Source: Carpediemonas membranifera BICM
Taxonomy: Eukaryota > Protista > Fornicata
Length of the DNA: 64,000 bases
NCBI GenBank assembly: GCA_019828565.1
Contig: JAHDYR010000064.1
Location: forward strand, 310,001 to 374,000
Reading direction: 5' to 3'
Each line of letters starts with the position of its first letter. The stretch's first letter is position 1. Below the pieces are notes generated by a model. The model ran no database searches. It was not told where the DNA came from and was given only the letters and a program-made list of their open reading frames with translations. A program made the translations under genes and the position numbers. Positions 1 to 64,000 of this stretch are shown here, piece by piece.

Positions 1-687
1 GGGATGGCCCACGAGTTCGGGAACCTGCTGGCAGTTATCATGGGCAATGCGGACTTGGCGCTCGACCTTGCCGGACCTGACCCTTGTCTGATGGAGACGC
101 TGGAAGCAGTGGTGGAGGCATGCACGAAAGCAAGTGTGTTTACCGGCCAGCTGCTGGCGTACTCCGGGAAGGGCCAAATGGTGATGATGGACGTTAATTT
201 AACTAGTTTAATACGAGGGATGATTGATTTTATACAGGCCAGCCTGCCGCGAAATGTCACACTCACCCTGAAGTTGTCGCAGGAGAGTACGTTACCGCTA
301 ATAAGGGGTGACCCGTCTCAGCTCCGGCAGGCTGTCTCCGTCATCGTGTCCAACGGGGTCGAGGCCATTGGGACCAAGCCGGGTCACCTCATCATATCCA
401 CGGGCCACTGCCAGTGCGAGGGGAACCCTTGTGTCTGTCTGTCTGTCACGGACACGGGCGTGGGCATGGACGAGGAGACCCGCAGCCGACTCTTCGACCC
501 GTTCTACACAACTAAGGAAGCCGGCAAAGGTCTGAGCCTCGCAGCAGTCCACGGCATCATCTCCAACCACGGCGGGAAGCTCGAAGTAGCGTCAGCTCCA
601 GGCGAGGGCTGCACGATCACGGCCCGCTTCAAACCCGAGTCCAATGAATGCCAATGCAGCCCGAGCCAACAGGAGACCCAGGACTAA
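1..687 (+). CDS. Sensor histidine kinase, C-terminal part (HisKA + HATPase_c), 5'-truncated by window
   Basis: H-box GMAHEFGNLL, N-box QLRQAVSVIVSNGVEAI, G1 DTGVGMD, F-box FDPFYTTKE, G2 GKGLSL; frame open at position 1; TAA stop with no receiver domain after the kinase core. Confidence 0.92.
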   Translation, partial: GMAHEFGNLLAVIMGNADLALDLAGPDPCLMETLEAVVEACTKASVFTGQLLAYSGKGQMVMMDVNLTSLIRGMIDFIQASLPRNVTLTLKLSQESTLPLIRGDPSQLRQAVSVIVSNGVEAIGTKPGHLIISTGHCQCEGNPCVCLSVTDTGVGMDEETRSRLFDPFYTTKEAGKGLSLAAVHGIISNHGGKLEVASAPGEGCTITARFKPESNECQCSPSQQETQD

Positions 688-744
688 ATTTAACGGTAAT
701 AGGCGGCGGCACAGTGGGTTATAGGGCGGTGAGGATGCCAGTCT

Positions 745-1131
745 ATGGTGGTCTCTGGTTGTTCCCGCCTGGGACAGTCGCTCGACAGCATGCTCCATTA
801 CCTCATGGGCGCGCAGGAAGGGGAAGACGGGCATCCACAGTTCATCAAGCGCATTGATGCGTTAGAGGATGTTGCCTTGCAGATCGCGGAACCACCACAG
901 CTCTGCGTCCGCGAGCTTGTTGCTCTATCAGCAATGCGGTCCGGGAAACCCCCGATTCCGTCCACAATACGGGTTGATGATAAGGATGTGGACATCTCCG
1001 TCCTACTCAAGGCCATGGTGCCTCCAGATCTGCTTGCCAGCGAGCTTCAGTGGTCTGCAGAGAATCCGCTGCCTACTGACCAAGAGCTGGCGGGGATGCT
1101 GAGCAGGGAGAAGGCGGGTGTGGGAGTGTGA
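745..1131 (+). CDS. Hypothetical protein (128 aa)
   Basis: ATG-initiated ORF with protein-like composition directly after the kinase; no recognisable motif. Confidence 0.4.
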   Translation: MVVSGCSRLGQSLDSMLHYLMGAQEGEDGHPQFIKRIDALEDVALQIAEPPQLCVRELVALSAMRSGKPPIPSTIRVDDKDVDISVLLKAMVPPDLLASELQWSAENPLPTDQELAGMLSREKAGVGV

Positions 1132-1551
1132 TGGGTCGAGAACAGCATCGGGTTTGCTTTTGTCGAGGCACTAATGGATAAGCAACATGTGTGCAGATGA
1201 GTAGGAGAAATGCCGGATCGCTAGAAGCCAGTATTATGCACAGTATCACTGAATAGGTTCATACTGATCGTCTAAGAGCGTGTTCTCTCATGCTGAAACC
1301 ATTAGGCGCAATCGTTCATGGATTCTCGATGTGAACGATGATACAGCACGAAATGTCAAGTCATTAGTACACTTGCTACCTCTAAATGATGTTCCTAGTA
1401 CTAAACACTTCATATTTCTCATTACTACGGCATAAGGCACACATTTCGTTCCAAATTTTTAAAGCCATAAACTGAGCTGTATTTGACAAAGTGTTTGCAT
1501 GAACAGCTTGCATAGTATTTTTTGCCAATTGCCACCTAATTTCCCTGAGTA

Positions 1552-1926
1552 ATGCCCAAGGATACCGAAAAGAAGTCTTCCACCTCCAGGTCCGAGCGTG
1601 CCGGCCTGCAGTTCCCCGTTGGTCGTATCCACCGTCAGCTCCGTGACGGCCGTTACGCCAAGCGTATCGGTGCCGGTGCCCCCGTCTACCTCGCCTCCGT
1701 CCTCGAGTACATCACCGCTGAGGTCATCGAGCTCGCTGGAAACGCCGTGCGCGAGAACAACAAGCGCCGTATCACCCCCCGCCACATCCAGCTGGCCATC
1801 CGTCACGACGAGGAGCTTTCCCGCCTCTTTGCCGATGTGGTAATTCCTCAGGGCGGTGTTCTCCCCCACATCCACCAACGCATCCTGTCCAAGTCCAAGG
1901 GCAAGACCGCCACTCAGGAGGCCTAA
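1552..1926 (+). CDS. H2A: Histone H2A
   Basis: [58 protein letters not shown]; strong codon bias. Confidence 0.98.
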
Positions 1927-2340
1927 AAATCGAAAATTATCCCAAAACGGTGTCAAAAGACACCAACAGCTAACCAACATCAAGTAGCGGGCGCATGGGT
2001 GACTGTAGTAAAACGTTTACACTTCTTCTTTCTGTTTCCCTGGTCATTCCGTATTCGACTTCAACTGGAGTCGAAGTTAGGACATAAGATGCACCTGGCG
2101 AAACTCGGCGTGTAGACGACTTGTGGTCGTTCTAATGTCATTTCATGATCTAGAAGCGCTGATATGTGCTAGCTCATGTTGTTATATTCAGCGTCATTTC
2201 AGCGCGGCTGTATGCTGTGGCCATCGTAGTTGTGGAGGTTCAAGAACACCGTGTGAAGGGAAATCGAGGATTCCTACCAGCGTGGTGCTTTTGAGCGCTG
2301 GACTTCGGTGTTCGCGCCCCTGGGCGTTTTCATCGGGTGT

Positions 2341-3640
2341 TTAGGCCCACCGAGACTGTTGATGCTGACAGCACCCGCCCGAGCGTGGGTTTCGACGACA
2401 GCGGAAGCCGCAATAACAATCTCTAGCATCGGGCAGAGACGGCTACGCGCTCTCATGTAGCCCTTCGCCCCAAAACGACCCTTTACTCACGCCAGCGTCG
2501 CCGACCCGCCCGCTTCCTCGCTCTCGTCGTCGACGTCCAGCTAGAGCTCCTCCTTGTCGACAACCCCCTTGCCCACACCAACGTCACCTATCGCCGGCAC
2601 GCCCCGCACGATCAGCGCGTGGCCGCCCCAGTGGAAGACGGCCAGCTGCAGCGCGATGGCGATGTCGGGGTTGACGACGAGCGAGGGCACCAGCACCGGG
2701 TTCGCGGCGGTCTCGACGTCCAGCTGGTGCCAGTCGTTCATGTCCACTGTTGACTCGACCTCTGCTGCACTTTGACGCTCTGCCGCCAAAATGTCTTTAA
2801 TGTCATAATGTCAAAATGCCCAGAGCTCGTTGTGGTCTGGGGTAGTCCGCAGTGTGAACAAAGCAAACGGGTCTACTACCAGGCCAGGCGGGTCTGAGGC
2901 GGCAGGGAAGACTGCCATCGGATTCGTCGAGGCCACTGTGGTATTCGCCAAAACAGACGCCGATCTTCGCAAGATTGGCATGCCCGCCGTCAACTCAACC
3001 TCATTAGCGCTCCGACTCTCGGGGGCAGAATTGTCTGACATAAAAGCTCGTTATGGTGTGGTTTCAATCCGCAGTCAATCTGAATATTTGAAAAGGCCAG
3101 GTCTGTGGCGGTAGGAGGAAACAGACTCCTCGCGCTTTCTTCCGCGGTTGCTGAGGTCGTCTCTGGGCTGACTCGCCATGACATGGGTATGCTAACAGAA
3201 ACCACGGCGAAATGTAAGTACGTTGATGAACTCGGCGCTGAATGCTACCCACAATGACCATACCGGTATAATTGCCACTGACTGATGCTCATTTACACCA
3301 TTCCTGGAGAGATCGCGGCATTCAGCGGAGATTACTTCTCACCGCTCTCGAAGGCGAAGTCCTCCCGGTGATCAACACATCCATTGTGCACACCATCATT
3401 GCCGTTCGTAGGACCAACGTTGCCCATTGCTTGTAGTTTTGTTATTCTCTTGGATTCACTGGACGAAGTGGGATGGAGTCAGAGTCAAATGCACTACAGA
3501 TCAGTATAACACCATCAGCACGGCCTGGTAGGGTCATATCCATCGTCTGAAACAACAGCATCTCAGGTGCGGGGCCAAGCCTGCCGTGGCCCAAACTCGG
3601 GCGACACGACACCAGCTGGATGTGGCAGGTATGCACAGCC
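2341..3640 (-). pseudogene. Possible decayed gene relic(s)
   Basis: Short minus-strand ORF fragments (2541-2789, 2811-3041, 2990-3205, 3442-3636); 2400-2790 has coding-like GC content and its frame continues past an internal TAG at 2541. Confidence 0.25.
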
Positions 3641-3713
3641 TTATACGGATTTCGCAGGATAGGGTCACACGCGGGGTGATGGAGTATGAACGAAAGATAA
3701 AATTTAGATCACA

Positions 3714-4955
3714 TTACTCGAAGAAGCCGGTGAGGTAGATGCGGGCCATGTCCTCGCGCTCGACCTTGACGGGGGAAAGGGCGAGGAGGCCGTCCATGCC
3801 GGGGCAGGCGATGGTGGCGTCGACGAGCTTCTCGATGCCGTCCTTGGTGAAGCCCATGGTGGCCATGGTGTCCTTGATGCCGACGGACTCGTGCCACTTG
3901 CGGAGAGCCTTGGCGACGTCCTGGGCCTCCTCGGGCTTGCCAGCGAACTCGCCGATCATGGGCTTGAGCACGTAGCAGAGGGTCTTGGCGGCGACCTCAT
4001 CGGCCCAGATGTGGGCGACAACGCCGGGCTGGAGGAGGGCGAGGCCGAGACCGTGGGTGAGGTTGGCGACGTAGGCGGAGAGGGTGTGCTCCATGGCGTG
4101 GGTGATGTGGAGCAGGGACTCGTCGAAGCTCATGCCGGCGATGCAGGCGGCGTAGTGCAGCCAGTAGCGGGCGCGGAGGTTGGAGGGCTCCTTGAGGGCG
4201 ACGGGGAGGTAGTGGGCGACGAGGTTGCAGACAGTGCGGCCGAGGTTGGTGGAGAAGGGGGTGGCGATGCTGGTGGTGGAGGCCTCGGTGACGTGGTTCA
4301 TGGCGTCAACGGCGGTGCAGGCGGTCTGGAAGGGGGAGGTGGAGCAGAGAAGGGCGGGGTCGTTGATGGAGATGTCGGGGTAGATGACGGGGGTGGCGAG
4401 TGCGGGCTTGAGGGGGATCTCCTCGTCGAGGATCGAGGCAACGGCGAACTTGTTGGCCTCAGTGCCGGTGCCGGCGGTGATGTTGATGGCGATCAGGGGT
4501 GCGCGGCGCTCGGCGGCGAACTGGAACTTGTAGAGCTCGCGGGCGGTCTTGTCCTTGTGCTCGAGGAGGACGGCGACAGACTTGGCCGAGTCGATGGGGG
4601 AGCCACCGCCGATGGCGACGACACAGAACTTCTCGTTGTACTTGGGGAGGAAGAGGTCGCGGCACTCATCGATGGAGGTGCAGGTGGGGTTGGTGACGAT
4701 CTTGTTGTACATGAGGTGCTCGATCTTCTTCTCGGCGAGGATCTTCTCGATGTGCTCCCAGGCGCCGCAGCGCTTGTAGGCGGAGTTAGAGCAGATGAAG
4801 CCGACGGTCTCGACGCCCATGGTTTCAAGGGCATCAGCGAACTTGGCGATGGCACCAACGCCGAAGTAGGTGGTCTGCTTGCGGGTGCCGTAGGTAAGAA
4901 CGACAGTCTTGTTGATGTCGACGGATTCACAGTAGTTGAGCTCAGCAGCGTCCAT
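3714..4955 (-). CDS. Iron-containing (class III) alcohol dehydrogenase
   Basis: GGGSPIDSAKSVA NAD(P)-binding motif, TAGTGTE, DAMNHVTE, HAMEH and HGLG metal ligands; ATG at 4955 (MDAAELNY); extreme C/G-ending codon bias. Confidence 0.95.
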   Translation of the reverse strand: MDAAELNYCESVDINKTVVLTYGTRKQTTYFGVGAIAKFADALETMGVETVGFICSNSAYKRCGAWEHIEKILAEKKIEHLMYNKIVTNPTCTSIDECRDLFLPKYNEKFCVVAIGGGSPIDSAKSVAVLLEHKDKTARELYKFQFAAERRAPLIAINITAGTGTEANKFAVASILDEEIPLKPALATPVIYPDISINDPALLCSTSPFQTACTAVDAMNHVTEASTTSIATPFSTNLGRTVCNLVAHYLPVALKEPSNLRARYWLHYAACIAGMSFDESLLHITHAMEHTLSAYVANLTHGLGLALLQPGVVAHIWADEVAAKTLCYVLKPMIGEFAGKPEEAQDVAKALRKWHESVGIKDTMATMGFTKDGIEKLVDATIACPGMDGLLALSPVKVEREDMARIYLTGFFE

Positions 4956-5301
4956 TTCCTTGTTTGTTTCAAGCGAATGCTTTCTGCCCCAGTCGATTCG
5001 ATCCGATGAGTCGTCCGCCCCGAATCGCAATCGCGACTGATCGCGATGCGTCAGGGGCCCTGGCCGCGGGGGGCGTCGGTCAGTTGCCGTTTCAGGCCCA
5101 CGAACGGCCTCGGGCTCGGGGCGGCACTCAGCCGATCCGATTCCAGATTCGACGATTTTTCGAAAATTGAACCGGGGCTGTCCGAGGCGGCCGCATGACG
5201 CTGGAAGCGGTAACGACTAGAGATGTGTGAAAATGACCTGTGCCTGCAGGCTGAGCCCGAAAGCAAATAAATCCATCGTCGGTCGTCAACAGTTGTTTAC
5301 C

Positions 5302-6068
5302 TCAGTAGTAGGCCGGGCCACCCTGGTGATAGTCGCGGGGAGGGCCCTGCTGCTGCGGCGGGTAGCCTTGCTGGGGAGGATACCCCTGTTGGGGCGGGTA
5401 GCCTTGCTGAGGGGGGTAGCCCTGGGGAGGATACTGACCGGGAGGGGGGCCCTGGCGCGCGTAGCCTTGGGGAGGGTAGCCCTGCTGCGGCGGGTAGCCT
5501 TGTTGGGGAGGGTAGCCCTGCTGCGGCGGGTAGCCTTGTTGGGGAGGATACTGGGCCTGAGGGGGGTAGCCGCCCTGTGGCGGATAGCTGGGAGGAGCAC
5601 CGTAGCCGGGCTGGGAAGGCATGGAGTAGGAGGGGTTGGGTGCACCGGCGACGGGCTGGCCGCTGTTGGACATAAACTGCATCTTGAGGTGGACGTTGCC
5701 GACACAGTGCTTCTTCTTCTTGTCACGGATCTCGACCCACTGATCGGCGGGCATCAGAGAACCAAGGAAGGTGATATCGAGCTTGCCCTTGCCAAGCTTG
5801 TCGTCCTTGCCGAGGTCGTGCTCCATGAGCTTGAGGGAGATCGGGCCGGAGCACTCGACGTTGGTGAACTCAAAAGTCTGGTTGAAGACGGGGTTTCTGT
5901 CGTTATTGACATGCTTCGTTTTCTCCTTGTGCTTGCCGAACTTCAGAACGACCTGTGTGAGCGAAGGTGAGGTTTCTACAGTACATAGGGATCAGGCATG
6001 CCAAAGCCATCTTTTTTCACATCACGGACCTCAACAACAGTGATTCTAAGTAGCCCAAGATGAGACAT
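5302..6068 (-). CDS. C2-domain protein with YPPQQG-repeat tail (exons 6068-5985 and 5952-5302)
   Basis: Splicing a 32-nt intron gives [28 protein letters not shown]|[29 protein letters not shown]...[16 protein letters not shown], a complete C2 fold. Confidence 0.9.
5345..5610 (-). repeat. Coding tandem repeat (about 18-nt unit, GYPPQQ)
   Basis: About 10 imperfect YPPQQG units in the translation. Confidence 0.9.
5953..5984 (-). other. Spliceosomal intron, 32 nt
   Basis: GTACTG...GCTCACACAG; removal restores the C2 DPY|VVL motif in frame. Confidence 0.88.
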
Positions 6069-6662
6069 TTGGGATTGTTTGTGTTGTGGTCAAAACTGGC
6101 AATTGAATGAATAGCACACTGGCGCACTGCATCTAGATGAGATGAGCCCGCATGACTGCTGGTGCCAACAGAACACGGCCATGTCAGCATCTTTGCAGTA
6201 TCTCCCAAACGGGAGATTATGTCACCATTCCAGGTCCACTCTGTCCTGACCCCACTAGACCATGAAATCGCCCAGATCGGAGCTTCCACTCTTATATATC
6301 GCCGCATAGATACTCATCAGGAGTAATTATGATTGGCTGAGATTCTTGCCTGGTGTGCGATCTTCTGACCTCTGAAGAAAGCATTGCACATGACTCTGTT
6401 TGAGTAGCAATGGCGCGGGTTGTGTGCAAGAGTGCTCCAACACGAGATCTGGTCGACTTCCTCTCATGAATCAATCATTTCCCTGGTGGATCCTGGCCAG
6501 AGGGTCTACCCTAGGCTGCTGCACGATGGCTCGCATGTTTTGTGGTATTTCACACCCTCAAGTGCGTCAGCGGAGACTCGTATCGAGAATCTACTGCATC
6601 TATTCATCAATCTCGCTCAAGAAACAAATTCGGCCCAAAAGCGAGGTCGATTGCTCATTTGA

Positions 6663-9600
6663 ATGGCTCGCGGCCTCCTCGGAGCGGATATGTGGGCTAC
6701 AATGCCATCTGATGGACGTATATCATCGTCACGCGGCGATGTGCCTTCAATGTCTCTTGCTGACGAGAACTTCGGCCCAAGTACAAACGGAGCGCTTCCA
6801 TGGATAGCGTTGAGGCTAACAATTGCTGTACGAGGTCAAGCTTACCATTTTCCACCGCTACTTTACACGGTCGGCCGCGTTTGTTCTCTCTATTTTCTGA
6901 TTTCCTTCGTCATTCAGCGCGACGACCTGCTGAGAAAGTACCTTGGCCTTGCGTTCCGTATACCCATCGCCGACGGCACGTTCTGCAATGCAGACACCAG
7001 CGATGCACTTATCTGGGCTTTCTTCTGTTCATACGGCATCTTCAGCGCGGCCCTTCTCGTCATGCTCGCCTTTGGCGCCAGTCTCACACCCAACGGGTCG
7101 CTGGCTGGCCGCGCCGTTATATCCGTGCACCACCTCGTCTCCACTGTGCTATTCATTCCCACCGTCCTCCTGTTCTTCCGCATCCATGAGCTCGGGGGGC
7201 CTTTGTCGGAAGTATCCATCGTGATAGACAACATATTCGGCTGGGTGTTCACTGTGTTCGCCCTCGTCATCATAGTTTCAGTCTCCACTGTCATCCGCCT
7301 CACGTTCTTCAACTTCACGCACTCTAACTCTGTTGAACACATGACCCAGCTCCCCTCCTTCCTACACGCCCTGGTGCCCCTCCAGCAAGCCCTATTCGTC
7401 ATAGGAATGTACACCATCGACGACGCTTCTACCCTCTTGAGCCAGACTCTGTGTGTGACCGCGGTCGGCGTGCTTCCCGTCCTCTTTGGTCTCCTCCTCT
7501 TCATATTCCCATTGCACGCTCACCCCGGCACTATGTCTGCTGATATCGCACTTATCGTAAGTCCTGGTATCGCGGGTATTGCCCACCTGTTCGGTGCAGC
7601 GTTCATTCTCTTTCCAGTCGCCCTCGTTCTTTACTTCGCATCATACGGCATAATACTCGCAAGATACTCTCTATTAACTTTCAAATTCGGCTTCCTACTC
7701 CGTCCAGACAGGAAGGAGCCAGATTCGGCTCAGATTTCAGTCCCACCCGGCGTGTTCGTCTGCCGGAGTCTGTTTTTCTACGCCTTTACACACTCTTGTA
7801 TCACCGGCCTCAGCATGGCGAAGATACGGCAAAAGCGGGACAGGCTTGACTTCCTCTCCTTCCACGACGAGAATAACGCCGATGCCGCCCGTATCTCCGA
7901 GATTCACCGGCTGTCTCACGTGTTACAAGCGGTCACGGACAATGCCGATACCCGACTCGGGCCGACGCTTTCTTCTCGGATCAGCCTGGCGATCTACGAA
8001 CAGTACGTGAAGGGCAACACCGACAGTGCCATCTTTGAGATCTTCAAGGCGTTCGAGCACGTGCGAGGCCCGCTCGACGCACTGCCCTGCATCTATCTAT
8101 ACTCTCTGTACCAGAACGCTGAGAACTCCCGCCGCAACCAGCACACTGGCTTCGACAGCGCCATGCTGAGACGGCTCCACGTGAAGCTCAAGACGGTGCA
8201 GCGGCAGGTGATGCAGGCGAAGCTCGCCATCAACACGTTCTGGAGCATCCTGGCTCGTGACAAGGTCGACATCCTCGAGCTGCATCGCGTGTCCGAGCAG
8301 ATTTACGCCCACGCCACGAGTGCTGAGCGGACATTTATCTGGCTCCTAGAGTACTTCCCCCAGCGGATTCCAGTCATTCGGATGTACGCGGATTTCCTCA
8401 AGAACGTCGCCCTCGCCCCCGACGCTGCCGAGAAGCTGGAGCTGTATGCCGACTACCTCACGAACAGAGATGATCCAGACAAAACCGAGGTTGCCGTCGA
8501 CTTTCGTCTCGAGTTCGAACATAAGCGTGTTCTTCGCAGCCGTAAGCGTGAGCACAGGTCTCCCCTGGCCACTGGGCTTGAGAGGACGCTCCGCCTCTCT
8601 CTCACGGTCATCGGCATTGCCATTACATCGATGCTTCTCTTCCAACTGACTCATTTCTTCACGGAGACGAAACTTCGAGCAGTTCACTGCGCCGCCTGGG
8701 AATACGCTGGCAGGCTGACCGAGGCAGACTTCCTGTTGCAAACTGTCACCAAGGCCTCGCTCTGGCCTGACTTACCAGTCCATCCTTTCGACTCGGAAGA
8801 CGCGCCCATTCTTGATAGAATTTCGCAGGTTAAGGCAGACACTAAGAAGTCGGTACAAGCCATGTACGACGCCATACAGTTCCCTGTGCTGACGTGGCTC
8901 TGGCCTGAGCTTGCTTCTATGGCTGCCGACCACGACTTGGCTGCAATTAACCCGGATTCGACGTTTGATCGCCCAGAGGCGCTGTTCGCCACCTCCTCGG
9001 CCCAGAGCGTGTCTCTGCTTGACCTGGCTACGTACTTTGATGAGATTCTCGAGAACATTGTGGCCGGCGAGACGGTGGAGAACTACATCGCCCATTACGC
9101 GCACTTCAACATCGAACACGCCCAGCTGCCGCGTCTCAACTACATAGTATCATTCATCGATGAAGCCATGCACACCCTCTTCATCTTTGACACAGCCGTC
9201 TCCTGTGTGGCTATCACTATCATTGTCGCGGCCGCTGTTATCGCCTACCCTTTCGTCTTCAGACGCCCCTCGTCGGCCGTCAAGCAGGCCCAGGAGAGGA
9301 ACCTCAACCTCTTCATGCGTATGGATAAGGGTATTGCCGCCATGATGGCCAGATCGACAGACCTCCACAAATCCGCAGGTTACATCCCTACAACCGGCGA
9401 ACTCGTCACCAATAGAGACCAGGACAGGCCCAGGCGTCTGTCCGTTGCCTCGGTGGCCTCAGACGCGCGTACAGCCACTTCTGTGGTCAGCATAGCTGGG
9501 TACGCGGCCGCTGAGTACTCAGCCAACAGCGAGACCGAGTTCTGCTCAGAGTCAGGGTCAGAGACGAGTGAGTCAGAGACGAGTGAGTCAGAGACTGCTG

Positions 9601-12278
9601 GGTTCAGCAAGACTCTGGACGTACCCACTGCCCAGTACCCTGCTCGTGACGACAGGCAGGATTCCGCCACCAACCGAATAAGTTCGCTGACGGAGAGATT
9701 CCGGGGGATTCGGCAGCGGACGTTTATCATGACTTATGTCCTATTCGCCCTGCACCTATTGGCTCTTGTTCTTGCAGCAGTGATCATTGTTGACACTGCG
9801 GTCGCTCCATCTATCGTGCTCAGAGATCTCTATGCGCACTACGACACGAATACAGAGATCCACGTGACGTTTGACGAGTTGCTCGTGTCAAACCATGCCA
9901 AGGCGACCGCAGCTCTCGGGTTCGCCCAGAGTCTCGACTCGGCATGGGCCACTCAGTTTGAATCAATCATTCGAGAGCAACGTGTCATTGACACTGCTGA
10001 CTTCCTGGTCGCCAACGGACACGACAGAAGCGTCTCGTCCGTCATTACAGAAGCATACATCGGCCTGTTCCAGCTCGATCGTTGGGCCGCCATCTCCCTC
10101 TACCAGTCAGCCAACGTTGCCGGGTCGTCGCTGCCGACCTCAAGCCAGTGCTTCCTGTCCGGGATGGCGTACAACTACACTGCCGAGCCGACCCACCTGC
10201 TGCAGGCCCTGGTGTACAACAGCTCGAGGAGCCGCGGCTACTACTCCGACGCCGGAGCCGACGCCCTGCTGAGCTCCAACGACTCGCTCACTGTCGCTAG
10301 GAATATACTGGTCGATCCAGCGTATATCGAGATATCAGATCGGACCGATGCAGATCTTACTCTTGCACGCGATACACTCCTTGACACCAATTGGTCCGAT
10401 ATCGACTCCCTCAAGTCATACGCCGCACGCCTCCGCAACCTCTCCTCCGCATGTGCGACGGCAATCATCCCGCTCGCCCTGGTTATGCTAGTCCTCGCTA
10501 CGGCGATCACGCTCCTGAACCGACGTCTCGCCAACATTAACTCAGACATCGCCGAGGTGCAGGATTGGATTCTGAGCCGCCCCGAGGCTGTGAAGAAAGC
10601 GTGTCCAATCTCCCAACGGGCGCGAAACATGACGCTTGTGAAAATCGTGTGTCTTTTCGTGGTCACGTTGGTCATTATTGTCACCTGCCTGCACCTCATC
10701 CTGCTCCAGCTGAACCTGTTCGACCGAGTGTGGGCACATGACGTCAAATGCCTTGACAACGCCCAGTATTTCTACAGCAACGCCTCATTAGACGTCAGTA
10801 CGATGAAGGAACGGGTTGTGGCCATGCGGAGATACACCCAGTTCGCTGATGTCACGCTTGGGTACAAGGCGATGCTGGTTCTGGAGGGGTGGACCAGCGC
10901 TGTCGCTGGAATCAACAGCAGTATTGACGTGGTTTCGGACTTGGATTACTTCGATTACTCGACCTTCCTTGAGGACGCGAGAGAAGCGCTTGCGACTGCC
11001 ACCAACGCCTCAGCTTCCATTGAGCACATACTCCGCATCTCCTTCCAGCTGGCGACCGAGGCCGCCGGTCTGGCCACCAGCTTGCCCCTACCCCACTACA
11101 GCTACGACGCCAGCACGGAGGATGACGCCGCCGAGGACGCCCTGCACTACCCTGCCAGAGCTGGGCACATGTACAGCAGCGACACCGCGGACGGCCTCCT
11201 CGACGCTGACGTTCAGATGGAGATGGCGCGCCTGCTGCTCTTTGACGACAAGCTGGTCGACCTGGTTACCGAGTTCGACACCGCCGTCCGCGCCATCCGA
11301 GCAACGTTGAACACTGCCCTCGACGAGACTGTGTTTGAGTCTGATTCGGAGGACTGGCGACGCCTGATCATGTCGACCCTCGCCGCTTTTTTGATCGCAT
11401 CAACACTCGTCCTCGTTGCTTTCTCAACCCGTTTCCTCTACCCGCCCCGGCTGACATGGGCCCAGACGCAACGGATCAAAAGATCCTCGGAGACTCATAA
11501 GGACTTGAGAGTCGCCACTATACTCGCAGTGCTGCTGATTGGCGTGCTGCTCGTGGCAGCAACCGGGTCGGGCATTGTGGACGCCGTGCAGGCTAAGAAC
11601 TTTGAAACAGTCTCGGAGATCGTCACCCAACTCGTCTCTCTGTTTACCGTCGAGAACGGAGCCATTTACATGGCTACATCACCCAATGTAGCTCGGAGCG
11701 CGTCAGTGGCTGCTGAATCGGCCGTCTCTCTCCTCCAAACAGCCTCTGCCTCCGTCACGCAGAGCGAACGAGACTTCCTTCTTTACTCCCTTGTCCCAGA
11801 GACGACTTTCACCCAGACCTGCTTAAACTGCACCTTGGTCGACCCCAGCATGTCGTTCAACGACCTCCTCGCCATGGTCGCCGTAGCCGTGGGCGACATG
11901 GAGCCTGGCAGCACGTGCCTGACTACTGATGGTGTGGCGAACCCCGCCTTCTCTGTCATTCGTGAATCGGAGTACCCCCTCTCGAGCATGCTGTGGGACA
12001 AGCTCGACTCTGTTCAAGTCGCCAGCAACGCTATACGGTCCATAGGCCGGACCACCAGTGTTGTACTACTCGCAACGGCATTGGTCTCTCTACCTGTGAT
12101 CTACCGCATGCTCAAGCGGCACGTGTTTGCTGGGATCGTAGCCCAGGAGATGCTGGTGAAGTCCCTTCTCGCGATGGTGCCGGAAGCCAGTCTGAAGAGA
12201 TCCTACCTACTGCGGCTGCTCCACCAGCAGCTCGTGACGATGTCTAACGAGGACATTAACGCTGAATATGTTGAATAG
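6663..12278 (+). CDS. Large multi-pass membrane protein, TmcB/TmcC (tiny macrocysts)-like receptor
   Basis: N-terminal bundle of TM helices, TPR-like AERTFIWLLEYFPQRIPVIRMYADFLKNV segment, then several TM-flanked helical extracellular modules; 1871 aa ORF. Confidence 0.75.
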   Translation: MARGLLGADMWATMPSDGRISSSRGDVPSMSLADENFGPSTNGALPWIALRLTIAVRGQAYHFPPLLYTVGRVCSLYFLISFVIQRDDLLRKYLGLAFRIPIADGTFCNADTSDALIWAFFCSYGIFSAALLVMLAFGASLTPNGSLAGRAVISVHHLVSTVLFIPTVLLFFRIHELGGPLSEVSIVIDNIFGWVFTVFALVIIVSVSTVIRLTFFNFTHSNSVEHMTQLPSFLHALVPLQQALFVIGMYTIDDASTLLSQTLCVTAVGVLPVLFGLLLFIFPLHAHPGTMSADIALIVSPGIAGIAHLFGAAFILFPVALVLYFASYGIILARYSLLTFKFGFLLRPDRKEPDSAQISVPPGVFVCRSLFFYAFTHSCITGLSMAKIRQKRDRLDFLSFHDENNADAARISEIHRLSHVLQAVTDNADTRLGPTLSSRISLAIYEQYVKGNTDSAIFEIFKAFEHVRGPLDALPCIYLYSLYQNAENSRRNQHTGFDSAMLRRLHVKLKTVQRQVMQAKLAINTFWSILARDKVDILELHRVSEQIYAHATSAERTFIWLLEYFPQRIPVIRMYADFLKNVALAPDAAEKLELYADYLTNRDDPDKTEVAVDFRLEFEHKRVLRSRKREHRSPLATGLERTLRLSLTVIGIAITSMLLFQLTHFFTETKLRAVHCAAWEYAGRLTEADFLLQTVTKASLWPDLPVHPFDSEDAPILDRISQVKADTKKSVQAMYDAIQFPVLTWLWPELASMAADHDLAAINPDSTFDRPEALFATSSAQSVSLLDLATYFDEILENIVAGETVENYIAHYAHFNIEHAQLPRLNYIVSFIDEAMHTLFIFDTAVSCVAITIIVAAAVIAYPFVFRRPSSAVKQAQERNLNLFMRMDKGIAAMMARSTDLHKSAGYIPTTGELVTNRDQDRPRRLSVASVASDARTATSVVSIAGYAAAEYSANSETEFCSESGSETSESETSESETAGFSKTLDVPTAQYPARDDRQDSATNRISSLTERFRGIRQRTFIMTYVLFALHLLALVLAAVIIVDTAVAPSIVLRDLYAHYDTNTEIHVTFDELLVSNHAKATAALGFAQSLDSAWATQFESIIREQRVIDTADFLVANGHDRSVSSVITEAYIGLFQLDRWAAISLYQSANVAGSSLPTSSQCFLSGMAYNYTAEPTHLLQALVYNSSRSRGYYSDAGADALLSSNDSLTVARNILVDPAYIEISDRTDADLTLARDTLLDTNWSDIDSLKSYAARLRNLSSACATAIIPLALVMLVLATAITLLNRRLANINSDIAEVQDWILSRPEAVKKACPISQRARNMTLVKIVCLFVVTLVIIVTCLHLILLQLNLFDRVWAHDVKCLDNAQYFYSNASLDVSTMKERVVAMRRYTQFADVTLGYKAMLVLEGWTSAVAGINSSIDVVSDLDYFDYSTFLEDAREALATATNASASIEHILRISFQLATEAAGLATSLPLPHYSYDASTEDDAAEDALHYPARAGHMYSSDTADGLLDADVQMEMARLLLFDDKLVDLVTEFDTAVRAIRATLNTALDETVFESDSEDWRRLIMSTLAAFLIASTLVLVAFSTRFLYPPRLTWAQTQRIKRSSETHKDLRVATILAVLLIGVLLVAATGSGIVDAVQAKNFETVSEIVTQLVSLFTVENGAIYMATSPNVARSASVAAESAVSLLQTASASVTQSERDFLLYSLVPETTFTQTCLNCTLVDPSMSFNDLLAMVAVAVGDMEPGSTCLTTDGVANPAFSVIRESEYPLSSMLWDKLDSVQVASNAIRSIGRTTSVVLLATALVSLPVIYRMLKRHVFAGIVAQEMLVKSLLAMVPEASLKRSYLLRLLHQQLVTMSNEDINAEYVE

Positions 12279-12397
12279 CCTGCTCTCTTTTCCTGTACAT
12301 ACCGCCTTTGGGAAAGAGCTTCGCCGCCTTTATATCGCTGTAAATAGCTGCTTACTAGCACTGATTGCACTACTGACGTCATTTGGTAGTATGCCGC

Positions 12398-12715
12398 TCA
12401 CTTCTTCCGCACGAGGACCTCTCGCTCGTCCATGCGGCGTTTGTGGATCGCGATGAAGGGGCACATCCATTCAGAACAGGCGCAGTTGTCGCCAGACCAC
12501 TTGTACGCGCCGATACGGGCATTGCAGTGGGGACAGTAGATCTTTCCTTCGTCGTCGCCTGTCTCTTCCACCCAATCGGGGAGGACGTCGAAGAACCAAG
12601 AGCTGCACTGCCCACCGCGCTTGGGCTTATGTACTGAGACTTGTTCGCTGGAGAATAGCGGTTTCCTGCAAGAAGTGCACATGAAGAACGTCACCAACTG
12701 CTGTTCGTCCGCCAT
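12398..12715 (-). CDS. Stand-alone Yvh1/DUSP12-type zinc-binding domain protein (about 105 aa)
   Basis: CTSCRKPLF...H...CSSWF...W...GKIYCPHCNARIGAYKWSGDNCACSEWMCPFIAIHKRRMDE matches the DUSP12 C-terminal Zn domain; likely ATG at 12715. Confidence 0.85.
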   Translation of the reverse strand: MADEQQLVTFFMCTSCRKPLFSSEQVSVHKPKRGGQCSSWFFDVLPDWVEETGDDEGKIYCPHCNARIGAYKWSGDNCACSEWMCPFIAIHKRRMDEREVLVRKK

Positions 12716-12865
12716 TGCTTCGTTTCTTGCGAAAAATAAAATGAATGCTGATTGTCCGGCCTCATGGCCTGCTATGCGCGTATATGAGCCATCGGACCGG
12801 GTGGCTCTCCTTTCGGCCGAGCAAGACCTGCAAGAAAAAATCTTGCCTCTCAAAGCCTCAAAACG

Positions 12866-15640
12866 ATGATCATCGATGCTCATTCGACGTTCCCTGTGGA
12901 GAACTCTCGTGTGTGCTATTCTACAACGATCATTCCGACCATGAACAGCACACGAGTGCTCACAATCGACAGTGAGGGCGCCGTGCAGGAGTATCTGCTC
13001 AGTCCCCAGTCCTCCAACGACGACTGGAACTTCAATCCGACGAGAAAGTTCTATCCACGTAACAAGCTCGGTGTTCCGAATGTCTCAAAGACGCCTGGCA
13101 TGGTACACCTCGATACGATTGACCGAATGGCCATCATCCTCGAAGGCGAGGTTTCCATCGTTGATGAGAGCCTGACATATCTCAACGGCATCGCTATCCC
13201 AAACGCATCCATCTTAGAGCCGTTTGAAGTGTTCAGCGGCGGTAAGCCGAGACAGTACCTCGCCGTGATCGCTGGCCAGGGCAAGAAGGCGACGATGAGC
13301 ATCTTCCGCATACACTCAAACGGCGACAGCACCCTCAAGCACGACTATAAGCTGTCTGAACTTCCACTGGCCGCCTGTTCCTTCGGCGCCCAGGCGTTGA
13401 TGCTCGGTTACAGGGGACGCTACACTGTCTTCACAAACATCATCGATCCGTACAACCAGGAGACGGTCTGCTTCGACAAGCGCGTTCCTCCAGCCATGTG
13501 CGCTGTTGGAAACGAAATTCTCGTCTCCAGCGAAGAAGGTGCAACTTTTTTGAACATCTCGGGCAAGCCCAGTCGAGATGTCATCCTATCCACGGGTGAG
13601 AAGTCCGTAGCAATCACCTCGATGGTCTATATCGCCCCATATATCGCGATGTCGGTCGGAAGCAAGATCCGTATCTTCCTCGAACGGTCCGGGACGATGA
13701 TGCAAACTCTGAGAGGTGTTCCTGAGAACACGTATCTCACCGCCCTCGAGGAGAACGGCACCAAGTGCCCTGCTGGGATCATCGGTGTTACTCCTGCATC
13801 GGTCGCCTTTTACCTCGAGAAGCCTCGCAAGGAACAGCTCCAGGCACTCATCAAGGGAGGGTCGTACACTGACGCCCTCGACCTCATCCCGCACGTGGAA
13901 ATGCCACCCGAAGATGAGCGCCAGATCCGCCAGGAGATCGGAATGCTGCAGGGCGCAGAGCTCCTCCGCCGACGTGAGTTCCAGCAGGCCATGGATCTCT
14001 TCCTCGAGTGCGAGTGCGACCCCCAGGTGCCCATAGCGATGTTCAAGGGCTTCATGGACCAGGCTACGGCTCTAGACATCCTCCGCAAGGCCGGGCTCGG
14101 CGGTGTCGACCAGATTGAGGTTGACTCGAAGAGGAACGCTAACGTGGACGCCGAGGAGGCAAACAAGGCGCTAGAATGCTTCTCAACGTACCTGCAGCAC
14201 TACATTAGCCGTAACCAGGGCATCAAGGCCAAGCAGGAGGACCTAGCTCGGGTTGACACAGCGAAGTTTATGTCGACCGCAATGCGTATCACTGGATCCG
14301 ACAGACCCGAGGAGATCATCAGCATGCTGCGGTCCCAGATCGCCATGCCTGACCAGCGAGCAGACCTGGCCCTGGTCGAGCCAACGTTTATCTCACTCGA
14401 CCTTGACGACCTCGTTTGGGAGCTTTATTTCGCTAGAGGACACCATACGGCATACCTGGACAAGCTCCTGCCGCTCAAGGGCACCTCGTCTGCCGCGGAT
14501 ATCGATAGAGCGAGAGAGTACCTCTGTCACGTCGGCTCGGGACCCACTGAGGAAGCAAGAGCTGCCCTGAAGAGAGATGGCGCGGGTGACTCGCGCCTTG
14601 CCTCTTCCAGCGCGTACAGGAGCCTGCTGGCGACATACGGTGAACGTCTGATTGACCGTCTGCCCGAAGATGGTCCAGAGCGCGTCGACCAGATCCAGCG
14701 GCTGATTATGTCTGATCCTAACACGGGTGTGCACTTTAACAGCTACCCGCACGCACCGTTCAGGCCTGAAGACGTCCGTTCGCTGCTCAAGGTGAGGTCG
14801 GACCCGCAGTACGCATCCAGGAGCGATGTGTGGATGATGTACTTGAAGTTTATCACGAGCACGTTCAAGGACTGCGATGCTCGGTACCACACGGAGCTCG
14901 CCTGCTGTCTGGCGACCCAGTTCAGGGCGAGCGGGGGCACTGATAGCAAGCTGCATAAGGAGCTGGCCGACTTCCTCGATCATAGCACGAAGTACAGCGG
15001 CGCCGTTGTGGCCATGGAGATTGGCGATGGCCCAGAGTACAACGAGATCAGGATCAAACTGTCAGCCCAACGCGGGGCTCACGACGATGTCATCGACATC
15101 CTCGTGAACGGTCAGCGTGATATGGTCGCGGCCACAGACTATTGTGCAGCAACATACGACCCAGCCGACCCGGAAAAGAGGGATGTGTACGTCATTCTCG
15201 TCAAGAAGCTGTTCCAGATGTCGGATGAAACCCATGACGCTGATATCCGCAAGGAGGCCGTGCGCATCCTATCTCTCTTCTCAGATGGGTTCCAGCATCC
15301 TGGGGCTTTCAGTGCAGTTGTATCCTCGATGCCGCGAGACATGACCGTTGCTGAGATGCGTCCCTTCGTGCTCAAGGCCTTGTCGCAGTCCTTCTATGAG
15401 TCTAGAGCTTCAGCTCTCAAGCTCGGCCTCGAGAAGTCACGCCAACGAGCAGTCAAGTGCGAGCGATCGGACGCTAGGAAGCTGAAGCTGGAGATGACCG
15501 AGACAACCGCCTGCTCCAAGTGCGGCCGGCCACTTCTCTCAAGTCATGTCATGGTCGACTGGGCTTCTGGCGCGGTGTCTCACGTGTCGTGCGATGAGAC
15601 GGGGGCGCTGGACCAGGGGCCACCCGTGTACAGTCTATAA
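12866..15640 (+). CDS. Vps39/Vam6/TGFBRAP1-like HOPS/CORVET subunit
   Basis: N-terminal CNH-like propeller (APYIAM...), helical solenoid with YHTELA and HDDVIDILV...ATDYC, C-terminal CSKCGRPL...SHVSC zinc finger; alternative start 12941. Confidence 0.85.
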   Translation: MIIDAHSTFPVENSRVCYSTTIIPTMNSTRVLTIDSEGAVQEYLLSPQSSNDDWNFNPTRKFYPRNKLGVPNVSKTPGMVHLDTIDRMAIILEGEVSIVDESLTYLNGIAIPNASILEPFEVFSGGKPRQYLAVIAGQGKKATMSIFRIHSNGDSTLKHDYKLSELPLAACSFGAQALMLGYRGRYTVFTNIIDPYNQETVCFDKRVPPAMCAVGNEILVSSEEGATFLNISGKPSRDVILSTGEKSVAITSMVYIAPYIAMSVGSKIRIFLERSGTMMQTLRGVPENTYLTALEENGTKCPAGIIGVTPASVAFYLEKPRKEQLQALIKGGSYTDALDLIPHVEMPPEDERQIRQEIGMLQGAELLRRREFQQAMDLFLECECDPQVPIAMFKGFMDQATALDILRKAGLGGVDQIEVDSKRNANVDAEEANKALECFSTYLQHYISRNQGIKAKQEDLARVDTAKFMSTAMRITGSDRPEEIISMLRSQIAMPDQRADLALVEPTFISLDLDDLVWELYFARGHHTAYLDKLLPLKGTSSAADIDRAREYLCHVGSGPTEEARAALKRDGAGDSRLASSSAYRSLLATYGERLIDRLPEDGPERVDQIQRLIMSDPNTGVHFNSYPHAPFRPEDVRSLLKVRSDPQYASRSDVWMMYLKFITSTFKDCDARYHTELACCLATQFRASGGTDSKLHKELADFLDHSTKYSGAVVAMEIGDGPEYNEIRIKLSAQRGAHDDVIDILVNGQRDMVAATDYCAATYDPADPEKRDVYVILVKKLFQMSDETHDADIRKEAVRILSLFSDGFQHPGAFSAVVSSMPRDMTVAEMRPFVLKALSQSFYESRASALKLGLEKSRQRAVKCERSDARKLKLEMTETTACSKCGRPLLSSHVMVDWASGAVSHVSCDETGALDQGPPVYSL

Positions 15641-16286
15641 AGTACTATTAGAGAGGCGATGGTTTGGTTCATCTGTTGATTGATGAGCTGACTTGAGAGT
15701 TGGGCGAGTGGGTGAGGGTTTGTTGGCACGAGTAGAGTCGCGGAGAAGTCTCGGGGTGGCGGTTTATTACGTCATGTGGAAGGCGATTGATGAAGCTGAG
15801 CGTGTGCTCATCGTACTGGCGAGATAGACGGGTCTATCCAAAGACTCGACTCGTGAGTAATCGGATCCTGGATCCTGATGACGTCAACAGGATCACTACC
15901 CAAGTCTACTCTCTTCCCCACAAAAGAACCAAGAACTGATGTTCACAGACCACGAGTCGAAGCTGAGTCGGGTAGTTTGATCTGCCGAATCGGTGAGTCG
16001 GGTCAGCGCGCGCGAGAAGTAAAACGCTTTTGAAATGCCAGACAATATTCTTATAGACATTTCAATCATTGACAGTTTCAATTTGTGAAAGCGACAACTC
16101 TAATCTGTGGTCGACGACAAGTCGATATGGACGATGTCGTCTGCTCCAAGCCATGCCCAGCTGAACGTCGACTCAACTCTGCCACACTTGGATTTGAGCA
16201 GATGCTTCGACCTCGACTACCCCGGTGAATGCTATTCGTGTCTGCATAAAGCGCCCAAGCCTGGACGACCACCAAGACAATCATCA

Positions 16287-17912
16287 TTAGGCGCTCTTTT
16301 TACTGTTGTTGAACTCCTCGTACTGCGTCAGCAGCGCCTTATCCACGCTCGGCTCGACCTCCTCGATGACGACCTCGAAGTCGTCCATCGTGACCTTGCC
16401 GACCTGCTCGAGCAACGCCGACCGGTCCATACCGTCGCCGTCGACCATCTCCGTGATCTTTCCGATGCCGAACATCTCGACCGCCCGATCCATGGGCTTG
16501 ATGCATACGTTGCGGCAGATGACGTCGACGTCGGACCCCGAGTATCCGTCCAGTCGGGCTGCCAGGGCCTTGAAGTCGATGCCGTCGATGTCAGCGATGC
16601 TCCTGTCGTCCACAGCGCGCTGCATCTTCTTCCGCAGGATGTTCTCGACGTCCTCGACGGTGGGGAGCGGCACGTACACCCTTTTGTCGAAGCGCCGCAG
16701 CATGGCCGGTCTAATGTTCCAGGGGTAGTTCGTCGCCCCGATCAGCACCACAGGCTTGTCCCCCTGCGGCGTCAGGACGCCCTCCATCTGGGTCTGGAAC
16801 TCCGACACGGCCCGACGGGAGGCGTCGCCGCTGTCACCCCCGCCTGCGTTGTTGGAGATCAGAGCGTCGACTTCGTCGATGAAGATGACACTCGGTGCAT
16901 AGTGCCGCGCCATGGCGAAGAGCAGCTTGATGAGCTTCTCCGACTCGCCCCGGAACTTCGAAGTCAGGTCGGCCGAGGAGCAGATAAACATCGTGGCGTC
17001 CGACTGAGCAGCCACCGCCTTGGCCAGCAGTGTCTTACCAGTGCCGGGCGGGCCAAACATCAGCACACCTCTGAACGGGGTGACGCTGAGGCCGAGGAGT
17101 TTGGGCGCGAGGATCGGGTAGCACACGGCCTGCTCAATCGCCCGCTTGGCGTCCTTAGATCCGACAATGTCCTCCATCTTGACGTTGAGGCTGTCCTTCT
17201 GGTCAGGCCGGATCATGGTGCCCTCGATGACAGCTGCCATGGCCTGCTCGTCGGGGGAGCACCGGAACTCGCCAGGGCCCTCGTCAGTCGCCTCAGCCTT
17301 GACTTTGGACGCGATAGACCCCTTATCGCGGCCTCTCGCCAGTTCGTTACCGCGGAGCTCAGGCTGACTGGCACGTCCGGCCCTGTGCGCGGGTCTCGAG
17401 AGCGGGGGCCTGGAGGCTGGCGAGGCTGACCTCTTGCTATCCTCTCGGCGCTCTTTTCCGACACTGTACGCCCGTGGGGGTCGGGCAGGGGGCTTTGTCT
17501 GCTTGACCGGCTTCGGCTGTTGCTTCAGTGGCTTGACTCGCGGTCTGGCAGTGTTGACTGCCACGCGCTGGTTAGGGCGCCTGGCCGGTTTTGCAAAGGA
17601 TTGCGGCGATGCACGGTGGGGCGGCTGATTGAGGGCGGCATCTGCGCTCGTGGGACGCTTGGGTTTGTCAGAGAAAATGTGCGCGTAGCTCTGAAGCTCC
17701 TGGACAAGAGATATGTGCTTCGATACTTCACCTCTTAGCATCTTGAGCTTCTCAAGGTCATCGCCAGTCAGCGCATGCGTATCAGTGGTTGAGACCGCCG
17801 CAATTCGCGCATTTACGGCGTTGTAGAACGTAAGCGCCGAATCGAAGTTGGCTACGTCAACAGCTTGGTTTCCGAGGTCTAGGTCGCGAATAATTTCGTC
17901 AATTGCTCTCAT
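16287..17912 (-). CDS. KATNA1: Katanin p60-like microtubule-severing AAA ATPase
   Basis: N-terminal MIT-like ANFDSALTFY, Walker A GPPGTGKT, pore loop LTSKFRGESEKL, Walker B IFIDEVD, SRH ATNYPW...RRFDKR. Confidence 0.88.
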   Translation of the reverse strand: MRAIDEIIRDLDLGNQAVDVANFDSALTFYNAVNARIAAVSTTDTHALTGDDLEKLKMLRGEVSKHISLVQELQSYAHIFSDKPKRPTSADAALNQPPHRASPQSFAKPARRPNQRVAVNTARPRVKPLKQQPKPVKQTKPPARPPRAYSVGKERREDSKRSASPASRPPLSRPAHRAGRASQPELRGNELARGRDKGSIASKVKAEATDEGPGEFRCSPDEQAMAAVIEGTMIRPDQKDSLNVKMEDIVGSKDAKRAIEQAVCYPILAPKLLGLSVTPFRGVLMFGPPGTGKTLLAKAVAAQSDATMFICSSADLTSKFRGESEKLIKLLFAMARHYAPSVIFIDEVDALISNNAGGGDSGDASRRAVSEFQTQMEGVLTPQGDKPVVLIGATNYPWNIRPAMLRRFDKRVYVPLPTVEDVENILRKKMQRAVDDRSIADIDGIDFKALAARLDGYSGSDVDVICRNVCIKPMDRAVEMFGIGKITEMVDGDGMDRSALLEQVGKVTMDDFEVVIEEVEPSVDKALLTQYEEFNNSKKSA

Positions 17913-18243
17913 TTGTTAATCGTTCGGTGTTGTGTCGAGATGCCCGTAAATCACGTAAATAGGCTGCGTCACCACTCCGGGGTACTAGGCGCCATACATT
18001 GCATCGCATACATCCTTTATTTCTCCTTTGGCCGTGAGCAAGCGCAACCCAGAAAATCTCAAAGAAATTTGTAAAGCAGGGTCGACAAAAGAGAATGGCA
18101 TACACTTGTACTGGGAGTACCATGCACGTATAGACCGGCTTTTGCGAGGTCCTCGATGGTTTATGAAGTCATCATTCGTTTTGGCCACAAACCACGGCGC
18201 CTGCAATTGCAGTTGCTAAACGCGTCCGCCGTTTCTTTAACTC

Positions 18244-18891
18244 ATGAGGCAACCTAATCAGTGCAATACCAATGGTATTTGCAAGAAACCGACGCTTTTC
18301 TTCCTTGACTGGGATGATACTATTCTTTGCTCGTCTTATCTCCAGAAGGCGAACATTGAGCCCTTCAATGGAACGATTCCCGCTCATGTTCAGGAAGAAC
18401 TAGCTATCCTCGAGGACCGTGTGATCGAGCTGCTCACCATTGCTCAGCAAAGCCCCGATGTGAGCGTTGCCATCGTCACCAACTCCACTAAGGGCTGGGT
18501 TGAGTCCACCGCCTACCACCTGATGCCCAGCGTCTTTGCCCTGCTTGACGACGTGACGATTGTGTCAGCCCGCAACATGTACGAGGCCCGCTACCCCATG
18601 AACCCCAGCCTGTGGAAGTACTGTGCCTTCTGTGCCATCATCAAGGGCCTCAACACCACCAGCTGCCAGGTGCTCAGCCTTGGAGACTCCGAGGACGAAC
18701 GCGTGGCTGCCCTGGCCCTGTCCAACCCCAAGTCCCCGATCCCCGTGACCCTGCCCGAGATTACTGTTAAGAGCATCAAGCTCGCTGCCCAAAGCAGCCC
18801 CAAGGACCTCTGCGGGCAGCTTGGGAAGGTGTGCGCGAACCTGTCGACCCTGCTCTCCGAGGACATGCCTCTCGACCTCCGTATGGCCTAA
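18244..18891 (+). CDS. HAD-superfamily hydrolase-like protein
   Basis: Motif I FLDWDDT, motif II IVTNS, motif III WKY, motif IV SLGDSEDE. Confidence 0.8.
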   Translation: MRQPNQCNTNGICKKPTLFFLDWDDTILCSSYLQKANIEPFNGTIPAHVQEELAILEDRVIELLTIAQQSPDVSVAIVTNSTKGWVESTAYHLMPSVFALLDDVTIVSARNMYEARYPMNPSLWKYCAFCAIIKGLNTTSCQVLSLGDSEDERVAALALSNPKSPIPVTLPEITVKSIKLAAQSSPKDLCGQLGKVCANLSTLLSEDMPLDLRMA

Positions 18892-19258
18892 CAACGTCTT
18901 TCACTCAACGATGCAACCATCAGTAAACCATATTATCGGCTACGTCCACCCATATCCGTCACCGTTTATATATCCATCACCCAGACCGTGGTCTCGTCTT
19001 GATGATCAGCCTCGCCAGGGTCTAACCAATCAACAGCGCACCAGGGTCTGTTACTCCCGTCTCGCACCAACACACACACTTACTCGCATCGCGCCCGGCA
19101 ATCTGTTCAAATCGAGGAGGGTTAGAAGGAGGGGTCAATCGCCCCCTTGGAGGCGTTATAGACCCGGCAGTTACCCTCAGCGAGTGCGATGGCCCATATC
19201 CATGATTTCTGAAAGATTTGGTCCAGATTTCCCCCCAGTTTTGCAAACGAGGTTGTTA

Positions 19259-22200
19259 ATGGATAGCACCGCATCTCGAGGACATACTACAACGTCCGAG
19301 ATGCAGTCCAGTCTGCTATCATTCAGTTCCATGCCGAAATCCTCGGAGATCAGTGGCCGGAACTCTGCGGGAAACGGATCCAACGGCAGCTCGGTTTCCA
19401 GTGCCTCTACCGCCTCAATGTCGACAACATCGCAGATTCAGAACAGTTTCTTCGAGATCATGTACCTGGCCAGCGCGCAGAACCGTCTATTCTGGAGTCT
19501 TGAAGTCCTGTACCTCCTCCTCGACGGGCTCCAAATACTCAGCTTCGCGGCCGACAAGCAGCTCTACGACTGGCCATACATCTCCATCATCCAGGACGGT
19601 ATCAAATACCTTCATTTCCAAACCTACGTCGACGAGTTTGGCCGCCAAGTGGCCACAATCGCAGGCGTTCTTCTCCTCATCGCCGCAATCGTCCTCTGCA
19701 GCATTGTATACGTCGTAGCCCGCTCCGTACAACAGGCACAGGTTCCACACATGATCCTTGTCCGCGTCATCCGACACGTCATGCTCTTCATGACCACTGT
19801 TGGATTCATCCCCATCATGTCGGTCTTCGCTTCAGTAGTCAGAACATACGCTTCTACAGACCTCAACGTGCTCGACGTCGTGATCTGGGCCTGCTCTGCT
19901 CTCGGCGCGGCGCTGTTTTGTGTGGTGGTCTTGGTCTGCTCGACTGTGGCATATGCCTTCGGATACACGAGCACGAACCCGCTCGCACGCCTCAGCGCCA
20001 GGTCCAACGTCATCAGTGTGATAGGACGAGCCGGTATCGTGATCCTCTTCTCGATTGACGCGCTCAACGATCACCCTGCAGTCCGGGCCACGTGGCTCGC
20101 GGCCTTTGTGAGCACGCACGCCCTCTACTACATCATCTACATCCCATACTACCGCATGCTCACTAACATCACCCGCGTTCTCCTCGACTGGGTTGTTCTC
20201 GCCCCGCTGGTTGCCGTAGCTAGCCCCGTCGCTGGTATTGTCATGCTGTGCGTCTCACCCATTATTGCGGGCCTGCCGCTCGTCATGTACATGATGACTG
20301 AGCTACCCACTCACCGTTTCAGGGCAAGCATGCAGTCTGTGAAGTTTGAACACGGTGAGGAGATCATCCCCTTGGAACTCATGGAGGCGCGGCCCAAGCT
20401 GCTTCTGTTCCCATTCCAGGTAGAGATCGCGAGCAGACGCACCCGTCAGAGAATCAAGAGGTACCGTAACCGCATCCACACCATCAACAGAAACGCTCCC
20501 ATGACCATCCTCGAGTTCGACGGCGCAGTGTCTGACGGAGGCGAGCTCAACCACAACCTGCTGCCCAACCAGTACAAGGAGGAGCTAGCCCTTCTTCACG
20601 AGCTCATCGAGCAAGAAGTCACCGTTGGCATGCGTCTATTCGTTTGTTTTCCCACCCATCCTGACACAGCAATTCGCCCGAAGCAGGTGGCGTAACAGCT
20701 CTACCGTGGCGATGACGTATATCCTGTTCACCGCCTGCTACCGCGGGGACACACTCCAGTCGGCGGTCAACAGCACTCTCACCGCACTGTCTGTCAACCC
20801 AGTGCTGCTTGACATCAAGTTCTTCGCTTTCGTCAGTGACAGGTACCGCAACTCTCTGCACGGCGACTCTAGCGTCATGGAGAAGCTCGAAGCCCAGAGG
20901 AACATGACTACCCTCCTTAGGAGCCAACGGAAGCTTGCTGAGGCCCTAGGCCAGTTCTGGACTCAGATCAACACCCAGCGCACCCAGCAGATCTCCCTGC
21001 GCCGTGTCAACGCCTTCATATCGTCAGCAGATCGGATCTCCGTTCTTCTCGGCTCAACTGAGAAACTTTACCACCGCCTGCTCTCCCACCCTGAGCCAAG
21101 GGTCCTTCGCTCTTACGTTCAATACGTGAGGCTGTTCAACTCGGCTGATTCAATCAAAGACTACACCGATGAGTTGTATGGCATCGCTGACGAGCTTGAG
21201 GTCGTCACCGCCAATGAAAAGGGCAAGGTCGTCAAGGCCAAGGGGAGCGGCGTGAAGATCGCCCGCATGGACATGTCAGGCACCTCCGTGAGCTTCCTCT
21301 CGCTGCACATCAGGGCCATTGTCTCCGTGCTCATCATTGCCGTCCTCTTTAGCTGCACCATCGCCGTCTCTATACTGGCACTCCAAGTGTCTCGCCAGAT
21401 CGTGTGGCAGTTCGTCGCCATCTCTGCCTCTGTTACCGGGCTCCAACAGGTCGGTATGGGCCTCTCGGCCCTCAGAATGGGCAACCCCACCCTCCTTGTT
21501 GGAGCAGTGAACTTCGCAGGCCCCCTGTGGACCACAGTGAGCACGGATATGACCCAGGATTACATTACAGCCGGCCTCACCACGTATACTGGGTCCCTGA
21601 AGATATATGCGGGGGTCGACCCGTTCACTGTGGAGAATGATCCGTACTCAGTCATCGACGTCGCTGACAAGTCGTTTTACGAGGATGCCATCGACAGCCT
21701 TATAATCGAGTGTGCCCACTTGCTATACACCATCTCCGACCTCATTTCATCCGAGCTTGTCACCGTGCCCGTTTTCCTCAACGGCGTCCAGACCGGCACC
21801 CAGGAGGTCGGGCTCTTCGAGTACGTAACAGAGGTAATACACACAGCCGAGGGCATTGGACGGTGTCTGATGCAACGCACTACGGATGGACATACCGACG
21901 GCGTGACTTATTGCGCCACTGAGGTGGCTGACACGCTGCTAGAGCACGAGGCCGCCCTCGCCACCGTTGTACCCGCTGCTTTGTACAATGTAGGCGACGA
22001 CGTCTTTGTCTCATCTCAACTCTTCCCGCTCCTTGAACTCGTCATTTTCACAGTGATCTTCGTGGCCTTCCTGATTTCTTTCCTCATTGTCGCAGTAACA
22101 CTTTACGTCATACCCGTCACCAATGACATTACATTCACCGTGAAGCTCATTGGTCTCTTTGCCTCCATACCCGACGACACGATCCACAGCCTGCTCGACC

Positions 22201-23525
22201 GCTTCCAGTCCTACCGGTCATCGAAGGCCCGCCACACGGCCGATCAGCCTTCTTCCGCAGCCATGGCTCGCCGCGCTTCAATGGGAGCTCCAATCCAAGG
22301 CCGAAGAGAGAGCAAGGTCCTGTTCATGGAATCGGACGAAGAGATCAACGCTCGCATGACCGCTGCACCGGACGACCAAGAATCCACCGAGCTCGACTCC
22401 GAAATCGGGCTAGATTCTGACGCAATCCCATCTGGTGCCGAGCCCGACATGATCTCAGACCAAGAGGGCGAGATGATCATCCATCCGCACGCCGTCCACC
22501 GCGAGGAAGACGAGTCTGACGTACCCAAGAGCGAGGAGGAGCTGTTCGACGCCAAGAGTCTTGCCCAGCCACCGGTCAAGCATTGTACCATCCAGACTTT
22601 TGAGGGGAACAAGAACTCCATCAGATTCAAATTTGCTGTGAGACAAGTGCCGATGCTCGTCCTCTGGATGTCGGTATTCGGCTTTATTTACGTCGTTATG
22701 AACGCCTACGCAGTATACCAGACCTCCGACGTTGCCCAGACGGCTGAGACCATTCTCATCCAGTATAGGTCCATGCTCTTGCTGCGGTCGTCCATGCAAC
22801 ACATCGCAGCATATTCGTGGGACGCTGCGTCGAGCCCGGTTACTCTGGAGACGATGGAAGCTGAGATTGCCGCAGATTCGGAGCTCGTCAAGCCTCTTCT
22901 CGGGTACATGGCCGGTAAGAGCGCTGACGGCATCGATCTTGTCTCGAACACCTGGGATGGCATCAACCCAGTCTTGAAGTGGGCCTCACACGCCCTCATG
23001 GGCATCATGGTGACCGACTACTGGTTTGAGGGCTACTTCCAGGCCGACATCAGCACTCTGATGTATGACTCTCCATGTGTTCGTCTGATTGAGTCGACCT
23101 GCGAGGCTGATCGGCCAGAAGAGACGTACGCGGGCCTGCTGAACATCATACAGGCGTACACGCTTCGTGTGGAGCTCGCGGTCGCGGAGTTGAACTCTGG
23201 CACTATGTACGGCCCAAGTCACCAGTTCCTCAATGAGACGGTCGAGCTTGACGTGACTGGGGGCCTCCTCGCCATGTCCGGTGACCTCCGCGCGCGGTTC
23301 TCGAACCTGCTGACGGACACACAGACTAACATGCTTCTATTCATGCTCTTTTTCATGGTTTTGCTCGGACTCTTCTATGTTCTCTATTTCTTCCGAACTA
23401 TTGTGCAAATGTCGAAGACGAGGCGCCAGTTCAGCCTGTTGTTCAACGCCATGCCGAGGAATGAGCTGCCTACTGTTCTTGCCGAGAAGTTCCTCGAGTT
23501 CTTCCCGGATGAAGAAGATATTTAA
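19259..23525 (+). CDS. Second TmcB-like multi-pass membrane protein (exons 19259-20641 and 20670-23525)
   Basis: ORFs 18821-20695 and 20625-23525 join in frame (MRLF|QFARSRW) through a 28-nt intron; N-terminal TM bundle, TPR-like EKLYHRLLSHPEPRVLRSYVQYV, further TM/extracellular modules; start codon uncertain. Confidence 0.8.
20642..20669 (+). other. Spliceosomal intron, 28 nt
   Basis: GTTTGTTTTCCCACCCATCCTGACACAG; restores frame between two long ORFs. Confidence 0.9.
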
Positions 23526-23654
23526 GGGAATTTAACGCTGCTGTAAAATATTGATTGCAAAATGACTGCTGTTGGCCAGTTGTGTTGGTTCGACCGGCAC
23601 GTCGCAGCGCTCATTCGCAGCATCGCAGTACGAAAGAAAGAATCCATGGAATAT

Positions 23655-24449
23655 TTAGAAATAAGCAGAATGGCTGGACTGCTCGCCTCTCGGCTTCCGG
23701 ATCTTGTCCATGTTCTTCAGCAAGACGTCGTAGAGCACCTGGTAGTTGTTCTTCAGGTCGTTGTAGCATATCCTAAAGTTGAGGAGCTCCTTCTCGTCCA
23801 TCTCGACGAGGGCGCGGATGTAGTCCTCGACCTCGGGATGCTTGATGATCTTGGCCACAAGGCGGCCGCGCTGGATGAGGTACTTGAAGCTCGAGTCAAG
23901 CAGGCCGAGCACAGCGTCCTCAGCGCGGGACAGCTCAGCAACAGTCTCCTCCTGGATCGAGACGCCGAAGTTGTTTCCGTCCTCGATGCGGGGGATGTTG
24001 AGCTGGATCCACATCTTGGCGTGCCCGACGATCTCGAGAAGATCGTGGACCTGCGCCTTGAGTGTATCGAGGAGCTCAATGAAGCTCTCGTTGCTGCGGG
24101 ACACAATACCGTTCCTCTTCGCCTTCAGCTCATCTGAAAGGTCGATTGGCTTATCGTCGATCTCGACGCGGGCTCTCTTGCCGGGCTGGACAGGCTTGTC
24201 TTCCCCGTCAAGCTCAAGCTTGGAAAGCATCTCGAGGCGATAGCTCACCGGGTAGCTGGGTTGCAGAAGAGGCTGTGTGGCCAGCATATCGTGCAGCAGC
24301 AGGATCTTAGCGGGCATCTTGATGAAGATGGACGTCTCCGCCTGAGATTCGTACTCCCCAGTGATCTTTGTGAGCTTCTCGGCTATTTCAACCGCTTCCT
24401 TGCGGACATCCTCGTTCTTAATGCTCTGAGTCGCATTCTTGGGCGCCAT
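23655..24449 (-). CDS. PSME3: Proteasome activator PA28/REG (PSME3-like)
   Basis: Activation loop KMWIQLNIPRIEDGNNFGVSIQEE, KHPEVEDY, LYDVLLKNMDKIRKPRG. Confidence 0.95.
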   Translation of the reverse strand: MAPKNATQSIKNEDVRKEAVEIAEKLTKITGEYESQAETSIFIKMPAKILLLHDMLATQPLLQPSYPVSYRLEMLSKLELDGEDKPVQPGKRARVEIDDKPIDLSDELKAKRNGIVSRSNESFIELLDTLKAQVHDLLEIVGHAKMWIQLNIPRIEDGNNFGVSIQEETVAELSRAEDAVLGLLDSSFKYLIQRGRLVAKIIKHPEVEDYIRALVEMDEKELLNFRICYNDLKNNYQVLYDVLLKNMDKIRKPRGEQSSHSAYF

Positions 24450-24775
24450 AACTCTTCTATGTGTCGTTGCAAGTGCAGTTTATGTCATATCACGATGCAT
24501 TCATCCAATGAGTCCGAGTTCGGGCCTCTGGGGAGTTCGGGACCGGGTTACTTCCTGTAAGGTAAGGTAAGGTTGTGCTGTAAGCTACATTAATTCGATG
24601 GCTCGTCCTGCGGCGTGGTTGTTTCCATGTCGTCGGTACGCTGGATCTGATCTCTCCTGAGATCACACCCCAGCTGTCAGAGGCAGTAGCTGTGCCTCGG
24701 GGTCTGGCATGCACTGTCTGCCTTCGTTGACCATGTGCAGTTTAGCCGGTTCCATCACGAAAAAGTGCGACAACG

Positions 24776-27700
24776 ATGAAGAGCGCTTCTCCCGTTGATA
24801 TCCACGGTGAGAATCTCACTAAGCACGTGAAGCAAGCCGCAGAAAGGTTTGGTTCAATCGCTAAATCACTCGGTGTGCCGCCCAAGGAGTCTCCATCATC
24901 CAAGATCACCTATGCTGAGCTTTCCATCGAGCCCTACGAGCAATCCTCATCCTCCCAGATCCTCTCCGCCATCAGAGTCAGCAACCCCTCTGTAGCCCGC
25001 GTCATTGGCGCCCTTGAGTACATGGATCGGTCCATGGCCTCTCTTCGGGCCACAGGACTCGAATTCTTGCCACTCCTCACCCTATTCGGTGAGCTGAGCG
25101 AGGAGGACGGCCGTAAGCTTGACCTATCTGTTGCTGGGCCCGCTCAGCTCCTCATCTCCCGAAGCATCAAGGACATTGTCCGCCTCGCCCAATGGCTTGA
25201 CGACAGCTGCAACGTGATCCGCTTCGTGTTCAGACACCTAGCTATGGTGTACGCCAAGGGCTCTTCTGTGGGTCATATGGTCAAGCGTGATTCCCCCCAC
25301 ACGGTGTTGCGGCGCCTGGGCGAGCTTTACGGCGTTCTCGTCCTCGTCGACCACTGCATCGCCACCAACGCGCACCTTAAGAAGGCATGGGAGGCGTACA
25401 AGACCACAGTATACGACGCCAAGAAGAGCCAACCGAGCGAAGAGCTTTCCTCGCTCTACCAGCGCCTCGACGCCATCGACGCCACCCTCTTCAGCGGAGC
25501 AACCCTCAGCCTCTGGAACGACGTCGAGCAGAAGGAGGCTTCCCTCTCCGTTGCCGCAGTCGTATTCCAAGAGGCCGAGGCCGTCCTTGCCCTCGACCCC
25601 GAGGACACACGCCCAGACGCCCCCGCTCAAGTGCTCACAGGCCTCGCCCTCATGGACATATCCGCCCAGATGTCCCGTAAGTGCGGCAAGACCATGCCTG
25701 CTAGGGGCATAGACGCTGCTGTGGCCGTTGTCAAGGAATGGCCAGTCGTGCACGTCGCACTGGGCGAGGGATGGCCGACACTGCCATTCGTACGGCGTAT
25801 GGCTGAGACATGCGGCGCTGCTAAGCACCCTGTGATGAAGCTGAGCATGAAGGCCCTCCTCGCGGCCAGTGCAGCCAAGCTCGACGCCACCAAGCCCGAC
25901 GAGCACAAGACTAGGGCTCGTACTCTCATCCTGAGGCTCGGCAGACTATGCAAGGACGCCGAGAGAGACGCTGACGCTGTCGCTACCTGCGTCCTTGCCC
26001 TCGCAGAGACGGCTGAGGCCTGCCAGACCTTCGTAGACACTCTAGTATCCACACACGCGATACAGGGCTCCCCGCTCAAGAAGAGCGTCGGCCGCTGCGT
26101 CCTGGATGCCGTCCACGTGGTTCACATGATCGGCAGGGCCACCCACAGACACAGGGTCATCATCGGCGAGAGCCTTGTGGCCAACATCGAGCAGCGGACT
26201 CAGAACCCGGTGTTCCTCGACGCCCTGCTCTCCAGGGCCGGGCCAGACCTTGTTGCCATCGCCATGAGCCTCCATAACGGTCCTAAAACTGCACTCCGGA
26301 GACGAATGTTCCACTCGACGCTGGACCTCTTGGGCTCAGAGATGAAGGAGACCGAGGTAGCCAGCGCCAGGGAGGAGCTTCGTGCGGCGGAGCGGGTGAT
26401 GCAGGTGTACAGCCACCGCTCGGCCCTGCCCACGTCGGTCTACATGGTCCGCACCCTGCTGGAGACCGCGCTGACCGACACCGCGTCCTACCCGACCCTG
26501 ACCCACGTGGTCGCCTCGTTCTGTGAGACGCTGACCGAGATTTACGACGCCATCATCCCCCAGGCCACGCACTCTGACCTGGCAGGGTCCCTAGCCGAGG
26601 AGCTGTGGCACACGGTCGATAGCGCCTTGCTGGGTCCACTGGTGATTCGCCTGGATGACGCCAACAGGAAGCTCGGCAAGGCTGACACGGTGCCTGGTAT
26701 TGCGGACGACGTGACCGCCTCAGCGGCCGACTGCACCATCATCCGCACCCCATCCTTCCGCTTGTGCGATCGAGTGGTCAACATCCGCGCTGAGGTGCTC
26801 CGTCGAGTTACTGAACGCATGTATAATCATGTAACATGCTTCCCGGCTGACTGGAAGGTGCACCAGGAGATGCGGATGCAGTACAAGGCCATGGGCCTCG
26901 CACTGTATGACCCGCACCTGCCGCTGCAGTCCAAGAGCGGCGGGCTCGACGTGCTCACGATTATGCGCCACATCCACTCGTTCGCCGCCAACTACGGCTA
27001 TAATTTGAACCAGCAGTTCTTTGAACAGCATATGGCGGGCCAACAAGGTGGGAAGAACCTCAACCACCTCCGTGTCACGGACGTGGCCGACAGCCTGCTC
27101 CAGCACGGAGCCGGGATCCTTGACACGGCCGTGAATTACACGTATACGTACCTCATTGCTACGTTTAAGCTGCTCGTGGAGTTCTTGCGGGACGACCAGG
27201 TGCTTTCCAGAGTTGGGAGAATTGGAAAGAAGTACCGCAGGTTGATTGCTGACGTCAACAAGGAGCACGAGAAGGCTGGCGAAGAGCTCGCGCACAGGCT
27301 GGAAACTCGTGTGCCGTACCCCTTCTCGTTCGCTGATGAGCTCGCCAAGGAGCTCGCCGCCATCGGTGCCGAAAAAGAGCAGAATCCCCTTGACAACCTG
27401 CGTGAGCTCATCACACGCATGGGCAACGGCGTCGGTTACACCCGCCTGCTGCAATCTGGCGCCCTCCACAACGCCGGGTTGATGAGCCAGTTTATCCTGG
27501 GCCACGGCGAGCTGGAAACACCACTCTCCAAGGCGTGCACTAAGCTGGAGACGACGCTGACGAAGAGTACGGTGCTGTATAGATCGCTGGTGGACGCATT
27601 CCAGCCTGTGTTGAAGCAGGATAAGCGTTTGCAGTCTTTCCACTTGTTGGCGCCGTCAATTATCATCAATCACGTTAATCATGTAATCACGATGAAAGAC

Positions 27701-27973
27701 GCCCTCGGCAGACCCGGTAGAGACGCTGGCTTCTGCTACGACGGGTTTGCCCTTGGCATGGCCTTCTGTCTCTCTTGCCTAAGCCAGACGGGTCAATTTG
27801 ACGCGCTCATTTGGCCTCAAGCTGTGCAGGATTACGTCGACCAAGAGTTCGGGAAGGATAAGACTGCTCAGTTCACTGCGGGTCGGCGGGAGCGGTTTGT
27901 GAGAGAGAATGACACGTTTGAGGGTGTATTCTCATCGTGCCGCATGTTCTTCGAGACCGAGGGGATGGAATAA
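24776..27973 (+). CDS. WASHC4: WASH complex subunit 4 (SWIP/KIAA1033/WASH-7)
   Basis: GLDVLTIMRHIHSFAANYGYNLNQQFF, DSLLQHGAGILDTAVNYTYTYL, MGNGVGYTRLLQSG, DGFALGMAF. Confidence 0.9.
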   Translation: MKSASPVDIHGENLTKHVKQAAERFGSIAKSLGVPPKESPSSKITYAELSIEPYEQSSSSQILSAIRVSNPSVARVIGALEYMDRSMASLRATGLEFLPLLTLFGELSEEDGRKLDLSVAGPAQLLISRSIKDIVRLAQWLDDSCNVIRFVFRHLAMVYAKGSSVGHMVKRDSPHTVLRRLGELYGVLVLVDHCIATNAHLKKAWEAYKTTVYDAKKSQPSEELSSLYQRLDAIDATLFSGATLSLWNDVEQKEASLSVAAVVFQEAEAVLALDPEDTRPDAPAQVLTGLALMDISAQMSRKCGKTMPARGIDAAVAVVKEWPVVHVALGEGWPTLPFVRRMAETCGAAKHPVMKLSMKALLAASAAKLDATKPDEHKTRARTLILRLGRLCKDAERDADAVATCVLALAETAEACQTFVDTLVSTHAIQGSPLKKSVGRCVLDAVHVVHMIGRATHRHRVIIGESLVANIEQRTQNPVFLDALLSRAGPDLVAIAMSLHNGPKTALRRRMFHSTLDLLGSEMKETEVASAREELRAAERVMQVYSHRSALPTSVYMVRTLLETALTDTASYPTLTHVVASFCETLTEIYDAIIPQATHSDLAGSLAEELWHTVDSALLGPLVIRLDDANRKLGKADTVPGIADDVTASAADCTIIRTPSFRLCDRVVNIRAEVLRRVTERMYNHVTCFPADWKVHQEMRMQYKAMGLALYDPHLPLQSKSGGLDVLTIMRHIHSFAANYGYNLNQQFFEQHMAGQQGGKNLNHLRVTDVADSLLQHGAGILDTAVNYTYTYLIATFKLLVEFLRDDQVLSRVGRIGKKYRRLIADVNKEHEKAGEELAHRLETRVPYPFSFADELAKELAAIGAEKEQNPLDNLRELITRMGNGVGYTRLLQSGALHNAGLMSQFILGHGELETPLSKACTKLETTLTKSTVLYRSLVDAFQPVLKQDKRLQSFHLLAPSIIINHVNHVITMKDALGRPGRDAGFCYDGFALGMAFCLSCLSQTGQFDALIWPQAVQDYVDQEFGKDKTAQFTAGRRERFVRENDTFEGVFSSCRMFFETEGME

Positions 27974-28032
27974 AATGAGCTTAGCGAAATCCGGTTAATA
28001 TTTACGGCTGGGTCTTGAGGTTTTATGCAAGC

Positions 28033-29646
28033 TCACACCTCCTCTACTGGCCGCCGCGGCAGCACAGGCATCGCCCGAGTAGGCGCCAACAGTGGTGGCA
28101 ACTTGGCCGCGCCCATGGGCGGCAGGCGGGCAGGCGGGAGGACGGGCTTGCTGCCCAGAGTGGTCTGGGACGGGTGCCTCGTGTGGGTCGACTCCTCCTC
28201 GCTGAACTCATTGTCCTCCTCGGTTGAGGCACCATCTTCGACCTCGAGTGTGGTTGTCTCCCCAGCAGGTGACAACGGTGCCACTGAGCCAACCACAGCA
28301 TTCTTCTTCTTATTGATTATGTTGAGAGCAATACCGTAAGTCGCCCCAACTCCGACCGTGGCGCAGGTTATGACGCCGACCATCGTCAGCAACATGACGA
28401 TGGCAACAACAGCCGTGACGGATAGACAGCCTGCTGCCACAGCAGCGATGACAGCGATGGTGTTGGCCCCGGCTGAATCATTTGATGGGTCATGGTACAG
28501 GAAGAGCACGCCCGCGGCGCTGTCGTTGACTTCATAATTGGGCGCAGAGATCACCAAAGCACCCGCGTCACGGCAATAAACCACCTGACGACCGAACTGG
28601 GGCTGGCCACCGCCTGTCCTGTTGGCTGCGGGCAGCTCTATCATCGTCTGATTGACCCAGACGCCATCCTTCAAACCGAACTCGATCGCACAGCCGACCT
28701 GTTCGCCGTTGCTGCCCGGATCACAAAGATACGCGCCAATGACGAGCGTTTCATCGTCGATGAACGCCATACCCAATCCGAAGAAGCTGAAGTCCTGCGG
28801 CAACATTCCGTCGGGAGCATGAATGGAAGTCATCGAACGGCCACTGGCCCCGTCGTCGCTGTAAATATCCACTCGTGGCATTCCAGAGAAATTGAAGGGT
28901 GTAGCGACGGCCACGTGTGCAGCTGAGGGAGAGATGGCTGACACGCCCCACATAGCGAAGCCAGCAGGATGTTCTTCCTCTCCAAACGTCGGCCCAAGGG
29001 CAAACTGGCCCGTGTTGCTGTCGTAGTCCACCTGTTGGAGGAAGTAGACATTGGTGGCCTCCACATACATGGGAATGAAAACAGTGGTACCCACGGTGGT
29101 CGTGTAGGCTTTGGTATGGTTGATAAGGTCAAGACGCTGGGTTGGCACCCATCCCGAGGCCGACTTAGCGTATACCAGGAGGGTACTTGGAAAAGCCAGC
29201 ACTACGAGCTTGTCTCCAGCAAACGATGGTCCACTGAGCGCTGTCTCGGGGTAGGCTTGGAGATCGCTGGGAATCGTGCCCTCCGAGATCCTCCAAACGC
29301 CATCAACGCGCTCGATGAAGTGAACGAAGTTCTTCGTCGCGTTTTGGCTGAAGACGACGATGGTGTCGCCTGAGACAGCTGGATTGCTTCCCCAGAAATT
29401 GGGTGAGACATCCACGGGAGCGTTGATGATGGTAACCTTCGATAAATCCATCGGATCGTCATAGATGACGAAGGCTTGTCGCGAATATACCTCTTTTGTG
29501 CTTGAAATGAGCGTCTTTCCGTCTGTGTTCATGAAAATGCCGAGTCCATCGACATCGGGCAGTGTTCGGCTGCCATAGTACGATGGTAGCGTAGAAGCGC
29601 TACATACAATGATAATCGAGGCAAGAATCACGCAAACAGGAACCAT
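28033..29646 (-). CDS. Single-pass surface protein with FG-GAP-like beta-propeller
   Basis: Signal-like N-terminus (MVPVCVILASII), FFGLGMAF...LVIGAY and QFGRQV...LVISAP repeats, C-terminal TM, acidic/Pro-rich tail; upstream in-frame ATG at 29733. Confidence 0.75.
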   Translation of the reverse strand: MVPVCVILASIIIVCSASTLPSYYGSRTLPDVDGLGIFMNTDGKTLISSTKEVYSRQAFVIYDDPMDLSKVTIINAPVDVSPNFWGSNPAVSGDTIVVFSQNATKNFVHFIERVDGVWRISEGTIPSDLQAYPETALSGPSFAGDKLVVLAFPSTLLVYAKSASGWVPTQRLDLINHTKAYTTTVGTTVFIPMYVEATNVYFLQQVDYDSNTGQFALGPTFGEEEHPAGFAMWGVSAISPSAAHVAVATPFNFSGMPRVDIYSDDGASGRSMTSIHAPDGMLPQDFSFFGLGMAFIDDETLVIGAYLCDPGSNGEQVGCAIEFGLKDGVWVNQTMIELPAANRTGGGQPQFGRQVVYCRDAGALVISAPNYEVNDSAAGVLFLYHDPSNDSAGANTIAVIAAVAAGCLSVTAVVAIVMLLTMVGVITCATVGVGATYGIALNIINKKKNAVVGSVAPLSPAGETTTLEVEDGASTEEDNEFSEEESTHTRHPSQTTLGSKPVLPPARLPPMGAAKLPPLLAPTRAMPVLPRRPVEEV

Positions 29647-29942
29647 CTTCGAATATCGTTGCCAAGCGGAGATCGCATCGAAATGGCTTTGCGATTTACC
29701 GCCAATCATTGTGCCAGATGGTGTCGGGCACATGCCTCTGTTAGCCTTGGGTTGTCAATCGGTCCTTCGTCGTCTGCCTGCCAAACGCCATTCCTCATCC
29801 TCAACACGACGCGAGTCAGCAAGAGAGGCCGGTAGCGAGGGTCAGTCGAGCCTACAACCAGTATACTGGCGAAGACATCATCTGCCTCCTTCCATCATCC
29901 AGCTCAGTGACTTTGAGACCATCAGTTCACGCGCCGAAGGGA

Positions 29943-30746
29943 ATGAGCAACACTTCCCTTTCTACCCGTATCATGGACGTATTGTCGCCCGCAGCCATTC
30001 AGAAGCTGAGCATATGCCAGATGCCCGGTGATGGCGTCACACAGCCGACAAACGTGTTGACCGCTGCTACAGATGGCCTCCTGGGCTTCCAGCTATTGCT
30101 AATCAGTGTAGTCTTCATGAGAACCTTCAATTCAGCTCGCAGAAAGACTTCCAAGCGCCGCGCCAAGCTCAGTGATTTCTTCATGAGCCTCTCAATGCTG
30201 CTTAGTGCCGTCATGTCCTTCTCAGGCGTCAAGGACCACACCACAGCGTCTATCGTTGCAGCATATCCATATTGGGTCACTGTGGTGCTCTCTGGCGTGC
30301 TCTCCAGCTGGGCATTCTGCCTGGCATGCGTCTCCGACTGTGTTCGGACTTCCCGCCGCGTAACGATTCACGCGGTGCTTCCCACGCTTATCGTGGCAAG
30401 CGGCCTCTTCTTCACGGTCAACTGCAACTGGACCTTTGTCTCTTTCGGCATCTCCCAGCTCCCCCTTTTCATGCTCGGCGTGCTTTATTCCTTGGCCGCG
30501 TATATGCATTCACGTCTCGCCAACACCGTCAACATCCTCATGATTGTCGGTACTATTGGTAGCATTGGCGTACAGGCGGGCGGGGCGGCCATCGACCTCC
30601 ACCTCGAGGCCATGCCCCACTTCGATTACAACGTGGTTTTCCACTTTGTTCAGATGGCCGTGTTCGCGCTATTCTTCGCTGCTCGGATGTCGGGGCCAGT
30701 CCGCCGCGAACACAGCAGACCGCTCATGGCCAAGAAGGCCAAGTAG
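29943..30746 (+). CDS. Multi-pass (about 7 TM) membrane protein
   Basis: Seven hydrophobic segments; N-terminal PTNVLTAATD and C-terminal DYNVVFHFVQM. Confidence 0.75.
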   Translation: MSNTSLSTRIMDVLSPAAIQKLSICQMPGDGVTQPTNVLTAATDGLLGFQLLLISVVFMRTFNSARRKTSKRRAKLSDFFMSLSMLLSAVMSFSGVKDHTTASIVAAYPYWVTVVLSGVLSSWAFCLACVSDCVRTSRRVTIHAVLPTLIVASGLFFTVNCNWTFVSFGISQLPLFMLGVLYSLAAYMHSRLANTVNILMIVGTIGSIGVQAGGAAIDLHLEAMPHFDYNVVFHFVQMAVFALFFAARMSGPVRREHSRPLMAKKAK

Positions 30747-30899
30747 GTTGTAAAAGACCAACCGGTGCGAGTTTGTCTCCTTGTTCCTCTATGGGGGTGA
30801 TCACCTTACCTTACATAGCGACAGACACTGGCATCGTCAATGTTGGCTAATGGAGTTGTTGAATAAAGGATCGCTCAAGAACGTTTATTGGTGAAACGC

Positions 30900-32241
<1,342 letters not shown>

Positions 32242-32499
32242 TGTCTGTGTTAGGAGGGGAAATTTTCGCGGAAATGCAATGCAGGTGTGAAAACGATTAA
32301 CTTCACGACAATGTGCTCTTCTCATGCACATACACCGTATGTCTCGCTTTCCACTCACACGGCAAGCCCGTTAATTTGAACAAACATGTTGTATAGAACT
32401 AGCCCTCAAGGCGACTCAACGGCGACTTCGACACAATTTCGACACCGACCAAAATTACAGATCATGCCAGGCATGCTATTTACACGTGCTATACAACGC

Positions 32500-33999
32500 C
32501 TATCCCTTTCCCAAGCACTGCACCAGCGCGATATCCGCGGCACGTGCCATTCTCTGCTCCGCAGTCGCCTTGGGTGCTCTTCTCGAGAGAGCTGGACGCG
32601 AAGACGCAGCTGAAGCAAACCTAGTACGAGTCTTAGCGGGTCCACAAGACTGGGCGCGTCTGTTCGTGGGGTTGAAGTGAATCGAGGCGACAGAATCTTC
32701 CCGGAACAAATCTGCCCGTGACTCAACTTGAGTCGCCGCCCTGGAGTCAGCAAGCGAGGGCCGGCGGCGGTTTCCGATGTCCAGCTTCTCGTGGGTGGCC
32801 TTCTCGGCAGCAAGGCTCATGGCCATATAATTAATGGTGGCGGGAAGACGGGTCCCGTCGTTTGACATGCGCCGGCTCTTGCCAGGGAACGCGCCTGCGA
32901 TGTGGGCACCACTGTTAACCCTGGGGAGTGGGTTGCGGGTCTTCTCCTCCTCCTGCTTGCGGTAGCCGTGGTTCACGAGCGGCTCGATGTACGCCGGTAT
33001 CTCAGGCCGCGGTGGGGGCGTCTTAATCTGTTCAGGGGTGTCTATCTTCACCGGAGGAGCTGCAGGGACGAGATACTCGTCGTTAACCTGCTTGTCGTGG
33101 GTGACAATATGATCGTTAACCTGCGACCTGTTCTTGTCAATCTTCCCCCTGATAAACCGCTCAACTGGCCTTCTAGCCTCGAAGTCCAGCTTCTTGAGCA
33201 GTTCTGCCCGTGCTGCCATGCCCGAATTACCTCGGCCCTGGTCCTTCTTCTCGTAGTCCGGGTTCAGCGGGTTAGAATGGCGGCCGTCACGCCAGGCAAG
33301 GGGGATGGCGGGCTTGGCGCCAGGAATATCAGCACAGGAGACCGTGTTGCGCACAGTGCGGCGGGCTGGGTAGTTGAGTTGGGGGCGGGCTCCGGGAATG
33401 TCGTCGATGTTGTGCTTATCGATCATCCGACGATCCATCGCCGAGTGGGCCCGTCTTGTCCTAGGCTTTGAGCCCTCGATCTGCCCAACCACGCCAGCCG
33501 CCTGGAAGTTGAGTGGGGCCTCGGGGTCGACCCCATAGGCCGGTGTCAGGCTCGAATAGACCGGGTCGAGCGGGTTAGTCATCCGCTTGGACGGTGTGGG
33601 CTTGCGAACGATGTCGGACACGTCGAGGGTGAGCTGGGGTATGGGCTGGGACCTCATAAAGGGCGGATCGGGCTCGATGACGTCCGTGCGCAGAGTAGAG
33701 ACGCTGCGGGGACGGCCAGGGTACAGGGGCTTGGGACATGCACCTTCTACATCACCAACGTTATACCGGTCGCCTTTGAAAGGGACCTCGGGCGGCGGGG
33801 CCTGCTTGACGGGAGGGAGTCCGTAGTCTGGGTCGATGGGGTTCACCACACGGGTTGTCTTCCAGCCCTTTGGAAGTGGATATGCTCCCTCTATATCGCG
33901 GGTGTTAAGGATGTAGTTTGGACGCTCGGATTTGAACGAAGTCGCGCTGCGTTGAGTTTCCATGAAACTAGAGGAGTTGTCGGAGTTTTGCGTGAACAT
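32500..33999 (-). CDS. Repeat-rich protein (DIxGAxP and NPLxPxY motifs), possible ciliary/microtubule-associated protein
   Basis: DIEGAYP, DVEGACP, IEGSKP, DIPGARP, DIPGAKP; NPIDPDY, NPLDPVY, NPLNPDY; likely ATG at 33999. Confidence 0.7.
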   Translation of the reverse strand: MFTQNSDNSSSFMETQRSATSFKSERPNYILNTRDIEGAYPLPKGWKTTRVVNPIDPDYGLPPVKQAPPPEVPFKGDRYNVGDVEGACPKPLYPGRPRSVSTLRTDVIEPDPPFMRSQPIPQLTLDVSDIVRKPTPSKRMTNPLDPVYSSLTPAYGVDPEAPLNFQAAGVVGQIEGSKPRTRRAHSAMDRRMIDKHNIDDIPGARPQLNYPARRTVRNTVSCADIPGAKPAIPLAWRDGRHSNPLNPDYEKKDQGRGNSGMAARAELLKKLDFEARRPVERFIRGKIDKNRSQVNDHIVTHDKQVNDEYLVPAAPPVKIDTPEQIKTPPPRPEIPAYIEPLVNHGYRKQEEEKTRNPLPRVNSGAHIAGAFPGKSRRMSNDGTRLPATINYMAMSLAAEKATHEKLDIGNRRRPSLADSRAATQVESRADLFREDSVASIHFNPTNRRAQSCGPAKTRTRFASAASSRPALSRRAPKATAEQRMARAADIALVQCLGKG

Positions 34000-34147
34000 T
34001 TTGAGCTTGATGCGTGCTTGTATGCTTAATGAATGCTGCTTTGTGTCTTGAAGAGCCTTCTGCACACAGAGAATTCGCCCTGCGTCCGTGAGAAATTTCG
34101 CAGAATACGGTCCGACAGAATATGGTACGGATTTGAAGATTTATCGT

Positions 34148-35866
34148 TCAATCATCCTCTGTCGCTTCATCCTCGACCTGCTCACCATCCTCGACTTCTT
34201 CAACGCTCTCCTCCACCTGCCCCCGCCTGGCCGCGTCATCCGGGTAGTATTCGGTCACATCAATGTCCATCGCTGCCTGAATCAGCGCCGCCAGCTTATT
34301 ATGGGTCCCAACTGACCCCGCGTCCTGGGGCAAGCCACATAAATGGGTCGGCTGCTTCAGGATCCTGTCATCCGAGACAGAGATCACACCGATGTCTGCA
34401 GCCCCGGCCCAAGGCCCCAGGACAGTCTCAGCCATCGCAGTGGTTGGGACGACCCTATGTGACTCCGGAGCTGGGTCAGGTAGGGCCCCTCGGAGGTCGA
34501 ACCCGTGTAAAAGATCGACTTTCCCCACGAGCCGGGTCGCCCCGAATGAATCGACTTGGTGTGGAGTCACAGAGACCAGCCAAGACCGGAGAATACCGCA
34601 TGGCCAGACTACTGAGAGCATGGGGGAGTCCAGCTGGGGCTCGCTGTCGGATGTTGGGTAGCTGAAAAACATTGTCGCAGATTGGGCGGTTATTGTGGTC
34701 GTATCTAGATTCGTACCAATGTCAATCTTATACTCGACCAGCGGACCGACCGTTGGAATATTCGTGTCACGTGCTGGACCAGATTTCATGTATTCCGGCA
34801 GATAGTCCGGCACAGGCACTGTCGCGTGGGTCCCAGCGGTCCCCTCTCCGTCGAAGTCGATGGCGTATACGCGCACAGTACCCTTAGCTGTGAGCAGCGC
34901 CACGAACCTGTCGTCCGGGCTGAACGCGGCCCCCAGCAGCGGGGTTCTCGACCCGCCCCTTGTCAGGCGGCATGCCACGGCGGGTGAGCTAGACGCCCTT
35001 ATAATAGACACGACCCTCGCGTCCTGATGCGCCACGGCCAAGAGAAGTCCAGTTCGGCTCCACCACATGCCCCCGGATGGCCCCTCGAGTGAATACGACG
35101 CTAGCCGGGTCGGCCCGCTGTGTATGGCGACAGTAACCGCGGCAGGGCGACGGACACCGATGAGGGAGTCGACTGAACCTGCGACTGTGGCTCGGATGGC
35201 TGTGGCGGCGGGTAGAGGAGCTTGATCAGAGGTGTCGGTGGCTGTGAACGAGGTGCTTAACAGGGCGAGCCAGCGGGCTGACCCGGCGACCGCTGGTGTC
35301 GACTGTGACTCAACTGGGGTGACAACTGTCTGCTCGAGTGTGCGCGTGTCAAGGTGCACGACGGAGTCGCTGTACAAGATCACAGAATCTGATCCCACGG
35401 GGGCCAGGTCGATAACATCGCCGCCGCCTGCGACTCTGAGCTCAAGTTTGCCTGAGAATAGTCCGTAAACGCAGACGGGCATATGACACGCATCATGGGG
35501 CGGCCCGACGACAATGCGGGTCGGCCCTTCCGCTGAGCCCACCAGGACGGCCGACCCTACTGGTGATTCGGTGGTGATGGCCCAGGCCTGGTACATTGCC
35601 GTGGGGTGGATCTGTTGAAACTGGAAGTAGCAACGGAAGACACGCAGCTGTGTTTCAAGGGCACAGATAAGATAAGTAGTGCCGTTAATCGTTTGAAACT
35701 TGGTATAATCCCATGGTTTGCGGAGTGTAGCAGATGGGAGGAAGATATCGTTCTCTTGGTGGCGTAGCGTCTCAACCCAGTCGCGGACAACATTATACTT
35801 CGAGACTACGCTGTCCAGAAGTGCTCTATTCATGCTGGAAGCCTTATTAGTCATTGTTGAGTTCAT
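34148..35866 (-). CDS. BCAS3/ATG18-like (PROPPIN-related) WD40 protein
   Basis: WWSRTGLLLAVA...CRLTRGGSRTPLLGAAFSPDDRFVALLTAKGTVRVYAI resembles the PROPPIN/BCAS3 core; acidic tail. Confidence 0.65.
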   Translation of the reverse strand: MNSTMTNKASSMNRALLDSVVSKYNVVRDWVETLRHQENDIFLPSATLRKPWDYTKFQTINGTTYLICALETQLRVFRCYFQFQQIHPTAMYQAWAITTESPVGSAVLVGSAEGPTRIVVGPPHDACHMPVCVYGLFSGKLELRVAGGGDVIDLAPVGSDSVILYSDSVVHLDTRTLEQTVVTPVESQSTPAVAGSARWLALLSTSFTATDTSDQAPLPAATAIRATVAGSVDSLIGVRRPAAVTVAIHSGPTRLASYSLEGPSGGMWWSRTGLLLAVAHQDARVVSIIRASSSPAVACRLTRGGSRTPLLGAAFSPDDRFVALLTAKGTVRVYAIDFDGEGTAGTHATVPVPDYLPEYMKSGPARDTNIPTVGPLVEYKIDIGTNLDTTTITAQSATMFFSYPTSDSEPQLDSPMLSVVWPCGILRSWLVSVTPHQVDSFGATRLVGKVDLLHGFDLRGALPDPAPESHRVVPTTAMAETVLGPWAGAADIGVISVSDDRILKQPTHLCGLPQDAGSVGTHNKLAALIQAAMDIDVTEYYPDDAARRGQVEESVEEVEDGEQVEDEATEDD

Positions 35867-36451
35867 TTCTGATGAGAAATCCGTACTTGGTCGAATGATC
35901 CTGCACTATCCTGCGGGGCCAGTAGCGATCGACCCTGGCATGCTTTGACTGAACCCGTGGTCATGGAATCTCGTATGACCTCTGAGATGGTCGGTACCTC
36001 AGTCTTTTCGCCATTTTTTGTTCTGAAGCTGAGGCTGGCATTTGACGACTCCCTCGCCCCAAAGGCAGCATCAGGCAAGACTGGAAGCTGATGGGCCACT
36101 GGCGATACTGGTTGAATACATGCTGGATGAGGGCTGGCTGGGTGCCTTTCGTTCATGATCAACCTGGTTGACCGACCGCCGTTGCCGTTGACTCAGGCCA
36201 GACAGGCATCATGGATAAATTGACTGTCAGCAACAATAGTTGGCAGTATATCTTCAGTTCTCAAGGGTCCACAGACTTGGCTATGAAGAGTCGGGCTGCA
36301 GAAATCCACCCAACCCTTCAAGTCACATTTCTCCAGCCTGTAGCTCGCCAGTGACAATAACAAAGGAAAAAGACCCACATTTAGCCCATCACGTCGGAAA
36401 CAAGCATTTTTACAACATTCTAAACCAGGCCGCCCTTTCAACGGCCCATCT

Positions 36452-37791
36452 CTACTTCGCACCATACAAAAACAGGTTTGTAAGCGTAGCGATTGCTATG
36501 ATATTAGCCTGCGGGTGCCAGTCCAGATGCACCACCTTCTTGGCCGTGTTAACGTCACCCACCCAGCCTGTCTTGTTGCGGCGGGTAGCACCGAGTTTCT
36601 CCTCCTTCGTACGGCCACGGGACGCCTCAATACAGACACCACCCCGACCCATCCTATCGTAAATGTGGAAGTTGTTGTTGTAACTTCCGGTCAAAACGTG
36701 CGAGCCGTTTGGAGAGACAGCACACTCAAAACGATCAAATATAGCGTCCTGCTCGAACAACTGGGGCAAATGAGGCTTGAGGCTGTCGTGAATCGGGATG
36801 GTGTGCAGCGGCCGCGACTCCATGGCGACGTCCCACACCTTGAGCGAGAGAAAGTCCCGGGCAAAGATGTACTTGCCATCCGCTGAGAAAGTGAGGTCAG
36901 AGATGGATGAGGCGATCTCTTGGTGGTATGTGCGTTGGGACGAGGCTTGTTGGTCATTAAACGTCTTGCTGCCATAGTCGCACAGTGCCGAGGCGCGTAA
37001 GTCACAAAGACGGATCAGGTTTCGAGAAGTGCCGTATGCAAAAACAGCGCTGCTCTTTGGATGGTACGTTGCCGTGGTAATCACTTCCACAAGGTTGTCC
37101 AAACTGGGGGGCTTGATGTCGACGGCGTTGAACGTCGTTGCCGTTGTCTCTAAGTCCCAAATGTTCACGCGGAGATCATCCGCGGACAGGAAAGACGTCC
37201 CCTCGCTGCTGAGGGCAAGGCTGTTGATGTGGTAGTCGTGGACGCATTCGTACTGCCTCTTGGGGGACGCCCCGACCATTCCAGAGCCCCTCACGATACG
37301 GGGGATGCCTAGAGACCTTGGGGTGTCCTTAAGGAGGTTTCCAAACGACGGTGCCTTGTCCGCTTTGTTATGTACTTTCCATAGTTTGATCGTCTTGTCG
37401 TTGGTGGTCAGCATGAATCTCCCGCCGCACTGGTCATGACACCACTTGATCTTGTTGACTTGCTCGGGGATCTCGATGCTTCTGAGGTAGTCGAATTCGG
37501 GTTGATGAGACTCGAATTCTGTTACGAAGCGATATTCCACGTGGCGGCGGTGGTTCTTGTCCTTGGTCTCCACGCGTTCAAAGACAACGACACGGCCTCC
37601 ACGATCCCCAACAGCGAGAAAGTTCCCGTCCATATTGAATGCTACAGCAGAAATGATGTCTTCTGGATAAGAAGAAGGATAATGGGAATGGACAAACCGT
37701 CTTTCACGTCCTGGACAGCGGAGATGTCACCAAAGACCTGTGCAAAGCGCCAGGACGATCGATCGTCCACCTGTCGATGAGATCCATCCAT
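36452..37791 (-). CDS. PPP2R2: PP2A regulatory subunit B (B55/Cdc55) (exons 37791-37698 and 37662-36452)
   Basis: WRFAQVFG...DIISAVAF, GDRGGRVVVFE, SHQPEFDYLRSIEI, TNDKTIKLWK, SADDLRVNIW, DIKP. Confidence 0.96.
37663..37697 (-). other. Spliceosomal intron, 35 nt
   Basis: GTTTGTCC...CTTATCCAG; restores VKD-E-DIISAV. Confidence 0.9.
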
Positions 37792-37889
37792 GTTGCAAAC
37801 AAAGTTGCAAACACCTGCCATAAAATGCCTCTTGAATCTCCTCAATCGAATCTGATATCCTAATAGTGTGTTTAATCCACAAAATAAGA

Positions 37890-40800
37890 TCATATTTGCA
37901 TGACGTTGAAGTCGAACCTGCCGGCCCGACTTAGATCGATCTCCCCAACTTCTCCAGTCGCTGCGAAAGACCCAGAAGTGCCAAACAGACCAACACCAGT
38001 CTCAAACGACAGCCGCAGCGACGAGCTCATGATGACAGCATCCGGCTGGGGCCAGAGGTCGAGTGTGTGCTGCAGATCCCTCATGACAGGCTGGCCTGGG
38101 CGGACAAGTGAGGCCTGAGATACGATGGCATAGCGCAGGTTAGCCGCCTCACTGCCGCCGAGCTCCTGAATCGAGTCTGCCTGGAGTTGACGGATGAGGT
38201 CGCCTGAGAAGAGGACCACACGCTTGTCGAACACCCGGATCCGCATGGGGTTGGACCCGTTGACGACGGTCGGCACAGCTACAGAGACGGGGGCGAGGAT
38301 CTCATCGGGCATGGACGGGGCCGGACGGAAGCCTGGGAACGCGATGTTCTCCGCCATCATCACGACAAGCGTGGTGCGGCCGTCCCTGCATGCTGCTGAG
38401 AGCGGGGGATGAGCTTCGAGAAGTGTGGCCAGCCTGATCATGGCGTCGGAGAGGGCTGACCCGCCGTTGCACCAGTCCACCTCGTCCTTGCTAAACGGGC
38501 CACAGAGAACGAGCACGCGGGGCAGGTTCTCGCAGCACTCGCGGAGGAGGTGGGCGACCCGTTTCCTCTGGGCGGGTGTGTCGAGCAGGCAGTCGAAGGC
38601 GATCCTCAGGTTGGTGGGGTCGCCCTTCAACACGGCATCGTCACGAGCGGCATTGAGCACGTCAGCGTGGACGGCAGACAGCGGTGTCGGTTCGAACCAG
38701 GGCACGGGACCGATCGCTGTCCGACCAGCGTCCGAGTCGACGAGAGTGATGGTGTGTGGCCGCAGCACAGGCTTGCCCTGGTCGTCATACCCCACAGCGC
38801 CTTGTACCGTGACAAACATGCCGAGTGCGTACACTCCTGGCCCAAACTCAGTGTGCTCGTCGGGCTTGACGCCGATCCAGCCAGTGGTGTCCTCAAGACG
38901 GAAACCATCGTCCACTCTGGTGAGCATGCCAACAACCTTCCACAGCTTGTTCCGGTGGGAGTTGAGCTTCACGTCGTTGATCTTTGCCGCCCGCTCCTCG
39001 AGGTGAGTTTCTCTGCTTCTCACTGCCATTCGTGCCACCGTCATCCTCATGTTAGCGGAGTCAGCCATCTGCCCGTCGCGGGGGAGCCCAGGCTTGCCAG
39101 GGACAAAGCCGTCGCCCGAGAGTGCCGGGCGAACAATAGGAACTCGGCTGATGGGCACGGGCTCAACTATGGGCGTGGCGAGCTGGGGCCCGCTGTCCTG
39201 GTCGAGCAGGGCGATGAGCGCGCTGTTGCTGAGCCTGTGCTGGCCCTTAACGCCCTTCATCCGGTCCTTCGTGTCCTTGAGTAGACGCTTCACGCTGCTA
39301 ACTCCGCCGGGCTCGGCATACAAGGGAACAAGGATGTTGAGCGGGTTGTCGTTCGAGTCGATCGACATGCCGGCCCGCTGAACAAGCTTGGCGACGACCG
39401 GGCCGTTCTTCGCCTCCTCAGCCGTTCTAGCCCTCCATCTACCTGAGGCGTCGCGGTGGGTCTGGCGTGATTCGGCCTCTTCCTCCTCGACATAGCGGTG
39501 CTGGGCGATGTCGATGGCCGCTCCGAGCCTCTCCAAGCCGTAAAGCCCCGCGATCCTTCTCAGCGGCTCCACGTCAGCCTTGAACTGGTCGAGACCGTAT
39601 CGGGGAACGTATTTCCCGCCGCAGCCTGCGAGACATGAGTTGGGGCCAACTACGTGCATGCGGGGTGCGCCACAGTTGTCGCACACAGCGTCAGTGGAGT
39701 TGAACCGGGTGAAAGCAGCCGTGAGCTTCTCCATGAGCCTGGCCTCGAGCTTGTCCCTGCTGAACTGGTAGCCACAAGACTCCCTGGGGCAAACAGGCCC
39801 GCCTTGGGCGATAGACTTGGTGTCGCCGAGCAGGTCGCATGGGTACACCTGGTTGCACTTGTCGCAGAATAGCCCGCTGAGGATGAATGCCGTAGTTGGC
39901 CGCGGCCAGACCGAGATCATGTCTGCGCCGACTGGGGCGGCCCTTGTTGTGGTAGACAGGGCGGCCTGCTGGATGGCAGCGGTGAACTCGGCTCTGATTC
40001 TAGCCCCCTCGTCGGAATCCTGGGCCGCCATGAACCTGTCCAGCTCGACGACAAGCGCCCTGCTGCATTGTACGAACTCCGACTCCACAGAGTCGTGGGG
40101 TCGGGACCACGGGACACCGCTGGGCCACGCGATGGCTTCGGACCCGGCCGCAGTGAGCGAATGGATAGTGTTACGGGCCGCGTTGAGCTGAGAATAAAAG
40201 ATGGAGCGGTAACGACCCATGGCCTTGAGCAGACCCGCCTTGACCATGTCAGTGGTCACCAGGGCGTCGGGGTCTCGTGCCTCAGGGTCGTCCAGGTCAA
40301 GCGTGTCTGCGGCCTGGGTGGCCTGGCCCCCGCCTTGGAAACTACCCCGGACGGCCTCTACTAGTGCAGAGTCGAGCGGCCGGCCGTAGAGGTCGTGCCA
40401 CATAAAGTGGAGTGGCACGACGAGGGCGTTCATCGCGATGGCGCGCAAGTTCTGGGCGGTAGTCTGGGGGAAAACGTCGAGGAAGTCGAAGCCGACGATC
40501 GTGTGGGTCGGCTGAGCCTGTGCTGCGATCTCTTCCCCGCTGAGGGCGCCGATACCGATGTAGTTGAGCGAGTCGACGAACAGCAGGGCGTCATAAAGTG
40601 TGACTGATCGCGGCACGAGCTGAAGCAGCGGGAACGGAGAGTTCCTGCCGTTGACAGTGTCCACGAGCCGCCTCAGCACCGCCTGGGCCTTGTCGACCGA
40701 GAACATGCCTGTGTCCAGCACGACTCGGTTGAAGTCGAGGTGGATGACAGTCAACCCGTGGTCTTCGATGAGGGCCGCCAGCTGTCTGTGTACTCCGTTC

Positions 40801-43800
40801 ATGGCCTCTACCACTCTAGCGAGCAGGGCGGGGTCATAAAGCATGGCCTGGGGGTTTGAGATCCAGCGGTAGAGGTGCTCGATAAGGGCCGTGACGTACT
40901 GGGCGCCGACTCGGGCCGAGGGATCTGTGGCGCTGGCCGTGAGCTGGTCGACGCACGTCTTGATGAATAGCCGGAGGACCTGGAATGAGCGACGGGCAGG
41001 ATCGGCCATACCCGCGTCGTAGACCATGTCGGTGATGTTCTTCGCAGCGGCAGCCTCACCATAGAGCACTGCGTTGACACAGGCGAACCCAATGTCCACA
41101 GATGCAGTGATCGTGCGGTACAGCCCCTGCGTCGACAGGGACAGCGGGGCGACGGCGTCGACCGGCGCGGGGTGCGGGCCGACGTCTGGGGCGGTGGTGG
41201 ATGAGCACCAGGAGACTAGGCCGTTTGCCTGGAGGGTGCGGGAGTAGAGCGTGTCGGCGAGGAAGGACATGACGTCGGTTGGGAGGTTGCACAGGGGGAG
41301 GCCTGCGAGACGGGCCATGCCCTCCATGGCCTCGATCACGCCGCTGTTGCTGGCCATCGTCTCTGCCACGCGCACACCCATGGCGCTCGCCCATCCAAAG
41401 GCGTCTGCCCAGTCCTCCTCCTCCCAGGCGCTGTCCACGGGCATGAACAGCGCCGGCCACTGGGGCGCAGTGCCGTCGGTGGTGTCGGTCACTCCGAACA
41501 GGGCCTCCATGACTGTCTTCCGGTCGTGGGGACCCATGACCAACAGCACGGGCACGCGTGGTCGGCTGGATGGGTCGGCGCTGTTGGCGTCGTTTGATTT
41601 GGCAATGGTGTCACCGACGGTGGCGAGCAGGGTCTCGACGCGACCCCTGATGAATCTAGCAGTGCCACGCTCGGACGTCGCGGCAGTGACGGTGGCGTGG
41701 CGTTTTGCTGCCCGGAGAGGGTTCTTGAACGACTCGTAGAGCCCTTCCCCGGCCTCAACATGCTCGCTGATAGCATCCCTCGCGGCCTGTGCGCTGTTTG
41801 TGCGACTCATTACAAAGTGGAGCCGTTCCCCTACAAACGCGGGGGAGAACACAGTGGCGATAATTCGCTGGCCGTGTTGAACGTAGTGTACAATCACAGG
41901 CTCAAGATCAACCTCACCCAGCCCGTCCGCCCGAACACTGTGCAGGTCGTCAAGCAGTATAGTCCTCCCGGCACTGGTCCCCGAGTAGCGGCAGACCCCG
42001 CCGACCTGGGTGATTGTCCGGGAAAGGGGGTCAATGCCGAGCTCGAAGACACCAGAGACCTCGGGGTGCTCCCTCAGAGACTGGATGCGGGGATTGTTGA
42101 CGAACTCAGCCTCGGCCATCTGAACTCTGACGACCTTAGACTGCACATTGTGGCGTGGGAGCACGCGCTCGACAATCTCGAGCTTGGTCGCCGAGCTGTT
42201 TGCTCCGAGGACAGCGGCGACAACAGATAGTGGGGCTGCGACGTAAAACACCCTGGGAACCTCGACGTCCTGGTACGACAGCGCGTGCGTGCCCGCCATG
42301 ACGACGGCGAGGGTGACCACACCGGGGGCCCTCACCTTAGCCTGGAGGACTGTCCACTGAGCATGCCGCTTCGACGCCTGCTTGTGTGCGAACTCGCGGA
42401 GGGTTCCCTTGGAAACCGTCAGCCTGCCCTGCTTCCTATCCACACGCAGGGCCCGCCACTGGGCCCGCTTGTGTCGAATCCACTCGGGGAAGTGGGTGTC
42501 CCGACGCCATGGGCGGCCCGAGGGGTCGAGCTTGAGGGCCTCGACGTCCTCCTTTGTTGGGTTGAGTGCCCGCTGTCTGGCAAATTCGGCCTTCTTCGCG
42601 AGCTGGGCCTTAGAAAGAGGCTTCTGGCCACCTGACGAGAGGGGCATGTTGGTGTAAGAGTTGTTGGAGGCAGAGACAAATGTCCCGGGTGGTCGGGTGA
42701 TCGAGCCGGACTTGCCCTTGAGGAAGTCGACGATCTTGCGCTGGTGGCGGTTGGCCTCGATCTCGCGCTGCTGCTTGATGAGCCAATCAGGGAGCGTGAC
42801 TTCCGGAGTTGGGTTGGGCACGCCTTGCTTGATGGCGGGGATCGTCACAATCTTCAGGATCTGCTTCGAGATACGCTGGATATAGTAATCCCAGTCAACG
42901 ATATTCCTGATATCACACGCCTCACCCTGGATGCTGGCCTTCGTCCATCTTAGCAGCCACTTCTCCTGCGCCTTGAGTGGGAGCTGCCAGAGGAGAGTGG
43001 GGATGGCCCTAGAGGTGGTCGACGCCTCGCCGTCCGGTGCCCATCTGCTGATGATATACTTGCATGTAACGCCGGTCTGATTAACGATATCTGGGTCCAT
43101 GATCTCTGCGAGTCGGGTGACTGTGGTGATGGCGACGGACTTGCGGCCTCCGTAGTCAGCGACGGGCTTGCTCATCGTCGTGCTCTCCTCAATGAGGGCG
43201 AGGAGCTCTGTATCCGGGATCGAGCAGCCCTTGGTCATCAGAACGTTCAGGATCGTGCGGCAGATGACGCCTGCCTCGGCGTAGGCGGCGGCGACGTTGC
43301 TGCCCTTGAGGAAGGCAGGGAAGATGAGGGTCTGGAACGCCTTGACCAGCTGCAACTCGCCGCGTCGCTTGAGCTCGAAACCCTTGAGTTCAGCGAGGGT
43401 GTTATCCTCGTTGTACACGGCATACCGCTTCTTGATGAGCTTGTCAGGACCCAGCTCGGATGCTGGGAGGATCATACTCTTGTACGGCCCATCGACCTCG
43501 AAGTATATCGAGCACTCCTTGTGTGTCTTAAACTGCGTGTTCATGGGGTTGAGCGATGTCATGTACTGGTGGTTGGTGTAGTTCGCGTACACGTCAGCGT
43601 TGAGCATGATAGCAGGATACGACACGCGAACCTTCTTCTCCTTCCCGTAGCGGTCAGTGAGCTTCATGGTCTCGTATTGGGGGAACTCCTTTGGCAGTGC
43701 GACCCAGATTCCGTCCGTGTCGAGCTCCAGGGGCAGACCGATCCTCTCACACAGGGCACGAGCCTGCTTGATGATGTTTGCTCCAGTGTGTGTGACTACT

Positions 43801-46195
43801 CCGGCCATTTCCATGCTGTACCAGCGGGACCCGGCGGCCATGACGTAGCCGTAGAAGGAGTTGAGGATGCACTTATGGGCGAGCTGCAGGCTGTCCATGA
43901 GGACCACCATCTGCTTGGCCTGTTCCATAGCTGCTGCGTCGCCTGAGCCTTCGAGCTCGCGCATCTTGCCCTGCCAAACCTTGAGGTTCGTCTTAAACTC
44001 ATAGCGCTTGTCCCTAAACTGGCGCACAGTGTCAACGTAAAACGGGTTGTCCCTCTGGCAGATGAACGCCTCTCGCTTCCGTTCGATCTTCTCGTGGATC
44101 TCGCCTCTCGAGCTCTTGGCAGCGACCTTAACCTGCTCTTTGAAAGCATCCTCCATGTCACGTGCGGATCCAGTACGGGTCTGCTCGACGAACACCTTCT
44201 GTTGGAGTAGCGCGGCTGCGTCCAGCTTGAACACCAAGCCGCGCCACACCCAGTTCATCGCCTTCTGGCACTGCGCCTTGTCTCTGTAAAAATCGCACTG
44301 TGCGCAGTCGTGGTCGGTAACGACAGAGCATGGCTGAAGACGGTTCGTGAGGATGATGTTGGGGTACATCGCGGCGATGTCGAGGTGATAGATGAGGGGT
44401 TTGGCTGTGAACCTGCGTCGGGGCTGTGCGGCGGTCACTGTGCCATCTGGCTTGACACTGAGGCCGCCAATCGCAGCGAGACTCTCTCTGATGTGCGCCA
44501 GGGCATCTCTGAAGCCCTGCTGCTTCACTAGCTCCTCGGGGTCGACGTCAATATTCTCTTCAGCGACAACCGCGTGAATCAGATCAGCCTGCAACTTCCC
44601 ACAGAGGAACTGGTACGCCGAGGTGTCAATGTCGAACTCAACTGGGACGTCAGACCTGTAGATACCCGACCTCAGCGCCTCTACCCGCCCGCCGATGTAC
44701 GTCTCCTTATCTATGAGTCTGCCGTCGCTGTGGTACTTGATGACTTGGGCTTTCTGCTTGTCTGGGGCGACCACCTCTGCACGCTTGGCTTGGACCATCA
44801 ATAGGGCCTCACACAGACCACCAGAGCCCTTTCTGAGGACTTGGTCAGGACCGAGCGGGATCAGCGTACATAGACTGAATATAAATGGTTCAACGTACTT
44901 GACGTAAAGATAGTACGTCGCCACGGCATCCGAGACGGAATACTGGGCGTACACGAATGGGTTCGAGTGTGCAAGCGGCGTCATCTCCTCTGGATCGAGC
45001 TCATGCGGGTCATACCGCAGCTTCTCACGGCACACGGCCTTGAGGTTCTGGGACCCTTGGGGTAGGTACGAATCGCGCTGGACCCACTTGAAACAGTCGA
45101 GGTGGGGTGTCAACTCGCCGTAGTATTCGCCCTGTGAGGTTCCCTTCTCTGAGGCACGGCGGTTGTCGTCAGTGAACGCGTTTCTGATGGATGTCTCGCG
45201 CTCGAGCCAGCCGGGGGCGTCGGGCTCGGTCTCGAGGTCGTAGACGGCGGCTCTGCGCTCAATGTACGGCCAATCGAAGAAATCGCCGTTGAACGAGACG
45301 TACACGTGCGGCTTGTACGCCTTCATGTGCAGGAAGAACGTCTCGAGCAGCGCCTTCTCCGTGGGGACCTCCTGCACCGCGAACACACCGGGGAAGTCCT
45401 TGCTGGGCGTGAACTCGAGCGTCTGGGGGATCTGGCGGGCAGGGTCGGGGTTCTTGGGCACGGCGTTGTTGTTAACGATGAGGTGAGCGTTGTTCTTGCC
45501 CATCATGTAGGAGATCATCTGAATCTCATCATCGCGGGCATCAGGGAAGCGGAGAGGCTTCTTGGCCACCTCGATATCGAACGCCACTGTCCTGAGTGCG
45601 CACTTATCGAGCACGTTGGGCAGACACTCGAGCTTTTGCACGATGCTGTCGCTGTCCGAGGCAGCAGACCCGGGTTCGAGCGTGACGTTGTACCACTGGC
45701 CCACCCGGATCTCCTGGGCGATGAAAGACCGCATGAGGTACGGTACATCATGCTCCCTGAGCTCTGCGATGGTTGAGTCAGCTCCCTGGCGCCGCATCTG
45801 TTGGCGGATCTCGCGAGCTTTCGCCTCGAGGCTTGCCTGGGTGGGGAACTCGACCTTGATGTAGTCTTGGTACGGGGAGGTGATGTGGTTGGCGACATCA
45901 GTGTCTATGAGGCGTATGTCGGTCGTTGTGAGGCCCTCGTGGGCGAGAGACGAGGTAGCCGCAGCACGGTCGCTGTTTTGGCGTACCTTGAGGAGGAAAT
46001 ACGGTCTAAAGCGCTGGAGGGCGACGACAGTGTTGCCGTCTGCCTTGACGAACAGGAACTTGAGGGCGGATACGTTTCCTGATGCTTCGGCGGGTGCTGG
46101 AGCCTCTGCCTGGGTAAACACGTGGAAAAAGTTGTACAAACTTCGACGGCGTTAAGTAGCCATCCCCTGAAGCAGTGATCCGTCTCAACCACCAT
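37890..46195 (-). CDS. POLE: DNA polymerase epsilon catalytic subunit fused C-terminally to Dpb2/POLE2 (exons 46195-46142 and 46109-37890; about 2757 aa)
   Basis: Exo AFDIE, FNGDFFDWPYI; pol motifs YHLDIAAMYPNII, QLAHKCILNSFYGY, ELDTDGIW; CysA/CysB fingers; last ~500 aa carry Dpb2 OB-fold and PDE-like motifs. Confidence 0.95.
46110..46141 (-). other. Spliceosomal intron, 32 nt
   Basis: GTTTGTAC...TTTACCCAG; joins exon MVVETDHCFRGWLLNAVE (Pol2 GWLxN motif) in frame to the main ORF. Confidence 0.88.
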
Positions 46196-46393
46196 AGCGC
46201 GCTATTCACCTCTGACATAAACTGCACCTTTGCTTGACGGGCCAGGGATGCTGGTAGACATTCATATCGGCTATACCGACACTTTCCAGGGCTCCAGTAG
46301 CGAAAAATCAAGAACGGGCACTTTAGTGTCAAATTGACGGAATCTGCCGAATCCGAGCACTCCGCCGCCCCATCACCGAGAACTAAGGACATA

Positions 46394-48898
46394 ATGCTTA
46401 CACAACTGGCTTCCGAATATACACAGCTGGCCAAGTTGGATAAGAAGCTTCAGAAGTCGATTTCGGCAGCGCTTGCTCTGTTCCCGGAAGAATACACTGA
46501 CCTAGACTATGCTGGGATCATTAGAGAGCACCAAGGCGTTCTTCTTCAGCCCTGTCTTAATGCGATGGCCAAACAGACTCCCAAAGCGATGTTTACAGGC
46601 ATGCTGCTGGTCTCTCGCCTTCTCGGCTCCCTAAACCTGACCGAACCCCACCTTGGCGACATCGCCATGCGTGTTTTCGAGCTCTCTCGCGAGAAAGAGC
46701 TCCATTCCGATGACAAGATCCGATTGATGCTCATCAAGCTCTCCCAGTTCCTCTGCAACGCCGCTCCCACCTTGGATGAATCGGGTGTGACCCTTTCGAC
46801 TGCCATTTCAGCGCTGGTCAACCTCAAGATCTCCCAGGACAGCCTCATGCCTGTGGGAACGTCAAGTATCGTTACAGACGCCGTCAACGGCCTCTTCAGC
46901 GTCCTCGACGGCCTCCTATCAGTCGACGACCAGCGTGCTGCAGGCTTCCTTGCGCACACAGCCGACCTGTTCACCGACATGACCAGCATGGCTGCCGGGT
47001 CGCCCCTCATGTGGCTAAACTGCCGATCGCTGACTCCACAGGACGCCCTAGGGACTGTTACGGCGACTGTTAATCAGTGGGGCGCTATTATACTCGGTCA
47101 CGAAGGGTTTACGAAGGCCAGGGCTGCGTTATCAGCTCTGTGTGGGGCGCTGATCGACCGAACGAACGCCGCGAGCAACCCTCTCCTCGACATCTTCGCA
47201 AACTTTCCCCTGCTTGTCAAGTGGCATCACCAAGCAGCCACTAGAGGCTGGTCGACCTGTGGCGAGGCCGCTTTCGTTATGGAACCGCTCATTGGTCTCC
47301 TTTACTCGACCTCGCCCCAGATTCACACGATTGTACTGTCCGCACTGCTGAAGGGCATCGGACAGCACCCTGGAGCTGACTCAACCACCACAATATTGTC
47401 ACACTGTCTCTCTCTCGTGTCAGTCGAGTCGCCTAGAGTCGACCTTACATACAAGCTGGCGACTTTTGTCATCAACAGCAGCCAGACCACGCTCACCCTC
47501 GACCAGATCGCCCTTTCTGCTTCAGTAATCGCCCAACTCGCCCCCGGTGTGGAGCTAGCCGAGGCTCTCTCCTGCGTCGAGCGCCTGTGGGCTCTGTCAG
47601 ACCGTTCAGCCGAAGTGGCCGCCGACCCTGACGCAGACCACAGCGCGGTCCAGTCGGTGCTCACTCAGATCATATGCCGCCTGGCGGACGTGGCGCTCGA
47701 CTCAAGGATCCATGTCCGAACGTCTGCCGTGAAGACACTGTTTGGTGTCGTCAGCACGCATGGAGACATCCTCGAGGAGGCTGCGTCTGCAAGGGCGGTG
47801 CAGGAGATCATGAGAGTGGCCGACGACCTCCTAGACCGCCTCGCAGTGGCTGTGGCGGACCAGTCGGGGACCCCGGACTTCGTGGACGTGACCCAGTCGA
47901 GCCCACTCGCCTCTGTCGCCTCCACACTCAGTGTCCTCCTCGCTGAGCTGACAAGTGCTGTTATCCAGCGTGGTGTGGTCCTCGCCGCCGAAGACAGGAG
48001 CCGTGTCATCCGAATGGCCGCGCTGATGTTCCAGGAGAACTCGGCCCAGCTCAGAGATAAGGCGGATAGGGCGTTCTCCCTCTCAGTGGTCGAGTCCATC
48101 GTCAGATTCATCGCTTTCTACCGGGACTGGTCCCTCTGGGTCGTGTTTGCTGAGTCGATCGACTTCAAAACGATGACCCGAAAGACTGCAGTCGCGTGGG
48201 TCGCCCAGGTTTTCCAGTGTACCCCGGCGGATTTCTCTGCCGTCCTTGACGTAATTCGCATACTCACAAGAACACCGTCACCCAACGCTGAAGCGGCAGT
48301 GCAGACAGCTGTTCCACTGCTCTCTTCAGCGGCGTTTGAGCGATACTACGACAGTTTGGCAGCCCATGAACGAGTCAACGCTGACAAGGTTCGTCCGGTG
48401 CATTTTATGACAACACCGGGGCTGGAGGAGGCGGCGCTATACATGATGGACGTCCTTCCTGCGGATGAGAACTGCACATACAGTAGACTTGCACCTTTGT
48501 TGGCGGATTTAGTAGATTCATGCGATCCCCGGCTGTATATTGCGATCCAGGAGAAGATTTGCATATCTGGACTCGGCGGTCTGCCCGAGCCCATGCTCCG
48601 AGTCCTCGCCACGGCTGTTGAGCGGGCCGCCGAACACCCTCTGCTCGATTCGCTCATTAGCTTCCTCGACGGAGTCATTCAACTCGAGAATTTGATCGGA
48701 TCAAATCTCGGCCTCGATATTGCGAGTGCCGACCTTGTCCGGGTTGAGCAGGCGGTCGACTTCATCCGCCGTCTGTCACCGACCACAGCTCCAGGACAGC
48801 GGTCGGCGTCCTTTGCTGAGCAAATGGCTCAAGTGGTGAGAGGTGCCGAGGAACTCGCACTCGTGCCCGTATGCGGCGTGTTATCGACCCTGCGGTGA
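46394..48898 (+). CDS. MON2-like (Arf-GEF-related) HEAT-repeat protein, shortened
   Basis: N-terminal DCB-like LLQPCLNAM..., DSRIHVRTSAVKTLFGVVSTHG resembles the MON2 C-terminal HDS region; all-helical composition. Confidence 0.65.
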   Translation: MLTQLASEYTQLAKLDKKLQKSISAALALFPEEYTDLDYAGIIREHQGVLLQPCLNAMAKQTPKAMFTGMLLVSRLLGSLNLTEPHLGDIAMRVFELSREKELHSDDKIRLMLIKLSQFLCNAAPTLDESGVTLSTAISALVNLKISQDSLMPVGTSSIVTDAVNGLFSVLDGLLSVDDQRAAGFLAHTADLFTDMTSMAAGSPLMWLNCRSLTPQDALGTVTATVNQWGAIILGHEGFTKARAALSALCGALIDRTNAASNPLLDIFANFPLLVKWHHQAATRGWSTCGEAAFVMEPLIGLLYSTSPQIHTIVLSALLKGIGQHPGADSTTTILSHCLSLVSVESPRVDLTYKLATFVINSSQTTLTLDQIALSASVIAQLAPGVELAEALSCVERLWALSDRSAEVAADPDADHSAVQSVLTQIICRLADVALDSRIHVRTSAVKTLFGVVSTHGDILEEAASARAVQEIMRVADDLLDRLAVAVADQSGTPDFVDVTQSSPLASVASTLSVLLAELTSAVIQRGVVLAAEDRSRVIRMAALMFQENSAQLRDKADRAFSLSVVESIVRFIAFYRDWSLWVVFAESIDFKTMTRKTAVAWVAQVFQCTPADFSAVLDVIRILTRTPSPNAEAAVQTAVPLLSSAAFERYYDSLAAHERVNADKVRPVHFMTTPGLEEAALYMMDVLPADENCTYSRLAPLLADLVDSCDPRLYIAIQEKICISGLGGLPEPMLRVLATAVERAAEHPLLDSLISFLDGVIQLENLIGSNLGLDIASADLVRVEQAVDFIRRLSPTTAPGQRSASFAEQMAQVVRGAEELALVPVCGVLSTLR

Positions 48899-49091
48899 CG
48901 GTTCTGTACAGATAACGACATTTGTAAAGTTTTCACCGCGAAACTGTCAGTGCTTTTCAAAGCCTGCCCACGCAAACCAAGTCGCCCCACGCGTAAATCA
49001 TGTATCCTCGGGTGTGATGGTTCCAGATTCTATCCGCAGATACGCGTTGACAGTCGTTGAACGGAGTCGAAAGACAAGAAGTTCGCCCATC

Positions 49092-50906
49092 ATGACGGGA
49101 ACGGACGAGCTGGTCAGCAAAGTAACGAACTTTTACAACAACTTGTACAAAGATTGCCCTGACTTCTCTGATGACGTCAAGACGTCGTTCCTTGCCAAGA
49201 TTATCGACGAAGTGAAGAAGTCAGGGATCGTAGAGGCAGCACAGGCCACTTCTGAGGAGAATGCATGGTACAAGACGGCTGTTGGCTACTCCATGTACGT
49301 GGATAAGTTCTGTGGCACGTTTGACGGCCTCAAGGAGCTCCTCGACGCCAAGGACTCCACCCTACCCGAGATGGGCGTCAGCCTGCTTCACCTGCTCCCC
49401 ATCCTCGACGACGGCGGTGCAGACGGCGGCTTTGACATCAAGGACTACACCCGCATCCGCCCCTCTCTCTTCCGCGACCCTGGCGACAAGGAGGGGAACA
49501 CCGAGACCTTCAGCGCCTTCCTCGCCGCCGCACGGGAGCGGGGTATGCGTGTACTCTTTGACGTGGCACTGAACCACTGCTCTGTGCAGCACGAGTGGTT
49601 TGAGACTGCTGTTGCGGCCATCAACGCCCACGTCACTGAGGGCACTCCCCTCCCCGCCGATCCGGCCCACCCCTTCAACTTCTTCATCTGGACTACACAC
49701 GGGGGCCCCGGCTACCCCACTAGCCCCGCCTACGATGAGCCCAATGTCCGTAGGATCTTCTCGTTCGAGCCGTCCAACTGGGCTCGGGTGGGCGAGACGC
49801 CGTACTTCTATCTGCACCGGTTCAAGACGGAGCAGCCTGACCTGAACTACCACAACCCCGCTGTCCTCCTCGAAAGTGTCAAGATCATCGCCTTCTGGGC
49901 ACACGCTGGTGTAGGCGGGCTTCGTCTCGACGCCCTTCCCTACCTGTGGAAGGTCGACCGCCAGAAGACGCACGAGAGGGACTGGGTGTGTGAGAACGAG
50001 TCCGGGACCCACATCATCGTCCAGCTGTGGCGCGCCATCGCAGACGCCCTCCGCCCGGCCGACGACGCTCTCCTCTTGCTTTGCGAGTCGAACCAGGAGT
50101 TCGAAGAGGTCGCCAAGTACCTCGGCAAGCCCGGTGCGCCCCCAGAGTGCCACGCGGCGTACAACTTCCCCGCCTTGACCCGGATGTGGCACGCTCTCGC
50201 CACACAGAGCCCTGCCACCCTCATCGACACGTGGAACGAGGTCGCCGGCCTCGCCCGCCCCGATGCTACCTGGGTTGCTATGCTTCGGTGCCACGACGAG
50301 CTGACGCTCGAGAAGGTCGCGGTCACCCCTCAGATCCGAGACGACGTGACCACCGTGTTCCTACAGGACCCCTCGTGGAAGTTCCGGGTAACCGAAGACA
50401 GCGAGGGGCGGGAGATCGTCGAAGGCATCTCTGCTCGTCTGGCCAGCCTCCTCAAGAACGACCGCGACTGGTGGACCCTCGCCATTGCAGTCCAGCTCTC
50501 GCTGCCCGGCATTCCCATGATTTACATGGGCGATGAGTTCGGGATGGGTAATAGCCCAGTCACCCCTGAGGCCGAGGTCGATAGCCGCTACCTGTGCCGC
50601 GCCTCCATCGACTGGGGGCAGGTCAGGTCTGAGCGCGCTGACCCGGACTCATGGACAGCGTTCTGCTACGGGACTCTCAAGCAGCTCATCGCCACCCGCG
50701 GCAACCTTACAGGCCGCGCTGAACTCAAGCAGGTCGGTGGCCACGTGCTGATGGTGGAAAGGGGGGGCAGCGTGTGTCTCATGAACTACAGCGATGGCGA
50801 GGTCAGCGTGGAGGCGAAGGGCAAAGTGCTGTTCGCTAAGAACGCCGAGGTCGGCGATGGCAGCGTCAAACTGGGCCGCTATGGCGTCTGCTGGCTCAAA
50901 AAGTGA
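49092..50906 (+). CDS. GH13 alpha-amylase family, trehalose synthase (TreS)/amylosucrase-like
   Basis: DGGFDIKDY, DVALNHCS, YLHRFKTEQPDLNY, GLRLDALPYLWK (nucleophile), LCESNQ (acid/base), LRCHDELTLE, PGIPMIYMGDEFG. Confidence 0.9.
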   Translation: MTGTDELVSKVTNFYNNLYKDCPDFSDDVKTSFLAKIIDEVKKSGIVEAAQATSEENAWYKTAVGYSMYVDKFCGTFDGLKELLDAKDSTLPEMGVSLLHLLPILDDGGADGGFDIKDYTRIRPSLFRDPGDKEGNTETFSAFLAAARERGMRVLFDVALNHCSVQHEWFETAVAAINAHVTEGTPLPADPAHPFNFFIWTTHGGPGYPTSPAYDEPNVRRIFSFEPSNWARVGETPYFYLHRFKTEQPDLNYHNPAVLLESVKIIAFWAHAGVGGLRLDALPYLWKVDRQKTHERDWVCENESGTHIIVQLWRAIADALRPADDALLLLCESNQEFEEVAKYLGKPGAPPECHAAYNFPALTRMWHALATQSPATLIDTWNEVAGLARPDATWVAMLRCHDELTLEKVAVTPQIRDDVTTVFLQDPSWKFRVTEDSEGREIVEGISARLASLLKNDRDWWTLAIAVQLSLPGIPMIYMGDEFGMGNSPVTPEAEVDSRYLCRASIDWGQVRSERADPDSWTAFCYGTLKQLIATRGNLTGRAELKQVGGHVLMVERGGSVCLMNYSDGEVSVEAKGKVLFAKNAEVGDGSVKLGRYGVCWLKK

Positions 50907-50968
50907 GCGAATTACTTTAAACTACCATAAATCACGTAACAAACTGTACCGGAGTCGAACGCATCAGG

Positions 50969-52561
50969 ATGGGACGACGGCGATTACTGAGCGATAGCGA
51001 GTCCGACGATTATTATCCATCAGGATCAGGCTACGAGAGCTCCCACTCTTCCGCTAGGCTCCAAGATGATCCTATGGCCGTCTTTGAGAAGACAGTGGAC
51101 AACAGTACGGTGCTGGCCACTCCTAAGAAGGTGAACATGTCCTGGGAAGAATCCTCTCCCGAAATCAACGTGGACCGCGTGAATCCAGGCTATCTCGGCG
51201 AATTTGTGGCCGGTGACGACGAAATTGAGTATGCAACATCCTCCTCCGAGGAAGAAGACGAGGTCCAAGGCAGCTCATTCTACCGCATACACCAGATAGA
51301 CGACGAGGACGCCCTGGACCCCAAGCTGCAGATGCGTCTGATGATGTTTGCCCGGTGGAGCGACGCTGAGAAGTTCGCCTTCTTCATTGGAGCAATGGCC
51401 AAGCTCGTGCTCGACACCGACGCCTTCAAATCTCTGATGCGGAACAAGGAGGCGCGGACGGCCATCACATACTACCCCAACCGGGCGCTCGCGGTTGCTT
51501 CCGCAGCCAAGTCATCAGTCTGGCGTGCCGAGATTAAGGATGCTGTGTTCGGTCGCACAGGCCGCTCCATGAATGAGAAGAAGGTTAGACAGCTGCCGTG
51601 CGACATTTGCCATAGGGACCGTGCAACGTCCCGGTCTGTAACCCTCAGTGGGGCCAAATACGACCCCGTTGCGTGGGTCCAGGCCTGGTCAAGCCAGAGC
51701 AGGCTAAGCCGGCCGGTGGTGAAGGAGGCCTCGCCAGTAACACCACGTCGCCGCATGCTTCTCGACTCTGACAGCGAGGAGAGCTCGTCCTCTGGCTCGG
51801 ACTCCGACCATGCCGGGAGCGAGACTCATGGTCCAGACTCGGGGTCGCCCCACCCCGAGGTGTTCGAGATCGACGAGTCTGACCCCCCGCCTTCCGAGCC
51901 TGGGACACCTCTCGCCGCCGGTTGGGATAGCGATGAAGTCAATGATGACTTCAAAGTACTCGATGACGCGGATGACGACCCTCCACTGAGCAAGGCTGAC
52001 CTGGCCCGGCTCCCGTTCGTCGAGGCCGAGAATGCTGGGCCCGTGGTGACCTACCGGGCGGGCAGAATGTGCTCGATGCGTGTGGCACTGGCTCATAAGG
52101 CAGCGCACTGGACAACAAGGCTGGTACTGGGCATCGTCAAGCGTGTAGAGACCACCACAGACGCTGACGTGGCGACAGCGATGCTTTTGGCCGATAATGT
52201 TTGGATGCTTGACCAGCGTCAGGAGCTCGAGGCCCTAGAAGCGCAGAGGTCCGCCATGCTGACCGAGTACACCGGGGGCGACTACCGCAAGTCGTATGCG
52301 GCGATGGGATCCCGGAACAAGGCGGGCAAGGGGCGGAAGAAGATGATGACTCTGCTCCAACACGAGGGGAAGAAGGCCAAGAGTGCGCGGGCAAAAGCAC
52401 GGCGTAATAAGAAGCAGAAGCAGCGTCGGATCAACGCCATGGACTCGGTGAAGCCGATACCTGAGGTGAAGACGGAGAAGAAGAAGAATAACAAGAACAG
52501 GTGGCAGAAGAAGAAGAACCAGACCCAGACGCGACTCAAGCGGGAGCCACGGGTGACGTAA
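50969..52561 (+). CDS. CCDC82/DUF4211-like protein with acidic tracts and basic tail
   Basis: SSVW...CDICHR...VTLSGAKYD and GRMCSMRVALAH...HW pattern; Lys-rich NLS-like C-terminus. Confidence 0.6.
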   Translation: MGRRRLLSDSESDDYYPSGSGYESSHSSARLQDDPMAVFEKTVDNSTVLATPKKVNMSWEESSPEINVDRVNPGYLGEFVAGDDEIEYATSSSEEEDEVQGSSFYRIHQIDDEDALDPKLQMRLMMFARWSDAEKFAFFIGAMAKLVLDTDAFKSLMRNKEARTAITYYPNRALAVASAAKSSVWRAEIKDAVFGRTGRSMNEKKVRQLPCDICHRDRATSRSVTLSGAKYDPVAWVQAWSSQSRLSRPVVKEASPVTPRRRMLLDSDSEESSSSGSDSDHAGSETHGPDSGSPHPEVFEIDESDPPPSEPGTPLAAGWDSDEVNDDFKVLDDADDDPPLSKADLARLPFVEAENAGPVVTYRAGRMCSMRVALAHKAAHWTTRLVLGIVKRVETTTDADVATAMLLADNVWMLDQRQELEALEAQRSAMLTEYTGGDYRKSYAAMGSRNKAGKGRKKMMTLLQHEGKKAKSARAKARRNKKQKQRRINAMDSVKPIPEVKTEKKKNNKNRWQKKKNQTQTRLKREPRVT

Positions 52562-52608
52562 TAAACAGGTCCGGATTATTTACTTGCTTAGTTGCGTTTA
52601 TAGTATAG

Positions 52609-53355
52609 TTAAAGCAGCCTAGTCGGCCAGCAGTGGGTCATGACATCCGGGTCTCGAATAATCGTCGTCGGTTCCCTCACAGACGCCACGCGGTACGTTT
52701 CATGCGATGGCTGGGCGGGGATACTCCACGTATGTTCCATCTTCGGGCTCGGGGTAGGGCATGGCGACGGGGGTCGGCGGACCTCGATGACTGCACTTTG
52801 AGTCGGCTGGGTAAGAGCATCGTTCGTCACGAGCTCTTCGTCGTTCGCGAGCAGGGCGAATCCGTGCTCGTCCGTGAGCTGGCTGGTGTGAGACAGTTTG
52901 TGGTACTGCATTACCCGGGCCCGCGTCTTTTGTAGATGCGACGCGATTGACTGGCGACTGAGGCCGTCAATATTGAGGTGCGCCATGAGCATCTTGGGGA
53001 CGACGCTTTTGATTCCCATGCGCAGGGTGACCATGATGAACCTGTGATGGAGTTCGGGCGTCCAGACAACCCGGTACTTGCCGTGGTCGCTCATGGAGAT
53101 GCTGTGCTGGACCTTGAGGCTGTCCATGGCACGACATGCCTTAGAGCTGCTCTTGTAGTTGCTTGTGTCACCAATAATGGCTGTTTTGCTCGTTCTTTGG
53201 CCGTAGTTCGAGCCTCCATCCAGCGCTGGGCGCGTAAGAGCTTTCTGCTCAGCACCAGCTGCATAATGGATCGAATTTGTCCGTGATATATCACCAAGAA
53301 CAGTGTGAGCAGCGGTGTGCATCATATGAGCGTTTGGACGCCTCTTGACAAACAT
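52609..53355 (-). CDS. GARP-type (SHAQKYF-class) Myb DNA-binding protein
   Basis: KYRVVWTPELHHRF...LGxxxVPKxL...GLSRQSIASHLQK pattern (MGIKSVVPKML here); start uncertain (53355 or 53325). Confidence 0.88.
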   Translation of the reverse strand: MFVKRRPNAHMMHTAAHTVLGDISRTNSIHYAAGAEQKALTRPALDGGSNYGQRTSKTAIIGDTSNYKSSSKACRAMDSLKVQHSISMSDHGKYRVVWTPELHHRFIMVTLRMGIKSVVPKMLMAHLNIDGLSRQSIASHLQKTRARVMQYHKLSHTSQLTDEHGFALLANDEELVTNDALTQPTQSAVIEVRRPPSPCPTPSPKMEHTWSIPAQPSHETYRVASVREPTTIIRDPDVMTHCWPTRLL

Positions 53356-53657
53356 GCTCGGTCGCGGATTTTGAGCCGGCTGAAAATCTCGTATATCTAG
53401 TACCGTACATCTCTTATGCAACTCAAACGGCTGGGGGCGGGGGCACTGGGCCTAGACAGCAACATCGAATCCTTTCTATATTTTTCGATTTGAGATTGGT
53501 GAAACCATCTCTTCTGGCAAGAGGACATTTCTCAGTCAAGGCAAGTGAAAGAAGGACCAAATGTGATCCGTATGGCAACTAACCACACCACACCAGACCA
53601 GGTACGGTCCTTTACAGTCGAATCAAATCATCCAAGAGGATCGACTCCAACCCCACT

Positions 53658-54284
53658 TCAGCGGCTACCATGAGACCCGCCAATCCCTGCCCCGCTGTAC
53701 GGTTGGTACTGCATGACCGGGGCCTGCATCATGCTTGGCTGATATGGAGCTGGGTTTTGCATCATCTGCGGGTTGCCATACATTGTGGCAAACGCCTGAG
53801 GGGGCGCTCCAAGGCGAGGGGCCGCGTAGTACGGGTTCAGAGGGTTTTGACCGGTGAGCATCTGACTGGCAGCCTTCTTGTTGGCCTTCCTTTGGGGAAT
53901 GCCGAGGCCGAGTAACACGATACCGATGACGAAGACGATGAAACCAATGTTGCTAAGGAAGGGCGCGATGATCATTAGAACAATACCGAATGGGATCATG
54001 GTCTTGCGGGTGTATTGGCCGCGTAGGGAAAGAATCAGGCAAATGATCAGCAGAATTTCGAGGAGGAAAATGCCGATAAGGACGATAAAGACGACGAATG
54101 TCGCCAAAAAGACCACCGCAAGGTAGAAGACGGCGTAAAGAATGCCAACAATAGAGCTTGTGGTGCTGTCATCGCTAGAATCACCAAAACTCCAAGATTG
54201 TGCAGGGTATTTGTCCGGTTCAAGAGTGTTGGTTGCAAGTACAGCTACTAATAGCAGCGAGAAGATGAATACAGACGTTTTCAT
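53658..54284 (-). CDS. Membrane protein with signal peptide, 3-4 TM helices and Pro/Gln/Tyr-rich tail
   Basis: MKTSVFIFSLLLVAVLA signal, hydrophobic segments, PYYAAP/PYQP tail. Confidence 0.75.
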   Translation of the reverse strand: MKTSVFIFSLLLVAVLATNTLEPDKYPAQSWSFGDSSDDSTTSSIVGILYAVFYLAVVFLATFVVFIVLIGIFLLEILLIICLILSLRGQYTRKTMIPFGIVLMIIAPFLSNIGFIVFVIGIVLLGLGIPQRKANKKAASQMLTGQNPLNPYYAAPRLGAPPQAFATMYGNPQMMQNPAPYQPSMMQAPVMQYQPYSGAGIGGSHGSR

Positions 54285-54746
54285 CCGTTTGAATATGGTA
54301 ACAGGCAAAGCTTGTTGGTTGGCGCGGATCTCGATCACGGCTCAATCTCCAATTTGGGCGATTCCAGAACATAATCGCCAGATGGAGCAGGTCTCAAGCC
54401 ACACACTGCCCTGCTTTGTTCCCTGACTGTGCCGGCAAGACACCCAGACACCACATGACTGACATGAGCCATTCATCCACGATGCAATACCAACAGGCTA
54501 TTTCCACGCATTGCGGATGATTCGTGCCAATCATTCCACAAGAAGCGTCATTGTCATCTTATCGCACATGAAGTGTTTGCGCGCCTATGACGCACTGTAG
54601 TCGGCCTGAACCCGAGCAATGGGGTGGATGAGGTATGTATGTCATAGAGATAGATACCGGTAGATTTTGAGACACAGTCAGATTATTGGATTTGATTCTT
54701 TTTTTTCAACAAACACAACGAGACACACAATTCACTGAAGCCAGCA

Positions 54747-57700
54747 ATGGCGCGACATCACAGCACTGCGATTTTCGCATTGTTCATCGCCATATTTGCG
54801 CTTGTAGCTTCTTCGTTCGAATACCAGGACCTACACAACCGCGTGAACTCCGCTGTCTTCCTCGACGACGACACGCTCATCACCGGAAGCAGTTATTCAC
54901 ACCGCGTTGAGCTCTTCCTACGCGATGAAGGTGTTTGGACACTGTACAACTACACCTACAATTCCCGTTCCAGTTTTGGATTTGCTGTAGCTGCGGACGA
55001 CAACTATATCGTCACAAGCGAGTACAACTACCGCACAGATGCCGGGATTTACGAAGGGAGGATCTATGTCTACGACCGTAGCGGCACCGTCTTCGGGGAC
55101 ACTTTCACCATCATCAATGCCCCCAACCTCACCGCCCAAGGCCTCGAGGTCAAATACCTCGGCAACGAGCTCGCTCTGGAGGACGGCGTGATCTGTGCGG
55201 GAGCTCCCAGTACAATGACTATCCCTGACCCAGATACAGGCGCGACCTATCAGCGTGCGTCTTACTTTGTATGGAAGCTGATCGACGGTGAGTAGACCCT
55301 CGCCTTCTCGAAGATACCCGATGGTTATGGCCACGGCCAAGGATACGAGCAGTCCATCGTCATCAAGAACGGGGTGATCTACTATCGCTGGTACATTGGC
55401 ACTCAGATCATCGGTTGACACTGACGGCAACGAGGTAGCCGTCATCGACCCGCCCACGAGCCAGTACTACTACCGCTTGGCTGTGACCGACAGATGGCTT
55501 GTGGTGGGCGACTACAACGCTGACGACGAAAGTTGGTCCAATGCCGGTAAGGCGTACGTTTATGACATAACCACACCCACCGAGCCGACGCTGACGTCCA
55601 CCATCTCGGCCGACTACTTATACGACAACTACTTTGGCTATTCCGTGTCAGCTTACGGCAACACCGTCGCAGTTGGTGCATATCGCTACTGGACGGACGA
55701 CTTTAACAGCGGCGGCGCCTTCGTATTCCAGTACAACGAAGAGACCAGCACGTTTGAACCAATGTACACCTTCACGGGTGACACTGCCAGCATGTACTAC
55801 GGCTCTGTCGTGGCTACCACCGACAACACCCTCTTCGTCGCCCCCAGCGCGTCCTACACCACCAACCGGCTCATCGACTACTCCACGTGCGGAGCTGGGT
55901 ACCAGGTCAACGCTACTGGCCACTGCGAGATGTGCCCCGCCGGGACGTACTCCGGTGAACTTGACCCCGACTGCGAGCCCTGCCCCATGGGCACTTACCA
56001 GCCGTACCCTGGGAAGACTGGCTGCTTCAGTCCAGACGACGGCTACTACGTCCCGCCCTACAGTCGCATTGCCCAGCTTGCCTGCCCTGACGACTACAGT
56101 TCGCACTTTGGCGGCTGGACGTGCGTGGATGAGGTCGCCCGCCTCACCCTGGATGTCGACGCAGGTCATGTCCAAGACTCCAATGTATATGGCGTTGCCA
56201 TCGACAATGACTACATCGCCACGGTCTCGTACTACGACTACAACGCCCTTGTCATGTACGGCGCGGACGGTTCTTACCTCAGCACCACCCGCCCCAGCGA
56301 CCCGTACGCATCCAGGTCCCGCCAGGTGGCAATGACGGACAGTCACATCCTCGTCACGTCTAACTACTACCAGTACAACTCCACCGATCAGAAGTCTTAC
56401 TACACTGGCACGACTACGGTCTTCACCCGCGCCGCAGAGCCCCAGGAGCTCGTCTCGCTCCAGTTCACCACCAGCCAGTTCAACATCTCGGGCGAGCTTG
56501 GCGTGTATCATCCGGCGTCACATTTCGCCGATGGAACGTCGACTTTTGTCATTGGTGATAAGTACGCTGACGATCTCGACATTGGAACGAACTGCGGCCT
56601 CGTTATTGTGCTCAAGATCAACAACCTGGGCATTTATTCACACACAGAGCACCGCGGCGCGGAGTCTTACGCCTACTACGGAGAAAGCGTCGAGATGGAC
56701 GACAACTACATCTACATCAGCGGCAAGGAAAGCGGAATCGAGCAGATCTTCGTCTATACCCACGATATGGAGCTCGTCACGACGTTTGGTCCACCGAAGA
56801 CGACGTCAGCCACCTCTCTCGTCAGCGGACTCAACTCTAACGGTACGCACATCGCCGTGGGGTCCTACGCCTATAGGAAGGCGTACATCTTCTCAACCGA
56901 CACGTTTGAGATCGTCTCGACTGTCTACCCCGAATATCTCAACCCCGACGCCCGAGTCGACGCAGTCATCTCCAGCTTTGGTCGTGAGGTGGCGCTTTGT
57001 GGCACCGAGTACCTTGTGGTGGCCGACCCTAATGGCTACGGCAAGGAGTTCTCCTCCTCAGGCTACCTCTACGTCTACCAGTGGATCGACGGCGATTGGG
57101 TGCTCAACTCGAAGACGGCAGGCACGGGTTCAAGCACGCAGGTGGGGTACTACTCCCTGGACTGCAACAACGACGTCATCGTCGCCGGCCAGAACAACGC
57201 CCCGTACGTCCACGGCGTGTACTACACCTCCGTCTCCACCATCAACAAGCCCCGCTGCCCCACGGGAACGAACGGTGACTACCCCGCGTGCACCCCGTGT
57301 CTCCCAGGTACGTACTCCCCTCTGGGCGGGTCTATTTGCCTCAATGCCTCAGCCGGTTTCTACACCACCGGCACCGGGGCCAAGATCCAGACTGAGTGCT
57401 CCAACGGCTACTACCAACCCGAACTCGGCCAGGGCTCGTGTATTCAGGCGTCTGCGGGCCACTACGTCGACCCGGCAGACCATTCGAAGCAGGTACAGTG
57501 CCTCTCGGGATACTACTCCGCAGCTGGTTCGAGTGCCTGCACCGCATCCAGCAGAGGGTACTATGTCCCGGACGCCGACCAGTCCCACCAAGTTCAGTGT
57601 TCTTTTGGCACGTACCAGCCCAAGATTGCCAAGACCTCGTGCCTTGACGTGGAAGCTGGGTACTTCGGTGCCAGAAACCGCCAGACCCAGGACCCGTGTA

Positions 57701-60700
57701 ACAGCGGCCAGTACCAGCCACAGGCCAAGCAGGAGAGCTGTGTCACCTGTGATGCCGGCTACTACGTCCCGTCGGACGGCCAGGGCCACACTGCCCAGAG
57801 CGAGTGCGGGGCTGGGACCTTTAGCCCCTTAGGAGGCATGTCATCGTGCACGCTTGCTGGAGCTGGCTACTTCGTCGCTAGCAACAGGTCTACTACTGAG
57901 GCGGCTTGCTCACCGGGCTCTTACCAGCCGCGGAAGGGCCAGAGCTCGTGCCTGACCGCAGACGCTGGATACTACGTCGCTGACGAGGCCGCCCAGTCCC
58001 AAGTGGCGTGCAACAACGGCAAGTATCAGCCCAGCACCAACCAGACGGCCTGCCTCACGGCAACCCCCGGCCACTACGTCCCCGACGACAGAGAAGGCCA
58101 CGCCGCCCAGGAGAGCTGCCTCGCCGGGACCTACCAGGCGAACCCCCAGCAGGCCAGCTGCAACGTGGCAGTCCTAGGCTACTACGTCGCGGCCAACGAG
58201 GCGACTGCCCAGGTCGAGTGCGAGACTGGCAAGTACCAGAACGAGACGGGTAAGACCAGCTGCTTCACCGCTGAGAGTGGTTACTACGTTCCCGACTTCA
58301 ACCACGCCGCCCAGCTCCCCTGTGACGCCGGCAACTACTCTGCGTCGGCCGGCCAGTCGACCTGCGCAACCGCCTCAGCCGGCCACTTTGTCCCCAACGA
58401 CGGCATGGGCCACGCTGCTCAGGAGTGTTGCTCCAAGGGCACCTACCAGCCGAACGCCGGCCAGAGCGGATGCAACGTGGCAGACCTTGGCTACTACGTC
58501 GCTGCCGAGGAGGCCACGACCCAGGTCGCCTGTGAGGCTGGAACTTTCGCCAACGAGACCGGATCAGACTCGTGCCACCCCGCGAGCGCTGGCCACTATG
58601 TACCCGAGAGCGCGGCCTCTGAGCAGATCCCCTGCGCGCCGGGCACGTACCAGGGGTCGACCCGGAAGACCCACTGCTACCCAGCGCCGAAGGGCAGCTA
58701 CGTGGCCAGGACCGGGGCGACCGCGTACGAGTGGTGCGCCCAGGGCATGTACCAGCCTGACGAGGGCCAGACCAGCTGCATCACCGCGACTGCCGGGTAC
58801 TACGTCGACGGCTTCCACACCAAGCAGACGCCGTGCGACAACGGCTCCTTCCAGCCCCTCGCGGGCCAGTCCTCCTGCAACACCACTGCGGCCGGGTACT
58901 ACACGCCGGCCGACGGCGAGCCCCACACGGCCCAGCTCGCCTGCAACAACGGCACGTACCAGCCGGACGAGGGCCAGGCCGAGTGTCTCACGGCAACCCC
59001 CGGCCACTACGTCCCCGACGACAGAGAAGGCCACGCCGCCCAGGAGAGCTGCCTCGCCGGGACCTACCAGGCGAACCCCCAGCAGGCCAGCTGCAACGTG
59101 GCAGTCCTAGGCTACTACGTCGCGGCCAACGAGGCGACTGCCCAGGTCGAGTGCGAGACTGGCAAGTACCAGAACGAGACGGGTAAGACCAGCTGCTTCA
59201 CCGCTGAGAGTGGTTACTACGTTCCCGACTTCAACCACGCCGCCCAGCTCCCCTGTGACGCCGGCAACTACTCTGCGTCGGCCGGCCAGTCGACCTGCGC
59301 AACCGCCTCAGCCGGCCACTTTGTCCCCAACGACGGCATGGGCCACGCTGCTCAGGAGAGTTGCTCCAAGGGCACCTACCAGCCGAACGCCGGCCAGAGC
59401 GGATGCAACGTGGCAGACCTTGGCTACTACGTCGCTGCCGAGGAGGCCACGACCCAGGTCGCCTGTGAGGCTGGAACTTTCGCCAACGAGACCGGATCAG
59501 ACTCGTGCCACCCCGCGAGCGCTGGCCACTATGTACCCGAGAGCGCGGCCTCTGAGCAGATCCCCTGCGCGCCGGGCACGTACCAGGGGTCGACCCGGAA
59601 GACCCACTGCTACCCAGCGCCGAAGGGCAGCTACGTGGCCAGGACCGGGGCGACCGCGTACGAGTGGTGCGCCCAGGGCATGTACCAGCCTGACGAGGGC
59701 CAGACCAGCTGCATCACCGCGACTGCCGGGTACTACGTCGACGGCTTCCACACCAAGCAGACGCCGTGCGACAACGGCTCCTTCCAGCCCCTCGCGGGCC
59801 AGTCCTCCCTGCAACACCACTGCGGCCGGGTACTACACGCCGGCCGACGGCGAGCCCCACACGGCCCAGCTCGCCTGCAACAACGGCACGTACCAGCCGG
59901 ACGAGGGCCAGGCCGAGTGTCTCACGGCAACCCCCGGCCACTACGTCCCCGACGACAGAGAAGGCCACGCCGCCCAGGAGAGCTGCCTCGCCGGGACCTA
60001 CCAGGCGAACCCCCAGCAGGCCAGCTGCAACGTGGCAGTCCTAGGCTACTACGTCGCGGCCAACGAGGCGACTGCCCAGGTCGAGTGCGAGACTGGCAAG
60101 TACCAGAACGAGACGGGTAAGACCAGCTGCTTCACCGCTGAGAGTGGTTACTACGTTCCCGACTTCAACCACGCCGCCCAGCTCCCCTGTGACGCCGGCA
60201 ACTACTCTGCGTCGGCCGGCCAGTCGACCTGCGCAACCGCCTCAGCCGGCCACTTTGTCCCCAACGACGGCATGGGCCACGCTGCTCAGGAGTGTTGCTC
60301 CAAGGGCACCTACCAGCCGAACGCCGGCCAGAGCGGATGCAACGTGGCAGACCTTGGCTACTACGTCGCTGCCGAGGAGGCCACGACCCAGGTCGCCTGT
60401 GAGGCTGGAACTTTCGCCAACGAGACCGGATCAGACTCGTGCCACCCCGCGAGCGCTGGCCACTATGTACCCGAGAGCGCGGCCTCTGAGCAGATCCCCT
60501 GCGCGCCGGGCACGTACCAGGGGTCGACCCGGAAGACCCACTGCTACCCAGCGCCGAAGGGCAGCTACGTGGCCAGGACCGGGGCGACCGCGTACGAGTG
60601 GTGCGCCCAGGGCATGTACCAGCCTGACGAGGGCCAGACCAGCTGCATCACCGCGACTGCCGGGTACTACGTCGACGGCTTCCACACCAAGCAGACGCCG

Positions 60701-62461
60701 TGCGACAACGGCTCCTTCCAGCCCCTCGCGGGCCAGTCCTCCTGCAACACCACTGCGGCCGGGTACTACACGCCGGCCGACGGCGAGCCCCACACGGCCC
60801 AGCTCGCCTGCAACAACGGCACGTACCAGCCGGACGAGGGCCAGGCCGAGTGTCTCACGGCAACCCCCGGCCACTACGTCCCCGACGACAGAGAAGGCCA
60901 CGCCGCCCAGGAGAGCTGCCTCTCCGGGACCTACCAGGCGAACCCCCAGCAGGCCAGCTGCAACGTGGCAGTCCTAGGCTACTACGTCGCGGCCAACGAG
61001 GCGACTGCCCAGGTCGAGTGCGAGACTGGCAAGTACCAGAACGAGACGGGTAAGACCAGCTGCTTCACCGCTGAGAGTGGTTACTACGTTCCCGACTTCA
61101 ACCACGCCGCCCAGCTCCCCTGTAACGCCGGCATGTACCAGCCCGGCATCGGCAGCAGCAAATGCTTCCAGACACGCCCCGGCTACTACACCCCCGCCGA
61201 CGAACAGGCCCACACTGGCATGGACGCCTGTGCCGATGGAAGCTACCAAGACCTGCAGGGCCAGGCCTGCTGCACGCCGTGCGGACTGGGGTCGTTCGCC
61301 AATACTACCGCCTCGACGACGTGCACCCTGGCTTCGCCCGGCTTCTTCTCCGATGACCGGCTGACCCAGCAGCCCTGCGCCACTGGCTTCTTCCAGCCCG
61401 AGCGGGGCCAGTCGTCCTGCCTCATGTCCGAGGCCGGCTTCCACTCGGCGGCCAACCACACCATCTAGGTCCCCTGCGATGCTGGTAAGTTCCAGAACAA
61501 GACTGGCCAGACCTCCTGCATCGCCTGCCCCGAGTTCTTCAGCACGCCCGCAGACGGCCAGCCCCACACCGAGTGTGTCAGATGGGTGCCCGAGGCCGTC
61601 ATCGTCGGCAAGAACGAGTCGATCTCCCTCGACACGGGCGACATGAACTCCACCGTCAGCGATGTCACGTTCGGCGACGACGGCGACGAGTGCCAGCTGG
61701 TCGAGCGTGAAGACGGGTCGACCATTGTGGTGCCCGTTGTCCGCAACTCGACCGTGCCCGCCGGGAACTACTCCACGACGATCAGACTGTCGGACGGCAC
61801 GACTGAGACTGTCAACGTCGAGATCGAGGAGGACTACACCATCCCAGAGGCCAGGACAGTGCTGCGTGGTAAGACCGTCAGCGCTGTCGTCAACAGCACG
61901 ATCTGTCCCGCCTCTATGGCTGTCAGCCGGCTCGGCCAGCTCAACCTCACGGCTGCCCTGTCTAACGGCAATGGTGTGCAGTGCGAGGCGTCGACCACGA
62001 TCACCGCGGACGACATCAGCTCGAACTACAACCCCCGCCTCGTCTTCCACGGCGGCATGGTCTGCCTCGAGATCGACGACGCCGAGTTCGGGTCGACCGA
62101 CGACCTTGTCTTCGTCATCAATGGTGAGGTGTACAGCACGCTGAGCCTCGTCGACGCCATGCCGTGCAGCAGCGTCCCCCTGACTGACCTCACCTCGGTC
62201 AACTCGTACGTGCTCCTCGACAGCGCCGTCGTCCTCTCGTCGCTCACAACACCCCCAACCCAACCCGCGGCCAGCTCCAACGTCGGCCTGTTCATCGCCG
62301 GCGGAGTGGCGAGCGCCGCCATTGTTGGCATCACGGTCCTCCTCGTAGCCTGCTGTGTCATCGGAGGCTGCATCGTCTGTGCCACGCCGCGTCTCGTGGT
62401 CTACCCGCTCGCCCGGTGGAGGGGCAAGCGATTCGTGTACGACCACGCTGAGCGGTACTAG
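54747..62461 (+). pseudogene. Giant Cys-rich surface protein (FG-GAP propellers + GCC2/GCC3 ephrin-receptor-like repeats + TM), disrupted reading frame
   Basis: ORFs 54747-55295, 55396-60120, 59210-61468 and 61586-62461 form one colinear protein: signal peptide, two propeller blocks, dozens of CxxGxYQP...GQxxC units, C-terminal TM; TAG at 55293 and 61466, +1 shifts near 55413 and 59808 (true pseudogene or assembly errors). Confidence 0.75.
58054..61123 (+). repeat. Near-identical tandem repeat, 933-bp unit, about 3.3 copies
   Basis: CTCACGGCAACCCCCGGCCACTAC recurs at 58054, 58987, 59921 and 60854. Confidence 0.97.
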
Positions 62462-62496
62462 TGATTGATAGATAAATGTACTCTAGAGCTGTGTGT

Positions 62497-63111
62497 TTAC
62501 TCCTCGGGCTCCTCTACGGTGCAGTTTCTGCGACTGTACGATATGAGCCACTCCCCGAGCCAAGCCACTGGGTCCGCGGGAGCAGCCTTCGTCATGGCGA
62601 CAAGGCCCTTGGTCAGCGCCTCCTGCATGTTCTCGGAGGCTGCGTACTCGGCCAGCTCGTCGGCAGTGGGGATCTTCTGCACGAACTCGGGGAAGAAGAA
62701 ACGCACCTCCCTTGCCGCCGACTCGGCCGAGTCCGACCCGTGGACGGCGTTACGGGTCTTATCTACGCCGTAAATGGCTCTGATTGAGTCGGGGTGGGTC
62801 ATCCGTGCACCCTCAGGGCTGGTGGGGCCCATGAGGCGGCGGTAGGCCTGGATGGCGTTGGGCCCGGTGATGAGAAGTGGCATGACAGGGCCCTCGGTCA
62901 TCATTGAGACAAGGTTGATGAAGAATGGCTTGTCAGCGTGCTCCTCGTAGAAGTGGCGTGCTCTATCGTCAGACAGCGTCAGTTCCTGCCTCGAAATGAC
63001 GTGCAGTCCGGATTTCTCGATAATATCGATGATATAAGACCACGCTCCGCTAGCTACAGCGTGCGGCTTGATCATACCCAATGTAAATTGCCATGCGTTG
63101 TCGTCCGACAT
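62497..63111 (-). CDS. NME5: Nucleoside diphosphate kinase with Dpy-30 motif (NME5/radial spoke RSP23-like)
   Basis: TLGMIKPHAV, FYEEHADKPFF, RNAVHGSDS with catalytic His, Dpy-30 LTKGLVAMTKAAPADPVAWLGEWL. Confidence 0.92.
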   Translation of the reverse strand: MSDDNAWQFTLGMIKPHAVASGAWSYIIDIIEKSGLHVISRQELTLSDDRARHFYEEHADKPFFINLVSMMTEGPVMPLLITGPNAIQAYRRLMGPTSPEGARMTHPDSIRAIYGVDKTRNAVHGSDSAESAAREVRFFFPEFVQKIPTADELAEYAASENMQEALTKGLVAMTKAAPADPVAWLGEWLISYSRRNCTVEEPEE

Positions 63112-63397
63112 GCTGGTTTGTCGTTTTCGTTCGTTTCTGCAAAATTGGAGAGTTTGGTCGACCTCATGACAGAACCGCATGTGGTGGGTGCTGTGGACCG
63201 CAAGCGTATGGTGCTTTGCGGCTGCTCGGTAAGATTTTTGTTTTTCTCTTCGTCAACCTTATCAGTTGTCCAACGAACGAATTAATTTAGCCAATGTCTG
63301 ACAGCCGCCATATGACGCTCCTAGGCGTGTAGATACCCGGGTCAACTCACTTTTCCCGAGTTTGATTCCCGAGTTGCATCGACTCGGCTGATCCTGA

Positions 63398-64000
63398 ATG
63401 GGCAAGCGCAAGGGCCGTGGTTCGAAGAAGGGTGGCGATAAGCGCTCCAACAACACTAGAGATGATAGTTGGGGCACCGCTCGCGACGATGCGAAGCTGA
63501 ACGACGCATTTGCTCAGTACTACAAGCGCATCGTTCCCGCCGAGGAGTGGGATACCTTCATCGAGACGCTCTTGCAGGAGCTTCCCATCACCTTCCGCTT
63601 TAACGGCCTCCTACAGGATGGTTCTCCCGCTACCGTTCTTCGCGAGGACTTCATCAAAACCCACTGCGCTGGCTCCATCGAGAAGCCCGAGACTGTCACC
63701 GCAGAGGTCGACAACAACCGCGGCGAGGGCATTCTGAAGTTCGACGTTACCGGACCCCATCAGATGAAGTGGTACCCCGCCGCCTTCAAGATGACGATCC
63801 CCAAGCTCGTTCTCCGCAAGAACGCCGACTACCGCGCTCTCCACGAGTATCTGAAGATCCAGCACGTCCAGGGCAACATCACCCGCCAGGAGGCTGTTTC
63901 TATGGTTCCCCCGCTCTTCCTCGACGTCCAGCCTGGCCACCGCGTCATCGACATGTGCGCCGCCCCCGGGTCCAAGTCCGCCCAGCTCGTGGACATGGCG
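63398..64000 (+). CDS. NSUN2: tRNA m5C methyltransferase NSUN2/Trm4, 3'-truncated by window
   Basis: Not in ORF track; MGKRKGRGSKK...YYK...EW..F...L...LPITFR...GNITRQEAVSMVPPLFLDVQPGHRVIDMCAAPGSKSAQL. Confidence 0.95.
   Translation, partial: MGKRKGRGSKKGGDKRSNNTRDDSWGTARDDAKLNDAFAQYYKRIVPAEEWDTFIETLLQELPITFRFNGLLQDGSPATVLREDFIKTHCAGSIEKPETVTAEVDNNRGEGILKFDVTGPHQMKWYPAAFKMTIPKLVLRKNADYRALHEYLKIQHVQGNITRQEAVSMVPPLFLDVQPGHRVIDMCAAPGSKSAQLVDMA

Follow-up and report, generated by a model that had tools for sequence, protein, structure and literature searches.

In Carpediemonas membranifera BICM, a free-living protist, the two essential subunits of the leading-strand polymerase, Pol2 (POLE1) and Dpb2 (POLE2), are very probably encoded by one gene as one protein, and we consider it very likely that this represents a natural in-frame gene fusion, resulting in one polypeptide that carries both essential subunits of Pol epsilon. 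In the window (64,000 nt of contig JAHDYR010000064.1, to which all coordinates refer) a single gene is found on the minus strand from 46195 to 37890, and it codes for a protein of 2,757 aa once its only intron, of 32 nt, is removed. Exon 1 (46142..46195, minus strand) comprises 18 codons starting with the ATG at 46195, and its GWLLN motif aligns with the N-terminus of human POLE1. It is followed by a GT-AG intron of 32 nt (46110..46141, minus strand), which agrees with the NCBI gene model, and by an open frame without stops that extends on the minus strand over 46139-37890 up to the TGA stop codon (37892-37890). Exons 1 and 2 were joined for coordinate mapping and for an identity check, and the spliced sequence is identical to KAG9390447.1 of Carpediemonas membranifera (2,757 aa), annotated as DNA polymerase epsilon catalytic subunit A. 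Pol2/POLE1 occupies aa 1-2224, followed by a linker of 30 aa and about 503 aa of POLE2/Dpb2. The initial annotation had proposed Pol2 and Dpb2 in one polypeptide, and this holds: the frame is single, it matches the annotated protein, both halves were identified and all motifs quoted there are found in the sequence.

In the Pol2 half, the exonuclease and polymerase domains are of family B, and their catalytic acidic residues are in place. The exonuclease, the polymerase motifs, the CysX cysteines and the thumb map to 42723..46109 (minus strand; PF03104, PF00136, PF22634), with the catalytic motifs FDIE at position 195, DIAAMYP at 595 and ELDTDG at 813. Compared to human POLE1, aa 1-1147 gave an E-value of 1.7e-278 (phmmer), and the exonuclease and polymerase motifs are intact. 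The inactive C-terminal polymerase fold of Pol2, the DUF1744 region, follows at 40551..41420 (minus strand; PF08490, E 1.2e-40). Motifs and alignment place the zinc finger CysA (C2100-C2130) at 39774..39866 and CysB (C2161/C2164/C2177/C2181) at 39621..39683, both on the minus strand, CysB with an additional weak PF22912 match (E 0.004). All eight cysteines of the two fingers align with Pol2 homologues and terminal helices follow, while the spacing within CysB, C-x2-C-x12-C-x3-C, differs from the x11/x1 of most aligned homologues. The Pol2 half is complete, since in plants, animals and Plasmodium the unfused Pol2 proteins stop at the alignment column of residue about 2224. The frame stays open beyond both fingers, as initially described, and no stop is met until 37892-37890.

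By sequence and predicted fold the C-terminal part of about 503 aa is POLE2/Dpb2. Its core, an OB fold starting at about aa 2400 and an inactive phosphoesterase domain starting at about aa 2515, maps to 37890..39194 (minus strand). The B-subunit family PF04042 (DNA_pol_E_B) was found above the cut-off in the C-terminal 503 aa (E 9e-11), and the only sequence match of this part in the PDB was human POLE2 (E 5e-7, phmmer). Among 1.84 billion representatives there were 75 matches, most of them to the B-subunit part, and those named ones that we checked were POLE2. A POLE2 profile from which the query was left out, but which was made from matches that the query had selected, gave 140 bits for the Dpb2 half, versus 24-25 bits for the two other B subunits of the genome. 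An AlphaFold model of the Dpb2 half (pLDDT 83.7) matched 5vbn_A with a Z score of 39.9 (rmsd 2.2 Å over 395 residues) and aligned along residues 1-519 of POLE2, the whole human chain, in 7pfo_A. POLA2 (Z 24.8), POLD2 (Z about 21) and archaeal PolD DP1 have the OB and phosphoesterase fold in common with the Dpb2 half, at lower scores (Z 18-25). As the model is derived from a POLE2 alignment, it leans to POLE2 and is not independent of the sequence matches; the alignment (A1) includes one false member (P0140, FtsH-like). The POLE2 hallmarks initially noticed in the last 500 aa are thus borne out by the profile search, by the match to human POLE2 and, in a model that is based on a POLE2 alignment, by the best-scoring fold.

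Between linker and core, aa 2255-2323 (39195..39401, minus strand) probably form the N-terminal four-helix domain of Dpb2. In the alignment-guided AlphaFold model the helices of this region have a pLDDT of about 87-95, and its position, length and helix pattern are as expected for Dpoe2NT. PF12213 and custom profiles gave no match in this region (40 of 200 shuffled sequences scored as high), and a single-sequence model (pLDDT 61) gave no fold match. Of the helical N-domain proposed in the initial annotation, position and alignment-guided model therefore fit, while PF12213, the custom profiles and the single-sequence model lend no support.

The two halves are connected by a charged linker of 30 aa (aa 2225-2254; 39402..39491, minus strand), which was delimited by alignment of Pol2 tails and assessed by GC content and codon score, and which contains no in-frame Met or stop. 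Its GC content is 64%, versus 34-52% in nine stretches of intergenic DNA. The linker has a codon score of 0.20 (0.24 ± 0.12 for the ORF), and this score of the linker is reached by none of 78 intergenic windows. No AT-rich intron candidate was found in the linker, and neither the linker nor the Dpb2 half contains an in-frame Met upstream of M2266. The view that no AT-rich spacer separates the two parts is supported by the high GC content and the coding-like codon score.

A codon score is blind, however, to one type of assembly artefact, in which POL2 and DPB2 would lie one behind the other as separate genes with a slight overlap and the assembly would have lost one base in the linker, since frame 0 is coding on both sides either way. 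In such a case the Dpb2 gene would begin with an out-of-frame ATG at codon 2224, and the Pol2 frame would be closed by a TAG near codon 2241. Both the ATG (frame +1) and the TAG (frame +2) exist, with a CCC run between them at 39460, and a C-run in the beta-tubulin gene of the window carries an extra base, so that at least one homopolymer error probably exists in the assembly. Neighbouring subunit genes can also stay unfused: a supposed Mcm6-Mcm2 fusion was rejected, as these are separate genes arranged head-to-head on contig C26. The ATG and TAG pattern nevertheless carries no weight, because about one fifth of ordinary ORF windows allow the same escape (19-21% of 299 windows of 30 codons). 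The artefact would further require an error confined to about 50 nt in a frame of 8.2 kb that is intact elsewhere, as well as overlapping coding on the same strand and a promoter inside the CysB coding DNA with its 61% GC, unlike the spacers of 34-52% GC that flank the genes here. Contigs of a public run, probably of RNA, cover 1,595 nt over both halves and match with 0 differences and 0 gaps. These contigs leave 39072-39664 uncovered, and no piece bridges the junction. Considering all these data, we regard the artefact as very unlikely and retain the natural in-frame fusion.

A single gene and mRNA could still give rise to an ordinary two-chain Pol epsilon, if the product were cut in the charged linker. 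The start of the linker is Arg/Glu-rich and predicted to be disordered (pLDDT 41-50), and may thus be accessible to proteases. By inspection, however, no 2A-type skipping motif is present in the linker, and cutting is unnecessary because an uncut fusion works in Schizosaccharomyces pombe. In this yeast, cells in which Cdc20 was joined to Dpb2 by engineering grow normally after dpb2 has been deleted (Handa et al. 2012, PMC3418317). Such polyprotein processing is therefore highly improbable. Like the natural protein, the S. pombe construct joins the catalytic subunit to Dpb2 in the same order, and it was placed at the native locus. It differs as a laboratory construct in a cell with a full initiation system, while the Carpediemonas fusion is natural, with a native linker of 30 aa and a very divergent Dpb2. 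In the human POLE1-POLE2 and yeast Pol2-Dpb2 complexes (5VBN, 7PFO, 6HV8) the domain order of each half is the same, but there Pol epsilon is made from two genes as two chains, and the B subunit has only about 20% identity to that of Carpediemonas.

How an uncut fusion could work is suggested by the known complexes. In yeast, the ATPase tier of MCM sits in a clamp formed by C-Pol2 and the Dpb2 core, the C-terminus of Dpb2 touches C-Pol2, and the N-domain of Dpb2, which is on a flexible linker, attaches to Psf1 via the C-terminal domain of the latter (PMC6265327, PMC9022971, PMC3526264). In the fusion the Dpb2 C-terminus is free and the Dpb2 N-terminus is tied to Pol2 by 30 residues, which by our own estimate would span up to roughly 100 Å when extended. 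Judged by the structures known from yeast and human, synthesis and proofreading of the leading strand would be the task of the N-terminal half, while the CysB region and the OB/phosphoesterase core of Dpb2, which associate in trans elsewhere, would fold together in cis. C-Pol2 and the Dpb2 core would clamp the MCM ATPase tier, and the N-domain, held at both ends by the 30-aa linker to Pol2 and a short linker to the core, would reach Psf1 of GINS. The fused enzyme would then work as an ordinary Pol epsilon in which the two subunits are always present at a ratio of 1:1, and we infer an ordinary leading-strand polymerase that is assembled in cis. Judged by the yeast construct, such a fusion is mechanistically unsurprising.

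A search of the genome (24.24 Mb, 69 contigs) for a second POLE2 by PF04042, PF12213 or POLE2 alignment gave none, so that the fused copy is the only one found; one PF12213 match turned out to be an unrelated sequence. No second copy of the Pol2 half turned up either. The other B subunits stand alone, namely POLD2 (E 1e-29) and a weak POLA2-like match.

The Pol2-Dpb2 fusion is already in print since the genome paper of 2021. The legend to Figure 1 of Salas-Leiva et al. (PMC8516963) carries a footnote, without analysis, to the effect that the catalytic subunit of Pol epsilon is fused to subunit 2. This footnote very probably refers to the protein described here. In Supplementary Data 2 of that paper J8273_7798 is assigned to PolE, and this entry is the same protein, for which the paper gives no boundaries, linker, structure or mechanism. 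A literature search revealed no follow-up paper on the fusion. According to the same table, PolE2 has no entry in the two species of Carpediemonas, in Spironucleus or in Trepomonas, and a separate PolE2 is listed for Kipferlia, Giardia, Monocercomonoides and Trichomonas. The likeliest origin of the fusion would be that the two genes were brought into tandem and the stop codon of Pol2 was then lost. The fusion may have been fixed almost or entirely without cost, once the lineage had separated from Kipferlia and the diplomonads, which retain separate genes.

The initial annotation had also suggested looking for the fusion in related protists. No second Pol2-Dpb2 fusion was found among length-matched candidates, in a search that is insensitive for such a divergent query, nor in low-sensitivity searches among the 120 Pol2 homologues listed (mostly plants) and the 75 representative matches. 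Three long matches (P0165, P0007, P0006) were not Pol2-Dpb2 fusions, and one metagenome locus was a bacterial chance match. A word-indexed search with the C-terminal piece alone gave no match, and the ESM Atlas search gave no usable match. The lack of a listed PolE2 in C. frisia is compatible with the same fusion there, but is no proof. As far as searches of limited sensitivity reach, this is the only natural Pol2-Dpb2 fusion.

The fusion had initially been linked to a reduced replisome. ORC, Cdc6 and Cdt1 are reported to be absent in Carpediemonas, and no other eukaryote lineage is reported to be without ORC and Cdc6. For GINS, PMC8516963 lists Psf3 alone in C. membranifera. Cdc45 and Mcm2-7 are present in the genome, and GINS, reported as mostly lost, appears from its sequence as a multi-subunit fusion ORF. 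This candidate, an 861-codon frame at 11377-13959 on the minus strand of contig C35, was reached via the locus tag of a neighbouring histone H3; another locus considered before it (L005) was not a GINS gene. With the long exon alone as query, aa 421-554 matched Psf2 (E 2.9e-6) and aa 633-751 weakly matched Sld5 (E 0.059). By eye, the start of the ORF resembles Psf3, and a helix near aa 225-246 resembles Psf1; Pfam detected no Psf1 B-domain in this ORF, and the Pfam GINS families gave no match in the genome search. Because a candidate multi-subunit GINS ORF could be located, Dpb2 has probably kept its docking partner in this genome, which would amount to consolidation by fusion. Together with the presence of Cdc45 and Mcm2-7, this weakens the proposed link to a reduced replisome.

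Two fusions, Pol2-Dpb2 and the GINS ORF, within a single module whose parts are recruited jointly when origins fire could point to an adaptive role, with fewer parts needed for the CMG-Pol epsilon helicase offsetting the loss of ORC, Cdc6 and Cdt1. The reported absence of these factors would fit, as would the contrast to the B subunits of Pol alpha and Pol delta and the MCM genes, which are unfused. However, ORC acts in MCM loading, which is another step, and growth of yeast was unchanged by the engineered fusion (PMC3418317). We consider this adaptive explanation unlikely; it bears on the reason for the fusion and leaves the existence of the fusion untouched.

By itself the fusion leaves the view of how Pol epsilon works unchanged. 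Our analysis adds to the published footnote the anatomy of the protein, an explicit test for an artefact and the link to a second, probable fusion in GINS. The arrangement built by engineering in fission yeast can also arise in evolution, and a free N-terminus of Dpb2 is not required. For presence/absence tables of divergent protists, this means that fused subunits may be scored as lost. It is conceivable, though doubtful, that in Carpediemonas the helicase-activating module is condensed to a pair of polypeptides, Pol2-Dpb2 and a GINS made as one chain, in an initiation system free of ORC, Cdc6 and Cdt1, and that the reported losses of GINS and POLE2 are in fact fusions. A two-chain module of Pol epsilon and GINS would provide a compact reagent with which to reconstitute helicase assembly in this lineage.

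Directly downstream of the Pol epsilon gene, on the minus strand, lies a gene (36452-37816) whose WD40 product is similar to subunit B55 of PP2A. A 35-nt intron at 37663-37697 was seen in this gene in a run contig, and the start of the gene therefore lies upstream of the ATG at 37633. On the other side, a plus-strand gene (46334-48898; weak Mon2_C match, E 0.003) is arranged head-to-head with the Pol epsilon gene and starts less than 200 nt from its ATG; the two possibly share a promoter. Beta-tubulin (about 30900-32253, minus strand) is conserved apart from a frame shift caused by one extra C within a C-run at 31320-31330, most likely an assembly error.

The Scenedesmus protein KAF8057260.1 (P0165), a 1,600-aa model, carries DPB2 at its start and no Pol2 domains, and is probably a merged gene model.

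Elsewhere in the C. membranifera assembly, a head-to-head MCM gene pair (C26:1299982-1303989) fits the consecutive tags J8273_5530 (Mcm6) and J8273_5531 (Mcm2). One of the two has a second copy of equal score at C18:207511-208164. The main CDC45 gene is on contig C1, and two further weak CDC45-family matches were found at C27:30579-30971 (L007) and C26:1310513-1310830 (L008), the latter 7 kb from the MCM pair (E 7e-4 and 0.047, respectively).

On contig C35, a minus-strand frame (11377-13959; L031:1377-3959) has 861 codons in its long exon alone. It contains a Psf2 region (E 2.9e-6) and a Sld5-like region (E 0.059), preceded by Psf3-like and Psf1-like parts, and probably encodes a single-chain GINS. 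This reading would contradict the published loss of three GINS subunits in C. membranifera (PMC8516963).
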